The notes under the pieces were generated by a model. The model saw nothing but the letters and a program-made list of their open reading frames with translations, did no database searches and was not told the DNA's origin. A DNA stretch of 64,000 nucleotides from a bacterium (GTDB taxonomy: Bacteria > UBA8248): the NCBI GenBank assembly GCA_965199855.1, contig OZ241326.1, positions 640,001-704,000 of the forward strand, read 5' to 3'. This document shows, one piece after another, positions 1-64,000 of the stretch; the stretch's first letter is position 1, and each line of letters opens with the position of its first letter. Made by a program: the position numbers and the translations under genes.

Positions 1-390
1 GGTTTTCGCCTCGGGGCCATCGATCCGGTTGTGCTCCATGAAAATGCACGAGCGCGCGTTTTTTCGCCGCCCTAGCATTTCGCGCTCCTCCAGGGTCATC
101 TTCTCCTCCATCTGCTCGGGAGACGGGTCGAGGAAAACGCTTGGCCCCGGCGCGCCGAAAAGCATCAAATACTGAATGCCCGCCGGGACGCTTTCGTCCT
201 CGGTGTGATGGACGATTCCTCGAATGCGCTCCTCGCGCTCCCGGGTCGCGACGTTCTTCACGTGCGCCGCCCACAGGTAGCCCGGGCGCGCGAGCGCGTC
301 GGGGATATGGACTTCGTGAAGCCAGGAGAGATATTCGGCTTCTCCTTCCCGGGCGAGGTCATACCAGACCGCCCAGATTCCTCTGTCCAT
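1..390 (-). CDS. EthD/DUF4286-like dimeric alpha-beta barrel protein, runs off the window edge
   Basis: Not in the ORF track. Manual translation MDRGIWAVWYDLAREGEAEYLSWLHEVHIPDALARPGYLWAAH is a clear paralog of 48209..48949. GAGGGGGAG RBS upstream. Confidence 0.75.
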   Translation of the reverse strand, partial: MDRGIWAVWYDLAREGEAEYLSWLHEVHIPDALARPGYLWAAHVKNVATREREERIRGIVHHTEDESVPAGIQYLMLFGAPGPSVFLDPSPEQMEEKMTLEEREMLGRRKNARSCIFMEHNRIDGPEAKT

Positions 391-680
391 TTATCGACTC
401 CCCCTCATATACGCTCCCGACGCGCTCGCTGCTTCAAGGTGGGCGGGGCAATTCCGGGCAGGTTACCACATGTCTTATGGGAGGAGGGATGGAAGGGAGC
501 TTCCCGCAGGGGGAGTCCGCTTTTGATTGGCGGGTTGACGCTCGGGGCGATTCCTGCTAGACCTCATCGCACAAGCGAGAAAGATGAAGAAGCGGCGGCG
601 CCTCCAGGAATCGGAGCTCCGTCCTCGAAGGCGGCGTGAATGAGGACGGCGCGCGTTCCATCTCCACGGAGGGAGGGGGC

Positions 681-1157
681 ATGCGAAAAGCCGATGTCTG
701 CGCGGCGATCGTTTTTTTGCTCTACAGCGCCGTCGGCTTTTTCTACATCATCCCGACGCAGATTCAGTATGCCATTCCCCCGGAAGATGTTTCCAACGCG
801 GTTTTTCTGCCCACCTTCTTTCCCACCTCTTCCGTCGTCGTCTTCGCGCTGGTCAGCGTCATGTTCCTTTTCGGGGCGCTCAGAAGAAGCGAGGGGCGGC
901 CGCAGGCGCTCGCTAGCAAAAGGGCGTTGCTGCAGGTGTGCGCGGTCTTCGCCGCCTGCTACGTCTATGTCGAGTCTATGGCGTATTTCGGCTTCCTGCT
1001 GAGTTCTCCGGTTTTTCTCGCCGCCTTGATGATGTTCATGGGAACGCGCGACTGGCGATACGTCGCGCCCATGGCCGTTTTGTTTCCCGTCGGGGTGAAT
1101 TATTTCTTCTGGTTCGCCTTCAAACTGGCGCTGCCCCAAGGCAGCCTTTTCCATTAA
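681..1157 (+). CDS. tctB: Tripartite tricarboxylate transporter small membrane subunit (TctB family)
   Basis: Four hydrophobic segments and a C-terminal LALPQG motif. Directly upstream of tctA; GGAGGGAGG RBS. Confidence 0.8.
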   Translation: MRKADVCAAIVFLLYSAVGFFYIIPTQIQYAIPPEDVSNAVFLPTFFPTSSVVVFALVSVMFLFGALRRSEGRPQALASKRALLQVCAVFAACYVYVESMAYFGFLLSSPVFLAALMMFMGTRDWRYVAPMAVLFPVGVNYFFWFAFKLALPQGSLFH

Positions 1158-1165
1158 GAGGGCGC

Positions 1166-2704
1166 ATGTTCGAGCAAATCATCCAGGGAATCTCGATGGC
1201 GCTCACGTGGCAGGGTCTGGCCATGATCGCGGTGGGCGTCTTCGTGGGCATCACGGTGGGCGCCATTCCGGGCCTCACCAGCGTCATGGCGACGGCGATT
1301 CTGGTTCCCTTCTCCTTCTTCATGCCGCCGGTTCTGGGCATCCCCTTTTTGCTGGGCATCCACAAGGGAACGCTCTTCGGAGGTTCCATCCCCGCCATCC
1401 TGGTGAACACGCCGGGAACGGCGCCCGCCGCCGCGACCTGCATGGACGGATTTCCTCTGGCGCAAAAGGGCGAAGCCCGGAGCGCCATTCAAATGGCGCT
1501 GTATTCCTCCACCATCGGAGACACCTTCAGCGATCTCGTTCTTATTCTGGCGGCGCTTCCGCTGGCCGCGGTGGCGCTCCTGTTCGGGCCGGCCGAGTTT
1601 TTCGGACTCCTGCTGATGGGCATGGCCATCATCTCCAGCGTGACGGGAGCCTCCGTGGTGAAGGGCGTGCTCTCCGCTCTGATCGGCCTCCAGCTCGGGA
1701 TGGTGGGCACGGATATCATTTCGGGAGGGGAGCGCTTCACGTTCGGCCTTCCCGGCCTGGCCGAGGGAGTGGGGGTGGTGCCCCTGCTCATCGGGCTTTT
1801 CGCCGTCAGCGAGGTTTTCATCCAGGCGGAAAAGCGGGCCGTCGATTTGGCGCGCCCGCCCGAAGCCCTGCGCCTGCAGGGGGGCAGGACGCTGAAGATC
1901 GCCGAGGTCTGGAACTCCGCTCGGACCATCGTGCGCTCGTCCATGATAGGCACCTTCGTCGGCGCGATTCCGGGGACGGGGGCGGCCATCGCCACCTTCG
2001 TCAGCTACGCGGCGGCGAAGCGGGCGGCGAAGCGGCCGGAGGAGTTCGGCCGCGGCAGCTATGAGGGCGTCGCGGCCTCCGAGGCGGCCAACAGCGCGGT
2101 CGCGGGCGCGGACCTGATACCCACCCTGACGTTCGGAATCCCGGGCGACCCCAGCGCGGCGATTCTCATGGGCGCGTTCATCGCCCAGGGGCTGCGGCCG
2201 GGGCCAAGCCTTTTTCAGGAGCACGCCCCCGTCATGTACGCCATCTTCACGCTGCTCCTCCTGGGGAACCCCATCATGCTGATCCAGGGCTGGCTGCTCA
2301 CGGGCATGTTCGCCAAAATCGTCACCATCCGTCAGTCGATACTGGTGCCGGGGATCATTCTCTCCTGCCTCGTGGGGGCGTACGTCTATCACAGCAACTT
2401 GGGGGATCTCGTTCTCGCGCTCGTCGCGGGCCTGTTCGGCTACGGACTCCGGAAGCTGAAGTTTCCCATGGCCCCGCTCGTCATCGCGTTCATCCTCGCG
2501 CCCCGGGCGGAGGAGGCCCTGCAGCAGGCGCTCATCATTTCACGGGGCGATTATTCCATTTTCCTCACCCGTCCCATCGCGGCTTTTTTCATCGGCATGA
2601 CCGTGCTGATGCTGGCGTTGAGCATTTGGAGGCGTCCCTGGGCTTCGACGCTGAAGCCGCAGGCGCCGGTCGATTCAGCCCTTCCAAAGGAGGAATCAAG
2701 ATGA
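1166..2704 (+). CDS. tctA: Tripartite tricarboxylate transporter permease (TctA family)
   Basis: GAIPGL, GGSIPAILVNTPG, EAANSA and TLTFGIPG motifs. Confidence 0.92.
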   Translation: MFEQIIQGISMALTWQGLAMIAVGVFVGITVGAIPGLTSVMATAILVPFSFFMPPVLGIPFLLGIHKGTLFGGSIPAILVNTPGTAPAAATCMDGFPLAQKGEARSAIQMALYSSTIGDTFSDLVLILAALPLAAVALLFGPAEFFGLLLMGMAIISSVTGASVVKGVLSALIGLQLGMVGTDIISGGERFTFGLPGLAEGVGVVPLLIGLFAVSEVFIQAEKRAVDLARPPEALRLQGGRTLKIAEVWNSARTIVRSSMIGTFVGAIPGTGAAIATFVSYAAAKRAAKRPEEFGRGSYEGVAASEAANSAVAGADLIPTLTFGIPGDPSAAILMGAFIAQGLRPGPSLFQEHAPVMYAIFTLLLLGNPIMLIQGWLLTGMFAKIVTIRQSILVPGIILSCLVGAYVYHSNLGDLVLALVAGLFGYGLRKLKFPMAPLVIAFILAPRAEEALQQALIISRGDYSIFLTRPIAAFFIGMTVLMLALSIWRRPWASTLKPQAPVDSALPKEESR

Positions 2705-3690
2705 CGCGCAAATCGTGGAGCATCGCCCTGGCGGCGATTCTGTCGCTCGGACTTCTCGCCTTCGCCGCCCCGCCCGCCGGAGCGGAGAAGTATCCCTCGA
2801 AGCCCATCAAGATCATCGTGCCCCTCGGCGCGGGAGGTTCGCACGATCTCCACGCGCGCGCCGTGGCCAGCGTGCTGCACCAGTACATCGGCCAGCCCGC
2901 GTTCGTGCAGCTCATGCCGGGCGGCGGCGGAAAGATAGGCATGGGCGCGCTCAAGCGGGCCAGACCCGACGGCTACACCCTCGCGATGGGCGCGAACAGC
3001 CATCTTTACATGTCCCCTCACGTGAAGGACATGGGCTTCGATCCCTTCAAAGACTTCATCCCCGTCTTTCAGATCAACGAGCTCCCCTACCTGCTGGTCA
3101 CGCTGGGGAACAAGCCGTGGAAGAATTTCAAGGAATACATCGCGGCGGCGAGAAAAAGCAAAGGCAAGATCATGCACGGCTCCACGGGAACGTATGGCCT
3201 CAGCCACACGATGCTCATGAAGATCGCCTACGACATGAAGGTGACGCTGAACCACGTTCCCTTCCGCGGGGGCGGCCCCGCCATGCTCGCCATGCTGGGC
3301 GGACACGTGGACACGTCGGGAGCCAACCCGGCGACGGGGGGCGTCCTCTCGAACTACAAGTCCGGCAAGATCCGCATTCTGGGCGTCGCCGCCGCGAAGC
3401 GCTTCCCGCTTTTCCCGGACGTTCCGACCTTCAGGGAGCAGGGGGTGGATCTTCTCCTCTCCTCGAAGCGCATCATCATGGCGCCCGCCGGAACGCCCGC
3501 GGATCGAATCGAGATTCTGACGAAGGCGCTGCTCAAGATGGCCAAGGACAAGACCTTCAAGCGCCTTCTGAAGAAGATGGGCGTTCGTTCGCAGCCGCTC
3601 GTCGGGGAGAAGCTCCTGAAGGAGCTGAAGGCGGAATACAACAGCAACAAGAACATTTACAAGAACGCCGGGGTCAAGATCAGGGAGTGA
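2701..3690 (+). CDS. tctC: Tripartite tricarboxylate transporter substrate-binding protein (TctC/Bug)
   Basis: Signal peptide, YPSKPIKIIVP-GAGG, PDGYTL and HVPFRGGG motifs. Confidence 0.92.
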   Translation: MTRKSWSIALAAILSLGLLAFAAPPAGAEKYPSKPIKIIVPLGAGGSHDLHARAVASVLHQYIGQPAFVQLMPGGGGKIGMGALKRARPDGYTLAMGANSHLYMSPHVKDMGFDPFKDFIPVFQINELPYLLVTLGNKPWKNFKEYIAAARKSKGKIMHGSTGTYGLSHTMLMKIAYDMKVTLNHVPFRGGGPAMLAMLGGHVDTSGANPATGGVLSNYKSGKIRILGVAAAKRFPLFPDVPTFREQGVDLLLSSKRIIMAPAGTPADRIEILTKALLKMAKDKTFKRLLKKMGVRSQPLVGEKLLKELKAEYNSNKNIYKNAGVKIRE

Positions 3691-3934
3691 GGCGCGGACG
3701 CGCGAGGGAGGCCGCCGGTCATGGCGGGGGCGGATGCTCGCGCCCCGCCCGCGGCGCTTTCAGGGACGAGGCGGCGCGGGGAGCGGATGGGAGACTCGAG
3801 CGGCCCATCCGGCCGCGGGCCGGAGATCGCGGCTCCCGGAGAGGGATGGAAATCAGGGTGAAGTTCTTTTTTCGCGACGGGAGCGAGTCGATGGTCATTT
3901 GTCCGCCGTCCCGGCTGAGGGGCGGGGCTCGTCC

Positions 3935-4815
3935 GTGCGCCGCCTGAGCGATCGCCTGGTGGCGGAGACGGAATATCTCTGGGCGAACGTGGGCGCCGGG
4001 ATTACCGGGGAAGGCGTGGTTCTCATCGATTGTCCCGTGCGGCCCTCGGATTCGCGCCGCTGGCGGGACGAGCTCGCGTCTCTCAGCCCCAAGGGCGTCC
4101 GCTGGCGCATTTCGACGGATTATCACGGCGATCACGTCATCGGCGCCGCGTTCCTCGAAGATGAGGGAATCGTTTCGATCGCTCCCGCGCGCGCGTTCGA
4201 GGAGCTCGCGGCGCGAGGCGCGGCTCCCTCGCCGGCCGCGAAGCCTTCATCAGCGCCTTGAACGACATGGGGGAGCCCGACGAGGCGAATGAAATCGCTG
4301 AAGCCGTCCTCCCCCTGCCGCAGGTGTGCTTTGAAAAAGAGATGACGCTTCACCTCCATCCCCTGACGTTCGAGATTTTCTGTCTGGGCGGCCACACCCC
4401 CGCCTGCAGTTCGGTGCACGTGCCCGAGGAGGGGGTCGTCTTCACGGGCGACGTGATGATCAACGAGCCGGGCCCGGGAATGCGGGAAGCCCGCTTCCGG
4501 CAATGGATCGAGGCGCTCCGGCGAATCGAGAGCCTGCCCGTGGAGCACGTCGTCCCCGGGCATGGGGAAATATGCGGCCTCGACGAGGTGCGGGGACTCA
4601 GGAACGATTTTGAGGAGATGTGGGGGATCATGGAAAGCCTGGTGAGCGGAGGAATGAGCCGGGAAGAAGCCGCCGCCGCGCCCGCGTTCGAGAAATTCTT
4701 CTGGTCGGACGAGTCGCGGGGCGCGTCCTGGATCGAGCACAGGAGAAGAACCTTTCGGCGGGGGCTCGACAATCTCTACGCGGAAGTGAGGGAGGGAGCG
4801 GGACATGCGGGCTGA
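3935..4815 (+). pseudogene. MBL-fold metallo-hydrolase (cyclase-like), split by a 1-nt frameshift near 4225-4230 (real or sequencing error)
   Basis: The N-half (VLIDCP, TDYHGDH) is in one frame and the C-half (GGHT, FTGD, VVPGHG) in another. Adding one base at gctccctcgcc restores a continuous ORF. Confidence 0.75.
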
Positions 4816-5221
4816 GGAGAAGAGGCTGGGCCGCGTCTTTCATCTGGAGTTCGACGAGGATGACGACTTCTTCGAGGAGTTCAACCGCTTCGTGAAGGAG
4901 GAGAACGTCCGATGCGCCTCGCTCATCGTGTTCGGCGCGCTGAAGGAATCCGACCTCCGCGCGGGCTTTCGGGAAATCATCGGGCCTTCCTCGCGGCGCC
5001 GCTTCCACGACTGGCGCGAATTCGCCGCCGTGGGGAACGTCAGCTGGCCGCGGAAGCCTCCCGCCGTTCTGGAGGATGAGGCGTGGGATGAGCCCCAGCC
5101 CTACGTTCACCTTCATCTGGCGCTGAGCGGGGGGCCCTATCAGCCCGGAGAGGTCCTGGTCGGCCATTTGAGCGGCGGAATCGTCAAGGGCGCGTTCGCC
5201 GAGGTTCACGAGTTCATCTGA
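4805..5221 (+). CDS. PPC-domain (DUF296) protein
   Basis: GNVSW...PYVHLHLAL...VLVGHL pattern. Confidence 0.75.
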   Translation: MRAEEKRLGRVFHLEFDEDDDFFEEFNRFVKEENVRCASLIVFGALKESDLRAGFREIIGPSSRRRFHDWREFAAVGNVSWPRKPPAVLEDEAWDEPQPYVHLHLALSGGPYQPGEVLVGHLSGGIVKGAFAEVHEFI

Positions 5222-5235
5222 GCGCGGAGCGCTTC

Positions 5236-5859
5236 ATGGAAGCGGAGCGAAGAATTCAGGAGAGCCTGGACAGGAGCGAGATCAAGGACGTCGTTTCGAT
5301 AGTGAATTACGCGCGCGATTCCGGGCTTTGGGAGGAGTTGCGGACATGCTATCACCCCGACGCCACGCTCACCACCTCTTGGTTCACCGGGACGCGGGAC
5401 GAATTCATCGATGCCGCCCGGAAGATGAAGATCGCCCGCCATCCGGGAGAGAGCCAGAAGCATACCGTGACGAACCCCTGGGTTCGCCTCAGGGGCGACC
5501 GCGCGGCGGCGGAGCATGACCTGATTCTCTACCAGAGAAGGCTGATCGACGGGGCGGAGCTGGATTTCACCACCTGGAGCCGCGTCGTCGCCCTGCTCGA
5601 GAAGCGCGAGGGCGCATGGCGGATCTGGAAGCGAACAAACATCTATGAAAAGGACAGGATGGACCCCTGCAGGCCCGATGAGCTGCCCGCTTCGTTTTAC
5701 GCCTCCATCGACTTGAAGGGATACCCCCGCGCCATTCGCTATCACTGCTGGCGAAACGCCGGCATCGGCCATCCCCCCGCCCCGAACCTCGTCCTCAAGA
5801 ACAGCGCGGAGGAGCGCGCCGTCCGAGAGGAGGCCGAGAGGTGGCTCGCGGGGGGCTGA
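5236..5859 (+). CDS. SnoaL/NTF2-like protein
   Basis: RDSGLWEELRTCYHPDA, HTVTN and WRIWKR pattern. Confidence 0.8.
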   Translation: MEAERRIQESLDRSEIKDVVSIVNYARDSGLWEELRTCYHPDATLTTSWFTGTRDEFIDAARKMKIARHPGESQKHTVTNPWVRLRGDRAAAEHDLILYQRRLIDGAELDFTTWSRVVALLEKREGAWRIWKRTNIYEKDRMDPCRPDELPASFYASIDLKGYPRAIRYHCWRNAGIGHPPAPNLVLKNSAEERAVREEAERWLAGG

Positions 5860-5976
5860 GGCCCGGTCTCGTCCCTGCTTGCCATCAACTACCCGTCAAT
5901 TAAATTTATGCAACGAAATCAGTAGGTTATGGGATTTTTCGGGATGTTTTCCCGTTTTCCATCAACTAAAAAGGCG

Positions 5977-6579
5977 TCATTTTGACTGCATGAGCGTCTC
6001 GATAAAGCATTTCGCGTGAGGGGACGCTTCCTGAACTTTGGCCGGATCCAGCGTCGCCAGAATATCGAAGCCGTGCGAGCCCTTGTCGTAGCGGCGTTTC
6101 GCAGTCTCTCGGGCGGCTTGCCCGAGGCCGTCAAGAACGTCCTTTTTGGAAATCTCTTCGATTTGCGGATTCGCCGGCAGCGCGCTCTCCCGAAAACCCT
6201 GGCCATAAAACTCCCCGAGCGCGTTCTTGTCCGCAAGAAACCAGGACTCCATAACCTGCACCATGAAATGGCACTGATCATTGCTCGCCTCGCTGGGTCG
6301 TTCCCATGAGTCATGCTCCCGCTCTTCAAGGTGTTGCCATGGGTCTTTTGCTCTTATCGGGTCTTCGGAGTCCACGAGAAGGATGGCGGTTGAATCCTTG
6401 ACGTTCTGAATATGAAACTTGAATCTTTCGTAAGCGTCCCTGCGAGTGCCGCAGGCAACGATTCCCGGCATTCGTCCGCTCAATCCCGCCTTCTCGATAA
6501 AAATCCTGAAGCCTTTGCGGCACGCCGTTCTCTGCGATGTCCGCGCGCCGCCGCCTTCTACGAAGAGCTTGACGCTCAC
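5977..6579 (-). CDS. DUF4276 (TOPRIM/RloB-like) partner of the adjacent ATPase
   Basis: VKLFVEG, LLVDSE and MESWFLAD motifs. The GTG start overlaps the ATPase stop (GTGA). Confidence 0.8.
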   Translation of the reverse strand: MSVKLFVEGGGARTSQRTACRKGFRIFIEKAGLSGRMPGIVACGTRRDAYERFKFHIQNVKDSTAILLVDSEDPIRAKDPWQHLEEREHDSWERPSEASNDQCHFMVQVMESWFLADKNALGEFYGQGFRESALPANPQIEEISKKDVLDGLGQAARETAKRRYDKGSHGFDILATLDPAKVQEASPHAKCFIETLMQSK

Positions 6580-7772
6580 CACCGATTTCCCCCGATCTCT
6601 CCGCTTGTCCATAGCTCCCCGAGCCGATATTTTTCCAGCCAGGGTTTGAGTTCCTCCGCGTCGAGGCGGCGAAGCCGCGTCGCCCCGTCGGATTTCTCGC
6701 ACACGATTACGGCTTCCGGGACGTCCGTGAGCGCGTCCACGAGAATGTCGGAGTGCGTCGTGACGAAGAGCTGGCTGCGCGAGGACGCCTCGACCAGGAG
6801 TTTCGCCACCTCCGGAATCACGTCCGGGTGCAGGCCGGTCTCCGGCTCCTCGATGCAGATAACCGGCGGCGGGTCCGGATGGCAGAGCACGGCGAGCAGG
6901 CAGAGATAGCGCAAACTCCCGTCGGAGAGCCGCGTGGCGGGCACGGGATGCTGAAGGCCCTCTTCGTGGAAGAACGTTTGGACTGCGCCGTTATTTATGT
7001 TGGGGACGATATCTTCGACCGACGGGTAGAAATCCCTTATCCGGTCCAGCATCCGGCGTTTTACGGGGGGGCGGTTTCTCAAATCGCTTAGCACCAAACC
7101 GAGATTCGAAGCGTCCTCCAGAAGGTAATGCTGTATGGAATCGACCGCTGCGGATAGACGGGGCGGCTTGTCGCGCTTGAAACTCCATTCGCGATAGAAA
7201 CGGATGCGCTCGAATTGCTCGACCAGGTAGGTCAGCGCCGGATAGGAGTCGGGGTCTCGCCTCTGCGACAGAATCGACTGATCCGGAATCATTTCTTCTC
7301 GCTTCAAACCGCGCTCGCGTTCGCCCCCATCTTCATAGAAAACATTGAGCACCGGGTAACCTTCTTTATAGTCGTAATAAAGGTATGGCGTATCATTGTC
7401 CTGGTATGGCTTCTCGTTCTCTATCGCTTCGTCCTTGAGCGTGAAGCGCGAGCCGGTTTCCGTGAATGACAAGCGGTATCTGAGCGGTTGAGGTCCCTTC
7501 GGATATTCAACGGTGACGTCCACAGTCGCCGTGTTGAGGCCGGAAGCTCCCTTCCAAAACCAATCTCGGACGCCGCCACCTTTTTGAATCGGCTCTTGAA
7601 TGCTTCCGGGCGCGGCCGCCAGAAGCGACAGCACTTCGATCAGGTTGGATTTCCCGGAAGCGTTCGGCCCGATGAGGACGTTCAGCGGCTCAAGAGGAAA
7701 TTCATCGTCCCAGGAGTCGTAGGAGAGAATGTTGTCCAGACGGATCGTTCGGATAAACCTCTTTCCTTCCAT
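6576..7772 (-). CDS. ABC-type AAA ATPase (AAA_21/AbiEii-like)
   Basis: Walker A GPNASGKS, signature LSDGS, Walker B CIEEPE and H-loop TTHS. Confidence 0.88.
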   Translation of the reverse strand: MEGKRFIRTIRLDNILSYDSWDDEFPLEPLNVLIGPNASGKSNLIEVLSLLAAAPGSIQEPIQKGGGVRDWFWKGASGLNTATVDVTVEYPKGPQPLRYRLSFTETGSRFTLKDEAIENEKPYQDNDTPYLYYDYKEGYPVLNVFYEDGGERERGLKREEMIPDQSILSQRRDPDSYPALTYLVEQFERIRFYREWSFKRDKPPRLSAAVDSIQHYLLEDASNLGLVLSDLRNRPPVKRRMLDRIRDFYPSVEDIVPNINNGAVQTFFHEEGLQHPVPATRLSDGSLRYLCLLAVLCHPDPPPVICIEEPETGLHPDVIPEVAKLLVEASSRSQLFVTTHSDILVDALTDVPEAVIVCEKSDGATRLRRLDAEELKPWLEKYRLGELWTSGEIGGNRW

Positions 7773-7888
7773 CCCCCGATCTCCTCTCGCCGCTAATGGC
7801 GAATGGCTCCAATCTATCAGCCGTTCGCTCGAATTTGTCGAGTCGTTCGTTCATCAGCGCCCGGGCGTCGGGACGCCGGCCCCCCCCT

Positions 7889-8338
7889 CTACCCCCGCTT
7901 GGCGAAGAACTCCCGGAACCTGTCGGCGAGGGGGGCGGCGCGCCAGTCGAAGCCGGTGGCGTCCGCCGCCCGCTCCATCTCCTCCGCCGTCCAGCCGCCC
8001 TCCTCCGCCAGGTGATGCAGCGAGCAAATCCCGGCCCGCCCCGTCGCCTTTCAGTGGACGAAGGCGGGCCCTTGGGCCTTCGCCTCGCGCAGCGCGCGAC
8101 TCACCTCGGCGAGGGAGTCCGGGCTGAACTCGACCGGCGAGACGGGGACGTTGACGTAGCGCATCCCCAGCCGCTCGGCCTCGGCGCTTGCGCGTTCGGG
8201 GGGAAGCGCGCCCTGATCCTCGTCGGGGAAGCGCGTGTTGATGATGGTCCTGACGCCTCTGGCGGCGAGGGCCTCGAGATCGCCGGGGGCGGGCTGCGAG
8301 CCGAAGGCGACATCCTCCGAAGCGTGGAAATAGTCCAT
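7889..8338 (-). CDS. DUF442/PTP-like phosphatase-sulfurtransferase domain protein, predicted selenoprotein (UGA at 8051-8053)
   Basis: GSQP...GVRTIINTR...GMRYVNVPV is followed by AFVH-UGA-KATGR, matching the HCxxxxR loop. The frame stays open for 53 more codons to TAG, with a hairpin 11 nt after the UGA. Confidence 0.75.
8020..8039 (-). promoter_or_regulatory. Candidate bacterial SECIS hairpin of the DUF442 gene
   Basis: GCGGGC-CGGGAUUU-GCUCGC stem-loop starting 11 nt after the UGA. Confidence 0.5.
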
Positions 8339-8409
8339 GAGAAGCTCCATGCGAAAGCGGGCGCGCCGCCGTCGGCGCGCTTCCCGAAAGAGGAGAGCCG
8401 GCGGCGCGG

Positions 8410-8970
8410 CTAGCCGTTCGCCGCGCCCTCGACGCTGAACGGCTCGCCGTTCACCTCGACGGTGGACTTGAGGGGCACCGGCTCCGTGATGAGGCTCTCG
8501 GCGAAGCAGCCGTTCCTGGCGTTCTTGATCAGGCGGGCGAGCCTCTCGGCGGGCTCGTCCGACTCCACCCGCAGGTGGGTGTCCACGGCCTCCCACTTGT
8601 TGAACACCGTGCCCTTCAGGACGGAGCCGCCCAGGGTCTTGCGGAACCGGACGGAGACGCTCGCCCCCTTGATGGTCATCTTCATCATGTGCGCGTACCG
8701 CGACACCTGGGTGAGCAGTCAGAAGCCCGTCGCCATCGCCAGATAGGCCATCGGCGTGGGGTAGCGCCCCGTTCCGCCTATCTGCGCCCCCTCGTCGCAG
8801 AAAATCTCGTGCTCGCCGGCCACGCCGCGCTTGAGCTGGAGCGAGCCCTCGACCATCTCGACGCGGACGGTGCTGTCCGTGTAGAGGCCCCGGGCGGGGA
8901 GCTCCGGCTTGTCGATGACGCGCTCGCCGGGCGTCGTGGAGGTGCTGTGTCCGTCAATCGGCCCTTCCAT
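8410..8970 (-). CDS. OsmC/Ohr-like protein, predicted selenoprotein (UGA at 8719-8721)
   Basis: DEGAQIGGTGRYPTPMAYLAMATGF-UGA-LLTQVSRY...ARNGCFAE. The UGA sits at the first conserved OsmC Cys and the second Cys is retained. GAGGAGG RBS. Confidence 0.85.
8689..8706 (-). promoter_or_regulatory. Candidate bacterial SECIS hairpin of the OsmC-like gene
   Basis: GUG-(bulged U)-CGCG-GUA-CGCG-CAC, 12 nt after the UGA. The bulged U and apical GU resemble the E. coli fdhF SECIS. Confidence 0.7.
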
Positions 8971-9204
8971 GAATATCCTCCTCTCGTGGATGCGCGGTTC
9001 GGTGGTTTCCCCTTGCGCGGACAGGATAGGGCAAACGCGGGCGCGGGCATAGCTCCCGGCTCCCCGGGGCGGGAGGGGCGATTGCGGCGCCGCGGCAGGC
9101 CTGCTAAACAGAAGGCCCGCCGGTCGAATGGCGCACCCGCCTTTGGCGCGCGCAGGGAGCGGGGCGAACGCCCGCCTTTCCTTTTTTCGGGAGGAGACAC
9201 CGAC

Positions 9205-9603
9205 ATGTTCAACAAGGTGCATCACATCGGGGTCGCCGTCCGCGACATGGACGCCGCCATCGCCCTCTATGCGGGCATGGGCGCGAAACTGCTCGCGCGC
9301 GAGACCTCCGCCGACGGCTCGACCGATCTGGCCATGCTCGATCTGGGCGGCGACCTCATCGAACCCATCTCGCCGCTCAGGGAGGGGACGAATCTCGCCC
9401 GGTTCATCGAGACGCGCGGCGAGGGCCTCCACCACGTGGCCTTCGACGTGAAGAACATCGACGGGGTTCTCGCGGACATGAAGGCGCGGGGCTTCGAGCT
9501 CATCGACGAGAAGTCGAGGCGCGGCTTCGGCGGGCACCTCATCGCCTTCATCCAGCCCGGGAGCTCGATGGGGACGCTCTGGGAGCTGGTGGAGGACGTC
9601 TAG
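9205..9603 (+). CDS. mce: Methylmalonyl-CoA epimerase-like VOC protein
   Basis: HHIGVAV, GEGLHHVAFDV and TLWELVE motifs; GGAGGAG RBS. Confidence 0.8.
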   Translation: MFNKVHHIGVAVRDMDAAIALYAGMGAKLLARETSADGSTDLAMLDLGGDLIEPISPLREGTNLARFIETRGEGLHHVAFDVKNIDGVLADMKARGFELIDEKSRRGFGGHLIAFIQPGSSMGTLWELVEDV

Positions 9604-9893
9604 GCGCCTTCTCCCGCCCCGAGCGCGGCCGCGTCTTCCGTCAGAAGACAGCAGTTGGAGACGCTTGCCCGCGCGCGCTGATTCGCCCGTCCGGAGGGAG
9701 CGCGCTCCGGAGGGCGTATGCCTTTCCCTCCGCCGGTTCCACGGCTTCGAGCGCGGCATGAGTCTCCCAAGCTCCTTTCCTCGCCCGGAAAGCCTCGTTA
9801 TAGCCTCGTTCGGCGCGAAATGGCGACTTCCTCCTTCCCGGGCGAAGGGGATTCGCCGCTTCCCCCCTTCCCAAAGGCGGCGGGTCGGGGTAG

Positions 9894-10048
9894 GATTCAG
9901 CGGGAGCCTGCGAAGGATTCGACCGGCCGGGTCTCGCGCGGCGGGAGCCCGCGAACCCCGTCAGGTCCGGAAGGAAGCAGCGGCAAGCGGACGCTCCCGG
10001 GCGCCGCGAGGTCGCCTGGCCGGTCGGCTCCTTCGCGGGCGCGAGTCC
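9894..10048 (+). ncRNA. ffs: Signal recognition particle RNA (ends approximate)
   Basis: Conserved TCAGGTCCGGAAGGAAGCAGC loop at 9961-9981 within a long helix. Usual position upstream of dnaX. Confidence 0.9.
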
Positions 10049-10116
10049 GTTTTTCGCATCATGGCGGCCTTGTCGGCGATCAGGCGTCTCCGCCAATCGC
10101 CAGGGATGGGTTCTCG

Positions 10117-11841
10117 ATGGCCTTCGTCGGCAGCGCGAGAAAGTGGCGCCCGCAGCGCTTCGCGGATCTCATCGGCCAAGAGCACGTCAGCCGCACGCTC
10201 ACGAACGCCCTCGCCTCGGGGCGCGTCGCGCCCGCCTATCTGTTCAGCGGAACGCGCGGGGTGGGCAAGACGACCACCGCGCGCATTCTCGCCAAGGCGC
10301 TCAACTGCGAATCGGGCGAGGGGCCCCTTCCCGAGCCTTGCGACCGGTGCGCCTCGTGCGGGGAGATCGCCGGGGGGTCGCACCCCGACGTTCTCGAAAT
10401 CGACGCCGCCGCCTACACCGGCGTGGACAACGTGCGCGAGCTGCGCGAAGGGCTTCGCTACCATCCCGCGCGCGGACGCTGCAAGACGGTGATCTTCGAC
10501 GAAGTCCACATGCTCTCCCGAAGCTCCTTCAACGCCCTGCTCAAGATACTCGAGGAGCCCCCGCCCCACGTCGTCTTCATCATGGCGACCACGGAGCTCA
10601 AGGGGGTTCCCGACACGATTCTCAGCCGCTGCCAGGTGTTCGAGTTCAGGCGAATCGCCTCCTCCGTCATCGCGGCGCATCTCGCCAGGATCGCGGAGGA
10701 GCAGGGCAGGAAGATGGACGAGGCGGCCGTGAAGCTGCTCGCGCGCATGGGCGAGGGCAGCATCCGCGACGCGCAGTCCCTGCTTGATCAGGCGCTGGCC
10801 TTTTCCGCCGAGGATCCGGTGTCGGCGCAGGAGGTGGAAAAGGTGCTCGGCGTTCCGGCCGGAAGCGTCTATAAGGTGCTCGTCGAGGCGGTGATCGCGC
10901 GCGACGGCGGGAGCGCGCTCGCGGAGCTCAAGGCCGTCTTCGACGCGGGCCACGACCTCAGACTCTTCTCCTCGAACCTGCTGGAGTATCTGCGCGACTG
11001 CATGGTTCTCCTCTCGGCGGGAGACGACGAGGCGCTCTTCGACGTCGCGGCGTCGGAGATCGAGGAGCGCAAGGGCGTGGCCGGCGCGATGGACTTCGCC
11101 CAGGCGCATCAGGCGTATTCCATCCTCCAGGGGGCGGAAGCCGAACTCAGAGCCTCGGATCACCCCCAGATGACGCTCGAGGTCGCCCTCCTGCGGATGT
11201 GCCAGATCGAGCCTCTGGCGGATCTGGACGCCCTGATGGAGAGGATCGAGGGCATGGGCGCGGGCGCTCCGCCCCCGGCGTCCCCGCCGCGCCGCGCGGC
11301 TTCCTCCGCCGCGCCCGCCCGGGCTTCCGGGGAAGCCCCGGGAGAGGCCGCCGCTCCCGCGCCGCCGCCTTCCCCGTCCGGGCGAACTCCTGAAGATTCG
11401 CCCGCCTCGGAGGTCGGGGCGGAGGCGTGGGACTCCGAAGCGGCGCGCCGGGTATGGGCGGACGCGGTGGAGTCCCTGCGCCCGACGCGCCGCGCGCTTT
11501 TTCGGGGCGCCGCGCTCGACCTGGAGACCGAGGGGCTCATCCGCCTCGCCCTCGCCCGCGAGAACGCGAACGCGCAGGGCCTGCATCTGGCGGAGGAGTC
11601 CCTGCCCGCGCTCGAGGCGTTCTTCAGGGAGCATTCTCCCTGGCGCGCCAGGGTCGAGCTGGCGGGGGAGGAGAACGGCGCGCGCCCGGCGGCCGGGGAA
11701 GAGGCGGCGCAGGGCGCGAAGGGGCGCGGCGGGGCGGCGAACGAGGGCGAGGACGCCGTGATTCAGGAGGTGGTCGATCTGTTCAACGGACAGATCATCG
11801 ACATCCGCCCCCTGCGGACGCGAAAATCCAATGGAGCTTGA
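10117..11841 (+). CDS. dnaX: DNA polymerase III subunit gamma/tau
   Basis: ARKWRPQRF, GTRGVGKTT, DEVHML, ILEEPP and SRC motifs. Confidence 0.95.
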   Translation: MAFVGSARKWRPQRFADLIGQEHVSRTLTNALASGRVAPAYLFSGTRGVGKTTTARILAKALNCESGEGPLPEPCDRCASCGEIAGGSHPDVLEIDAAAYTGVDNVRELREGLRYHPARGRCKTVIFDEVHMLSRSSFNALLKILEEPPPHVVFIMATTELKGVPDTILSRCQVFEFRRIASSVIAAHLARIAEEQGRKMDEAAVKLLARMGEGSIRDAQSLLDQALAFSAEDPVSAQEVEKVLGVPAGSVYKVLVEAVIARDGGSALAELKAVFDAGHDLRLFSSNLLEYLRDCMVLLSAGDDEALFDVAASEIEERKGVAGAMDFAQAHQAYSILQGAEAELRASDHPQMTLEVALLRMCQIEPLADLDALMERIEGMGAGAPPPASPPRRAASSAAPARASGEAPGEAAAPAPPPSPSGRTPEDSPASEVGAEAWDSEAARRVWADAVESLRPTRRALFRGAALDLETEGLIRLALARENANAQGLHLAEESLPALEAFFREHSPWRARVELAGEENGARPAAGEEAAQGAKGRGGAANEGEDAVIQEVVDLFNGQIIDIRPLRTRKSNGA

Positions 11842-11910
11842 GGCCGCGCGGGCGGCGGAGGGGCGCGGCGCCCATCGGACGCCGGCCGGAACCATCTCGG
11901 GGAGGTTTTC

Positions 11911-12228
11911 ATGTTGAAGGGCGGCATCGGCAATCTGATGAAGCAGGCGCGCCAGATGCAGGACAAGATGGCGCAGCTCCAGGAGGAGATGGCGGGCCGG
12001 ACGGTGGAGGCGTCGGCGGGCGGCGGCATGGTGCGGGTGGTCGCCAACGGCGCGGGCGAGGTGCTGTCGGTGAAGATAGACCCGCAGGCGGTGGACCCGG
12101 ACGACGTGGAAATGCTCGAGGATCTGGTTCGCGCCGCGTGCAACGAGGCGTCCCGGAAGGGGCGCGACATGATGTCCGAGCAGATGAAGAAGCTCACCGG
12201 CGGCCTGCCGATTCCCGGCCTGTTCTGA
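11911..12228 (+). CDS. ybaB: YbaB/EbfC nucleoid-associated protein
   Basis: MKQARQMQ...AGGGMV...EMLEDL; lies between dnaX and recR. Confidence 0.95.
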   Translation: MLKGGIGNLMKQARQMQDKMAQLQEEMAGRTVEASAGGGMVRVVANGAGEVLSVKIDPQAVDPDDVEMLEDLVRAACNEASRKGRDMMSEQMKKLTGGLPIPGLF

Positions 12229-12298
12229 GCGGGGGCGGCGCGCCGCTCTCGTCCTCTTTTGACGGCGGCCGCGTTCCGGAGCGCGGCGAGGGAGCGTC

Positions 12299-12907
12299 AT
12301 GCAGCTCAGCCGGTTTCCCGCCATCGAGGCGTGCGTCGAGGCGTTTCGCCGCCTGCCGGGGGTGGGGCCCAAAAGCGCGCAGCGCATCGTCTTTCACCTG
12401 CTGGGCAAGGACCCGGAAGCCGCGGGCGCAATCGCCGCCGCGTGCGGGCGCCTGCGCGAGGAGGTGGGGTTCTGCGCCACCTGCTCCATGCTCGTGGAGG
12501 GCGAGGCCGGCGGAGAGGACTGCGCCGTCTGCGGCGCGCGCGATCCCGGCGTCATCTGCGTGGTGGAGGAGCCCGCCGACGTTTTCGCCATCGAGCGCGC
12601 GGGAGGCGTGAAGGGCCGCTACCACGTGCTGATGGGCGTCATATCGCCCCTGGACGGCGTGGAGCCCGAGGACCTCGCCATCCCGCAGCTGATCGAGCGC
12701 GTGAAGCGCGAGGAGGTGCGGGAGGTGATTCTCGCCCTCAACCCCAACTTGGCGGGCGAGGGCACCTCGCTCTATCTCGCGGAGGTTCTCAAGCCGCTCG
12801 GGGCGCGCGTGACCCAGCTGGCGCACGGCCTGCCGATGGGCAGCCACCTCGAATACGCGGACGAGATGACGCTCACCCGCTCCCTGGAGGGACGCCGCGA
12901 GATGTAG
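12299..12907 (+). CDS. recR: Recombination mediator RecR
   Basis: LPGVGPKSAQR, C4 zinc finger, ICVVEEP and LEYADE motifs. Confidence 0.95.
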   Translation: MQLSRFPAIEACVEAFRRLPGVGPKSAQRIVFHLLGKDPEAAGAIAAACGRLREEVGFCATCSMLVEGEAGGEDCAVCGARDPGVICVVEEPADVFAIERAGGVKGRYHVLMGVISPLDGVEPEDLAIPQLIERVKREEVREVILALNPNLAGEGTSLYLAEVLKPLGARVTQLAHGLPMGSHLEYADEMTLTRSLEGRREM

Positions 12908-12931
12908 CACAGGCGCGCTCCCGCTTGGGCG

Positions 12932-13765
12932 TCATCGGGGCTGAAGCCGTATGGAGATGATCCGCACCTCCTTCTCGGGCGCCCCGCCCGCCCCGACGGG
13001 CGTCTCTCCGATTCTCTCGACCACCTCCATGCCGCGCGCCACCCTCCCGAATACGGTGTGCTTGCCGGCGAGCCAGGGCGTATCCGCCAGGTTGATGAAG
13101 AACTGCGAGCCGTTCGTGTCCGGCCCCGCGTTCGCCATCGCCAGCGCGCCCTTCACCGGCGGGCGCGAGGGGAGCGTCGGGCTGAAGCGGTAGCCCATGT
13201 TCTCGTAGGCCTCCTTCAGGGTGATGCCGTTCAGGCGCGCCCGCACCTCCCCTTCGCGCGCGTCCAGGTCCGCCTGGGAGCGAATCCCCATGCCGCGGAG
13301 CAGGGGCGCCAGCAGGACGCGCCGGAAGTCGCTCTGGCTTCGCACACCGAGGAAGGGGTGGGGGCGGCCCTCCTCGAGCGCCTTCATCCCGCGCAGCCCC
13401 AGGGCGTCCGCGTTGATCTCGTCCTCGAAGCGGTAGCCGGGGCCGCCCGTGCCGTCGCCCTTCGGGTCGCCTCCCTGAATCATGAAGCCCTTGATGACGC
13501 GGTGGAACGTCAGCCCGTCGTAGAAGGGGCGCTTCGCCTCCGCGCCCGTCCGGGGGTCGGTGAAGGGGCGCGTCCCCGCCGCCAGCGCCAGGAAGTTCTT
13601 CACCGTTCTGGGCGCGGCCTCGGGGAAGAGTTCGAGGAGGACGTCCCCGAAGTTCGTCTTCATCAGGAGGAGGGGGTTTCCGGGCTTCCCGCGCTTCGTC
13701 TCCTGGGCGGGGCAGGGCGAGGCGGCGAGGAGCAGGAGGGCGAGGGCGAGTGCGGCTTTTCTCAT
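12932..13765 (-). CDS. Exported cyclophilin-type peptidyl-prolyl isomerase with an internal insertion
   Basis: Signal peptide, FHRVIKGFMIQGGDP, AMANAGPDTNGSQFFI and HTVFG motifs. Confidence 0.92.
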   Translation of the reverse strand: MRKAALALALLLLAASPCPAQETKRGKPGNPLLLMKTNFGDVLLELFPEAAPRTVKNFLALAAGTRPFTDPRTGAEAKRPFYDGLTFHRVIKGFMIQGGDPKGDGTGGPGYRFEDEINADALGLRGMKALEEGRPHPFLGVRSQSDFRRVLLAPLLRGMGIRSQADLDAREGEVRARLNGITLKEAYENMGYRFSPTLPSRPPVKGALAMANAGPDTNGSQFFINLADTPWLAGKHTVFGRVARGMEVVERIGETPVGAGGAPEKEVRIISIRLQPR

Positions 13766-13834
13766 CGGTTTCTCCGGGAGCTGCGTGAGGGGGAGCGTTC
13801 GTCCCGGCGCGCGGCCGGGCGGCCGGCGCGGGCG

Positions 13835-14335
13835 TCAGGGCGTCCGGCCGAAGCGCGCGGCGAGCGCCTCTTCCCGGTAGGCGAAGATGCGCTCCAGCCG
13901 CGGGCGGACGAGGAGGGCGTTCGCCGCCGTCGAGAGCGGCCCCAGCGGCAGCATGTAGTGAACGAGGTCGCGCGCCTCGACCCCGCCCTCCACCTCGCGG
14001 AAATCGTGCCGGTGATGCCAGAAGCGGTAGGGGCCGAAGCGCTGCTCGTCCACGAAGAAGCGCCCCTCCTCCACGTGGGTGATCTCGGTCACCCAGCGAA
14101 TCGGAATCCCCAGGAGGGGACGCACGCGGTAGCGGATGATCATCCCCGCGCGCATCCGCGCGGGCAGCTCGTTCTCCACGGCGAGGCCCAGCTCCGGCGG
14201 GGTGATCTCCGCGAGATTGCGCGGATTCGAGAAGAAGTCCCAGGCGGCGTCCATGGACGCGGGCAGCCGCTGCGCCGCCTCCAGGCGGAAGAAATTGCCC
14301 CCCGCCCCCTTCGCGCTCCCCCCGTCTCCGCTCAA
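13835..14335 (-). CDS. SRPBCC family protein
   Basis: WDFFSNPRNLAEITP and FVDEQRFGPYRFWHHRH motifs. TTG start with GGAGAGG RBS. Confidence 0.85.
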   Translation of the reverse strand: MSGDGGSAKGAGGNFFRLEAAQRLPASMDAAWDFFSNPRNLAEITPPELGLAVENELPARMRAGMIIRYRVRPLLGIPIRWVTEITHVEEGRFFVDEQRFGPYRFWHHRHDFREVEGGVEARDLVHYMLPLGPLSTAANALLVRPRLERIFAYREEALAARFGRTP

Positions 14336-14392
14336 GGCTTCCTCTCCGATGCGGGCTTGCGGGGACGCGAGAAAAGCCCCCCGCGAATTTCC

Positions 14393-14421
14393 TTGCAACA
14401 TAGCATGTATCGCGCTATGCT
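14393..14421 (+). promoter_or_regulatory. Sigma70-type promoter and palindromic operator of higBA
   Basis: TTGCAA-17 nt-TATGCT, with inverted repeat CATAGC...GCTATG (14399-14419) overlapping the spacer and -10 box. Confidence 0.6.
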
Positions 14422-14427
14422 TCCAGC

Positions 14428-14700
14428 ATGAGGATCGCCCACAAGGGACTGCGGCGGCTCTACGAGCGCGACGACGCCCGTCTGCTGAATCCCGAACACG
14501 TCGGGCGCATCCGCCGCGTTTTGTCCGATCTCGACTCCGCGCGCGGCCCCCGGGACCTGAACTGGCCCGGCTATCGCCTCCATCCGATGACGGGCGACAT
14601 GCGCGGCTTCTGGAGCGCGCGCGTCTCGGCCAACTGGCGAATCGTCTTTCGGTTCGCTGACGGCGAGGCCGCGGACGTGGACCTGATCGACTATCATTAG
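14428..14700 (+). CDS. higB: HigB-like (RelE/ParE) toxin
   Basis: HKGLRRLY...LHPMTGD...WSARVSANWRIVFRF...DYH. Confidence 0.9.
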   Translation: MRIAHKGLRRLYERDDARLLNPEHVGRIRRVLSDLDSARGPRDLNWPGYRLHPMTGDMRGFWSARVSANWRIVFRFADGEAADVDLIDYH

Positions 14701-14713
14701 GGAGGACGCCCCC

Positions 14714-14977
14714 ATGCCCATGGCCAACCCGACGCATCCCGGCGAGAGCGTCCGCGAGGCGCTCCGGGCCGCCGAATGGACGGTGACGGACGCCGCCAAG
14801 CGGCTCGGCGTGGCGCGGAACACCCTCTCGCGCCTCGTGAACGGCCGCATGGGCGTCTCGCCGGAGATGGCGCTGGCGCTGGAGCGCGTCGGCTGGAGCA
14901 ACGCCGAGTTCTGGATGCGCCGCCAGGCCGCCTACGATCTGGCGCAGGCGCGGCGCGCTCGGGGTTCGGCGGCTTAA
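14714..14977 (+). CDS. higA: HigA antitoxin (HTH)
   Basis: PTHPGE, HTH region and SPEMALAL...FWMRRQAAYDL. Confidence 0.9.
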   Translation: MPMANPTHPGESVREALRAAEWTVTDAAKRLGVARNTLSRLVNGRMGVSPEMALALERVGWSNAEFWMRRQAAYDLAQARRARGSAA

Positions 14978-15048
14978 GGCGCGCGCCCGGCTCCCTCTCT
15001 TTTCAGCGTCGGGACGCGGGCGATGGCTCCGCTAGGCGGCCGCGCGGC

Positions 15049-15140
15049 TGGCGGAGAGAGAGGGATTCGAACCCTCGAGGCCGGTTTCCCGGCCTACTCG
15101 CTTAGCAGGCGAGCGCCTTCAGCCACTCGGCCATCTCTCC
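15049..15140 (-). tRNA. tRNA-Ser(GCT)
   Basis: GGAGAGA acceptor stem, CTCGC-CTGCTAA-GCGAG anticodon arm, long variable arm, GTTCGAATC and encoded CCA. Confidence 0.95.
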
Positions 15141-15168
15141 CGGCGGTCGCGCGCGGCGGACGCTTCCC

Positions 15169-15254
15169 TGGCGGAGGGAGAGGGATTCGAACCCCCGGAG
15201 CTTTCGCTCAGTGGTTTTCAAGACCACCGCCTTCGCCCGCTCGGCCATCCCTCC
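15169..15254 (-). tRNA. tRNA-Ser(TGA)
   Basis: GTGGT-CTTGAAA-ACCAC anticodon arm, long variable arm and encoded CCA. Confidence 0.95.
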
Positions 15255-15389
15255 GCGCGCCGGGGATGATACCACGCACGGGCGGGGGTGGTAAGGGCGG
15301 GGGGAGGGAGGCGTCGATATCTCTTGAATTTGACTACCGGGTGTATTAAATTTAGATATACCTCTTGGATGAAAAGGAAGGATGCTCCC

Positions 15390-16781
15390 ATGCCGCCGCC
15401 GGAACAGCTGGAATTGCCGTCGGACACCCCGTGGAATGGGGACGCCTCGGACTCGCCGAAGAATATCTTTGTGCGGATAGGTAACTGGCTGAAAAAAGAC
15501 CGTAAGCAGTGGATGTCGGAAGACTCGCTCATCGCTTCTCTCGCCGTCCTGCTGGGCGCGTTGCTGTTGGTTTTTCTTGTCGTCATGGCTTGCGACGAGC
15601 TGGAGTCGATTTATAGGTTTATGGGGCTATCGAACGATGAGGACAAAAAATTTTCGGCTCTGAAATCTCTCGGCATCGCCATGGGCGGCGTCATCCTCGC
15701 CATTCAGGCGGTGAATTCTTACAGACGATCTAAGGGGATAGAGAAAGCCGCGGATGCGCAGGCTCGTGCCGCGGATGCACAGGCTCGTGCCGTGGAGGCA
15801 CAGACTAAAGCCATAGAGCAACAGACTGCAGCGAACAAAAACGACGAGGGAAGACTTCGACAGGAACGTCTGCAAAACGGTATTGAACATCTGGGGCACA
15901 ATTCAAGCTCCGTGCGGATGAGCGGGGCTTACGAACTTTTCCACTTGGCGGAGGAAACCGAAAATCTGCGCAAAGTCGTGTTTGACATTCTCTGCGCGCA
16001 CATCCGCCTGACAACAGGCGAGAGTGAATATCAGAACGACCACGGGTCGAAGCCCTCCGAGGAAATCCAGAGCCTGCTGAATCTGCTTTTCGTGCAACAG
16101 GAGCATGAGGTTTTCAAGGGCCTCTATGTTAATTTGGCCGGTAGCTGGCTGAACTACGCTAATCTCACAGAGGCGCGTTTATACGGAGCGGATTTGAACT
16201 CCGCCCGATTACAAGGGGCTTCTCTGAAAAATGCGCGTTTACTAGGAAGTTCCCTTAAAGGTGCATATTTGCAATCTGCGGATCTTGGTAGCGCATATTT
16301 GCAAGGAGCTGTTCTTTTTGAAGCAGGCTTACAGGGAGCCCAGATGGAAAAAGCGTGCTTGGCAGGATCTGTTATCGGCGGAGCAGGACTACAAGGAGCT
16401 AAGATTCGGGAAGTGCAACTTCAGGGAGTTAAATACCAAGTCGATTCTAATTCGTTTAAGGAGCGTATCTTGAAATCAGTGGATAAAAAGGCGGATATAA
16501 ACAAAGACGAACCTAATAATAGACCTATATTTGAGGGCGGACTGGGCAAAGGCGACATAGAACGCTTAACGAAAGGTTTATCTGATAAAGATGCCCGTGG
16601 TTTAAAGGATATCCTACTAAAAACACACACTGCGGAGCGACATCATTTCATATCAGCAGAGAAGCTGGAAAATGAGGGCATCAATATCGATGCCTACACG
16701 CAAGAACAGGCCGAGGAGTGGATAGCCGAATACGAGGCGGCCATGGCGGAAGTTCCGCCGAAGAAGGAGGACGCCGGCTGA
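15390..16781 (+). CDS. Membrane-anchored pentapeptide-repeat protein (lower GC)
   Basis: Two TM segments, a coiled coil, VRMSGAYEL and many A(D/N/x)LxGA repeats. Start could be 15369. Confidence 0.85.
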   Translation: MPPPEQLELPSDTPWNGDASDSPKNIFVRIGNWLKKDRKQWMSEDSLIASLAVLLGALLLVFLVVMACDELESIYRFMGLSNDEDKKFSALKSLGIAMGGVILAIQAVNSYRRSKGIEKAADAQARAADAQARAVEAQTKAIEQQTAANKNDEGRLRQERLQNGIEHLGHNSSSVRMSGAYELFHLAEETENLRKVVFDILCAHIRLTTGESEYQNDHGSKPSEEIQSLLNLLFVQQEHEVFKGLYVNLAGSWLNYANLTEARLYGADLNSARLQGASLKNARLLGSSLKGAYLQSADLGSAYLQGAVLFEAGLQGAQMEKACLAGSVIGGAGLQGAKIREVQLQGVKYQVDSNSFKERILKSVDKKADINKDEPNNRPIFEGGLGKGDIERLTKGLSDKDARGLKDILLKTHTAERHHFISAEKLENEGINIDAYTQEQAEEWIAEYEAAMAEVPPKKEDAG

Positions 16782-16867
16782 TGCCCACGCTGACCTGGCT
16801 CACCCGAGACGCGGACATCGCCGCGGCCTCGCGCGCGCAGATGCTGGAGAAAATCGGCGGAGGATGA
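16781..16867 (+). pseudogene. Probable N-terminal remnant of a type III RM Mod methyltransferase
   Basis: MPTLTWLTRDADIAAASR resembles Mod N-termini as I recall them. Has an AAGGAGG RBS and stops after 28 aa. Confidence 0.4.
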
Positions 16868-16976
16868 ATCAAAGGCGGGCGGTTCCCGAACAGCCCCTGT
16901 GAAATATGCGGCGAGGGGCGCGCGTATGCGGCGGGCGAGCCTTCCCCCGGCGTTCCGCGCCGCCCGCCGGAATCCT

Positions 16977-18263
16977 TCAGCCCCCCTCGATGACCTCCAT
17001 GCCGCCCATGTAGGGGCGAAGCGCTTCGGGGATTTCGACCGCGCCGTCCGCGCGCTGGAAGTTCTCGAGTATCGCCACCACGGTGCGCCCGACGGCCAGG
17101 CCCGAGCCGTTCAGGGTGTGGACGAAGGCGGGCTTCTCCCCCGGCGCCGGGCGATAGCGGATGTTCGCGCGCCGCGCCTGGAAGTCCCCGAAGTCGCTGC
17201 ACGAGGAAATCTCGCGGTAGGCGTTCTGCGAGGGCACCCAGACCTCGATGTCGTAGGTCCTGGCGGCGGAGAAGCCCAGGTCTCCCGCGCACAGATCGAC
17301 GACGCGGTAGTGCAGCCCCAGCCGGCGCAGCACCTCCTCGGCGTCCGCCGTGAGGCTTTCCAGCTCCTCGCCGCTCGCCTCGGGGCGGGCGAACCTGACG
17401 AGCTCCACCTTGTTGAACTGGTGCTGGCGGATGAGGCCGCGCGCGTCCTGGCCGTAGGAGCCCGCCTCGCTGCGGAAGCAGGGGGTGTAGGCGGCGTATT
17501 TGAGGGGCAGGTCGCGCCCGTCCAGGACTTCCTCCCGGTGGATGTTGGTGACGGGAACCTCGGCGGTGGGAATGAGGTAGAAGCGCCCGTCATCGACCCG
17601 GAAGAGATCCTCCTCGAACTTGGGCAGCTGGCCGGTGCCCGTCATGGCTTCGGGGTTCACCATGAACGGCGGGAGCCACTCGGTGTAGCCGCGCTCGCCC
17701 GCGTGGAGGTCGAGCATGAAGTTGATGAGGGCGCGCTCGAGCCGCGCCCCCGCCCCCCGGTAGAGGGCGAAGCGGGCGCCGGCGATTCTGGCGGCGCGCT
17801 TCATGTCGAGAATCCCCAGCGCCTCGCCCAGCTCGTCGTGCGCGCGGGGAGCGAAGCCGAAGGCGGGCTTCTCCCCCCATGTCCGCACGAGGGCGTTGTC
17901 CTCCGCGCCTTCGCCGTCGGGGATGGCGTCATGCGGCGCGTTGGGCAGCTCGAGCAGGCGGTCGCGCCGTTCGCGATCGAGCGCCGCCAGCTCCCCCTCC
18001 ATGGCTTTCGCCTCGGCGGTGATCCGCCGGCTCTCGGCCAGAAAAGCCTCGACCTCGCCGGCGGGCGCGTTCGCTCGCCTGAGCTCGCCGATTCTCCTGC
18101 CGCGCCTCCTCGCCTCGGCCACCCGGCTTTCCGCCTCGTGGGTCAGCTCCCGCCTGCGGGCGTCGATCTCCAGAATTTCGGAGAAATCCCACGTCCCGCC
18201 CCTGCGGGAGAGGGCGCGCGCCACGGCTTCGGGGTCGCTCCTGATGAGGCGAATGTCGAGCAA
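16977..18263 (-). CDS. serS: Serine--tRNA ligase
   Basis: [32 protein letters not shown] and HTLNGSG motifs. Confidence 0.97.
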
Positions 18264-18480
18264 TTCCGGCTCCTTCGTCGAGGGGCGCCGCGCCGCCCGC
18301 GCGCGGAGTCGTGAAGATAGAACGGGCGGGCGCGCGCGTCAACGGAATCCGCGCCCGGGCCTTGCGGCTCCCGCGTCCGCCGACGCCGCGGGCGGTCGGG
18401 GGTATGTTTCCCCTTCCGGATGGGGTATCCTCGGCGCGTCGGGAGGGCTGTCCGGCTTCGCTGAACCCTGGGAGACGCGG

Positions 18481-18945
18481 ATGTTCGGTCTGTTTCGCGC
18501 AATGGCGCGTTCGGGCGGCGCAATCGCCGCCTGTCTGGCGCTGCTGGGTCTGGCGTTCTACGGCATCGCCCAGATGAGCGTCATCCTCGTGGACGATCCC
18601 GCCCGGGGGTTCCGGATACTCGGCGTATTCCTCCTCTTCTCGGTCGCGTTCTGCTTCGCCCTGAAGTGGGTTCTGCGGCGCGCGATCGCGCAGGCGCTTC
18701 GGCCCGTCGGCGCGGCGAAGGAGGCGACCTCGCGGCTCGTCTCCATCGGCGAGGAGGGCGGAAAGCGGGCGCTTCGCTCGCTGGGAAGGCGAATGCGCGC
18801 CGCCGGCAGCGTCCTCGCCTGGACGGCGGGGGGAGCGGCGCGCCTGGCGTGGCGCGCGCGGCGCGTCTGGCCCTTCATGCGGCGCGGCCGGGACGCCGAG
18901 AGCGCGGACGTAATCCCCCTCAAACGGAACCGCGAGGGCCGCTAG
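18481..18945 (+). CDS. Hypothetical two-TM membrane protein
   Basis: Two hydrophobic helices and a basic C-terminus; GGAG RBS. Confidence 0.5.
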   Translation: MFGLFRAMARSGGAIAACLALLGLAFYGIAQMSVILVDDPARGFRILGVFLLFSVAFCFALKWVLRRAIAQALRPVGAAKEATSRLVSIGEEGGKRALRSLGRRMRAAGSVLAWTAGGAARLAWRARRVWPFMRRGRDAESADVIPLKRNREGR

Positions 18946-18973
18946 CCTCCGGGGAGCGGGAAGGCGCGGCCGC

Positions 18974-19441
18974 TCACGCCGCCGGCGAATCCTCCCTCTG
19001 CTCGTAAATGAGATAATGGCTCCGCGCCATGTTCAGGCTCTCGTAGGCCGCCTGCGCCCCCTCGTTCCGGGCGTCAACGTAGAGCTGGAGGCCGCGCGCC
19101 CCCGCCTGAGCTGCGAGGTTCCCGACGTGGCCGTGCAGGGCGCGATAGACGCCCCGCCTCCTCGCCGACGGAACGACGTAGACGTTCTGAATCCACCAGT
19201 AATCCCCGTTGTTCCAGTCGCTCCACTCCAGGGTTACGCGGATTTGCCCGATAATCTCATCGCCCCGATGCGCGAGGTAATACCGCCCCTTCGAGGGGTC
19301 GGAGATTGATTTTTCCACCCCCCGCCGGACGACGCCGGGCGCCAGGCGCAGATTTTCGCTCTCGAGGGCCATCTCGACGTTGAATTCGGTGATTTTCTCC
19401 GCGTCGGCGAGAACGGCCGGCCGTATATCGAAATCCATCAT
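18974..19441 (-). CDS. GNAT family N-acetyltransferase
   Basis: EWSDW, IQNVYV...RRRGVY and LYVDARNEGAQAAYE motifs. Confidence 0.9.
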   Translation of the reverse strand: MMDFDIRPAVLADAEKITEFNVEMALESENLRLAPGVVRRGVEKSISDPSKGRYYLAHRGDEIIGQIRVTLEWSDWNNGDYWWIQNVYVVPSARRRGVYRALHGHVGNLAAQAGARGLQLYVDARNEGAQAAYESLNMARSHYLIYEQREDSPAA

Positions 19442-19684
19442 CCCTCCGGATTCGGGAAGTTCGCGCCCGCGGCGGCTTCGCGCGGAGCCTACCGAATCCC
19501 GCCGCGGGAGTAAAAGCCGCCCGCGCCGTCCGCCCGCCGGGAAAAGCGGCGGCGCGGCTGGAAACGGGCGCGGGGGAGGGCTACCATCTCCCGCGGCTTT
19601 CTTCTCAAGAGTTTCTCCGCCTGAACGCCGGCGCGAAAAGCGGGCGGGGCCGCGTCCGTCATCCGCCGGAGCGGGAGGCGTGAA

Positions 19685-20926
19685 ATGCGCCTGAACCTCA
19701 TCGCCCCGCTCGCCTGCGCCTTCTTTCTCCTTTCTCTGATTTTTCAGGAAGCGCCGGACGAATTCGCGACCTCTTTCCCGGAGGCGGCGGAGAAGGAAGC
19801 GTCCGCCGCCGGGCACTTCCGCCACCCCCTGCCCCCGATGGGCGAGGCGCCGGCGTCATACCGGGGCGCGGAGCGATCCCTGCTGCCGGAGCGCTGCGGG
19901 GGGTGCCACCCCGCGCAATACGCGCAGTGGAGAACCTCGCTGCACGCCAGGGCGATGGGACCGGGCGTCTATGGGCAGCTCGTCGATATGTGGCGGACGG
20001 ACCCCGGGGGCGCGCGGAGCTGCCATGAGTGCCACGCGCCCCTGGCGGAGCAGCGAAGAAGGGTGAAGGCGGGCGCGGGCGCCTCCGCGCGCTGGCGGAA
20101 GAACCCGGCGCATGACGCGAGGCTGGAGAGGAGCGGGTTGTCCTGCGCCGCCTGCCACGTGCGGGCGTGGCGCGTGCATGGCCCGCTCAGGAGGGAGGCG
20201 TCCCCGGCCGGTGCGGCGAGGAGCGGCGCGCACGCCGGCGTGGAGCGCGCGTCTTTTTTCAGCCGCTCCGAATTCTGCGCGAGCTGCCACCAGCACGACT
20301 TCCCCGGCCCGAACGGAAAGCCGATTCAGAACACGTACAACGAATGGAAGAACTCCCTCTGGGGCCGGGAGGGAGTCGCCTGCCAGAGCTGCCACATGCC
20401 CGGGGGCGCGCATCTGTGGCGGGGCATCCACGATGCGGAGATGACCCGGGGCGCCGCGCGGATAGAGGTGGCGCTTGGCGAAGAAGCGTCCGGGGAGGTC
20501 GCCACCGCCCGAATCAGGATCACGAATTCGGGCGCCGGCCATTACTTTCCCACGTACATTACGCCTTCGGTGGAGGTCGTCTCCCGGCTCGAGGACGCGA
20601 GCGGGCGCGCCCTGCCGGGCTCCCGGCAGATCAACGTGATCGGGCGGAGGCTCTCGCCCGACTTCAGCCGGGAGATCAGCGACACGCGCATCCCTCCGCA
20701 GCGGTCCATCACGTTCCGATACCGGCGCGCGCGCCCGCGGCGCGCGGCGCGGCTCCGGGTGCGCGTTCGCGCGCGCCCCGACGCCTTTTATGAGGATTTC
20801 TTCCGCCGCTTTCTCTCGCGCCCCGGCATTTCCGAATTGTCGCGCGGGCTCATTGAGCGGGCGCGGGACGCGGCCGCGGCGTCGGGCTTCGACATTTACG
20901 ATGAGTCGTTCGGGCTGAACCCCTAG
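19685..20926 (+). CDS. Exported pentaheme c-type cytochrome (c554-like)
   Basis: Five CxxCH motifs (CGGCH, CHECH, CAACH, CASCH, CQSCH), plus WxxSxH and GAGHYFPT. Confidence 0.88.
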   Translation: MRLNLIAPLACAFFLLSLIFQEAPDEFATSFPEAAEKEASAAGHFRHPLPPMGEAPASYRGAERSLLPERCGGCHPAQYAQWRTSLHARAMGPGVYGQLVDMWRTDPGGARSCHECHAPLAEQRRRVKAGAGASARWRKNPAHDARLERSGLSCAACHVRAWRVHGPLRREASPAGAARSGAHAGVERASFFSRSEFCASCHQHDFPGPNGKPIQNTYNEWKNSLWGREGVACQSCHMPGGAHLWRGIHDAEMTRGAARIEVALGEEASGEVATARIRITNSGAGHYFPTYITPSVEVVSRLEDASGRALPGSRQINVIGRRLSPDFSREISDTRIPPQRSITFRYRRARPRRAARLRVRVRARPDAFYEDFFRRFLSRPGISELSRGLIERARDAAAASGFDIYDESFGLNP

Positions 20927-23250
20927 AAAGCCGAGCGGGGAGGCTTCTCCCCCCGAACCGCGCGCGCGACGTCCTCCGGCGCGATGGGCAGCCTGTTCAG
21001 GTTGGGGTTCGCCGGGTCGCCGACGGCGTCCGCGATGGCGTTGGCGATCGCGGGCGCGGCCGGAATGAGCGGCATCTCCCCCGCTCCCTTCGCCCCGAAG
21101 GGCCCCTCCACGTCGGGCGACTCCACGATCACGCTCTCGATTTCCGAGACGTCCAGGCTCGTGGGGTTGAGCTGGCTCTCGAAGTCCGCGTGGGAGATCG
21201 CGCCGTCTTCATGGTGAACCTGCTCCGCCAGCGCCCAGCCCAGCCCCTGCGCGATGCCGCCCTCTATCTGGCCGTTCAGGGTGAGGGGGTTCATGGCGAA
21301 GCCCACGTCCTGCGCGCTGGTGATTCTCAAGACCGAAACCTCGCCGGTTTCGACGTCCACCTCGACCTCGGCGATCTGGGCGGCGAACTCGGGCCCCGGC
21401 CTTGAGGGCTCCGGGTGGCCGCGCGCGTTCTCCGCCCGGTGGGGCGGGTTCTCCCCGCGGTAGGCGCCGCGGCCGGTCACGGGCCCCTCGCCTTTCCAGA
21501 CGGCGGAATGCGCCGCTTCGGCGAACGCGACGGCGCGCGAGGGCGCCGCGCGGACGAAGATGCTCCCCTCTCCGACCTCCAGATCCTCCGGGGAGGATTC
21601 GAGCATCCGCGCCGCTTGGCGCAGCATCTGCCCGCGCGCGTCCTCCGCCGCCATGCGCACCGCGTGCGCCATGTTGAAGGTGGTTCGGCTGCCCGCGCTG
21701 ATGGCGTCGAAGGGCGCGGCTTCGGTGTCGGCGATGAGAACGCGCGCCTTCCGGACGTCCGCGCCCAGAACCTCCGCCGCCACCTGCGCCATCAGGGTGG
21801 CCGCCCCCGTTCCCAGATCGGAGCACCCGGTCAGGACGGTCAGCCCCCCGTCCTCGTTCACCTTCACCACGGCGCCCGACGCGCCCCCGCCCGTGGGATA
21901 GCGCGCGCAGGCCGCGCCCATCCCCCGGCGGATTCGCCCGCCCGGGCCCCTCCCGCCCCTCTTCGCCCAGCCCGCCCTCTCGCCCGCGCGCTTCAGCGTT
22001 TCCTTGACGCTCACGCTCTGGAGAATCGTGCCGGCGGGGTCGGCGTCGTTCTCCTCCATCGCGTTCAGGAGCCGGAAGGCGAGGGGGTCCATGCCCAGCT
22101 CGCGGGCGACGCGGTCGGTGTGCCGCTCGCAGGCGAAGGCGACCTGCGCCACGCCCAGCCCCCGGTAGGAGCCGCTGGGGGGCAGGTTCGTATAGACGAG
22201 CAGGCCGTCCACCCGGACGTTCGGAATCCTGTAGGGCCCCGCGGCGGTGTAGCAGGATTTTCCCAGCACCATCGGCCCGGTCATGCAGTAGGCGCCGTTG
22301 TTCGCCGTGATCCGGACGTGGCGCGCGAGGATTCTCCCCTCCTTCGTCACGCCCGTGCGGTAGCGCATCCGGTAGGCGTGCCTCGGGTTTCCGGTGATGG
22401 TCTCCTCCTCGCGGCTGAGGGTGAGCTGGACGGGCCTGTGCGTTTTCCGGCTCAGGAGCGCGGCCACGGCCTCCAGCAGGTGCTGGGATTTGCCGCCGAA
22501 GGCGCCGCCCACGTGGGTGCTCACCACGCGCAGCTTGTTCATGGGCAGCTCGAGGATTTCCGAGGCGATGGCGCGCACCACGAACGCCGCCTGGGTGGGC
22601 GAGTGCACGATGGTGCTGCCCTCGGGGCCGGGCTCGGCGAGCACGGCGCGGGGCTCCAGATAGTTCTGGTGAACGCGGGGCGTCTCGTAGGCGTCCTCGA
22701 AGACGAAATCGGCGCGCGCGAGCGCCTCCTCGATGGGCGCGCCCGACTGGATGAGAATCTCGGAGGCCACGTTTCCGTAGCGGACGGCGCCGGGAAACGC
22801 CTCGTAGTCCTCCGGCGCGTCGTGGAGGAGCGGGGCGCCGTCCCTGAGCGCGTCTTCCGTCGTGAACGCGGCGGGGAGCGCCTCGTAGTCCACGCGGATG
22901 CTCTCGACGGCGGCCCGGGCGGCCTCGGGCGTATCGGCGGCGGCGGCCGCCACGCGCTCGCCGACGTAGAGCGCCTTGTCGATGGCGAAGAGCGGCTCGT
23001 CGCGCACGAGCCTGCCGTGGCGGATGCCGGAGAAGTCCGCCGCCGTGACGACGGCGCGCGCGCCGGGGATTCTCCGGGCGGCGGCCGCGTCGATTTTCCT
23101 GATTCTGGCGTGCGGGTGCGGGCTCAGGAGCAGTTTCGCGGCGAGGAGGCCGGGCCTTCGCAGGTCGTCGCCGAAGTCGGCGAGGCCGGAGACTTTCTCC
23201 GCCGAGTCGAGCCGGGGGATGGGCTTGCCCAAAAGTCGGTAGTCGGACAT
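20923..23250 (-). CDS. Xanthine dehydrogenase family molybdopterin-binding large subunit
   Basis: GGAFGGK, YRGLG, GQIEGG and AKGAGE motifs. Confidence 0.92.
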   Translation of the reverse strand: MSDYRLLGKPIPRLDSAEKVSGLADFGDDLRRPGLLAAKLLLSPHPHARIRKIDAAAARRIPGARAVVTAADFSGIRHGRLVRDEPLFAIDKALYVGERVAAAAADTPEAARAAVESIRVDYEALPAAFTTEDALRDGAPLLHDAPEDYEAFPGAVRYGNVASEILIQSGAPIEEALARADFVFEDAYETPRVHQNYLEPRAVLAEPGPEGSTIVHSPTQAAFVVRAIASEILELPMNKLRVVSTHVGGAFGGKSQHLLEAVAALLSRKTHRPVQLTLSREEETITGNPRHAYRMRYRTGVTKEGRILARHVRITANNGAYCMTGPMVLGKSCYTAAGPYRIPNVRVDGLLVYTNLPPSGSYRGLGVAQVAFACERHTDRVARELGMDPLAFRLLNAMEENDADPAGTILQSVSVKETLKRAGERAGWAKRGGRGPGGRIRRGMGAACARYPTGGGASGAVVKVNEDGGLTVLTGCSDLGTGAATLMAQVAAEVLGADVRKARVLIADTEAAPFDAISAGSRTTFNMAHAVRMAAEDARGQMLRQAARMLESSPEDLEVGEGSIFVRAAPSRAVAFAEAAHSAVWKGEGPVTGRGAYRGENPPHRAENARGHPEPSRPGPEFAAQIAEVEVDVETGEVSVLRITSAQDVGFAMNPLTLNGQIEGGIAQGLGWALAEQVHHEDGAISHADFESQLNPTSLDVSEIESVIVESPDVEGPFGAKGAGEMPLIPAAPAIANAIADAVGDPANPNLNRLPIAPEDVARAVRGEKPPRSAF

Positions 23251-23297
23251 GCGCGGCCTCGGCGGGGGTGACCGCCGCCTCCATGAAGCGGAACGGG

Positions 23298-24047
23298 CTA
23301 CTGTATCGCGTTTTTCAGCTTTTCAAAAAAGCCGCGAATCCGTCTGGCGTTCGCCCCGACGTCGCCCGCGCCCACGCGGGACTTCGAGCGGATGTCGAGG
23401 CGCGTCTTCGCCCCGCTCGACGTGACGCGGACAACGATGTCGTCGACGAAGCCGTACCAGAACGTGGCGTCCGTCGCCTCGATGCGTCCCTCCGCCGGAT
23501 TCGACGCGACGACGCGCCAGCCCATGGCGCGCGCGGCGGCGAGGGCGCGCCCGAACACCTCCCTTTTTGAATCCCGCGAGATGAAGGGCCCGATGTCGGG
23601 ATACGCCTTCTCCTGCAGCCGCGCGATTCGCGCCCCCTCGTAGGCGGGCGGGTTCTTCGCCCCTTCCCGCAGGGGGAGGAGCGCCCGGAAGGCGGGCGGG
23701 TTTCGCGCGTCCGTCGTGATGTCGTGAATCCTGGGCACCCGTCTCGCGATTTGCATCTGCGCGTGAAGAAAGCCGGCCACGGCGAAGCCCAGCGCGGCGG
23801 CGGCCGCCGCGGCCAGCGTTCTGCTCCGGGAGGCGTCGCGCAGGGCGAACACCCCTCCCGCCACCGAGACGGGCACGGAGAAGAGAGCGATGACGGAGGC
23901 GGCCTTGAGAATCCGGAATCCCGCGCCGAAGCCCCACAGCTCCCAGCGATGGCCCGCTCCCGAGGCCAGGGCGGCGAGGGCGCAGGCGGCCGCGATCGAC
24001 AGGCCCAGCCAGGCGAGGGACGCGAGGGCGAAGCGCTTCCTGGTCAC
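23298..24047 (-). CDS. DUF1499 domain membrane protein
   Basis: IHDITTD, FWYGFVDDIVVRV and RSKSRVG-GDVGANARRI motifs. Confidence 0.88.
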   Translation of the reverse strand: MTRKRFALASLAWLGLSIAAACALAALASGAGHRWELWGFGAGFRILKAASVIALFSVPVSVAGGVFALRDASRSRTLAAAAAAALGFAVAGFLHAQMQIARRVPRIHDITTDARNPPAFRALLPLREGAKNPPAYEGARIARLQEKAYPDIGPFISRDSKREVFGRALAAARAMGWRVVASNPAEGRIEATDATFWYGFVDDIVVRVTSSGAKTRLDIRSKSRVGAGDVGANARRIRGFFEKLKNAIQ

Positions 24048-24354
24048 GAGTTTTCTTCTCCGGCGCCGGAAGGGGCGCTTTTCGATCCCTGGGGGCTGTC
24101 GGGTCGGCGGCTCGCCGCGACTCCGCGCGGGGCGCCTTTGGTTCGCGTCCTCCGAAGTGTGGTATCCTGCGCGAGACCGCGCCCGATTCTATACGAGGGA
24201 GCGCCATGCGGCCAATTCCACCCGCGAAGACCCGCCCGCCCGCTTTCGGGCGAAGGCCGGTCGGCCGGAGCGCCGCGGCGGAATTGCCCAGCGGCCGGCC
24301 CGGGACGATCGGCTATCGCCGCCGCGCCTTTTCTCTCCTCTGCTCGGGGACGCC

Positions 24355-24999
24355 GTGAGGCTCGACCCGTCGCTGGTCGTCATCACCGACCGGAAAATCC
24401 TGGCGCGCGCTTCCGGCAGAGGGCTCGAGGACGCCGTTCGGGCGGCCGCCGGCGGCGGGGCGAGCATGATTCAGCTCCGGGAGAAAGACGCGGGCGGCGC
24501 GGAGACGCTCCGCATGGCGGACGCGCTGCGCGAGGCGCTGGTGGGGACGGGCTGCGCCTTCGCGGTGAACGATCGGGTGGACGTGGCGATGGCCTGCGGC
24601 GCGGACGGGGTGCATCTGGGGCGGGAGGATTTGCCGCTTCCGCGGGCCAGGGCGATGGCCGGCGGCGCACTGTTCTACGGCGCGACCGCCGGGAAGCGCG
24701 AATGGGCGCTGCGCGCCGCCGCGGAGGGGGCGGACTACATCGGCGTGGGGCCCGTGTATGAGACGGGGAGCAAGGCCGGCGCGCGGGAGCCGATAGGCCC
24801 CGAAGGATTCCGGGAAATCATCGGTCTGGCCCCCGGCCTTCCCGCCGTCGCCATCGGGGGAATCGGCGTCGAGAACGTGGAGGCCGTGATGGCCGCCGGC
24901 GCCTCCGGCGTCGCCGTGATTGGCGCGGTGATGGGGGCGTCCGACCCCGAAGGGGCGGCCAGGGCGCTGCGGCGCCGCGTCGAGAGGGCGAGGGGATGA
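24355..24999 (+). CDS. thiE: Thiamine phosphate synthase
   Basis: IQLREK, NDRVD, GVHLG, TGSK and AIGGI motifs. Confidence 0.92.
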   Translation: MRLDPSLVVITDRKILARASGRGLEDAVRAAAGGGASMIQLREKDAGGAETLRMADALREALVGTGCAFAVNDRVDVAMACGADGVHLGREDLPLPRARAMAGGALFYGATAGKREWALRAAAEGADYIGVGPVYETGSKAGAREPIGPEGFREIIGLAPGLPAVAIGGIGVENVEAVMAAGASGVAVIGAVMGASDPEGAARALRRRVERARG

Positions 25000-26024
25000 T
25001 CGGCGAATCGGCCGCGGCGCTCGGCGAGTTCGCCCTCATAGAGCGCCTGAGAAGCAGGCTCGGCGCGGAGGAGAGCGGCGCGGAGGTCGTCGTCGGCAAC
25101 GGGGACGACGCGGCCGTCATCGAGGCGGGAGGAGGGAAATGCTGGGCGATGACGTGCGACGCCCAGGCGCAGGGCGTGCATTTTCCGATGTCGGAGAGCG
25201 TCTCCGGCTTCGACGCGGGCTGGAAGGCGCTGGCGGCGAACGCGAGCGACATAGCGGCCATGGGAGGAAGGCCGCGCTTCGCGCTCGTCTCGCTGGGCGT
25301 GCCCGGGGACGCGGCGGTCTCGTTTCTGGATGGCGCCTATGACGGGCTTCGCGCGCTCGCCGAGCGGTGCGGCGTCCTCGTTCTGGGGGGCAACGTCGCG
25401 CGGACGCAAGGGCCGCTGTTCATCGACGTGTTTCTCGTGGGCGAGGTGATGAGAAAAAGCGTTCTTCGCCGGAGCGGGGCGCGCCCGGGGGACAGGCTTC
25501 TGGTGACGGGGCGTCTGGGCGACGCGGCCGCCGGGCTGGATTTGCTGGCGCGGCCGCGGGACCGAATCCCGAAAGGTTCGCGGGAGCGGCTCGTCTCCGC
25601 GCAGTCGAGGCCGCGGCCCCGCGTCGCCGAGGGCGCGGCGGTCGCGGAGTCGGGGCTGGCCACCGCGATGATGGACGTCAGCGACGGTCTGGCCGGGGAC
25701 GTTCGGCATCTGTGCGGCGCGAGCCGGGCGGGCGCCGTTCTTTGGGAGGAGAGCCTGCCCGTCTCGGACGCCCTGCGCGCGTGGGCGTCCGTCTCCGGCG
25801 AAAACCCCCTCGAATGGGCGCTGCGCGGCGGAGAGGACTACGAGCTTCTCATCACGGCGCCCGGGGAGTCCGTTCGCGCGCTTCAGGAGATCGTCTCCGA
25901 AGCGGGGGGCGCGCCGCTCACGCCCATCGGCGAGATCGCGCCGCTCTCCGAGGGAATTTCCGTGAGGCGCGCGGAGGGAGTCTCTCCTTTGGAGAGCCTC
26001 TCCTGGGAGCATTTCCCCGCCTGA
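24996..26024 (+). CDS. thiL: Thiamine-monophosphate kinase
   Basis: GDDAA, NASDIAAMGG, DVSDGL and GGEDYELL motifs. Confidence 0.93.
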   Translation: MIGESAAALGEFALIERLRSRLGAEESGAEVVVGNGDDAAVIEAGGGKCWAMTCDAQAQGVHFPMSESVSGFDAGWKALAANASDIAAMGGRPRFALVSLGVPGDAAVSFLDGAYDGLRALAERCGVLVLGGNVARTQGPLFIDVFLVGEVMRKSVLRRSGARPGDRLLVTGRLGDAAAGLDLLARPRDRIPKGSRERLVSAQSRPRPRVAEGAAVAESGLATAMMDVSDGLAGDVRHLCGASRAGAVLWEESLPVSDALRAWASVSGENPLEWALRGGEDYELLITAPGESVRALQEIVSEAGGAPLTPIGEIAPLSEGISVRRAEGVSPLESLSWEHFPA

Positions 26025-26194
26025 CCGCGTCCTTCCCGGATGGCGGAAGGCGATTGCCGCGGGCCGCCGCGGCCATCCTCGCGCGGGAGGCGCCGCGCGG
26101 AGTTTGAGGTGGATTCCTTGGCAGATCGCCCCGCGCCTTCGCACATTCGGGACGTCCGCGAAAATCTTCTCGCCGGCGATTCGGGACGGGGGCG

Positions 26195-27436
26195 ATGAGC
26201 GCGCAGGGGCCGTTGAAGGGAATCCGCGTGCTCGACCTCTCGCGCATCCTCGCCGGGCCTTTCTGCACCATGATGCTCTCGGACCTGGGCGCGGAGATCA
26301 TCAAGCTCGAATCCCCCGGAAGCGGGGACGAAACCCGCGCCTGGGGCCCGCCGTTCGAGAAGGGGGAGAGCGCCTATTTCCTGAGCGTGAACCGGGGCAA
26401 GAAGAGCGTGGCGGTCGATCTCAAAAAGCCCGAGGGGGTGGAAATCGCCCGCGCCGTCGCGGAGCGGGCGGACGTGGTCGTCGAGAATTTCCGGCCCGGC
26501 GTCGCCGCGCGCCTGGGCGTCGGGCATGAGGCGCTGAGCGCGCTGAACCCCCGGCTGGTCTATGTTTCGGTTTCCGGCTTCGGGCAGACGGGCCCCTATC
26601 GGGATCGCTCGGGCTTCGACATCGTGGGCCAGGCGATGAGCGGCATCATGAGCGCCACGGGCGAGCCGGACGGCGGGCCCTGCAAGGCCGGGGTTCCGCT
26701 GAGCGACCTCGCGGCGGGCATGTGGGCGGCCTACGGCGTCGCCGGTGCCCTCCTCGCCAGGGAGAAGACGGGCAGGGGGCAGCGCATCGACCTCTCCCTG
26801 CTCGACAGCAGCGTCTCCCTTCTCACCAACCTGAGCGGCTGCTACTTCATGGACGGCGGCGTCGGCGGGCGGTGGGGGTCGGCGCATTTCCAGATCGTTC
26901 CCTACCAGGCGTTCCGGACGAAGGATCGGGAAATCATCATCGGGGTGACGAGCGATCGATTCTGGGAGCATTTCTGCGCCGTCATCGAGGCGCCCGGGCT
27001 GGCGGACGACCCCAGGTTCCGGGACATACCCGCCCGCGCCAGGAACCGCGCCGAGCTCATCCCCCTCCTGGAGGAGCGCCTCGCCAGAAGAAGCGGGGAT
27101 GAATGGCTGAAGCTGCTGGAGGAGAAGGGGATTCCGTGCGGCCCCGTCCACGACGTGGGCGAGGCGCTCGAGGACGCGCAGGTTCGCCACCGGGAGATGG
27201 TGGTGGAGACGGAGCACGCCCTGCTGGGCAAGGTGCGCGCCACCGGCCTGCCCCTGAAATTCTCCGAAAGTCCGGGAGGGGTGCAGGGCCCCGCCCCCCT
27301 GCACGGAGAGCACACCCGGGAGGTGCTGTCGAATCTCCTGGGGTTCGGCGGGGAGAAAATCGAAAGGCTGCTGGAGGAGCGGGTGGTCAAGGAGCCCGGG
27401 CCCCGATCGGCCCGGGGGATTCCCCTGAAGGACTAG
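26195..27436 (+). CDS. CaiB/BaiF family (class III) CoA-transferase
   Basis: LDLSRILAGP, NRGKKS, ENFRPG and GFGQTGP motifs. Confidence 0.93.
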   Translation: MSAQGPLKGIRVLDLSRILAGPFCTMMLSDLGAEIIKLESPGSGDETRAWGPPFEKGESAYFLSVNRGKKSVAVDLKKPEGVEIARAVAERADVVVENFRPGVAARLGVGHEALSALNPRLVYVSVSGFGQTGPYRDRSGFDIVGQAMSGIMSATGEPDGGPCKAGVPLSDLAAGMWAAYGVAGALLAREKTGRGQRIDLSLLDSSVSLLTNLSGCYFMDGGVGGRWGSAHFQIVPYQAFRTKDREIIIGVTSDRFWEHFCAVIEAPGLADDPRFRDIPARARNRAELIPLLEERLARRSGDEWLKLLEEKGIPCGPVHDVGEALEDAQVRHREMVVETEHALLGKVRATGLPLKFSESPGGVQGPAPLHGEHTREVLSNLLGFGGEKIERLLEERVVKEPGPRSARGIPLKD

Positions 27437-27440
27437 CGGC

Positions 27441-28598
27441 TCATTCCGAGGCGAGCGCCTCGATCAGCCCGCCGAGCAGCGCGCCTCTCGGGGCGATGGA
27501 GTCCAGCTCCAGATATTCCTCGTCCGTGTGCAGGCCTCCCCCCACGGGCCCCAGGCCGTCGAGCGCCGCGACTCCGAGCGGAGCGAGATAGTTGCCGTCG
27601 GAGCCTCCGCCGGTGTGGGCGTGCCGGAGTTCGACCCCCGCGCCGCGCGCGATTCCGGCGGCTATCGAGAGGAGCCTTTCCGTTCCCCGGCTGCGTTCCA
27701 TGGCGGGCCTTCCGCCGGTGACCTCGAATTCCGCGCGCGTTCCCTCGATGTGGGGCGTGGCGATCATCCGGCGCAGCGCGTCCGCCATGGAGTCGAGGTC
27801 CGCCTGCCGATCCGCGCGGAATTCGACGTGGCAGGAGGCCGCGTCCGCCACGACGTGCGGCCTCTCCCCGCCCGAGAGGCCGGTGATGTTGACGGTTCCG
27901 CCCGCGCCCGCCAGGCTCTGGACGTCCACCATCTTGTGGGCGAGCTCGTGCGCGGCGCTTCTGCCCTTCTCGGGCGCGACGCCGGCGTGGGCCGCGACCC
28001 CGCGGACGCGCAGGCTTCCGCAGCAGCTCCCCTTCCTCGAGGATACGATGGAGCCGTCCGCGCGGCCGGGCTCGATGATCAGCGCGCAGGCGGCGTCTTT
28101 TCCGAGCCGCTCGATCGTCTCTCTCGATGAGGGATTTCCGCGCTCCTCGTCGGCGTCGTAGAGAATCTGAATCGTCGAGAAGTCCCGGAACCCCCCGGCC
28201 AGCAGTGCCTCCACCGCGAACCGGCAGGTCACCAGCGCCCCCTTCATGTCGGCCACGCCCGGCCCCCGGGCGGCGCCTCCCTCGACGGAGAAGGGCCTGC
28301 GCGCGGCGGTTCCCTCGGGGAACGCGGTGTCGCAGTGTCCGATCACGAGTATCCGGGGGCCTTTCTCCCTCGCGCCCCGAAGCGTCGCCAGAAGGTGATC
28401 CCCCGTCCCGCGCGCGCCGGGAATCATCTCCACGTCGGCGCCCATGCCGCGGTATTTTTCCGCGAAATGGGCGGAGACGGCGTTCGTCCCCTCCCCGGGA
28501 AACGTCGGGGAGTCGATGTTCACCACGCGGGCGATTTCCTCGATGATCGCCTCTCTCCGCGCTTCGAGGTATTTTCTGACGGCGGCCGCGCCGATCAT
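27441..28598 (-). CDS. M20 family metallopeptidase (carboxypeptidase G2-like)
   Basis: GHCDT, GPGVADMKG, DEE, HAG, GGSDGN and HTDEE motifs. Confidence 0.9.
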   Translation of the reverse strand: MIGAAAVRKYLEARREAIIEEIARVVNIDSPTFPGEGTNAVSAHFAEKYRGMGADVEMIPGARGTGDHLLATLRGAREKGPRILVIGHCDTAFPEGTAARRPFSVEGGAARGPGVADMKGALVTCRFAVEALLAGGFRDFSTIQILYDADEERGNPSSRETIERLGKDAACALIIEPGRADGSIVSSRKGSCCGSLRVRGVAAHAGVAPEKGRSAAHELAHKMVDVQSLAGAGGTVNITGLSGGERPHVVADAASCHVEFRADRQADLDSMADALRRMIATPHIEGTRAEFEVTGGRPAMERSRGTERLLSIAAGIARGAGVELRHAHTGGGSDGNYLAPLGVAALDGLGPVGGGLHTDEEYLELDSIAPRGALLGGLIEALASE

Positions 28599-29377
28599 TC
28601 GCGCAATCTCCCCCGGTAGAAGCTTCCCGCGACGGAGTCTCCCGCGGCGAGAAGGTCGTAGAGGCCCTCCGGCACCGCCTCGAATACCGCCCGCGCGTCC
28701 CGGAGCGCCTTTTTCGAGACGCAGCGGCTCAGGTAAAGCGCCCGCTTCGCGCCGGGCGGGAAGCGGCGCGGGTAGCTTTCGGGATGGCTCGCCAGCCGCG
28801 CCAGATGAAGCGGCTCGATGACGTCGCCGGCTTCGAGCGCCGCGATCTCGCGGACCCGCTCCATCCGGTGGACGATTCTCTCGTCCGCCCTTCGCCCGAT
28901 CGCGCTCAGCCCCAGCACGAGGACGCAGCGCGTCGCCCCCCCGGGGACGACGGGCTCGCCCGGCCCCGGCGCCTTGATGAGCCGCTTCCTCGCGCCGTCC
29001 GTCTTCACGATGAGGACGCCTTGAAAGCCCGAGCGGCGTAGCGCCTCCGCCTGGCGCGCCTCGATGCCGCGAAACATGTTCCCCGGCAGCTTTTTCTCCA
29101 CCCAGACGACGCCGCCGCGGCCCGACCAGTCCCGCGCGGCGGACTGAAGCGAGGCGCGCCCCGCCTCGCTCAGCAGAACGGGCGGGGAGCCCTCCGCGCT
29201 GCCCAGGCCGTGGAGGTTCGTCGTGCTGGTGATGACGACGGGAAACGGCGCGTCCAGCGTCTCCCGGAGGAGCCGCTTCATGAGCGTGGCCTTGCCGCCG
29301 GCGCCCATGACGCAGATCATGTCGCCGGGCGAGACGCCCAGCATCGCGCGCAGGGCGGGCGCGGGTTCGATGCGCAT
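28595..29377 (-). CDS. yqeC: YqeC-like selenium cofactor / Se-dependent Mo-hydroxylase accessory protein
   Basis: GAGGK-TLM, TSTT and DGARKRLIKAP--EPVVP motifs. This is the real C-terminal part of the 563-aa ORF. Confidence 0.75.
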   Translation of the reverse strand: MRIEPAPALRAMLGVSPGDMICVMGAGGKATLMKRLLRETLDAPFPVVITSTTNLHGLGSAEGSPPVLLSEAGRASLQSAARDWSGRGGVVWVEKKLPGNMFRGIEARQAEALRRSGFQGVLIVKTDGARKRLIKAPGPGEPVVPGGATRCVLVLGLSAIGRRADERIVHRMERVREIAALEAGDVIEPLHLARLASHPESYPRRFPPGAKRALYLSRCVSKKALRDARAVFEAVPEGLYDLLAAGDSVAGSFYRGRLRE

Positions 29378-29379
29378 TT

Positions 29380-30528
29380 TCAGGCCGCGGCGCGGTAGAT
29401 TCTCTCGATGTCCTCCAGCGTCAGCTCCCTGGGGTTGCAGCTGAGAAGACGCTCGAGTCTGAAGGCGGCCTCGGCCAGTTCGGGGATGGCGTGGGCGGGG
29501 ACGTCCACCTCCCCGAGCCGGGTGGGCGTCCCGCAGTCGCGGCAGAGCCTCTCGACCGCGCCGACGGAGAGCGCCGCCGCCTCGTCCCGGGAGATGCCCT
29601 CGGTCGATTCGCCGAGCAGCTCCGCGACGCGGGCGAACTTCTCCGGCGCCGCCGCGTGGTTCTCCCGCACGACGTGGGGGAACATCAGGGAATTGCTGAC
29701 GCCGTGGGGAATGTGGAACCGCGAGCCGAGCGGATACGCCAGGGCGTGGACCGCGCCCGCCCCCGCCCCCGCGAGCGCCACGCCCCCGTAGTAGGAGCCG
29801 AGCGCCATGTCGGCTCTGGCCTCGAGGTCGCCTCCGTCCTCGCATACGCGCCTCAGCGCGCCGGCGATGAGCCTCATGCCCTCCAGGCTGTACATCTCGC
29901 TCAGGGGGGTGGCGTTTCTGGCCACGTAGGTTTCCAGGCAGTGCGTGAAGGCGTCCACCCCGGCGGCGGCGGTGACCCCGGGCGGGGCGGAGAGGGCGAG
30001 CTCCGGATCGACGATGGCGGCGAAGGGAATGACGCGCGTACTGACGATGGCCAGCTTCACCCGCTCCTCCGGCACCGAGAAGATGGCGTTGGGCGTGGCC
30101 TCGGCGCCGGTTCCGCTCGTGGTGGGCGCGAGGATGGTGGGCAGACCCGGCTTCGGGAGGAGCTCCACGCCGAGGTAGTCCCTCGGCGCGCCCTCGTTGC
30201 CCAGCAGCGCGCCCACGGACTTCGCCATGTCCATCGAGCTGCCGCCCCCGACTCCGACGACCAGGTCGAAGCCCCCGCCCCGGCACTCCTCGAGCGCCTT
30301 CTCCAGATCGCCGATGGCGGGCTCGGGCGGGCAGGCGTCGTAAATCTCCACGCCCGCGCCGGCCTCCTTCAGGGGCGCAATCGCCGCGTCCGCCGCGCCG
30401 GCCTCGCGCACGCCCTTGTCCGTGAAGAAGAGCGCGGCGCGCGCTCCCAGAAAGGCGGCCTCATCCTTGAGCTTCGAGATGACGCCCGCGCCGAACCAGG
30501 TTTTTTTCGGGTGGCGAATGCTGTGCAT
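29380..30528 (-). CDS. Iron-containing alcohol dehydrogenase
   Basis: GGGSSMD, PTTSGTGAE, DAFTHCLE and HALA...PHG motifs. Confidence 0.92.
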   Translation of the reverse strand: MHSIRHPKKTWFGAGVISKLKDEAAFLGARAALFFTDKGVREAGAADAAIAPLKEAGAGVEIYDACPPEPAIGDLEKALEECRGGGFDLVVGVGGGSSMDMAKSVGALLGNEGAPRDYLGVELLPKPGLPTILAPTTSGTGAEATPNAIFSVPEERVKLAIVSTRVIPFAAIVDPELALSAPPGVTAAAGVDAFTHCLETYVARNATPLSEMYSLEGMRLIAGALRRVCEDGGDLEARADMALGSYYGGVALAGAGAGAVHALAYPLGSRFHIPHGVSNSLMFPHVVRENHAAAPEKFARVAELLGESTEGISRDEAAALSVGAVERLCRDCGTPTRLGEVDVPAHAIPELAEAAFRLERLLSCNPRELTLEDIERIYRAAA

Positions 30529-30628
30529 CGGGCGAACTCCTTTCGTTCGGAAAGTCCCCTTCGCGGCGTCTCGCGCCGGGGCGGGCATTATCTCCATGCG
30601 CCCGCCTCCGCGCAACGGATTCGGGGAA

Positions 30629-31630
30629 TCAGGGCTTCCAGGCGCGGCGCGTCAGCAGACGCCAGGCGTTGCGCCAGGCGATGCGCGCGGCGGCCGCGCG
30701 GCTGAGCTTGGAGAGAATCTTCTGGCGGAAAAGAAGCGCGCGCCCCGCATACGCCGCCGGCCCGCCCGCGCCGCTCCCGACCATGAAATGCCCCGCCCGC
30801 GCCTCGAGCAGCGCCCGCCATTCAAGGGCGAGCGCGCCGCCCGGGTCGAACAGGTGGTTTTTCCGCGCGGCGGGCGTCTCGCCGGGGGCGGGCGGCGGCT
30901 CCTGGGCGAGCGTGAAGAAGAGTCCGGCGTATCTCAGGCTCAGCGCCCGCAGGAGGCCGTGCCCGTAGCCCGGCCAGGCGTCGGGGTTCTCGACGCGGCC
31001 GGCGCGCGTCCAGACGATTCCCGCCCCGGGCGCCGCCCGAAGCAGCCGTTCGAGCCGGGCGAGGCCGGCGTCGTCTTCGGGCTGCGCCACCCACGCGGGC
31101 GCGCCCGCCTCGCTCGCCAGCCGAAGGACGCCCGCGAGCGCCCCGCCCGCCCCGGCGTCCCCGGAGGACGCGGCGCGCCAGGCGATCCTTCCGATTCCGA
31201 ACGCGCCGCCCCCGAGCTGCCGCCCGAGGCCGGCCGTTTGGCCCGCCGCGTCCGCCCGGCCTTTCAGGACGCCGGAGGCGGTGAGCGGAATCAGCCGGGC
31301 GGGGTGCCGCGCCGCCGCCTTGCGTATCGCCTCCCCGCTTCGGGCGGAGACGGCGGCCAGGGCGACCCCCGCGCGGTTCATACCCTCGATGAGCCGCGCC
31401 GGGCTTCGCCAGGCGTCGAGGGCGGCTTCCATGTCGATCAGGGGGAGCGCGCCGCCCGCCAGACGCCCCCGGAGCGTCCGCTCGTAGAGCCTGATTCGCG
31501 CCTCCCGGCTCGTCGGGCCTTCCGGCGCTTTCGATTGCGGCGGCGCGGGAGGCTTCGCCTCGTTCGCGCCGGCCGCCGCAAGGAGCGCGCCGATGAGGAG
31601 CGGCGGCGCCAAGGCGATGAGCCGGGGCAT
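30629..31630 (-). CDS. Exported protein with a degenerate amidohydrolase-like barrel
   Basis: Signal peptide, LPLID, FMVGS and IAWRNAWRL pattern. Metal-binding His/Asp residues appear lost. Confidence 0.45.
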   Translation of the reverse strand: MPRLIALAPPLLIGALLAAAGANEAKPPAPPQSKAPEGPTSREARIRLYERTLRGRLAGGALPLIDMEAALDAWRSPARLIEGMNRAGVALAAVSARSGEAIRKAAARHPARLIPLTASGVLKGRADAAGQTAGLGRQLGGGAFGIGRIAWRAASSGDAGAGGALAGVLRLASEAGAPAWVAQPEDDAGLARLERLLRAAPGAGIVWTRAGRVENPDAWPGYGHGLLRALSLRYAGLFFTLAQEPPPAPGETPAARKNHLFDPGGALALEWRALLEARAGHFMVGSGAGGPAAYAGRALLFRQKILSKLSRAAAARIAWRNAWRLLTRRAWKP

Positions 31631-31788
31631 CACATCAGGCTCCCGGGCGATGGAGGCGGAGGACGCGCCCACTATACATCATCGCGCGAGAGCGAACGCA
31701 CCCGCCCGCAGGGGGCGATGGAGGATGAGGGACGACGGAGCGGCCGGCTTCGCGCGGGAGATGCGCTTTTATCAGGCTGAAGAGGGAT

Positions 31789-32088
31789 TTACCCTGCCGC
31801 TCGCGCTCGGTCGGCGGTAGCCGGATCGACGATCCAGCCCTCCGAGCGATCGCAGTTCTTCGGGCCGCCGTATTTCGATTTCCGGCTCGCCCAGGCCGCC
31901 TGCGCCGCGCAAAGCACGGCGTCCAGCAGATCAGCTTTCGGATCGTCGATCAGAGTTTTCTCTTTTATATCCATGCCCAGATGGACCTTGATACCGTAAG
32001 TCTCACGGCACGCATCCCCTTTTAATCCGGCTACGATTTTTCGCCGGGCTTTTTTGCGTTCCGGCGTTTGCTTGTCTTGCTTCCCGCG
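31789..32088 (-). pseudogene. C-terminal part of the interrupted DUF429 predicted nuclease
   Basis: KQTPERKKARRKIVAGL...YGIKV...ADLLDAVLCAAQAAWA...EGWIVDP. The frame is open up to the insert boundary. Confidence 0.8.
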
Positions 32089-32303
32089 TCATGTCTCCCG
32101 CGATCAGTATCGCCCGTTCCATGTGTCTCCTCCCGCGCCTGTGGCCTCCCGTCCGCCTCGTGAATCGTATCGCGGTTTCCTTGCGGTCTCGTCCGCGCTC
32201 CGCGTATTTGGCGACGATCGCCTTTATCTCTTTCCAGTCCGGCGGCTCGCCCTTCCCGACCTTGAGGATCGCCCCGATTTTCTTCAAGCCCCCTCCAGCG
32301 TAA

Positions 32304-32337
32304 GGGGGCGGCTCCCTCGCCCACGGAAGCCGCCCCC
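32304..32337 (-). terminator. GC-rich hairpin downstream of the GGC-NN array (terminator or processing signal)
   Basis: 10-bp inverted repeat GGGGGCGGCT/AGCCGCCCCC with only a short U tail. Confidence 0.45.
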
Positions 32338-32386
32338 CTTTCATCTTTTTGCGGAGGTCTCATGTTCGGGCCCCCGCGCCCCTTCC

Positions 32387-32461
32387 TCGCCACGCCACGC
32401 CAAGCCTTGCCGAGCCCCGCCCCGCCGAGCCACGCCCCGCCTTGCCGAGCCCTGCCTTGCC
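32387..32461 (-). repeat. 15 x (GGC-NN) pentamer array with invariant triplet and variable dinucleotide; candidate ncRNA
   Basis: Minus strand reads GGC plus AA,AG,TC,AA,GG,GT,TC,GG,GG,TC,AA,TT,GT,GT,GA. Degenerate units GTC-GA and GGA-AG flank it. Confidence 0.9.
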
Positions 32462-32638
32462 TCGACCTGCGCCCCGCATCATGCCCGGTTTCGCCCGATC
32501 CGTCCATCATGGACGCCCGCGTTCGTTCGATACGGGGCTTCCCTGCGCCCCGTTTTTTCGGCGATCGGGCGTTTCCCCGGAATGTTCACTTTTTGGGCTT
32601 CGCCTGTTTTCTCCTGTTCGGTTCGCTCACGCGCCCGT

Positions 32639-32746
32639 TCAGTTTGGCCGGAGCGCCATTAAGATGAGTAGCGCCAGCAGGATGGCGATCATCATTGCGC
32701 ATCCCGCGCATCCGCATCCCGGTCCGAATATTTCTTGCCACGTCAA
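32639..32746 (-). CDS. 35-aa single-TM peptide
   Basis: (L)TWQEIFGPGCGCAGCAMMIAILLALLILMALRPN; the TTG overlaps the previous stop. Confidence 0.4.
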   Translation of the reverse strand: MTWQEIFGPGCGCAGCAMMIAILLALLILMALRPN

Positions 32747-32856
32747 AGGCGGTATTTTTTTTCTGGATATTTCTCTTTGAGCGTGAAGTGTGCTAGGCAT
32801 ACGAGTCCCACTAGTATCGATGCTACCAATGCTATGAATACTTCCGTGTCGCTCAT
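32743..32856 (-). CDS. 37-aa single-TM peptide
   Basis: MSDTEVFIALVASILVGLVCLAHFTLKEKYPEKKYRL; ATGA overlap with the upstream RHH gene. Confidence 0.5.
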   Translation of the reverse strand: MSDTEVFIALVASILVGLVCLAHFTLKEKYPEKKYRL

Positions 32857-33092
32857 TTCACGCGCCCCCTGCGCCGCTTCGCGGTCTTCTTCTCCTGCCG
32901 CTCCGCTTCGGGTCTGACCTCGCAGTCGTACACCGTGAAGATCAGGTATCGGAGGACATCCGAGTTGCTCGTCCGCCGGTTCCCCTCCCTCATTTTCTGT
33001 CGGATCGCGATCAGCTGCTGGTATTCCGCCTCGCTCAGCCTCACCGAGATGTTTCGCTCCTTGTAGCCGCTGTAAAGCGTGTGCGCGTCCAT
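32853..33092 (-). CDS. Ribbon-helix-helix (CopG/MobA-like) DNA-binding protein
   Basis: RNISVRLSEAEYQQL...SNSDVLRYLI beta-helix-helix pattern; GAGG RBS. Confidence 0.65.
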   Translation of the reverse strand: MDAHTLYSGYKERNISVRLSEAEYQQLIAIRQKMREGNRRTSNSDVLRYLIFTVYDCEVRPEAERQEKKTAKRRRGRVK

Positions 33093-33101
33093 GCTTTTCC
33101 T

Positions 33102-33371
33102 CTACTTCATGTCGTTCATGTATCGGCAGACGGCTTGCAGTAATTGCCTGGGGCTTACTTTTTCGATCGCAACCTGTTCGAAGTGATATTTTGCGATGCT
33201 CATTGCGATGTCGAGTTGTTGAGGTGTTGCTTTGCACTGTTTTAGCTCGGCGATTCTGATTCGCTTCGCTCTCCGGATGATTTTCGTCACTTCTTCTTGG
33301 GTCTGGCCGCTCGCCGCCCCGCCGATCGCCATTCCCGCCGCGATTGCGACCGTCATGATGATTCCCTTCAT
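33102..33371 (-). CDS. Small exported protein with two Cys
   Basis: Signal-peptide-like N-terminus and GGAGGA RBS. Confidence 0.6.
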   Translation of the reverse strand: MKGIIMTVAIAAGMAIGGAASGQTQEEVTKIIRRAKRIRIAELKQCKATPQQLDIAMSIAKYHFEQVAIEKVSPRQLLQAVCRYMNDMK

Positions 33372-33401
33372 TTTCTTTCCTCCACGTCCGCGTTACACGT
33401 G

Positions 33402-33433
33402 TTATCCACAAAGCGTAGCACTTTGTGCTACGC
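33402..33433. promoter_or_regulatory. Consensus DnaA box next to a perfect 9-bp inverted repeat (candidate RHH operator)
   Basis: TTATCCACA at 33402-33410 and GCGTAGCAC-ttt-GTGCTACGC at 33413-33433. Confidence 0.5.
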
Positions 33434-33619
33434 GCCCGGTCTCTTTTTCCGCTCCAGATGCCAGAGGCTTGTTCTCGCGCTCGTCAGCGCGGCCCACGTC
33501 CGCTTCTCCTCGGCGTCCGCTTTCGCGTTTAGCGGCCGCGCCCGCTTCTCCCGCCGCGCCGCCTGCCAGTTCTCTCGCGCCCGCCTCTCGCGCTCCCGCG
33601 CCGCCTCCAGCGCGCTCAT
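33428..33619 (-). CDS. Small basic helical protein
   Basis: 63-aa ORF coupled by ATGA to the upstream fragment. Confidence 0.5.
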   Translation of the reverse strand: MSALEAARERERRARENWQAARREKRARPLNAKADAEEKRTWAALTSARTSLWHLERKKRPGA

Positions 33620-33756
33620 CTCTTTTTCGCCGCCTGCGCCCGCGCCCTGTTCTCCGCCGCCTGCGTCCGGCGCCGCTCGTATGCCCTGTCGCGCCGCTCG
33701 GCTTCGATTTGGCCCAGTCTGATCAGTTCCCGCGCCGCCTTGCCCTTCGACCAGCC
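33616..33756 (-). pseudogene. 5'-truncated RHH-like gene fragment at the insert edge
   Basis: GWSKGKAARELIRLG... resembles RHH helix 2. There is no start codon, and it begins right at the DUF429 break. Confidence 0.45.
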
Positions 33757-33757
33757 C

Positions 33758-34297
33758 TATAGCTCCTCGTTCCGGCGAGCGCCTCGGCGACGAGGGCCGG
33801 ATAGGCTTCGACCACGATTCTTCTGCTTCCGTTCGGTCTGCAGGGAATGATGCTCGCTCCGCTGCGGAGAAGCCTCGGCGCGCCCTGAAAAAACATTTTG
33901 CCCACCGGTTGATGAGTGAGTTTCATAGGACTTATTGATTTCGCGAGCTCGTCGGTGGCGCGGCGATGCTCCTTCTGTCTAGGGGGTTGCTTGTCTTGAT
34001 ACTTTTTCAGTTTGTCCTCGAACTTGCTTTTCCCGAGACGCTCTACGCGGGCGACGTAATCCTTCCATGCGAGTGGCCACCCGAACGCGCGGATCAACCT
34101 GCGCGGTTGGCCGAACGGCAGGTCGATGCCCGCCACCCATGGCCCGCGAGCGCGAAGCGTCCGCTCGAACGAATCAAAATCAGTAAGCGGCCTCACGCAT
34201 GAGACAAGGAGCTCATCGTCCGCCAACTCGCATTCCGCGACTGTGATCGGCTTGCTTTTTTAGGGGCGCTGGTGAAGTCGATGCCCAGGATTCTCAT
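33758..34297 (-). pseudogene. N-terminal part of the DUF429 predicted nuclease (RNase H-like), with a frameshift in an A6 run
   Basis: MRILGIDFTSAPKK / KPITVAEC...GIDLPFGQP...VEAYPAL...RSY. One extra A at 34256-34261 joins the frames. Confidence 0.8.
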
Positions 34298-34299
34298 CC

Positions 34300-35028
34300 T
34301 CACCCCCTCTTCCATTGGGAGAAGTCGAGCCACCAGGATTCGCGGACGGCGTTTTTGAGCATGGGCCGCATCGCCTCGCTTCGGGGGGTTCCATAAGCGG
34401 CCCGGGCCCATGCGTCGGCGGTCGGGACGCGGGGGTCTTCGAGCTCGTAGAGGGCGAGGAGGGAGCGGCGGCTCGTCCTCGTCTCCTGGATTTCCGCCTC
34501 CGCCGTCGCCCCGCCGGTGGCGGCGGCCTCGAGCTGATAGACACGCCCCCGCTTCACGCCCTCCACCTCGAGGAGGCGGGCGAGATGCTCCTCTCGATAC
34601 CAGGCCAGCATCTCCTCCTTCGCCGCCTCGCTCTCGGGGCCGGGGCTCACCATGTAGAGCCAGGGGGCGTCGTAGCGGTGCGGGGCGCCGACCGACGCCT
34701 GCAGGCTGAACACGGCGCGCTCGGCGCCGCGGATGAAGGCCATGCACCGCCGCGTCCAGGGGGTGGGGCTGTTTCTCGATTCGAGATAGTAGGCGCTCTC
34801 GAAGGCGGCCAGGTCGTCGCCCTCGAAGACGCAGAGGAAGTCGTGGGGCGCGCTCTCCTCCATCGCGCGGTAGCGGAGGCCGGCGCGGAAGCCGGGGCCG
34901 TCCAGCCGCTCGGCGGCGTGCTCGCAGTTGTGCCACCTGCGGAATTCCTCGCGGTTCTCGGGCGCGACGTTCAGCCAGATGGCGACGAGCGCCCGCGTCT
35001 CCCGCATCCGCCTCGCCTCTCCCGTCAT
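34300..35028 (-). CDS. EthD/DUF4286-like two-domain alpha-beta barrel protein
   Basis: Two WH/WY-xx-EH...PG/EG repeats and LALYEL. Confidence 0.7.
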   Translation of the reverse strand: MTGEARRMRETRALVAIWLNVAPENREEFRRWHNCEHAAERLDGPGFRAGLRYRAMEESAPHDFLCVFEGDDLAAFESAYYLESRNSPTPWTRRCMAFIRGAERAVFSLQASVGAPHRYDAPWLYMVSPGPESEAAKEEMLAWYREEHLARLLEVEGVKRGRVYQLEAAATGGATAEAEIQETRTSRRSLLALYELEDPRVPTADAWARAAYGTPRSEAMRPMLKNAVRESWWLDFSQWKRG

Positions 35029-36452
35029 TCGATGCCCGCGAGCCGCTTCGCGTAGGCGACGGCGGGGCCGACCTCGTGCTCGCGCCAGATGGTCATCTTC
35101 TCCGCCTCGATGCTGCCCTCCGCGTGAATCGCCAGCACGGCCTGGTAGCCGGCGAAGTCCGACGCCGTGATCTCCGCGATGAGGTTCATCAGCCGGAGCC
35201 TCTCCTCCGCCGAGGCGGCGGGGGCGGCGCCCAGGTATCTGTCGATGAGCGCGGCGAGCGCCGGGTCTTCCATGTCCTCCGCGCTCGGCCCGGTGACGAG
35301 CAGGCCGCCCGCGATGTCCTGCGCCCGGGCGATCGCCTGGTGGTAGCCCTCGGCGAAGTGGAGCTTGGCGACGTTGATGAGCTCCGCGTTCGGCACGGCG
35401 ACGCCCTCAACCATCCGGCATTCGCGGGCGGCCTCGCGCGTCATGCCCCGGCAGATCCGCGCGTAGGAGATGAGCCGGGCGAGCTTGTCGCGCACGTGGT
35501 TCGCCCGCAGGACGCCGTTGTACTCCGCCATGAGGTGGGAGGCGCCCACGAGCAGGTCCACGAGCGGCAGCTTGTAGCTCACGGCGGTGAAGCGGTGGAA
35601 CTCCACGAAGGTCTTCGCCAGGGGGCCTGCCATCTCCACCTCCCCGTTCAGGAACACGCGCTCCCAAGGCACCTTCACGTCCTCGAATACGGTGAGCGTC
35701 TCCATCATCTTGTGCCGGGCGGAGATGGGGTTCTCGAAGGCGGGCCCCGTCCTCCCCCCGTAGCCGCTGGCCAGCATGGTGAGGCCCGGCGCGTTCGCCG
35801 GGACGGCGCAGGCGATCGCGTAGGCCTCGTCCCCCTCGCCCATGCTGCGCGTCGGCAGCACGATGATCTCGTGCGCGTTCGCGGAGACCGAGGTGTGAAC
35901 CTTCGCCCCGCGCAGGGTGACGCCCTCCTCGTCCCGGGCGGCAACGCGGACGTAGTAGTCCGGGTGGGCCTGCCGGCGGGGGCCTTTTCCCCTGTCTCCC
36001 TTCGCGTCGGTCTGGGCGACGGCGACGGCCAGGTCGTTGTCGCGGCAGTGGCGGTGGAACTTCTCGACGCGGGCGAGGTAGTCCGTCCCCCGCTCCCTGT
36101 CCACGCGCGCGGCGAGGAGGCGCAGGGCGAAGAGGGCGTCGCTGCCGATCTCCTTGATCAGGACGACGAGCGCGCCGCCCAGGGCCGTGGCGCGCTCGAT
36201 GAGGGCGCTTCTCTTCAGAAGGTCGTCCGCGCTCGCCGGGACGTGGTAATAGCGGGAATAGGGGCCGTCGTCGCCCCGGACGATCGCCAGCTCCGCTTCG
36301 GTCTCCGCCATTTCGTAGTCGATGGCGGCGTGGTCCACCGCGATCCCGATGACGGGATGAGAGGCGACGTCCTCCACCCGCTCGCCCCGGTAATAGACCG
36401 CGCGCCCGTCGCGCAGGCTTCTCCTGTATTCGTCGGGGGTCATAAGGGGCAT
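35025..36452 (-). CDS. 4-hydroxyphenylacetate 3-hydroxylase / 4-hydroxybutyryl-CoA dehydratase family flavoprotein
   Basis: EYRRSLRDGR-VYYRGERV, AQTDAKGDR, RGAKVH and VPWERVFL motifs. Confidence 0.88.
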   Translation of the reverse strand: MPLMTPDEYRRSLRDGRAVYYRGERVEDVASHPVIGIAVDHAAIDYEMAETEAELAIVRGDDGPYSRYYHVPASADDLLKRSALIERATALGGALVVLIKEIGSDALFALRLLAARVDRERGTDYLARVEKFHRHCRDNDLAVAVAQTDAKGDRGKGPRRQAHPDYYVRVAARDEEGVTLRGAKVHTSVSANAHEIIVLPTRSMGEGDEAYAIACAVPANAPGLTMLASGYGGRTGPAFENPISARHKMMETLTVFEDVKVPWERVFLNGEVEMAGPLAKTFVEFHRFTAVSYKLPLVDLLVGASHLMAEYNGVLRANHVRDKLARLISYARICRGMTREAARECRMVEGVAVPNAELINVAKLHFAEGYHQAIARAQDIAGGLLVTGPSAEDMEDPALAALIDRYLGAAPAASAEERLRLMNLIAEITASDFAGYQAVLAIHAEGSIEAEKMTIWREHEVGPAVAYAKRLAGIE

Positions 36453-36522
36453 GGCGCCTTCCTTCTCCTTCGGGGGCGGCGGACGCGCCCGCTTTCGCCC
36501 GGCGGCGAGCGGCGGAAAGGCG

Positions 36523-36780
36523 TCAGCTTCCGGCGAGTTCGGCCAGCTTTCCTTCCCTGTCCCAGGCCTGCAGCTGCGGCATTCCGCCGATGGCCTCGTC
36601 GTCGATGACGATCTGCGGTGCCGACTTTCCGCCGGTGCGCGCCATCATGGCCTCCCATTCGGGCGTCCCGCCGAACACCAGATGCTCCGTCCATTCGAGT
36701 CCGCGCTTTTTCAGGAGATTCTTCGCGGCGATGCAGAAGGCGCAGGGCTCGGTGGTGTAGATCTCGATGCGGGCCGCCAT
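36523..36780 (-). CDS. grxC: Glutaredoxin 3-like
   Basis: IYTT-PCAFC, APQI and IGG motifs. Confidence 0.88.
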   Translation of the reverse strand: MAARIEIYTTEPCAFCIAAKNLLKKRGLEWTEHLVFGGTPEWEAMMARTGGKSAPQIVIDDEAIGGMPQLQAWDREGKLAELAGS

Positions 36781-36920
36781 TTTCTTCTCCATGAAAGGGT
36801 GGGTGGATGGGCTCCATCGCTCTTGGCGCGATGCGCCGCCCCAGCATAGCAGACCCGCGCGGCGGCGTCATCCGGCGGCGCGGCGGGCCTTCTCCCCCTT
36901 GCTCCCCGCGCGGGAATTTA

Positions 36921-36950
36921 TTGACACGGGCGGCGAAAGAAAATATACAT
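36921..36950 (+). promoter_or_regulatory. Sigma70-type promoter of the polyamine operon
   Basis: TTGACA-17 nt-TATACA in an AT-rich patch. Confidence 0.55.
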
Positions 36951-37157
36951 GGGCGCGGCAGATCCGGCGCGCGCGGCTCCGCCTTTGGCTTCGCGCGCCC
37001 TCCCGCGGTGCTCTCGCGCGGGGGCGGGCGGCGCGGCTCCCTTTTCGGGAGCTTTTGGGGATTCCGCGCGGCTTCCGGGTTCGGAGCGAACGCGGGGGAG
37101 GTTCGGCGCGGGGGGCGGCTTCGGCTCGCGTCCGTCCGCGCCCGGAGGAAGCGGGCT

Positions 37158-37550
37158 TTGATTGTTCTGGGCCGCCACCTTCTGGCGGAGTTTCACGACT
37201 GCGGCGCGGACGCGCTCGACGATCCCGTCCGGGTCGAGCGGCTGATGAACGAGGCCGCCCGCCTGAGCGGCGCCACCGTCGTGCGGAGCGTGTTTCACGC
37301 CTTCAGCCCCCACGGGGTGAGCGGGGTGGTCGTCGTGGAGGAGAGCCACCTCGCGGTTCACACCTGGCCGGAATACCGCTACGCCGCGGTCGATTACTTC
37401 TACTGCGGCGACCTCGACTGCGGAGCGGCGCTGCGGCGCCTCGAAGAGGGCCTTCTCGCCGCGCGCGTGGAGACGAAAGAGGTGGCGCGGGGCGTGGTTC
37501 GCCGGCGCGAGGCTTCCCTGAGCCTGCCTTTCGCTTCGGGCGGAGAATGA
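37158..37550 (+). CDS. speD: S-adenosylmethionine decarboxylase proenzyme
   Basis: GRHLLAE, FSPHGVSG and EESHLAVHTWPE motifs. TTG start with GGAGG RBS. Confidence 0.93.
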   Translation: MIVLGRHLLAEFHDCGADALDDPVRVERLMNEAARLSGATVVRSVFHAFSPHGVSGVVVVEESHLAVHTWPEYRYAAVDYFYCGDLDCGAALRRLEEGLLAARVETKEVARGVVRRREASLSLPFASGGE

Positions 37551-37591
37551 GGGGCTCCTCTCCCGTTCCGGGACGCGGAGGCGCGGAAGCG

Positions 37592-38059
37592 ATGCTCATC
37601 CCCATTCCCACGAAGTATTTCATGGCGCATGGACGCGCGGAGGGGCCGAGCGCGCTCAACGCCTTCGACGCCGCGCTGATGGACGCGGGCGTGGGCGACG
37701 TGAACCTCGTGCGCCTGAGCAGCATCCTCCCGCCGCGCTGCGAGGAGATTCCCCCGCCGCGGCTGCCCCAGGGCGCGCTGGTTCCCGCCGCCTACGCCTC
37801 GGCGTCCTCGGACGAGCCGGGCCGCGTCATCGCCGCCGCGGTGGCCGTCGCCATTCCCGAGGACGAGGCGCGCTGCGGCCTCATCATGGAGCATCACGAC
37901 CGCGCCCCGCGCGCGGCGGTGGAGGAGAGGGCCAGACGCATGGCGGAGGCGGGCATGGCGCTGCGCGGAGAGCGCGTCAGGGAAATCAGGAGCGCCGCCG
38001 CCGAGCACGTCGTGCGGAGCGCGGGCGCCGCTTTCGCGGGCGTAATCCTTTGGAGCTGA
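37592..38059 (+). CDS. pdaD: Pyruvoyl-dependent arginine decarboxylase
   Basis: LNAFDAALMDAGVGDVNLVRLSSILP cleavage motif. Confidence 0.92.
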   Translation: MLIPIPTKYFMAHGRAEGPSALNAFDAALMDAGVGDVNLVRLSSILPPRCEEIPPPRLPQGALVPAAYASASSDEPGRVIAAAVAVAIPEDEARCGLIMEHHDRAPRAAVEERARRMAEAGMALRGERVREIRSAAAEHVVRSAGAAFAGVILWS

Positions 38060-38073
38060 GAAAGGTGCCCTTC

Positions 38074-38931
38074 ATGCCCCCGCGCCCCCCCGACAAGGGG
38101 GCGTTCTGGTTCACCGAATACCACGGCCCCGGCACCGGCCTGGCCCTCAAGGTGCGGCGAACCCTGTATTCCGCCAGAAGCGCTCATCAGGAGATCGCCC
38201 TGGTCGAGACGGAGGACTTCGGCCGCGCCCTCCTGCTGGACGGCGCCGTCCAAACCACCGAGCGCGACGAGTTCGTCTATCACGAGATGCTGGTTCACGT
38301 GCCCCTGTGCGCCCACCCCGCCCCCCGGAGCGTGGCCGTCATCGGGGGCGGCGACGGCGGCTGCGCGCGCGAGGCGCTCAGGCACGCGACGGTCGAGCGG
38401 GTGGCGCTCGTCGAGATAGACGCCATGGTGGTGGAGTGCTGCCGCGAGTTTCTGCCGACCATCGCGGGAAGGCTCGACGACCCCCGGGTGGAGGTGCGGA
38501 TCGAGGACGGCGCGAAGTTCATCGAGCGGCATCGGGGGGCGTTCGACGTGATCCTGGTGGATTCCACGGACCCGGTCGCCATGGCCGGGCCCCTGACGCG
38601 CCTCCCCTTCCTGCGGGCGGCGCGGCGCGCGCTTGCGCCCCATGGCCTCTACGCCGCGCAGACGCAGGGGCCCGTGTTCGAGGGCCGGCGGATGCGGAGC
38701 GTCTCCCGGCGGGTCGGGAGGGCGTTTCCGGGCGCCTCGTTCTACCTGGCGGGCGTGCCCACCTATCCCGGGGGCGTCTGGTCGTTCGCCCTGGCCTCGA
38801 AGTCCGGCAGGCGGATGAGCCGCGTGAAGCCCAGGCCGCTCCCCGCGCGCGAGAAGACCCACTACTACTCCCCCGCCGTCCACGAGGCCGCCTTCGCGCT
38901 CCCGCCCTACGTGGCGGAGATGCTGCGCTGA
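38074..38931 (+). CDS. speE: Polyamine aminopropyltransferase (spermidine synthase)
   Basis: LLDGAVQTTERDEFVYHEML, GGGDGG and DSTDP motifs. Confidence 0.95.
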   Translation: MPPRPPDKGAFWFTEYHGPGTGLALKVRRTLYSARSAHQEIALVETEDFGRALLLDGAVQTTERDEFVYHEMLVHVPLCAHPAPRSVAVIGGGDGGCAREALRHATVERVALVEIDAMVVECCREFLPTIAGRLDDPRVEVRIEDGAKFIERHRGAFDVILVDSTDPVAMAGPLTRLPFLRAARRALAPHGLYAAQTQGPVFEGRRMRSVSRRVGRAFPGASFYLAGVPTYPGGVWSFALASKSGRRMSRVKPRPLPAREKTHYYSPAVHEAAFALPPYVAEMLR

Positions 38932-39785
38932 TGGACGAGGCGGCGCCCCGCTTCCTTTGCGCGGAGACGCCGATCGAGGCGGCGCGCGTCGTTCTGCTGG
39001 GCTGTCCCTTCGACGCGACGGCGAGCTTCCGCAGGGGGGCGCGCCTGGGGCCCGACGCCATCCGGCGCGCCTCGGAGGTTCTCGAAACCTACAGCCCGCG
39101 TCTGGACGCGGATCTGGCGGACGCCGCCCTGCGCGACTGCGGGGACGTCGATTGCGCCTCCGATGACGCGGAGGCCGCCTTGGCGGCCATCCGCGCCGCC
39201 GCCTCCGGGGCGTTCCGCGCGGGCAGGCGGCCGCTCTTCCTGGGCGGGGAGCATCTGGTGAGCCTCCCCCTGATCGAGGCGGCGCTGGAGTCCTTCCCCG
39301 GCCTCGCCGTGCTTCAATGGGACGCGCACGCGGACCTGCGGGAGTCGTATCTGGGGGAGCGCCTCTCGCACGCCTGCGTCATGCGGCGCGTCCTCGAGCT
39401 GGAGGGGGTCGGGCCGCTGCGCCAGTTCGGCGTCCGCTCGGGGACGCGGGCCGAGTTCGCGTGGATGCGCGCGAACGGCACGGCGCGCCCCCTCGCGCCG
39501 GGGAGCCTGGAGGCGGAACTGCGCGAAATCGGCGGGCGGCCGGCGTATCTCACGATAGACGTGGACGTCCTCAGCCCCGCCGAGATGCCCGGCACGGGAA
39601 CGCCCGAGCCCGGCGGCCCCCGCTTCGGGGAGCTGGAGGCGTGCCTCCGCGTCCTCGGGGAATCGGGCGCGCGGGTGGTCGGGGCGGATATCGTGGAGCT
39701 CGCCCCCGAGTGGGACGCCTCCGGCGCGAGCGCGGTCGCCGCCGCCAAGCTCGCCCGAGAACTGGCGCTCATCCTGAGCGCGTGA
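38931..39785 (+). CDS. speB: Agmatinase
   Basis: GGEH, DAHADL, DVDVL, GTGTPEPGG and DIVE motifs. Confidence 0.93.
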   Translation: MDEAAPRFLCAETPIEAARVVLLGCPFDATASFRRGARLGPDAIRRASEVLETYSPRLDADLADAALRDCGDVDCASDDAEAALAAIRAAASGAFRAGRRPLFLGGEHLVSLPLIEAALESFPGLAVLQWDAHADLRESYLGERLSHACVMRRVLELEGVGPLRQFGVRSGTRAEFAWMRANGTARPLAPGSLEAELREIGGRPAYLTIDVDVLSPAEMPGTGTPEPGGPRFGELEACLRVLGESGARVVGADIVELAPEWDASGASAVAAAKLARELALILSA

Positions 39786-39885
39786 GGGGGGGCGTCGAGG
39801 GCTTGCGGGTCCATCGTTTTGCGGTATTGTATACGGTATGCTTTGAAGGCTGTCAGTCCGGCGAGAAGCGGGCAAGCCCTTTCAC

Positions 39886-40503
39886 TTGCCAGTGAGAAAA
39901 ACCGTGGATGAGATTGCTCTGATCAACGAAGAGCTGGCGGCGATGAGGGATTTCTTTGTCAGGGTCGCGCGAATAATCCCGAGCTTCAACATCACGAACC
40001 CCCGCATATTGCCCTACGGGCTCAAGCCGCACACCCGCTCCGTGAGCTGGATAGCCGAGCAAGTCATCGTGCAGCAGGCGAAGTTCAACCGCAGCCGTCT
40101 CGGCGTTGGCGATGTCGATTTCAGCATGCCCGATACCAGCTTGCATGATTGCGTGGTTACAGAAAGCGAGACCAGGAGATACTATGTCAACGTCAAGCTT
40201 ACCAATTCGGCGACAAGGGAAAACAAAAACGATATTGCGGCGGTTGAGAAGTTGTTCATGCAGTATAAGGCGAATGCGGATTACCGTCTGATTTATGTGG
40301 TTTTCGCCCTCTTTTTCAACAACACGGAAATTTCATTCGTGAAAGAAAGCATCCATGCGTTTTCGCCGCAATTTTTGCCGGTCTACGTAAATCCGAGGAA
40401 CGACAAGATTCAGGCTTATTATCACGCTTCCCCGGAAGAGCGGACGCGGGAGGAATTTCTAAGGCTCCTGCAAAGCAACTCAACGAGCATCGTATTGCAA
40501 TGA
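39886..40503 (+). CDS. Probable type II restriction endonuclease (PD-(D/E)xK-like)
   Basis: Lower GC, HD...YVNVK motif, and overlap with the methyltransferase start. Confidence 0.6.
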   Translation: MPVRKTVDEIALINEELAAMRDFFVRVARIIPSFNITNPRILPYGLKPHTRSVSWIAEQVIVQQAKFNRSRLGVGDVDFSMPDTSLHDCVVTESETRRYYVNVKLTNSATRENKNDIAAVEKLFMQYKANADYRLIYVVFALFFNNTEISFVKESIHAFSPQFLPVYVNPRNDKIQAYYHASPEERTREEFLRLLQSNSTSIVLQ

Positions 40504-41336
40504 ATTACAGACTGTTCAACGAGGATTTTTTGTCGGGCGTCGAGCGCGTTGATGACGATTCCGTAGATCTGGTGGTTGCCGATCCGCCCTATTGCCTCGG
40601 GAAGGATTACGGCAATGACTCGGACAGGATGCGGCCGGAGGATTTTATCAAGTGGACGCGGGAATGGGCCGAGGCCGTCATCCCGAAACTGAGAAATACG
40701 GGCAGTTTGTATCTCTTTACGACCTGGCGGTTTTCTCCGGAGATATTTTCATTTATGAAGACTCGCTTGATGATGCTGAATGAAATTATCTGGGATCGCA
40801 AGGTGCCGAGCATGGGAGGATCGACGCGCCGATTCTCATCCGTTCACGACACCATCGGATTTTTCGCCAAATCGAACAAATACTATTTCGACATAGACGC
40901 GGTGCGAATCCCGTATGACGAAGAAACAAAGAAAGCCCGCACGCGGTCCATCTTCGTGGGCAAGAAGTGGCTGGAAGTCGGCTATAACCCCAAAGACGTC
41001 TGGAGCGTGTCGAGGCTTCACAGTCAGCACAGGGAGAGGGAAAATCATCCTACCCAGAAGCCGCTGGAGATAGTGGAGAGAATGGTGAAGGCGAGTTGTC
41101 CTGACGGGGGCGTTGTTTTGGACCCGTTCGCCGGCTCGGGAACGACCATAGAAGCCAGCCTCAAGCATGGCCGACGCTGCCTCGCGTTTGAGGTCAACGC
41201 GGATTACTGCCGTCTGATCCGGGAGCGCATCGAGCGTCATTCGGACGATGAGAGAACCTTGTGGGATGCCCGGTGGGAAACGGGCGAAAGCGAATCGGCA
41301 TTGCGGCTGAAGAGAAAATCAGGCGAAGCGGTTTAG
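40500..41336 (+). CDS. N6-A/N4-C DNA methyltransferase (beta class)
   Basis: DPPY precedes HPTQKP and DPFAGSGT. Confidence 0.93.
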   Translation: MNYRLFNEDFLSGVERVDDDSVDLVVADPPYCLGKDYGNDSDRMRPEDFIKWTREWAEAVIPKLRNTGSLYLFTTWRFSPEIFSFMKTRLMMLNEIIWDRKVPSMGGSTRRFSSVHDTIGFFAKSNKYYFDIDAVRIPYDEETKKARTRSIFVGKKWLEVGYNPKDVWSVSRLHSQHRERENHPTQKPLEIVERMVKASCPDGGVVLDPFAGSGTTIEASLKHGRRCLAFEVNADYCRLIRERIERHSDDERTLWDARWETGESESALRLKRKSGEAV

Positions 41337-41442
41337 GGAGAGTTTTATGGTCTCGCGCCCGGCCCTTTCCTGGCGAGAGCTCCCCGGGCGGAGAGGCGCG
41401 CTTCGCTGACGCTCACCCATCACCCTGCGCATGGAGACGCCC

Positions 41443-42609
41443 ATGGCTGAAGAAAAACCCCGCCAGTTCGTTGGCAGCGTGGAGTTCAAGAAGGGGCTCG
41501 AGGGGGCCATCACGAACGAGAGCGCCATCAGCTACGTGGACGGCGCGAACGGCAAGCTCATCTACCGGGGCTACAGCATCGACGACCTGTGCGCCGGCGG
41601 CGGGGGCTACGAGGAGACGGCCTACCTGCTCCTCTACGGAAAGCTGCCGAACCGGGGCGAGCTCGACGCCTTCAGCGCGGATCTGGCCTCGCGCCGGGGC
41701 GTCCCCGGGGAGGTGAAGGACCTGATCGGGCGAATCGCCCGCAGGTGCCACCCCATGAGCGCGCTGCGCACCGCCGTCTCCATGCTGGGCTGCCTGAACC
41801 CGAAGGAATTCGAGGTGACGGTGGAGAACGACTTCGACCTCGCCCTCACGCTGACGGCGCAGTTTCCCACCCTGGTGGCGGCCATCCAGAGGGCGCGGAG
41901 GGAGCGGCCCATCCTGGAGCCGGACGCCTCCCGGGGATTGTCCGAGGACTTTCTGCGGATGATGACGGGCGAGGCGCCCGACGCGCGCACGGCGGAGGTG
42001 ATGGACATGGCGCTCATCATCCACGCCGAGCACGGCATGAACGCCTCCACCTTCTCCGCCATGGTGACGAACAGCTCGCTCACGGACTTCTACAGCTCCA
42101 TCGTCGCCGGCGTCGGCTCGCTCAAGGGCCCCCTGCACGGCGGGGCGAACGAGGCCACCCTGCGCACCTTCACGGAGATCGGCGACCCCGCCACGACGGA
42201 GGCGTGGTTCCGGGAGGCGAAGGCGCGGAAGGTGAAGCTCATGGGCTTCGGCCACCGCGTCTATAAGGCCTACGACCCCCGCGCGCGGCTGTTCGACCCC
42301 ATCGCCCGGGAGTTCGCCGAGCGCGCCGGCGCGGGCCACCTCTACGAGATCGCCAAGAAGCTCGAGGCGCTGGTGGTGGCGGACCTGGGCGGCAAGGGCA
42401 TCTTCCCCAACGTGGATTTCTTCTCGGGCATCATCTACCACGCGATGGGCATCGACACGGACATGTTCACGCCCATCTTCGCCGTGCCGCGCATCGCCGG
42501 CTGGTCGGCGCGCATCCTCGAATACCTGCCGGAAAACCGCCTCTTCCGGCCCCGCGCGGTCTACGTCGGCGACCTGGAGTCGCAATACCAGCCGATTGAC
42601 GAGCGCTAG
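41443..42609 (+). CDS. gltA: Citrate synthase / 2-methylcitrate synthase (type I)
   Basis: HAEHGMNAS, GPLHGGANE, GFGHRVY and PNVDF motifs. Confidence 0.93.
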   Translation: MAEEKPRQFVGSVEFKKGLEGAITNESAISYVDGANGKLIYRGYSIDDLCAGGGGYEETAYLLLYGKLPNRGELDAFSADLASRRGVPGEVKDLIGRIARRCHPMSALRTAVSMLGCLNPKEFEVTVENDFDLALTLTAQFPTLVAAIQRARRERPILEPDASRGLSEDFLRMMTGEAPDARTAEVMDMALIIHAEHGMNASTFSAMVTNSSLTDFYSSIVAGVGSLKGPLHGGANEATLRTFTEIGDPATTEAWFREAKARKVKLMGFGHRVYKAYDPRARLFDPIAREFAERAGAGHLYEIAKKLEALVVADLGGKGIFPNVDFFSGIIYHAMGIDTDMFTPIFAVPRIAGWSARILEYLPENRLFRPRAVYVGDLESQYQPIDER

Positions 42610-42736
42610 CGCGCGGCGCGGCGCGAGACGAAAAGCGGCTCCCGCGCGGGGGGATTCTCATGTTGTCCATGAGAAGTGATGCGATTTTCTTGCGCGCTGA
42701 AACATCACGACACCATAATTATGGGTAAGGAGGAGT

Positions 42737-43063
42737 TTGAAATTGAAGAAGAAAATAATCGCAATCATTGCCAAGATAAAAGAGCATGGCGGTCTCTGGG
42801 CGTTCGGGGTGTTTCTTTTGGGCGCCGTGGGTGGAATTTACGCTTGGACGAACTTCATCGTTTACGCCCAGATCGCTCCCGTAAATGTAAAGGTTTCTGA
42901 ATCAATAAAAAGACTCGACGCGGCGGAGCAAAACACGAACGGCAAAATACAGAATTTCGCAAAGCATTTCGACAAGCGCTTTGACGAGTTAAGAGAAGAT
43001 GTAAGGAGCAACGGGAAGAAAATAGACGTCATTTTGTTGAAACTTTCAACGCTGCAAAAGTAA
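42737..43063 (+). CDS. Hypothetical low-GC protein, one TM plus coiled coil
   Basis: AAGGAGGAG RBS before TTG, a TM segment and a FDKRFDELRE coiled coil. Confidence 0.6.
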   Translation: MKLKKKIIAIIAKIKEHGGLWAFGVFLLGAVGGIYAWTNFIVYAQIAPVNVKVSESIKRLDAAEQNTNGKIQNFAKHFDKRFDELREDVRSNGKKIDVILLKLSTLQK

Positions 43064-43126
43064 GAGTTCGCGTAGTTAAAGATATGATTTCTCTTTTTCG
43101 TAAAGGAGGGCAATAGGATCGCTCGC

Positions 43127-43868
43127 ATGAAAGAATCGAAAAAAGCACATCAACGTATCTGACGGGATGTTGGTCGTGGGCTATTATCTGGCCCGTTGCG
43201 GCGTCCGTGCGCCCGATAAAAAATACTCAGCTCCGCCAGCGGCGTTGAAGGTTAAAACATGGACGGATGCTTTCGATCGCTTCTATGAAGTTTTGAGTGA
43301 TGGACGTTCCGAATTACAGTTCCGCAACAGCCTCCTCGGCGTGCGCGCTTTCTTCGACCATTTGTTCCCGAATGGTCGTGAGGGGTTCGGAAGCGAGGAA
43401 GCTTTGTCTGAAGATGCCAAAGATATTCATGAGAAATGGAAGGGCAAATCCCGCAGTGAACTGGAAACTCGCGTTCTGGACTTGCTGGGCGGCGCGCGCC
43501 GCCTTTACGATGTTCCTCCACTGGAAGCGCGAACGGAGGGCGGCGAGAAGGTATTCACTTCCATCCGGCGGGAGCGTGATCCCGATCTAAGAAAAAAGGC
43601 GCTGAAAATTCACGGCTATGACTGCATGGCCTGCGGCTTCAACTTCGAGGAGCGCTACGGTTCTCTCGGAGAGAAATTCCTCGAGGTCCATCATGCCGTC
43701 CCTCTCGCCGAAGCCGGAGAAAGATGGACCAACCCTGAAACGGACCTCGTGGTCTTGTGCTCCAACTGCCACAGGATGGTCCACCACCAAAGGGGCGTCT
43801 GCCAGTCCGTGGATGAACTGAAAAAGCATATCAAGCGCCGGGGACGCCGGGCGGATCGCGCGGCCTGA
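43127..43868 (+). CDS. HNH endonuclease (McrA-like). Starts at 43167, or at 43127 with a frameshift in an A6 run
   Basis: EGG...RERD, CMACGF, EVHH and LCSNCHRMVH motifs. Confidence 0.85.
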
Positions 43869-44288
43869 TCAGTCCTCCCCCTCGGCGAACTCCTCGAAGG
43901 TGTGGAACAGGCCGTCCAGCACGCGCGCGGCCTGCTCCTCGAGGCCCGGCCGGTCGAGGGGCAGGTCGATGGCGTAGCGGAAGGCGCCGTCGTGGTAGTG
44001 CTCCACCTTGTGCTCCTCCTCCTCGCCCGCCTCCTCCATGCCGTCATAGACGAAGTCGTCGATGGGGTCCTTGCTGTCCAGGATGGCGTGCTCGATGTCC
44101 TCGTTCACGTAGCGGTCGCGGGTGGCGAAGCTGACGCGGAGCCTGCCCTCCGCCTCGTCCTTCTCGAACTCGAACCAGCAGACCTCGCTCACGCCCAGCC
44201 GCAGGGCGCGGCCGGAAGGATCGGGGGCGGGCGTGAAGCGGTCGTCCGCCGCGTAGCGCTTGATCATGCCCGTAATGATGTCCGCCAA
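43869..44288 (-). CDS. Hypothetical acidic protein
   Basis: Host-like codon usage; no motif recognised. Confidence 0.6.
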   Translation of the reverse strand: MADIITGMIKRYAADDRFTPAPDPSGRALRLGVSEVCWFEFEKDEAEGRLRVSFATRDRYVNEDIEHAILDSKDPIDDFVYDGMEEAGEEEEHKVEHYHDGAFRYAIDLPLDRPGLEEQAARVLDGLFHTFEEFAEGED

Positions 44289-44504
44289 GCCGGAAGCCTC
44301 CGCGCGGGGGGTGGTCGTGCAATCGGGGAGGCGGGCGCCGCCTCCGCTCGCCAGGCAATATAGCGCAGAACGCGCCCCCCGCCAAGAGAAGCCGCGCCCG
44401 GATTCCGCGCGGCCTCCCGGCCGCTTTTCCCGCCCTGGGGCGGCGCGTTTCCCGACGGGGCCGGGAGGCGGGCGGCCCGAACGCCGCCGCCCGCCTCCGG
44501 GCGC

Positions 44505-45479
44505 CTATTTCGTCATGTCCTTGATGAGCTGGGTGTAGCCGTCGTAGTTCGGCTTGCGGGTCTTCTCGTAGTCCGCCCCGCCCATGAACTGCACGCCCTC
44601 GCCGATGCTGCGCATGAAGCGCTTGAAGGACTTGTTCTTCGTGAGCTTCACGAAGGCGGCGCGCAGCGCCGCCAGCCTCTCGGCCGGGATTTTCGAGGGC
44701 GCCATGAAGATGCGGTCCATCCGGAAGCTCACGCCCCCGTAGCCGAGCTCCTCCGTGGTGGGGACGTCCCTGAAGTCCTTGTCGTTCGAGAGGCGCCTGT
44801 CGCCCGTGAGCGCGAGGACGGTGATTTTCCCCGCCCGCTTGTGGGGGCGCAGCTGGGTCGGGAAGCCGATGCCCACGTCGTCCTGCCCCGAGAGGACGGC
44901 GCGCAGGGCGGGGCCGCCGCCCTTGTGGGGGATGAAGTTGACCTTGACGCCCGCCGCGCGCACGAACTGCATGGAGGGCACGTGCCCCGCGCCCCAGACG
45001 CCGCTGTGGCCCCAGTTGACCTTGCCGGGGTTCTTCTTCGCGTAGGCGACGAACTCCTTCATGGACTTCCACGGCCTGTTCGAGAGCGAGAAGAACATGG
45101 GCTGCGCGTGGTTGATCTTGGCGATGGCCGAGAAGTCGCGCAGGGTGTCGAAGGGCACCTTGCGCGTCTGCGGCACGAGCTGGTCGAAGCCGTTGTGGCT
45201 GAAGAGGATGGTGTAGCCGTCCGGCTTGGCCTTGGCCGCGAAGCCCGTGCCCTTCATGCCCGCCCCGCCCGGCACGAGCTTCACGACCATGGGCTGGCCG
45301 AGGATGTCGGCGATGATGCTGGTGATGCCGCGCGCGTGGAGGTCGTGGCTGCCGCCGGCGCCCACGGGCAGGACGAGCGTGATGGGGCGGTCCGGGTAGG
45401 CCGCGGAGCCCGCGCCGGGCGCCGCCGGGACGGCGAGCAGGGCCGCCGCGCCCAGGATGAGGAGGAAGCGCTTTTTCAT
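44505..45479 (-). CDS. tctC: TctC/Bug substrate-binding protein
   Basis: YPDRPITLV-P-GAGGSHD and KPDGYT motifs. Confidence 0.92.
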   Translation of the reverse strand: MKKRFLLILGAAALLAVPAAPGAGSAAYPDRPITLVLPVGAGGSHDLHARGITSIIADILGQPMVVKLVPGGAGMKGTGFAAKAKPDGYTILFSHNGFDQLVPQTRKVPFDTLRDFSAIAKINHAQPMFFSLSNRPWKSMKEFVAYAKKNPGKVNWGHSGVWGAGHVPSMQFVRAAGVKVNFIPHKGGGPALRAVLSGQDDVGIGFPTQLRPHKRAGKITVLALTGDRRLSNDKDFRDVPTTEELGYGGVSFRMDRIFMAPSKIPAERLAALRAAFVKLTKNKSFKRFMRSIGEGVQFMGGADYEKTRKPNYDGYTQLIKDMTK

Positions 45480-45507
45480 GGTGCATCTCCCTTGATGAAG
45501 GCGCCCT

Positions 45508-47010
45508 TCAGGCGGCGGGCCCCGAAGCCCGCCGCCATGCGGGGCGAAGAACGAGAAAGGCGACCCAGACGATCGCCGCCGCGAGAAAGGCGGAGGCGAT
45601 CGGCCTTTCCAGGAACAGGTAGGAGAAGGGCGCGCCCTTCGCGTAGAGCATGGACTGGCTCAGGCGGTATTCTATCGGCTCGGCGAGCACGAAGGCGATG
45701 ATGAGGGGCGCCAGGTCGAACCCGAACTTCCTCAGGCCGTAGGCGCACACGCCGATGACGACCATGAGGATCACGTCCGCGTTCGAGCCCGTCGAGAGCG
45801 CGCCCACGAAGGCGAGCGCCACGATGACGGGGATGAGGTGCGCCTTCTTCAGCTGGATGGCGCGGGCGAAGGGCTTGAGCAGGACGTAGCCCAGGAAGAA
45901 GAACAGCACGTTGGCCAGCACCATGGTGAGGATGAGGGCGTACATGAGCGCGCCCTGCTCCTGGAATATCTGGGGGCCGGGGCGCATCCCGTGCGCCACG
46001 AACGCGCCCAGGAGGATGGCCGTCACGTTGTCGCCCGGAATGCCCAGGGTCAGCAGGGGAACCAGCGTGGGGCCGTTGACGGCGTTGTTCGCCGCCTCGG
46101 GCGCGGCGACCCCGTCGAGCTCCCCCCTGCCGAATCTCTCCGGGTTCTTCGAGGCGCGCTTCGCCGCGCTGTAGCCGATGAAGGCGGCCACCACCTGCCC
46201 CACCCCCGGCACCATGCCGATGCCCGTCCCGATGGCGGTGGAGCGCAGGATGCTGCGAATCGACGCCCGGAACTCGCGCCAGCGCAGGCGCCCGCCCGCC
46301 CTGGCGAGGTCCACGCGCTCGCTGATGAAGCGCGCCGTCCGGGACTCCACGGCTTCGAGCACCTCGGGCATGGCGAAGACGCCGATGGCCAGCGGGATGA
46401 GGGGGATGCCCGCGCTGAGCGCCTCGAGGCCGAAGGTCATCCGCGTGGCGCCCGTGGTGGCGTCCGTGCCGATGAAGCCCAGCCCCATGCCGATGCAGGC
46501 GGCGATGGCGCCCTTGAGGCCCGAGTCGCTCGACACGCTGGCGATGAGCACCAGCGAGAAGATGATGACGGCGAACACCTCCGGCGGGCCGATGAGCAGG
46601 GTGATGACGGCGATGGGGCCGATGAGCGCCAGGGTGAAGACGTCCGAGAGCGTGTCGGCGATGGTGGAGGAGAACAGGGCCATCTCCAGCGCCTTGCGCC
46701 CCTCGCCCTTGCGGGTGAGGGCGGGGCCGTCGAAGGTCGTGGCGATGGAGGCGCCCGTGCCCGGAATGCCGACCAGAATGGCCGGGATGCTGCCCCCGTA
46801 TATCCCCCCCTTGTAGATGCCGATCAGGAAGGGGATGCCGAGCATGGGCTCGAGCTTGAAGGAGATGGGCAGGAGCACCGACATGGCGAGGATGGTGGTG
46901 AGGCCCGGCATCGCGCCCACGAACATGCCGATGGCCAGCCCCGCGCCGATGTAGAGGAAGGTGTCTATCCGCATGAGGAGCGCGAAGGCCTGGAAGAAGG
47001 AATCGAGCAA
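45508..47010 (-). CDS. tctA: TctA permease
   Basis: GAMPGL, YGGSIPAIL, PEAANNA and LTLGIPG motifs. Confidence 0.92.
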   Translation of the reverse strand: MLDSFFQAFALLMRIDTFLYIGAGLAIGMFVGAMPGLTTILAMSVLLPISFKLEPMLGIPFLIGIYKGGIYGGSIPAILVGIPGTGASIATTFDGPALTRKGEGRKALEMALFSSTIADTLSDVFTLALIGPIAVITLLIGPPEVFAVIIFSLVLIASVSSDSGLKGAIAACIGMGLGFIGTDATTGATRMTFGLEALSAGIPLIPLAIGVFAMPEVLEAVESRTARFISERVDLARAGGRLRWREFRASIRSILRSTAIGTGIGMVPGVGQVVAAFIGYSAAKRASKNPERFGRGELDGVAAPEAANNAVNGPTLVPLLTLGIPGDNVTAILLGAFVAHGMRPGPQIFQEQGALMYALILTMVLANVLFFFLGYVLLKPFARAIQLKKAHLIPVIVALAFVGALSTGSNADVILMVVIGVCAYGLRKFGFDLAPLIIAFVLAEPIEYRLSQSMLYAKGAPFSYLFLERPIASAFLAAAIVWVAFLVLRPAWRRASGPAA

Positions 47011-47025
47011 GTCCCCGCGCCTCCC

Positions 47026-47622
47026 CTAGATTCCCGGAAAAGCGCCGGAGAGGAACTTCATGATCGCGTCCTCGACGGAGGCGATGGCCTCGAATTCGCT
47101 CCTCGGCAGCGAGATGAGCAACAGCCTCTCGAAGACGAAGCGGACGACGACGGGGATGAGGACGGCGAGGGGGAGGAGGGCGCGCAGGCGGCGAACCCCC
47201 AGAAGGCGCGCGGAGGCGGCGGCCATGAGCAGGGTGGAGAGGCCGTAGCCGAGGGGGGAGACGAGGGCGGCGTAGGCGGCGGCGATGAGGATCATCCTCG
47301 CCCCGCGCGGGATTCCCGCGGTCTCCGGCGCGCCGGCGGCGGGGGGGGCGCGGCGCGCCTCCCGCCGGGCGGCGAGCAGATGGCACAGGCTGAGGGCGGC
47401 GAGAAGGGCGAAGGCGAGCCGCGGGAAGAACACGGGCGAAAGCGTGATGAAGCTCTGCGCGGAGGCGATGCCGCCGGAGGCGATGAGGGACGGCATGAAG
47501 AGCGAAAGCCCCGCCGAGACGAGCGCCATCGAGGCGGCGAGCCAGACTTCCAGCCGCGCGAGCGCGGCGTCCGGCGCGCTCGCCGCTTCGCGGCCGGAGG
47601 CTGCTCCGTCGTCGGAGGACAT
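47026..47622 (-). CDS. tctB: TctB small membrane subunit
   Basis: SPVFFPRL and FERLLLISLP motifs; upstream of tctA. Confidence 0.8.
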   Translation of the reverse strand: MSSDDGAASGREAASAPDAALARLEVWLAASMALVSAGLSLFMPSLIASGGIASAQSFITLSPVFFPRLAFALLAALSLCHLLAARREARRAPPAAGAPETAGIPRGARMILIAAAYAALVSPLGYGLSTLLMAAASARLLGVRRLRALLPLAVLIPVVVRFVFERLLLISLPRSEFEAIASVEDAIMKFLSGAFPGI

Positions 47623-47793
47623 GGGCGGTCGCTCCCTGGCGAGAGATTCGCTTCGGCGTCCCCGCTCCCGAAGCTTTCCCGGCCGCTCGATGAAGTGGCG
47701 CGCTCCCGAAGGTTCGCGTATTATTCCCCAATCGCCCGGCGAGAGCAAACTTTCACCCCGCCCCCCGGGGCGGACGCGCGGGGAGAGCAGGCC

Positions 47794-48177
47794 ATGAAGA
47801 TCATCAATTCCATGAGCGTGGAGAAGGACGACGCCTACGAGCCTCCCTATTCCATCATGTGGGGGGTGAACGACGAGACGACGGACACGAGGGTGATGAC
47901 CATGCAGCGCACCATCATCCCGCCGGGCGGGAGGAACAGGATGCACACCCATGCGTGCGACGCGGTGTTCTACGTGAACAAGGGGCCGATTTACGTGTTC
48001 TGCGGCGACCCGAAGAATCCCGAAAGGCATCTCGTCGAGGCGGGGCACTTCTGCTACGCGCCGGCGGGCGAGCCGCACGGCCAGGAGAACCCGAGCCGGA
48101 CGGAGCCCGCCGAGCTCATCGCCACCTACGGAAACTGCTCCCACCAGGACAAGGCGGGCACGGTCTTCGTGGAGTAG
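47794..48177 (+). CDS. Cupin domain protein
   Basis: PPGG...HTH...FYVNKG and PAGEPHGQEN motifs. Confidence 0.85.
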   Translation: MKIINSMSVEKDDAYEPPYSIMWGVNDETTDTRVMTMQRTIIPPGGRNRMHTHACDAVFYVNKGPIYVFCGDPKNPERHLVEAGHFCYAPAGEPHGQENPSRTEPAELIATYGNCSHQDKAGTVFVE

Positions 48178-48208
48178 CGGCGGCTCCGCAGTCGCAGGGA
48201 GGCGGGCG

Positions 48209-48949
48209 ATGGACAGGGGAATCTGGGCGTCCTGGTATGATCTGCCCGAGGACGGCAGGGAAGCCTACTGCGCGTGGCTGCACGGGGAGCATCTGCCGGC
48301 GATGCTCGCGCGGCCGGGCCTTCTGTGGGCGGCGCACTACGAGCTCGCCGGCGGCGGCGCGCGAATGGAGCAGGTGAAGGCGGACGCGCTCTCCTACGCG
48401 AAGGAGGGGGAGGTTCCCTCGGGCACCCAGTTCGTCCTTCTCTTCGGCGCGCCCTCTCCCCACGTGTTCTTTCAGCCCGACGTGGACGGGATCGAGGGCG
48501 GGCGGACGGCCGGGGCGCGCGCCATGCTGGGGCTTCGCGCCGGGCTCCGCGTCTGCGTGTTCAGCGAGGAGGCGCGCGTGGAGGGCCCCGACGCGGGCGC
48601 GAGGGGCCCCGGCATCACGCCCGGCCCCGCGATTCAGATGGGCCAGTTCCGCGCCGAGGACGCCGCGGCCGAGCGCGAGCTGGGCGCGTGGTACGCGCAG
48701 TATCGCCTCAGGTTCATGGAGGGGATGCCGGGCTGCGTCGGCGCGAGGAAGCTGCTCTCGGCGGCCGGCTGGGCCAAGCATTCGATTCTCTACGAGTTCA
48801 CCTCGCTCGAGGCGAGGCATGAGGGGTTTCAGGAGCACGAGAGCCTCTCGCTGGACGCGAGCCAGTGGTCGGGCCGCGTGGTGCGGAAGCTCATTCACGC
48901 CCCCGGCAGCCCGAGCGTGGGACGCCGCCTGTGGCCTCCGGCGCAGTGA
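48209..48949 (+). CDS. EthD/DUF4286-like alpha-beta barrel protein
   Basis: WLHGEHLP...RPG and WY...MPGC...ILYEF halves. Confidence 0.7.
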   Translation: MDRGIWASWYDLPEDGREAYCAWLHGEHLPAMLARPGLLWAAHYELAGGGARMEQVKADALSYAKEGEVPSGTQFVLLFGAPSPHVFFQPDVDGIEGGRTAGARAMLGLRAGLRVCVFSEEARVEGPDAGARGPGITPGPAIQMGQFRAEDAAAERELGAWYAQYRLRFMEGMPGCVGARKLLSAAGWAKHSILYEFTSLEARHEGFQEHESLSLDASQWSGRVVRKLIHAPGSPSVGRRLWPPAQ

Positions 48950-48977
48950 GGCCGCCCGGACGAGGGAGGAGATTCGC

Positions 48978-49640
48978 ATGGCGCATCTGCCGATTCTGAC
49001 GGACGAGGAGGCGGGCCCCGAGGCCCGGGTGGTGTTCGAGGCGAGCCGGCGGATGTTCGGCCGCGTGGCGAACGCCATCCGGATGAGCGCGGCCAGCCCC
49101 AGGGTGCTCCAGCCGCTTTTCGGCTTTCTGGTGTCGCTGTGCCGGGAGGAGATCACCGGCGCGCTCGACGCGAGGACGAAGGCGCTGCTGATCCTCAAGA
49201 CCTCGATGGAGAACGGGTGCAAATACTGAACGGCGCACAACGTCACGTTCGGTCGGGCGTGCGGGCTGTCGGACGAGCAGATTGACGCCGTGAGGGAGGA
49301 CGCCTACCAGGAGTCGGGCCTGTTCACCGCCGCCGAGAAGGCGGCCGTCTCCTGGGCGCATCACCTGACGAAATACACCTTCGGCAGGCACCCCGAGGCC
49401 CTGGCCGAGATGAAGAGGCACTACGATCACGCCCAGGTCGTCGAGGCGACGCTGGTGTCCGGCTACTTCAACATGTGGAACCGCTTCACCGACGCCCTGG
49501 AGAGCGACCTGGAGGGCGCGGACCAGATGAGCCTTTTCACCAAATCCGCCGTGATCGACAAGCGGGACTTCGCGGAGTTTATGAACAAGTGCTGGTGGGC
49601 GGAGGAGGGAGCGTCCGCCGGAGGCGGGGAGCGCGGCTGA
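48978..49640 (+). CDS. AhpD/carboxymuconolactone decarboxylase-like protein, predicted selenoprotein (UGA at 49227-49229)
   Basis: SMENGCKY-UGA-TAH matches the NxCxYCxxH motif. The frame continues into EKAAVSWA...FNMWNRF. GGAGGAG RBS. Confidence 0.88.
49241..49263 (+). promoter_or_regulatory. Candidate bacterial SECIS hairpin of the AhpD-like gene
   Basis: CG-(bulged U)-CACGUUC-GGUC-GGGCGUG-CG, 11 nt after the UGA. Confidence 0.7.
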
Positions 49641-49668
49641 GCGGGCGCTTCGCCGCGCCGGCGGGCTT

Positions 49669-50259
49669 TCAGTCGGCTTCCCGCTTCTCGCCGCGGATCA
49701 GCGTCCCTATCAGCGCCCTCCGCGCCCGGAGCAGGAGCGCGGCGAGCGCGCAGGCGAGGCACATCAGGGGGAGGCTCCCCCCGCCGGCGAGGACGGCCAC
49801 GGCGGGCATCAGCGCGATGGCGATGAGCTCCCCGTGGTCGCGCCTGCCCGTGAGCGCGAAGACGAGCAGGGCGAGCGTCGCGCAGATCAGCAGGGTGAAC
49901 GGGGAGGCGCCGAGCAGAACCCCCGCCGCGCTCGCCGTTCCGCGCCCCCCCCGGAACCCGTGAGGCAGGGGCAGCGCCTCGCCGGCGACGACGGCCGCCC
50001 CCGCCGCCGCGGCGACCCAGGGCGAGCCGCTCACCCGCCAGGCGAGGCCCATCGCCAGCTGCGCCTTCAGGAAGTCGGCGAGGAGCACGAGCAGCCCCAC
50101 GCGCTTTCCCAGCGCGCTCCATGCGCCCTCGAAGTCGAGCGTCCCCTCTCCCCAGGCGCGCGCGTCCTCCCCCCGCGCCCTGGCGGCCCAGAAGGCGGGG
50201 GAGAGGGAGCCCAGGGCGTAGGCGGCGGCCATGGCCGCGGCGAGAGAAAAGAGGTTCAA
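49669..50259 (-). CDS. plsY: Glycerol-3-phosphate acyltransferase PlsY-like (divergent)
   Basis: AYALGS, DFLKA and FRGGRG motifs; multi-TM. Confidence 0.7.
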   Translation of the reverse strand: MNLFSLAAAMAAAYALGSLSPAFWAARARGEDARAWGEGTLDFEGAWSALGKRVGLLVLLADFLKAQLAMGLAWRVSGSPWVAAAAGAAVVAGEALPLPHGFRGGRGTASAAGVLLGASPFTLLICATLALLVFALTGRRDHGELIAIALMPAVAVLAGGGSLPLMCLACALAALLLRARRALIGTLIRGEKREAD

Positions 50260-50348
50260 GAAAGTCTCCCGATGGGTGAGGCGTCCGCCTCTATCTTGCG
50301 GGATTCTCCCGCCCGTGAAAAGCCCCCGCCGCGGCGCGCCGCCATCCC

Positions 50349-50485
50349 GTAGGGGTCGTTCGGGGACGCCCCGCCGCCTCCGTTGCGAATCTTTCTTGAA
50401 AACGGGCGATCACAGAGCCCCGCCCTTACGGAACCGTCGGCCATGGGCGACCACCCCGAACGGGCGGTTCACGAACCGCCCCTAC
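50349..50485. repeat. Cluster of GTAG-type REP-like palindromes
   Basis: GTAGGGGCGGTTCGTGAACCGCCC (minus, 50462-50485), with degenerate copies at 50349 (plus) and 50404-50429 (minus). Confidence 0.65.
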
Positions 50486-50871
50486 GGAACCCTCGGCGCC
50501 CGCTCGGCGAGGACGGCGGATGCGCTTTTGCCGATTTCGACAAAATCAGACAAATTCACGGCCTTATCCTGCAAATAGACAGCTGTTTTCCACCTTTTAG
50601 AGACCCTTTGACGACCCCGTTCAATCCCCGGTTCGCCCGCCTTCCCTCCCCCCGCGGGCGCACTCCCGCCGCATCAGAAATATAACCCGGCCCGGCGCCG
50701 TCTCCGCCTCGCAAATGCGGGCAGTTGCGGGCAGATGCGCGCGAGGCGTCTCCGTGGGGCGTTTCGAGGGCTGGATTTTCGGGGAAAATACCCGTTTCCC
50801 AAGCGCGATCCGCCCGGGGACGACCGCCCGGCGGCGGTTCCGATGGCTTTCTTCCGCGCGCCGCGGGCGCT

Positions 50872-51582
<711 letters not shown>

Positions 51583-51583
51583 G

Positions 51584-52339
51584 TCACTCCGCCTTTCCGA
51601 GGTAGATTTCCTGCACCCGGGGGTCGCTGCGGATTTCCTCGCTGGGGCCCTCGGCGAGAACCTCGCCGTAGTGCAGGACGCTGATGCGGGAGACGACCTC
51701 GAAGATGACGTCCAGGTCGTGCTCGATGAGGAGAATGGCGATTCCGGGGTCGAGCGACTTCAGGAAGTTCGCCATCTCGCGGGATTCGCCCGTCGCCAGG
51801 CCGGCGGAGGGCTCGTCCAGAAGCAGGACTTTCGGGTCGCTCGCCAGGGCGAGGACGATCTCGAGCTGGCGCTGCTCCCCGTGCGAGAGGCTGCGCACCT
51901 CCTGATCCCGCAGGTGCCAGAAGTTCACCTCGCCGAGCAGCTTCTCCGCCTTCTCGTACACCTCCGCGTATCCCGAAAGCGGCCTGAGCATCGCCATCTT
52001 CATCTTCCGCAGGCCCTGGACGGCGAGCAGGACGTTGTCGAGCACGGTGAGCTTCGGAAACAGGCTGGTGATCTGGAAGGTGCGCGCCATGCCCAGCGCC
52101 GCGCGCCTGTGGGTGGGCCACCCCGAAACGTCGCGCCCGAAGAGGCGGATGCGGCCCGAGGTGAGCGGCAGCACGCCCGTGATGAGGTGGAACAGGGTCG
52201 TTTTCCCCGCGCCGTTGGGGCCCAGGATTCCCCGCCGCTCGCCGGCGCGAAGGCGCAGGTTCACGTCCTCCACGGCGCGCAGGCCGCCGAAGCGCCTGGT
52301 TACGCCCTCGAGCTCCAGCCCCGGCTGCGCGTTCGTCAA
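51584..52339 (-). CDS. livG: Branched-chain amino acid-type ABC ATPase (LivG-like)
   Basis: GPNGAGKT, ARTFQ, LDEP and IEHD motifs. Confidence 0.9.
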   Translation of the reverse strand: MTNAQPGLELEGVTRRFGGLRAVEDVNLRLRAGERRGILGPNGAGKTTLFHLITGVLPLTSGRIRLFGRDVSGWPTHRRAALGMARTFQITSLFPKLTVLDNVLLAVQGLRKMKMAMLRPLSGYAEVYEKAEKLLGEVNFWHLRDQEVRSLSHGEQRQLEIVLALASDPKVLLLDEPSAGLATGESREMANFLKSLDPGIAILLIEHDLDVIFEVVSRISVLHYGEVLAEGPSEEIRSDPRVQEIYLGKAE

Positions 52340-52421
52340 GGCGCGTTCGACTCCCCCTGAAGGCCCGGCGCGAACCGGCCGCCCGCGCCCTGAAGCCGCG
52401 GGCGGCCGGATTCGCCCCGCG

Positions 52422-53675
52422 CTACCTGCAATGCGGGCAGGGCGGATGCTTCTTGCTGTAGACGGGCTGCTTGAGGAAGTCCTCCGCCTTCCACTTCCAG
52501 AACTGCCCGACGGCCGGATAGGTCTTGATCACGACGTTCCACAGCGAGTTGGGCTTCACGCCCAGGCCCAGGCGGTCGCCCTTCACGCGCGCCACCCGGC
52601 GGATGTAGCTGTTCTGCACCGGATTGCCGTATGCGTCCAGGTATACGGGGCCCCGGATGGCGTTGATGCGGATGGTCTTGAACGCCTCGAGGAAGGCGTC
52701 CGCGTTCTCGGGCTTGTAGCCGATTTTCTTGAGGGTGAGGTCCACCCACTGGCCGGTGGTGTAGGTGGTCTCGGAGTAGTAGGAGGCCATTTTCCCGTAG
52801 CGCTGCTGGTATTCCCTGACGAACGCCTTGTTCTTCTCCGTCTCCAGGGCGGCGCTGTATTGCGCGGCCGTCACGTAGCCGAGCGCCTCGTCCCCCATGC
52901 TGGGGAGGATGAACTCGTCCGCGCTCGTCACCCCGCCGAGCATGGGCATTTTGAAGCCGGCGGCGCGGAACTGCTTCGGGAAGGCCAGGGACATCGGGCC
53001 GACCATGAGGGTGAAGATGGCGTCGGCGTCCTTGGGCACCTGCGGGAGATAGGGGCCGAAGTCCTTCGTTCCGAGCTTCGCCCATATCTTCTTGACGATC
53101 TTCCCGCCGCGCGCCTCGAACGCCTTGTGGAAGCCGCCCACCGTCTCGTAGCCGAAGGCGTAGTCCGCGCCGATGGTGACGACGCGGCGGTAGCCCTGGT
53201 CGTAGGCCCACTCGGCGAGGGGGTGGCTGTTCTGGCTGCTCGTGAAGCCGCTGCGCAGGAAATACTTGAAGAGCTTGCGCTGGGTGAGGTCGTCCGCCGC
53301 CGGCACGGGCGAGATGTAGGGCACCTTGAAGCGGTTGGCGACCGGCGCGAGGGCGTAGCCGGTGCTGGCGAGCAGGCCGCCCATGAACATGTGCACCTTG
53401 TCGCGCTTGATGAGCTTGAGCGCCTTGCGCACGTTCACGGCCGGCTTGCCGGTGGAGTCCTCGAGGATGAACTTCACGTCCAGGGGTCCCATCTTGTTCT
53501 TCGCGTGCGCCAGGTACATCCTGAAGCCGTTGCTCATGTCCTTGCCGATCTGGGCGAAGATGCCCGTCATCGGCGCGATGAAGCCGATGCGCACCTCGGC
53601 CGCCCGCGCGCCGCCGACTCCGGCGGAGAGCGCGAGGGCGAGCCCTGCGATGATGGCGATGAGTCTGCGCTTCAT
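52422..53675 (-). CDS. LivK/LivJ-type ABC substrate-binding protein
   Basis: Signal peptide, IGFIAPMTG and DYAFG motifs; operon context. Confidence 0.88.
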   Translation of the reverse strand: MKRRLIAIIAGLALALSAGVGGARAAEVRIGFIAPMTGIFAQIGKDMSNGFRMYLAHAKNKMGPLDVKFILEDSTGKPAVNVRKALKLIKRDKVHMFMGGLLASTGYALAPVANRFKVPYISPVPAADDLTQRKLFKYFLRSGFTSSQNSHPLAEWAYDQGYRRVVTIGADYAFGYETVGGFHKAFEARGGKIVKKIWAKLGTKDFGPYLPQVPKDADAIFTLMVGPMSLAFPKQFRAAGFKMPMLGGVTSADEFILPSMGDEALGYVTAAQYSAALETEKNKAFVREYQQRYGKMASYYSETTYTTGQWVDLTLKKIGYKPENADAFLEAFKTIRINAIRGPVYLDAYGNPVQNSYIRRVARVKGDRLGLGVKPNSLWNVVIKTYPAVGQFWKWKAEDFLKQPVYSKKHPPCPHCR

Positions 53676-53720
53676 GTCTTTTCCCTCCGTTTGCTCAGGG
53701 TGCTTCGGGCCGCGCCCTCC

Positions 53721-54746
53721 TCAGCCCTCGCGGGCCTCCGGGGGCGCGGCGGGTTTGCGGAACCTGCCGAACAGTCCGAGAATTCCCTCGACGCCGTAGA
53801 GGCGTCCCAGCATGATGGTGATGATGTAGATGGCGCCCAGGATCAGGGGCCAGCGCTCCACGTAGATGCTGATGAACTGCTGGAGCGAGCGGATGATGGC
53901 CGCGCCGATGACGGGGCCGACCAAGGTGGCGGGGCCGCCCAGCGCCACCATGAACAGGGCCTCGGCCGAGGTGATGAGCTCGATGTCCGGCGGACTCACG
54001 AACAGGTTGAACAGCGTCCACATCACCCCCGAGACGCCGCTGAAGACGCCCGCGATGATGAAGGCGAGGTATTTGTGGAGCCAGATGTTGTAGCCCAGCA
54101 TCTCCATGCGCTCCTCGCGTTCCCGGATGCCGACCAGCGTCTTTCCGAAGGGGCTACGCGTGAAGAGATGCAGGAGGCCGAGGCAGGCGAGAAACACCGC
54201 GAGCGTGAAGTAGAAGAACGGAATTTCCGACTCCAGCGAAAGGCCGAGCAGCGAGGGTCTGCCGGGGACGCTGATGCCGTTGTCGCCCTCCGTCACCGCG
54301 CTCCAGCGGTAGGCCAGCCCCCAGACGACCATGGCGAGGGAGAGCGTGATCATCAGGAAATACACGCCCACGGCGCGGATGGCCAGAAAGCCGAAGAACG
54401 CGGCGAAGGCGAGGGCCACGAGGATTCCGAAGAGGAAGATGAAGAAGACGCCCAGCCCCAGCGCGTCCGCCCACTGGAAGGCGGCGTAGGTCCACGTCCA
54501 GTCCTCCTTGGTCATGACGATGGCCGTGGCGTAGGAGGCGACGCCGAAGTAGGCGGCGTGCCCCAGGGAGGCGAGGCCGGTGAAGCCCAGCAGGATATCC
54601 AGGCTCATGGCGAGGATGCCGAAGACGAGAATCTCCGTCACGAGGCTCTGCATGAAGAGGTCGAGAAACGGCGTGACGGCGCCCAGGGCGGCGAACGCGC
54701 CCAGAGCGAGCGCCGCGCGCGCCTTCTCGGAGGAGCTCCCGCCCAC
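53721..54746 (-). CDS. livM: LivM-type permease
   Basis: GFTGLASLGHAAYFG, YFLMITL and IRE motifs. Confidence 0.88.
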   Translation of the reverse strand: MGGSSSEKARAALALGAFAALGAVTPFLDLFMQSLVTEILVFGILAMSLDILLGFTGLASLGHAAYFGVASYATAIVMTKEDWTWTYAAFQWADALGLGVFFIFLFGILVALAFAAFFGFLAIRAVGVYFLMITLSLAMVVWGLAYRWSAVTEGDNGISVPGRPSLLGLSLESEIPFFYFTLAVFLACLGLLHLFTRSPFGKTLVGIREREERMEMLGYNIWLHKYLAFIIAGVFSGVSGVMWTLFNLFVSPPDIELITSAEALFMVALGGPATLVGPVIGAAIIRSLQQFISIYVERWPLILGAIYIITIMLGRLYGVEGILGLFGRFRKPAAPPEAREG

Positions 54747-54749
54747 GGC

Positions 54750-55847
54750 TCAGCCCTTTCCGAAGAGGCCGGTCGGCCTGATCGCCAGAATGACGGCCAT
54801 GGGCGCGAAGAGCGCGAAGTAGGAGAGCTCGGGAAACAGCGCGGTGCCGAAGTTCTCGATGAAGCCGACCACGACGCTGCCCAGGACGGCGCCGCCCAGA
54901 CTGCCGAGGCCGCCGATGATCACCACGGCGAACGCATAGGGGAGGATCTCGAAGTCGAGCCCCGGATAGACGCCGAAGAACGCGCCGCCCACCACGCCGC
55001 CCATGGCGGCCAGAAGCGCGCCGATGGCGAAGATCGCCATCTGCACGACGTTCGTGTTGACGCCGACGCCGCGCGCCATCTCGGGGTCGTCCACCGCCGC
55101 GCGCATGATGGCGCCGAGGCGGGTGCGCTCGATGCCGAGGAACAGCGCCGCCGCCACCAGGACGGCGACGAGGATCATGAAGGCGCGGTATTGGGGAAGG
55201 GAGAGGCCCCAGACCACCGCGCTGTGGTTGAGCGGCCAGGGCTGCTTCAGCATGAAGTTGTCCCCGCCCCAGGTGTAGAGCGAGCCGTCCTGGAGGATGA
55301 AGGCGAAGCCTATCGTCACGAGCACCTGCGCGAGGGTGTCCTGCCCCAGGCGGCGCAGAAAGAAGCGCTCGATGAGCATTCCGCACAGCGCCGCGACCGA
55401 GAGCGCGGCGGCGGCGGCGGCGATCATGCCCGCGAGGTTCACGTGGTCCACGGGCTGGACGGGCACGCGCGGAAAGAAGAGCTCGAAGACGTTGAAGCCC
55501 CACGCCAGGCCGCTCGCCGCCTCCAGGAGGGCGTAGGCGAGGAGCAGCGCGGGCGCGGCGCGCCGGGGGGGAACGTATCCCGTGAGGACGCGCCACGCGA
55601 GATAGAGCAGCGCCCACGAGGCCAGCTGGACGACGCGCGGCAGCAGGCTCAGGGAGCCGAAGACGACGTTGTAGAACTCGAGCGCCAGGTAGCCGGCGAA
55701 CAGGAAGAAGGCGGCGTGGGCGAGGTTCACGATGCGCATCACGCCGAAGATGAGCGAGAGGCCGCTCGCGAGGAGAAACAGGATGGCGGCGTAGGAGAGG
55801 GAGTTGTAGCTCAGGACGAGGATGTTTGTGAAGCTCAGAGTGGTCAT
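54750..55847 (-). CDS. livH: LivH-type permease
   Basis: GLSLIFGVMRIVNLAH and IIGGLGS motifs. Confidence 0.88.
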   Translation of the reverse strand: MTTLSFTNILVLSYNSLSYAAILFLLASGLSLIFGVMRIVNLAHAAFFLFAGYLALEFYNVVFGSLSLLPRVVQLASWALLYLAWRVLTGYVPPRRAAPALLLAYALLEAASGLAWGFNVFELFFPRVPVQPVDHVNLAGMIAAAAAALSVAALCGMLIERFFLRRLGQDTLAQVLVTIGFAFILQDGSLYTWGGDNFMLKQPWPLNHSAVVWGLSLPQYRAFMILVAVLVAAALFLGIERTRLGAIMRAAVDDPEMARGVGVNTNVVQMAIFAIGALLAAMGGVVGGAFFGVYPGLDFEILPYAFAVVIIGGLGSLGGAVLGSVVVGFIENFGTALFPELSYFALFAPMAVILAIRPTGLFGKG

Positions 55848-56115
55848 TCACGCCTCGCTGCCGCCGGGGAGGAGGCGCCGCGCAAGCGGGGGGCGGGCGC
55901 CTCGCCGGATCGTCGGTTCGCATGAGCGCAGAAATGAAACAAGGCCTCATTATGCGCCCGGTTCCGGGCGGCGGTCAAGGCGGCGATGGTTCCGCGCTGG
56001 CGCAGGGCCGCGCGGAAGGATAAGGTTCGGGGGGCCGGCCTTTCGGTTCGGCGGGCGCCCCGGCATGGGGCCTTTCGGTTTCGCTTCGGGGAAGGGGAGG
56101 CTTCGCTCCGCTCGA

Positions 56116-57384
56116 ATGGATAGGCGCGCCGGGGCTTCGGAGGAGAGGATTTTCAGGAACGCCCGAATCGACTCGGGGGGCTCCCCGGTCGATTTGCGGG
56201 TCGCGCGGGGGCGATTCGCGGAGATCGCCCCGAACCTCGAAAACGCGGCGGGCTGCGGGGAGACGGACCTGGGCGGCCGCGTCGCGCTGCCCGCGCTCGT
56301 GGAGAGCCACATTCACCTGGACAAGGCGTTTCTGGAGGAGCGCGCCCCCAACCTGTCTGGGTCGCTCGCGGACGCCATCGCCGTCACCCTCGAACTCAAA
56401 AGGAGCGTGACGAAGCGGGACATGATGGAGCGCGCCGAGCGCGCCCTGCGCATGGCGATGCGCCACGGCGCCGGATGGTTCCGCGCGCAGGTGGAGGTGG
56501 ACCCCGTCGTCGGGCTCAAGGGAATGGAGGTCGCCCTGGAGCTCAGGGAGAAGTATTCGGGCCTCGCGGACTTTCAGCTGGTCGTCTTCCCGCAGGAGGG
56601 CATCGAGCAGCGGCCGGGGACGGAGGAGTTGATGCGCGAGGCGATGCGGATGGGCGGAGACCTCGTGGGCGGAATCCCCTACAACGACCTCGACCCCGAG
56701 CGGCACCTGGACGTCGTTTTCGGGATGGCCGAGGCGTTCGGCTGCGGGCTGGATTTTCATCTGGACTTCTCCGACAGCCCGGCTGATCGGAGAATCGAAT
56801 CCGTGGCCGCGCGAACCATCGCGGCGGGGCTTCAGGGGCGGGTGGCCGTCGGACACCTCACCTCGCTCGGAAGCATGGAGGAGGCCGCGGCCGCGCCCCT
56901 CATCGAGAAGATTCTCGAGGCGGACATCTCCGTCCTGCCGCTGCCGGCGACCGACCTGTTCCTGGGCGGCAGGGGGGAGAGGCCGCCCCGCTTCCGGGGA
57001 CTCGCTCCGGTGAAGTCCCTCCTGGACGCGGGCGTGAACGTCGCCATCTCCTCGAACAACGTCCGAAACGCCTTCACGCCCTCGGGGAGGGGAGACTTGC
57101 TCGAGCTCGGCCTTCTCCTCGCCCACGCCCTTCACATGAGCGGCGCGGCGGAGAGGGGCGCGATCCCCGCGCTTTTCACGACCAACGGCGCGAGGGCGCT
57201 CGGGGTGGAGGAGGACTACGGCCTGCGCCCCGGACGCGCGGCGGACTTCGTGGTTCTCGATTCGGCGAACTTCGGTGACGTCCTCATCGATCAGCCCGAG
57301 AAGCGCTTCGTGGTGAAGGGCGGGCGCGTCATCGTGGAGAACGTCGCGGAGACGACCTGGCGGGAGACGGCCGGATGGGCGTGA
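56116..57384 (+). CDS. Cytosine deaminase-like amidohydrolase
   Basis: ESHIHLDKA, FPQEG, DFHLD and VAVGH motifs. Confidence 0.88.
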   Translation: MDRRAGASEERIFRNARIDSGGSPVDLRVARGRFAEIAPNLENAAGCGETDLGGRVALPALVESHIHLDKAFLEERAPNLSGSLADAIAVTLELKRSVTKRDMMERAERALRMAMRHGAGWFRAQVEVDPVVGLKGMEVALELREKYSGLADFQLVVFPQEGIEQRPGTEELMREAMRMGGDLVGGIPYNDLDPERHLDVVFGMAEAFGCGLDFHLDFSDSPADRRIESVAARTIAAGLQGRVAVGHLTSLGSMEEAAAAPLIEKILEADISVLPLPATDLFLGGRGERPPRFRGLAPVKSLLDAGVNVAISSNNVRNAFTPSGRGDLLELGLLLAHALHMSGAAERGAIPALFTTNGARALGVEEDYGLRPGRAADFVVLDSANFGDVLIDQPEKRFVVKGGRVIVENVAETTWRETAGWA

Positions 57385-58625
57385 TTTCGGACGCGAACGA
57401 AGAGGCGCTCTCCCGCATCGTCGCCGCGGACCCCGTTCTGGCGGACGTGCGTCCGGCGGGCGAGGCGATTCGCGGCCTCGACGAGGGCGTCCTGCTCCAC
57501 GCCGGCCCCCCGATTGCCTGGGAGCGGATGTGCGGCCCCCTGCGCGGGGCGATCGCGGGGGCGGCCGTCCTCGAGGGATGGGCGGAGGATCTGGCCGCCG
57601 GGGAGGCGCTCGCCGCCTCGGGCGGCATCGCGTTTCACCCGAATCACCACTTCGGCGCCGTGGGCCCCATGACGGGCGTCACCACGCGCTCGATGCCGGT
57701 GATGATCGTGGAGAACAGGAGGTTCGGAAACCGCGCGTATTGCGCCCTCAACGAGGGTTTGGGGAAGGTGATGCGCTTCGGCGGAAACGACGAGGAGGTG
57801 CTGAGCCGCCTGCGCTGGCTGGCGGAGCGGCTGGCGCCCGCGCTCTCCGCCGCCCTGCGCTTCATGGGCGGCCTGCCGCTCAAGGGCATCATCGCGCGGG
57901 GGCTCGCGATGGGGGATGAAATGCACCAGCGCAACGCGGCCTGCACGAGCCTCTTCGTGCGCGAGACGGCTCCCGCCCTCGCGCGGACGGCGGGCGGCGC
58001 GGAGAGGCTGGAGGAGGTCTTCTCCTTCATGGGCGGCAACGACCAGTTCTTCCTGAACGCGGCGATGGCGGCGGGAAAGGCGGTGATGGACCCGGCGCGC
58101 GGCATCGAGGGGTCGAGCGTCGTCACGGCGATGTGCAGGAACGGCGCGGACTTCGGCATTCGGGTGAGCGGAACGGGGGACGCGTGGTTCACCGCGCCCG
58201 TGGAGATGCCGCGGGGGCTGTATTTTCCCGGCTTCGGCGAGGAGGACGCCAACCCGGACATGGGCGACTCCACGATCATCGAGACGATGGGGCTGGGCGG
58301 GTTCGCCATGGCGGCCGCCCCCGCCGTCGTCGGGTTCGTGGGGGCGGGGAGGGCGGCGGACGCGCTGAACTACACCCGCGCCATGTGGGAGATCACCCAG
58401 GGGCGCAACCCGGAGTGGTCGATTCCCGCCCTCGACTTTCAGGGCGTCCCGACGGGCATCGACGTGATGAAGGTGGTCAGGCTCGGGGTCGCGCCCGTCA
58501 TCAACACGGGCATCGCCCACAAAGAGCCCGGCGTCGGACAGGTCGGCGCGGGCGTGGTTCGCGCCCCGCTCGCCTGCTTCGAGCGGGCGCTTGAAGCCTT
58601 CGGCGCGAAGATGGGCGCGGTATGA
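57375..58625 (+). CDS. DUF1116 (YlbE/AllG-like) protein
   Basis: LLHAGPP, AVGPMTG, MGDEMHQRN, DMGDS and INTGIAH motifs. Confidence 0.88.
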   Translation: MGVISDANEEALSRIVAADPVLADVRPAGEAIRGLDEGVLLHAGPPIAWERMCGPLRGAIAGAAVLEGWAEDLAAGEALAASGGIAFHPNHHFGAVGPMTGVTTRSMPVMIVENRRFGNRAYCALNEGLGKVMRFGGNDEEVLSRLRWLAERLAPALSAALRFMGGLPLKGIIARGLAMGDEMHQRNAACTSLFVRETAPALARTAGGAERLEEVFSFMGGNDQFFLNAAMAAGKAVMDPARGIEGSSVVTAMCRNGADFGIRVSGTGDAWFTAPVEMPRGLYFPGFGEEDANPDMGDSTIIETMGLGGFAMAAAPAVVGFVGAGRAADALNYTRAMWEITQGRNPEWSIPALDFQGVPTGIDVMKVVRLGVAPVINTGIAHKEPGVGQVGAGVVRAPLACFERALEAFGAKMGAV

Positions 58626-58631
58626 GCGCGC

Positions 58632-60305
58632 TCAGTTCTCCAGGCGGTCGTATTCGACCTGGGCGTCGATGAGGCGCGGCCTGCCCGAGGCCAGCCCTTC
58701 CCGCACGGCCTCCCCGAGCTCCGCCGGCGTTTTCGCCCGGGCGGCGCTCACCCCCATGGAGCCCGCCATCCGCAGGAAGTCCAGCTCCGGCTCCCGGAAG
58801 TCCATGGCGACGAATTTTCTGTGCTCCTGCGCTTTGCCGTCGAGCCGGAGGATGCGCTCCTTGAGTATCCGGTAGCTCTTGTTGTTGAGAATCACGAACA
58901 GGGCGGCGAGGTCGTATTTCGCGGCGCTCCAGAGCGCCTGAATCGCGTACATGGCGGAGCCGTCCCCCGACAGGCAGACGACGGGCTTGTCCGGCAGCGC
59001 CTTCTTGACCCCCAGCGCGCTCGGCAGGCCCAGGCCGATGCCGCCCCCCTTCATGCCGTAAATCGAGTCTATTTTGCCGGCGACGGCGCTTTTGAGTCCC
59101 CCGCCGAATCCCATGGTGAGGGATTCGTCCACCAGCGCCGTCCCCTCGGGCAGGGCGTCCCCGAAGGCGGCCTGAAAGGCCTCTCTCGTCAGGGCGCCCC
59201 CCTCGTCGCCGGCCTTGGGGGCGATCTCCTCCCGCCAGGCCGCCAGCTCCCTCTCGACGCGCGCGCGGCGCGCCCGCGCTTCCCGGGCGCCCGCCTCGCC
59301 CAGCTTCCTCTCCACCGCCTCGGTGATTCCGGGGAGGGTGGCCTTCGGGTCTCCCGGCATGGCGACCTCAACGGGGAAGTTCTTGCCGATCTCCCAGGGA
59401 TCGAGGTCGAGATGGATGACCCGCGCGCCCCGGGGCGCCAGCGGAATTTCGGGCGGGAAGGAGAAGGTGTAGGTCTCCGTGCCGATGAAGAAGACGACGT
59501 CCGAGCCTTCGAGCCTGTCCAGGAGCGGCTCGATGGTGTTGGGCAGCTCGCCCGCGTAGAGGGGATGGGTGAGGGAGAAGGAGAGGGAATTCGGGCGGTT
59601 GTCGCAGAACACCCGCGCCCCGAGGCGCTCGGCCAGCCGGGCGGCTTCGGCGACCGCCCCCGAGCGGGCGACGCGCGAGCCGGTGACGACGCAGGGGCTC
59701 TTCGCTCCGGCGAGCAGGTCCGCCGCGCGCTCGATGGACTCGGCGGACGCGGGAAAGGCGCTCGAAAGCCGCGTGGGGCGGCCCGAGAGGGCGGGCGCCC
59801 CGGCGAGCATGACGTCGCCCGGAAGCGAGAGGAAGACCGGCCCCGTCGGGGGGGCGAGCGCGTGCTTGACGGCGCGGCGGACGCACTGCTCCAGGTCCTC
59901 GACCCGGCGCGCCTCGTAGGCCCACTTGGTGAGCGGCGCCGCCATTCGGGGCAGGTCGTCCCAGAGCACGGGTTCGGAGAGCTGGCCGCGCTGGCCCTGG
60001 TTGCCCGCCGTGACGAGGAGGGGGCTGCCCGCCCGCTTGACGTTGTAGAGCATTCCCATGGCGTTGCCGAGGCCCGGCGCGACGTGGAGGTTCACCACGC
60101 CCACGCCGCCCGCGGCGTAGGCGTAGCCCTCGGCCGCGCCGATGGTGATCGCCTCCTGAAGGCAGAGGACGTAGTCGAGCCTGTTCTCGTTCACCAGCGC
60201 GTCCATGAGCGGCAGCTCGGTCGTGCCCGGGTTGCCGAAGATGCAGCGGACGCCCTCGTCGATGAGCGTTTCCAAAAAGAGTTCCGAGCCGTTGCCGCCG
60301 TTCAT
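58632..60305 (-). CDS. ThDP-dependent decarboxylase (benzoylformate decarboxylase-like)
   Basis: FGNPGTTELP, NLHVAPGLGN and GDGSAMY...NN motifs. Confidence 0.9.
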   Translation of the reverse strand: MNGGNGSELFLETLIDEGVRCIFGNPGTTELPLMDALVNENRLDYVLCLQEAITIGAAEGYAYAAGGVGVVNLHVAPGLGNAMGMLYNVKRAGSPLLVTAGNQGQRGQLSEPVLWDDLPRMAAPLTKWAYEARRVEDLEQCVRRAVKHALAPPTGPVFLSLPGDVMLAGAPALSGRPTRLSSAFPASAESIERAADLLAGAKSPCVVTGSRVARSGAVAEAARLAERLGARVFCDNRPNSLSFSLTHPLYAGELPNTIEPLLDRLEGSDVVFFIGTETYTFSFPPEIPLAPRGARVIHLDLDPWEIGKNFPVEVAMPGDPKATLPGITEAVERKLGEAGAREARARRARVERELAAWREEIAPKAGDEGGALTREAFQAAFGDALPEGTALVDESLTMGFGGGLKSAVAGKIDSIYGMKGGGIGLGLPSALGVKKALPDKPVVCLSGDGSAMYAIQALWSAAKYDLAALFVILNNKSYRILKERILRLDGKAQEHRKFVAMDFREPELDFLRMAGSMGVSAARAKTPAELGEAVREGLASGRPRLIDAQVEYDRLEN

Positions 60306-60334
60306 GCGCTCTCCCCCGCGAGAGGTGGTCGGGT

Positions 60335-61510
60335 TCAGAAGATGGACGCTTCTCCATTGTGGCTCAAAACGGCGTTCGCCGCCATTTGCAGGCACTTCTC
60401 GGCGCCGGGCGGCATCACCAGCGCGGCCCTGGCGTCGCGGTGGAGGCGCTGGAGCGGCCCGTCGTTCAGCAGGCCGGGGCCGCCCGCGATTTTCAGTGCC
60501 TTTTCCGTCATCGACGCCGCCGCCTCGGAGGCCGCGTATTTCGCCTCGTTGATGCGGGGAACGGCCGCCGCCGCCCCTTGCGCCTCCAGCGTCCAGGCGG
60601 CTTTCTGAATCATGAGGAGGGCGGTCTCCAGGGCGATTTTCATCTCGCCTGTCTGCCGCTGAATCGCGGGATAGCGCGCGATGGGCGCGCCATCGGGCCG
60701 GAGCGTCCGCGTTCGCGCGTAGTCCGCGATCCAGTCGAGGGCGGCGGCGCCCGTCCCGAGATAGACGGCGGCGTAGCCTAGGCCGAACCTGGGAACGAAA
60801 TCGGGCTGGAGGATGTCTTCTCCCCGCCCCACGACGTCGCGCGCGGCGACCCGCACGTTCTCGTAGGCGACGGCGTGGCTGGCCGTGCCCCGCATGGCGA
60901 AGGCGTCCCAGCGGCTCGGAATGGATATGCCCTCGAGGCGCCTGTCCACCACCGCCCAGCGAAGGCCGGCCTGCAAATCCTCCTCCCCTTCCAGCAGGCA
61001 CCAGAGCACGTAGTAGTCCGCCTCCCCCGCCATGGAGCAGAAGTATTTCCGGCCGTTCAGGACGTAGCCGCCGCCCTCCCTGCGCGCGCGGGTGGTGATG
61101 GTCCGGTTCCACTGGGGGCTGGAGCTCGCCTCGCCCGCGTGGCTGCCGAAGATGGCGCCGTCCGCGGCCGCCCGGGCGAAGCGGCTTCTCTGCTCCCCGC
61201 CCGCGAGGGCGAGGAGGAAGTAGAGAACCGTGCTGTGCATGTGCAGGGTCATGGCGGTGTTCGCGCAGCCCTTGCCGAGTTCGTGAAACACCATCGCGTA
61301 GCAGACGGGGTCGCTCCAGAGCGCGCGCCCGCCGTGGGAGGCGGGCAGGGTGAGGCGCGTGAAGCCCTCCCGGGCGAGCGCCTCGAAGCTCTCCCGCGGG
61401 AAGCGCTCCTCCCGATCGCACCGGTCCGCGTTCGGGGCGAGGATCTCCCGCGCGAGCCGCCTGGCGCGCTCTATCAAGGTCCGGTTTTCGGGAGAGAGGC
61501 TTAAGTCCAT
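60335..61510 (-). CDS. Acyl-CoA dehydrogenase family flavoprotein
   Basis: LNGRKYFCS, WDAFAMRGTAS and LQRLHRDA motifs. Confidence 0.88.
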   Translation of the reverse strand: MDLSLSPENRTLIERARRLAREILAPNADRCDREERFPRESFEALAREGFTRLTLPASHGGRALWSDPVCYAMVFHELGKGCANTAMTLHMHSTVLYFLLALAGGEQRSRFARAAADGAIFGSHAGEASSSPQWNRTITTRARREGGGYVLNGRKYFCSMAGEADYYVLWCLLEGEEDLQAGLRWAVVDRRLEGISIPSRWDAFAMRGTASHAVAYENVRVAARDVVGRGEDILQPDFVPRFGLGYAAVYLGTGAAALDWIADYARTRTLRPDGAPIARYPAIQRQTGEMKIALETALLMIQKAAWTLEAQGAAAAVPRINEAKYAASEAAASMTEKALKIAGGPGLLNDGPLQRLHRDARAALVMPPGAEKCLQMAANAVLSHNGEASIF

Positions 61511-61556
61511 GAATTTCCGATGCGGTTCCCGAAGGCCGGAGGCGCTCCCCGGCGGC

Positions 61557-63122
61557 TCAGGTTCGCTCTCTCAGCAGCCGGCGCAGAATCTTCCCGCTCC
61601 CCGACTTCGGGATGGCGTCGATGAAGGCGACGGCGCGCACGCGCTTGTAGCCCGCCACTTTCCCGTTCACGAAGGCCATGAGCGCCTCCGCGTCGGCGCG
61701 GACGCCCTCCCTGGGAACCACGAAGGCCATGGGAATCTCGCCGGCCTCGGGGTCGGCGCGGGGGACGACGGCCGCGTCGGCCACGTCCGGGTGCCGGTGC
61801 AGGAGCGCCTCGAGCTCGGCGGGCGCGACGGCGAAGCCCTTGTATTTGATCATCTCCTTCTTCCTGTCCACCAGATAGACGTAGCCCTGCTCGTCCACCC
61901 GACCGATGTCGCCCGTGTGGAGCCAGCCGCCCCGAAGCGCCTCCGCCGTCGCCTCGGGCGCGTTCCAGTAGCCCTTCATCACGTGCGGGCCCTTGAGGAG
62001 GAGCTCGCCCGCCTCGCCCGCGGGCAGCTCCGCTTCTCCCGTCTCCGGGTCCACGATTTTCTGCTCCTGATCGGAGACGGGAAGCCCTACGGATTCCTCC
62101 CGGATGAGCGCCTCCACGGGAGGATTCAGGTGCGTGAGCGGCGAGGCTTCCGTGAGGCCGTAGCCCATGAAGGTGAGCGCGCCGGTTCGCTCCTGCACGA
62201 CGCGCCGCACCTCGGGCGGAAGGGGCGCCGCCCCGCTCATGATGTAGCGCAGGGAGGAGAGGTCGTATTCCTCCGTCTTCTCGTGGCGCGCGATGGCGAG
62301 GAGCGCGGGCGGCGCGCCGTAGAAGAGCGTGATCCCGCGCTCCTCGACGAGGCGGAGGGCCTCCTCCACCGAGAAGCGCTTCATCAGCGTCTGGGCCGCG
62401 CCGGCGAGAATCAGCCCGCCCATGATCAGCGCCCCGTAGATGTGGTAGAGCGGCAGGAACAGGAGGCCGGAGTCCCGATCCGTAATCCGGTGGCTCGCCG
62501 CGAACTGGTGGTAGTTCGCCACGAGATTCCGGTGGGTGAGCATCACGCCCTTGGGCAGGCCCGTCGTGCCGCTCGAATAGGGCAGGGCGATGAGGTCGCG
62601 GGCGGGGTCGATGGGCGGCTCGGGGACGCCGTGCGCCGGATGCGCGCCCAGCCACTCCTCGAAAGGGGGACGCTCCCCCGCGCCCGCGTCCGTCGAGATG
62701 ACGGCCTCGAGCGCGTCCAGACTCTTCCGCGCCCCCTCGACCAGGGCGGCGCCCTCGGCCGTCGTGACGAGAATCCTCGCGCCCGAGTCGCCGAGCTGGT
62801 GACGGGCCTCCTCTTCCCCGCAGGAGGGGTTCATCGGGGTGAAGACGGCGCCCGCCTTCGACGCGCCGAAGACGGCGATCTCGAACGCGGCCGAGTTGGG
62901 CAGGAGGAGCGCGACGCGATCCCCGGGCCGGACGCCCTCGGCGAGCAGGGCGCGGGCGCAGGCGTTCGAGAGCGCGTCGAGCTCCCGGAAGGTCATGCGG
63001 ACGTCTCCGTCCGCGATCGCCTCGGCGTCCGGGCGGCGCGCGCAGGTCGCCTTCAGCAGGCCGTGCAGCGCGCAGTCGGGGTATTCGAGCGGGGGGCGGA
63101 AGTAGGGGGGAAGCCGGCCCAT
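61557..63122 (-). CDS. AMP-dependent acyl-CoA ligase
   Basis: YSSGTTGLPKG, GYGLTE, TGD, DRKKE and SGKILR motifs. Confidence 0.93.
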   Translation of the reverse strand: MGRLPPYFRPPLEYPDCALHGLLKATCARRPDAEAIADGDVRMTFRELDALSNACARALLAEGVRPGDRVALLLPNSAAFEIAVFGASKAGAVFTPMNPSCGEEEARHQLGDSGARILVTTAEGAALVEGARKSLDALEAVISTDAGAGERPPFEEWLGAHPAHGVPEPPIDPARDLIALPYSSGTTGLPKGVMLTHRNLVANYHQFAASHRITDRDSGLLFLPLYHIYGALIMGGLILAGAAQTLMKRFSVEEALRLVEERGITLFYGAPPALLAIARHEKTEEYDLSSLRYIMSGAAPLPPEVRRVVQERTGALTFMGYGLTEASPLTHLNPPVEALIREESVGLPVSDQEQKIVDPETGEAELPAGEAGELLLKGPHVMKGYWNAPEATAEALRGGWLHTGDIGRVDEQGYVYLVDRKKEMIKYKGFAVAPAELEALLHRHPDVADAAVVPRADPEAGEIPMAFVVPREGVRADAEALMAFVNGKVAGYKRVRAVAFIDAIPKSGSGKILRRLLRERT

Positions 63123-63125
63123 CGG

Positions 63126-64000
63126 CTACGACCCCAGAACGTTCGCGCCGCCCTCCAGGACGGTCTTGGCGGTGAGCTCCAAGCACTTCTCGGTGTTGGG
63201 CGGCATGACGAGGCCCGCCCGCGCCTCGCGGTGGAAGCGCTGGAGGGGATTGCGGCGGAAAAGCCCCGGGCCGCCGGCCACCTTGAGCGCCTTCTCCGTG
63301 ATGAAGGCGGCGGCCTCCGCGCAGACGTATTTCGCCTCGTTGATGGCGCCGTAGGCCGCCTCCGCGCCGTGGGCGTTGATCATCCAGCCCGCGCGCTGGA
63401 GCATGAGAACCGCGCCCTCGAGGGCGATTTTCATCTCCCCGATCTGCCGCTGGATGGCGGGATAGGAGGAGATGGGGACGTTGTCGGGCTGGAGCTTTCT
63501 CGTCCTCGCGTAGTTCACCACCCAGTCGAAGGCGCCGCCGCCCGCCCCCAGATAGACGGCGGAGTAGCCGAAGCCGAACTTGGGCAGAACGTCCGGGCGT
63601 ATCGGGTCGCCGCCCCGTCCCACCAGGTCGCCCACCGGGATTTCCACGTCCTCGTATATCATCGAGTGGCTCATCGTTCCGCGCATGGCGAAGGCGTCCC
63701 ACTCCTGATCGATCCGGAAGCCGGGCGCGTCCGAGGGCGCGATGAGCAGCCCCAGGCTTTTCGTGAGGTCCTCCTCGTCCTCCAGCTGCACCCAGAGCAC
63801 GTAGTAGTCCGCCTCGCCGGCCATGGAGCAGAAATACTTCCGGCCGTTGACTCGATAGACGCCGCCGTCGCGCTTCGCCTTCGTCTCCATGCGCCACACC
63901 CCGTGCAGGCTCGACGTGTTCTCGCTGGCGTAGCTGGCGATGATTTTTCCGCCGCGGATGATTTCCGCGTACCTGCGCTTCTGCTCCTCGGTTCCCAGGT
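63126..64000 (-). CDS. Acyl-CoA dehydrogenase family flavoprotein, 5' end outside the window
   Basis: Close paralog of 60335..61510 (NGRKYFCSMAGEADYY). The frame stays open to the window edge. Confidence 0.88.
   Translation of the reverse strand, partial: LGTEEQKRRYAEIIRGGKIIASYASENTSSLHGVWRMETKAKRDGGVYRVNGRKYFCSMAGEADYYVLWVQLEDEEDLTKSLGLLIAPSDAPGFRIDQEWDAFAMRGTMSHSMIYEDVEIPVGDLVGRGGDPIRPDVLPKFGFGYSAVYLGAGGGAFDWVVNYARTRKLQPDNVPISSYPAIQRQIGEMKIALEGAVLMLQRAGWMINAHGAEAAYGAINEAKYVCAEAAAFITEKALKVAGGPGLFRRNPLQRFHREARAGLVMPPNTEKCLELTAKTVLEGGANVLGS

Follow-up and report, generated by a model that had tools for sequence, protein, structure and literature searches.

A DUF442-type gene with an in-frame TGA at the catalytic cysteine position is predicted to encode a selenoprotein

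The 64,000-nucleotide stretch of DNA analysed here (the window) carries on its minus strand a gene that very probably encodes a true selenoprotein, a DUF442 protein in which selenocysteine (Sec), as deduced by sequence comparison, would be inserted at UGA96 in place of the catalytic cysteine. The explanation as a whole, namely a 149-residue DUF442 selenoprotein whose Sec serves as a rhodanese-type acceptor of sulfane sulfur, is considered likely; its functional part, sulfurtransferase activity granted that the protein is a selenoprotein, is argued by analogy and is given about an even chance. The host genome consists of a single contig of 3.04 Mb with a G+C content of 67%, and the positions of the features are compiled in Table 1.

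Table 1. Features of the DUF442-type gene and its surroundings, in window coordinates.
Feature	Position	Strand	Basis or remark
DUF442-type candidate selenoprotein CDS, 149 residues (MDYFH...FFAKRG)	8338..7892	minus	translation; PF04273 match
Start codon ATG	8338..8336	minus	orthologues likewise begin ME/DYF
GGAG, Shine-Dalgarno-like, 6 nt 5' of the ATG	8345..8348	minus	read from sequence
In-frame TGA, codon 96, predicted nucleophile of the H-U-x4-R loop	8053..8051	minus	TGA in 39/39 and 48/48 relatives
Active-site loop H-U-K-A-T-G-R, codons 95-101	8036..8056	minus	H95, Cys and R101 kept in homologues
Final stop TAG	7891..7889	minus	translation; orthologues end nearby
Predicted SECIS hairpin	8019..8040	minus	within codons 100-107 (G-R-A-G-I-C-S-L)
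SECIS 5' arm GGCGGGC	8040-8034	minus	10 unpaired nt separate the UGA from the arm
SECIS loop CGGGAUUU, 8 nt	8033-8026	minus	G at loop position 2, then G
SECIS 3' arm GCUCGCU	8025-8019	minus	codes C105 and S106
OsmC-like selenoprotein gene, 5' neighbour	8970..8413	minus	PF02566, E 1.6e-13
UGA of the OsmC-like gene, GF-U-LLT	8721..8719	minus	catalogued UxxT type
Weak terminator-like hairpin in the 71-nt OsmC-like/DUF442 spacer	8396..8411	minus	consensus scan
AAA_21 ATPase gene (398 aa), then DUF4276 gene, directly 3' of the DUF442 gene	5977-7772	minus	

The reading frame and the conservation of its internal TGA

The range 7889-8338 given in the preliminary description comprises the coding sequence together with its stop codon, and the feature was described correctly there. 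The frame reads MDYFHASEDV...GPAFVH up to the TGA and then continues through 53 sense codons (97-149, KATGRAGICSL...FFAKRG) to a TAG; the ends of the orthologues fall 0-6 codons from this stop, at TAG, TAA or TGA. The 53 codons had been read as the expected C-terminal helices, a reading borne out by an AlphaFold2 model that was built from an alignment of 23 family members and covers all 149 residues (mean pLDDT 93.3, pTM 0.89), in which the helices 100-114, 118-127 and 138-146 are integral parts of the fold. The read-through protein scored 47.8 bits against Pfam PF04273 (BLH_phosphatase, formerly DUF442; cut-off 26.1). Its alignment to the NCBIfam sulfur transferase model TIGR01244 spans residues 7-133, well beyond the UGA, with 50.5 bits against a cut-off of 85.85, so that the protein is a relative of TIGR01244 and no member by NCBI's rule. 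Pfam yielded no match to the rhodanese domain (PF00581) at E-values up to 0.1.

When 1.84 billion representative proteins were searched with a HMMER profile, 7,817 matches were obtained at E up to 0.001. Among the best 149 of these, the column aligned with U96 holds Cys in 136, Ser in five, Asp in two and Gly in one, and five proteins are truncated there. The loop is spanned by 143 homologues of this set, of which 141 have the His of position 95, 135 the Cys and 138 the Arg of position 101, which identifies H-C-x4-R as the signature of the family and places the UGA of AFVH-U-KATGR exactly on the nucleophile, the position claimed for it at the outset.

The genome contains selA (548.3 bits, NCBIfam cut-off 267.9), selB (371.9 bits, cut-off 242.25) and selD (344 bits, cut-off 125), and the sole tRNA with the anticodon tca is tRNA-SeC (aragorn), so the full set of selA, selB, selC and selD on which the preliminary prediction depended is present. 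The selD gene (contig positions 2985603-2986568, minus strand) has an internal TGA of its own in the context RAGG-U-GSKLG, the selenophosphate synthetase being itself a selenoprotein. Decoding of the DUF442 gene as proposed here follows the textbook mechanism: the hairpin 11 nt past UGA96 would recruit SelB carrying Sec-tRNA(Sec), Sec would be inserted at UGA96 in place of the catalytic Cys of the H-C-x4-R loop, and translation would continue to the TAG.

The TGA is conserved throughout one lineage. A six-frame search of 61 related genomes gave matches in 32, all within one family-level group; split by group, 31 of 36 genomes of this group had matches, against 0 of 24 elsewhere. Every one of the 53 near-full-length matches has an internal TGA (52 with one, one with two), and of 40 loci extracted, 39 have the TGA at the U96 column, the fortieth being a distant Cys-type homologue (LFHCQSANRTG). 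One genome per species was also scanned (185,579 species) with the peptide pattern GRAG[IV]CSLxH, which is specific to the Sec clade, and the scan therefore covers Sec forms of that clade only; it yielded 48 confirmed loci, in all of which the first in-frame stop is a TGA at codon 93-96, and which all derive from assemblies of uncultured bacteria bearing the titles Nitrospinota, Nitrospinaceae, Candidatus Tectomicrobia or bacterium. A profile search of 51 genomes of the phylum found the gene in 36, with TGA in all 57 full-span matches. The alternation of TGA and Cys that had been anticipated for this column thus takes the form of TGA in every copy of one lineage and Cys in most of the best homologues elsewhere. 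It had also been allowed that sequencing reads might show TGC or TGT instead. Contigs over the gene from four public runs (four studies) differ from the window at 0, 4, 7 and 13 sites, none of them at 8051-8053 or within the hairpin, so that the TGA is constant while other sites vary; the near-identical run is not counted as independent because it is possibly the source of the window DNA. Labels of sequencing runs hint at a sponge or marine habitat.

A second DUF442 copy in the same genome (contig positions 2363529-2363972, minus strand; 48% identical) likewise has a TGA at codon 96 and ends at a terminal TGA stop, as do several orthologues of the window gene. Reassignment of TGA, that is, a changed genetic code, was ruled out because TGA terminates this paralogue and several orthologues. 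One paralogue copy in a related genome (L052, G009:C5:285452-286289) has a second TGA at the otherwise invariant W132 (TGG to TGA), and is possibly a pseudogene or the result of an assembly error.

The sequence behind the TGA appears to be translated. With all pairwise comparisons of 22 close orthologues pooled, codons 109-148 gave a pS of 0.383 and a pN of 0.093 (pN/pS 0.243) and codons 1-95 a pS of 0.384 and a pN of 0.089 (pN/pS 0.231); the two ratios indicate that both parts are under the same protein-level selection, and the conservation downstream on which the preliminary prediction had been staked equals that upstream. Were the TGA instead a genuine stop, the gene would yield a 95-residue fragment or be a decaying pseudogene with a downstream frame open by chance. 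Gene callers do stop there: 46 of the 47 public proteins of the clade that were found have 95 residues and none is full length, among them the NCBI record MCY3824120.1, named sulfur transferase domain-containing protein, and the N-terminal part alone, at 42.5 bits, passes the Pfam cut-off. In a 95-residue product, however, the nucleophile, the Arg of the loop and three helices would be missing. The 40 codons compared downstream show the same purifying selection as the upstream part, 38 of 39 copies have an open frame up to the conserved end, even at 36-45% identity, and both DUF442 genes of the genome have the TGA while no Cys copy exists. A genuine stop is accordingly the least probable of the readings weighed here, with next to no chance of being correct. 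The selenoprotein reading exposes a systematic annotation error, in which the public proteins of this clade that were found end before their catalytic residue.

The SECIS-like hairpin and its overlap with the active-site codons

The hairpin noted 11 nt after the UGA in the preliminary description has a 7-bp stem that is present and kept in 31 of 31 distinct sequences. The published model of the bacterial SECIS (bSECIS) has a loop of 3-9 nt, a stem of 4-16 bp, a G in the first two loop positions, a distance from UGA to loop of 16-37 nt and a minimum free energy of at most -7.5 kcal/mol (PMC13188914), and the hairpin lies within every one of these limits, with a loop of 8 nt, a stem of 7 bp, a spacing of 17 nt and -9.7 kcal/mol when folded alone. 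Single-sequence folding is not unusual for the G+C-rich composition (z -0.76, with 39 of 200 shuffled sequences equalling or exceeding its stability), and the OsmC-like and selD genes of the same genome have shorter G-led SECIS loops. The earlier ranking of this element as the weakest SECIS of three therefore stands for its thermodynamics and its likeness to the E. coli type; it does not stand in other respects, since the hairpin agrees with the bSECIS model and is the most conserved nucleotide stretch of the gene. An Rfam scan of positions 7700-9100 at E up to 10 gave chance matches only and no SECIS family.

Comparison between sequences is decisive in marking the hairpin as more than a chance fold, and its support for the predicted structure comes from invariance, not covariation. 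All 217 cells (seven pairs in 31 distinct sequences) are paired, against 33-56% in controls with the partner shifted by 1-3 columns, the common stem change is from G-U to A-U only (12 of 31 sequences), and double compensatory changes were absent among the 31 distinct sequences; because the stem is nearly invariant, the shuffle control of covariation is flat (500 of 500). Constraint is also visible at synonymous sites: the GCC, GGG, TGC and TCG codons inside the hairpin are fixed in 39 of 39 copies and the Arg codon is CGG or CGA only, which retains the pair, whereas GGC, GGG, GGT and GGA all occur for an invariant Gly located six codons 5' of the UGA. In codons 97-108 pS drops to 0.167, compared with 0.38 in the flanks.

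These observations also bear on whether the UGA might be decoded other than as Sec, by a near-cognate tRNA (Trp or Cys) or following reassignment in the lineage, a reading open to the extent that the inserted residue is one that we infer. We regard it as very unlikely: a canonically spaced SECIS-like hairpin and frozen synonymous sites would be needless for plain read-through, the residue aligned in homologues is the catalytic Cys, a classic Sec site, the only tRNA that could read UGA by its anticodon is tRNA-SeC, and TGA still ends the paralogue and several orthologues.

The putative SECIS is embedded in codons of the active site. R101, A102, G103, C105, S106, L107 and W132 are invariant among 23 sequences whose overall identity goes down to 40%. 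Of the 143 Cys homologues, 97 have A102 and 84 have G103, so R-A-G belongs to the family loop; position 105 is F in 37, L in 35, M in 24 and Cys in only seven of them, and S106 occurs in 14. Because C105 and S106 are coded by the 3' arm (UGC UCG), the RNA alone could have imposed both residues, and the SECIS may have done so; C105 may also have a catalytic role as a resolving residue. A SECIS overlapping active-site codons would offer a clean case of an RNA signal constraining a protein sequence.

Fold, genomic context and candidate chemistry

The model identifies the predicted protein as a single-domain DUF442 protein with the fold of PTP and dual-specificity phosphatases. Foldseek placed the DUF442 structures 2f46 (TM 0.75/0.78) and 3gxh first (TM range 0.72-0.78), with TpbA, PTPMT1 and further dual-specificity phosphatases next in rank, and a PDB profile search retrieved 2f46 at an E-value of 9.2e-10. 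The phosphatase signature is C-x5-R; loops of rhodanese type have four residues between the nucleophile and the Arg. With a loop of U-x4-R and no invariant Asp in residues 60-75, which we take to be where dual-specificity phosphatases carry their general-acid Asp, the protein departs from the classical PTP and dual-specificity phosphatases.

The gene immediately 5' encodes an OsmC-like selenoprotein, which standard ORF calling splits in two. Of 20 loci with 1.5-kb flanks, 19 have this OsmC-like gene, with a TGA at the same site, 5' of the DUF442 gene, and its product may be a functional partner. A consensus scan for terminators found three sites in the region against 0.9 expected, one of them in the spacer between the two genes. 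The AAA_21 and DUF4276 genes on the 3' side form a two-gene module of a kind frequent in defence islands, which is missing here in two relatives checked (L063 and L064); the opposite flank carries a glyoxalase-family gene and dnaX. The second DUF442 copy (L047/L060) adjoins genes for a transglutaminase-like protein and a hopanoid-type squalene synthase. Ten further loci have a transglutaminase-like gene adjacent in six cases and ilvD in five, beside squalene/phytoene-synthase and amine-oxidase genes, and this ilvD/transglutaminase-like neighbourhood looks like the older location, but offers no hint of the function. Neighbouring ORFs in G+C-rich loci were sometimes picked on the wrong strand, and entries without a family carry little weight there. 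At one locus of another genus (L061, G034:C212:19500-28000), the Sec-type DUF442 gene adjoins genes for a molybdopterin oxidoreductase and a nitrate-reductase-delta-type chaperone.

The distribution of the TGA form fits a single origin within the lineage, as judged from a quick, unrooted maximum-likelihood tree that combines 23 Sec with 96 Cys sequences. Twenty-one Sec sequences and one Cys protein (P0048) form a clade with an SH-aLRT of 97, the other two Sec sequences stand beside it at an unresolved fork, and two changes on this tree account for the Sec label, where shuffled labels need 21.4. P0048, a metagenome protein of 162 residues, is the closest Cys-type homologue (205 bits); it lies inside the Sec clade, keeps G-V-C-S and may represent a reversion from Sec to Cys. 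A Cys-type PF04273 gene was not found in the host genome.

In the sulfurtransferase mechanism envisaged, Sec96 would accept a sulfane sulfur as an Se-S intermediate, to which R101 and the helix dipole would lend stability, and would then pass the sulfur on to a thiol or sulfite acceptor. Sulfane-sulfur transfer is favoured because of the DUF442 domains that have been tested, the four-residue spacing of the loop and the lack of an invariant general-acid Asp. The DUF442 domain of Xylella Blh is reported to use thiosulfate as donor of sulfane sulfur and cyanide or glutathione as acceptor (PMC5823870), and the DUF442 domain fused to SQR in Cupriavidus pinatubonensis is a rhodanese that is inactivated by C94S (PMC9163753). 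No sulfur-metabolism or sulfide-oxidation genes lie next to the copies examined, the ten further loci included, and a search of the genome for a selenoprotein-type SQR (NF049943) gave 24.8 bits, far below the cut-off; the chemistry assigned therefore depends on homologues that are about 20% identical.

A true selenoprotein of different chemistry is possible, although we hold it to be clearly less probable than not. It could be a redox enzyme operating through a U96-C105 selenenylsulfide, perhaps serving the OsmC-like selenoperoxidase or reducing an oxyanion, for which PTP-type arsenate reductases provide a model, or it could be a Sec phosphatase. C105 is invariant in the Sec clade and rare among the Cys-type homologues, the OsmC-like gene is almost always adjacent in the genus, and selenoprotein genes that lie together often act in one pathway (PMC13188914). 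The codons for C105 and S106 are nevertheless part of the SECIS 3' arm, the hydrophobic residues at site 105 of the Cys homologues suggest a buried core position, and the pairing with the OsmC-like gene is limited to one genus and interrupted by the weak terminator-like site. As for a phosphatase, the fold also matches the true phosphatases TpbA and PTPMT1, but the loop spacing is that of rhodaneses and DUF442 and the general-acid Asp has no invariant counterpart. A more far-reaching proposal, that this first natural PTP-fold selenoprotein is no plain sulfurtransferase and forms a two-selenoprotein redox module with the adjacent OsmC-like selenoperoxidase, with a U96-C105 selenenylsulfide and co-evolution of SECIS and active site, is regarded as doubtful.

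Comparison with known selenoproteins and DUF442 proteins

We read the gene as representing a candidate new selenoprotein family, so far confined to one uncultured lineage labelled Nitrospinota or Tectomicrobia. The suspicion that the family might be new, voiced in the preliminary description, agrees with the 2026 catalogue, the NCBIfam selenoprotein models and the full text of the literature, none of which lists it. Table 1 and the text of the 2026 review, which covers 119 prokaryotic selenoprotein families and subfamilies, contain no PF04273, TIGR01244 or PF22741, the same table has no phosphatase-fold entry, and its sulfurtransferase entries are all rhodaneses (PF00581, NF041203 and NF045694) (PMC13188914). 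A scan of NCBIfam release 20 at E up to 0.1 hit only NF040641, TIGR01244 and NF011283 and no selenoprotein model. The full-text literature search found no selenoprotein paired with DUF442, TIGR01244, PF04273, BLH_phosphatase or 'sulfur transferase domain-containing', and for selenoproteins together with Nitrospinae or UBA8248 it returned the BSepDB paper only. The main texts of BSepDB, deep-Sep and SelCysML mention no phosphatase, sulfurtransferase or DUF442, although the supplementary tables of BSepDB, deep-Sep and the 2026 review could list the candidate; the excerpted parts of the GOS and Olavius surveys name sulfurtransferases of rhodanese type only (PMC2398784, PMC1976440). If the prediction is true, a family and a previously unrepresented fold are added to the prokaryotic selenoprotein families, of which roughly 119 are known. 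In BSepDB, assemblies filed under UBA8248 (labelled Nitrospinota or Nitrospinae) are among the richest in selenoproteins, with 48-54 genes, and if the genome belongs to UBA8248, as the labels of its relatives imply, the selenoprotein count of this lineage would still be incomplete.

The window protein shares its fold (TM 0.72-0.78) and the position of the H-[C/U]-x4-R loop with Blh of Xylella and Agrobacterium, with the SQR-fused DUF442 domain and with 2f46 and 3gxh, and it resembles known DUF442 proteins in being a single domain of about 150 residues. It differs from them in the predicted Sec in place of the catalytic Cys, in its identity of only about 20% to the solved structures and in the A-G-I-C-S-L stretch peculiar to its clade, which appears to double as the SECIS. 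Unlike Blh and the SQR fusions it is free-standing, lacking a fused persulfide dioxygenase or SQR domain, and its neighbourhood contains neither sqr nor pdo.

Compared with TpbA, PTPMT1 and the Siw14/PFA-DSP phosphatases, the fold as a whole and the site of the nucleophile are shared, but the loop has four residues, not five, and a conserved general-acid Asp is missing; Cys-based PTP and dual-specificity phosphatases have no natural selenoprotein entry in the 2026 catalogue. The OsmC-like selenoprotein (PF02566, UxxT) belongs to a catalogued family, which is that of the neighbouring gene and not of the DUF442 gene, and its SECIS, with a short GUA loop and a bulged U, is more E. coli-like than that predicted for the DUF442 gene.

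A parallel is provided by the rhodanese-related sulfurtransferase selenoproteins (PF00581, COG0607 and COG2897; forms 1-5), putative sulfur-transfer proteins in which Sec likewise occupies the place of the catalytic Cys in a short, anion-binding loop ending in Arg. Rhodanese-related selenoproteins have been predicted by the same comparative logic, according to the catalogue (PMC13188914) and to parts of two surveys (PMC2398784, PMC1976440). The DUF442 protein belongs to a different fold and family, and if the present reading is true, it would mark a second, independent recruitment of Sec into active sites of the sulfurtransferase type.
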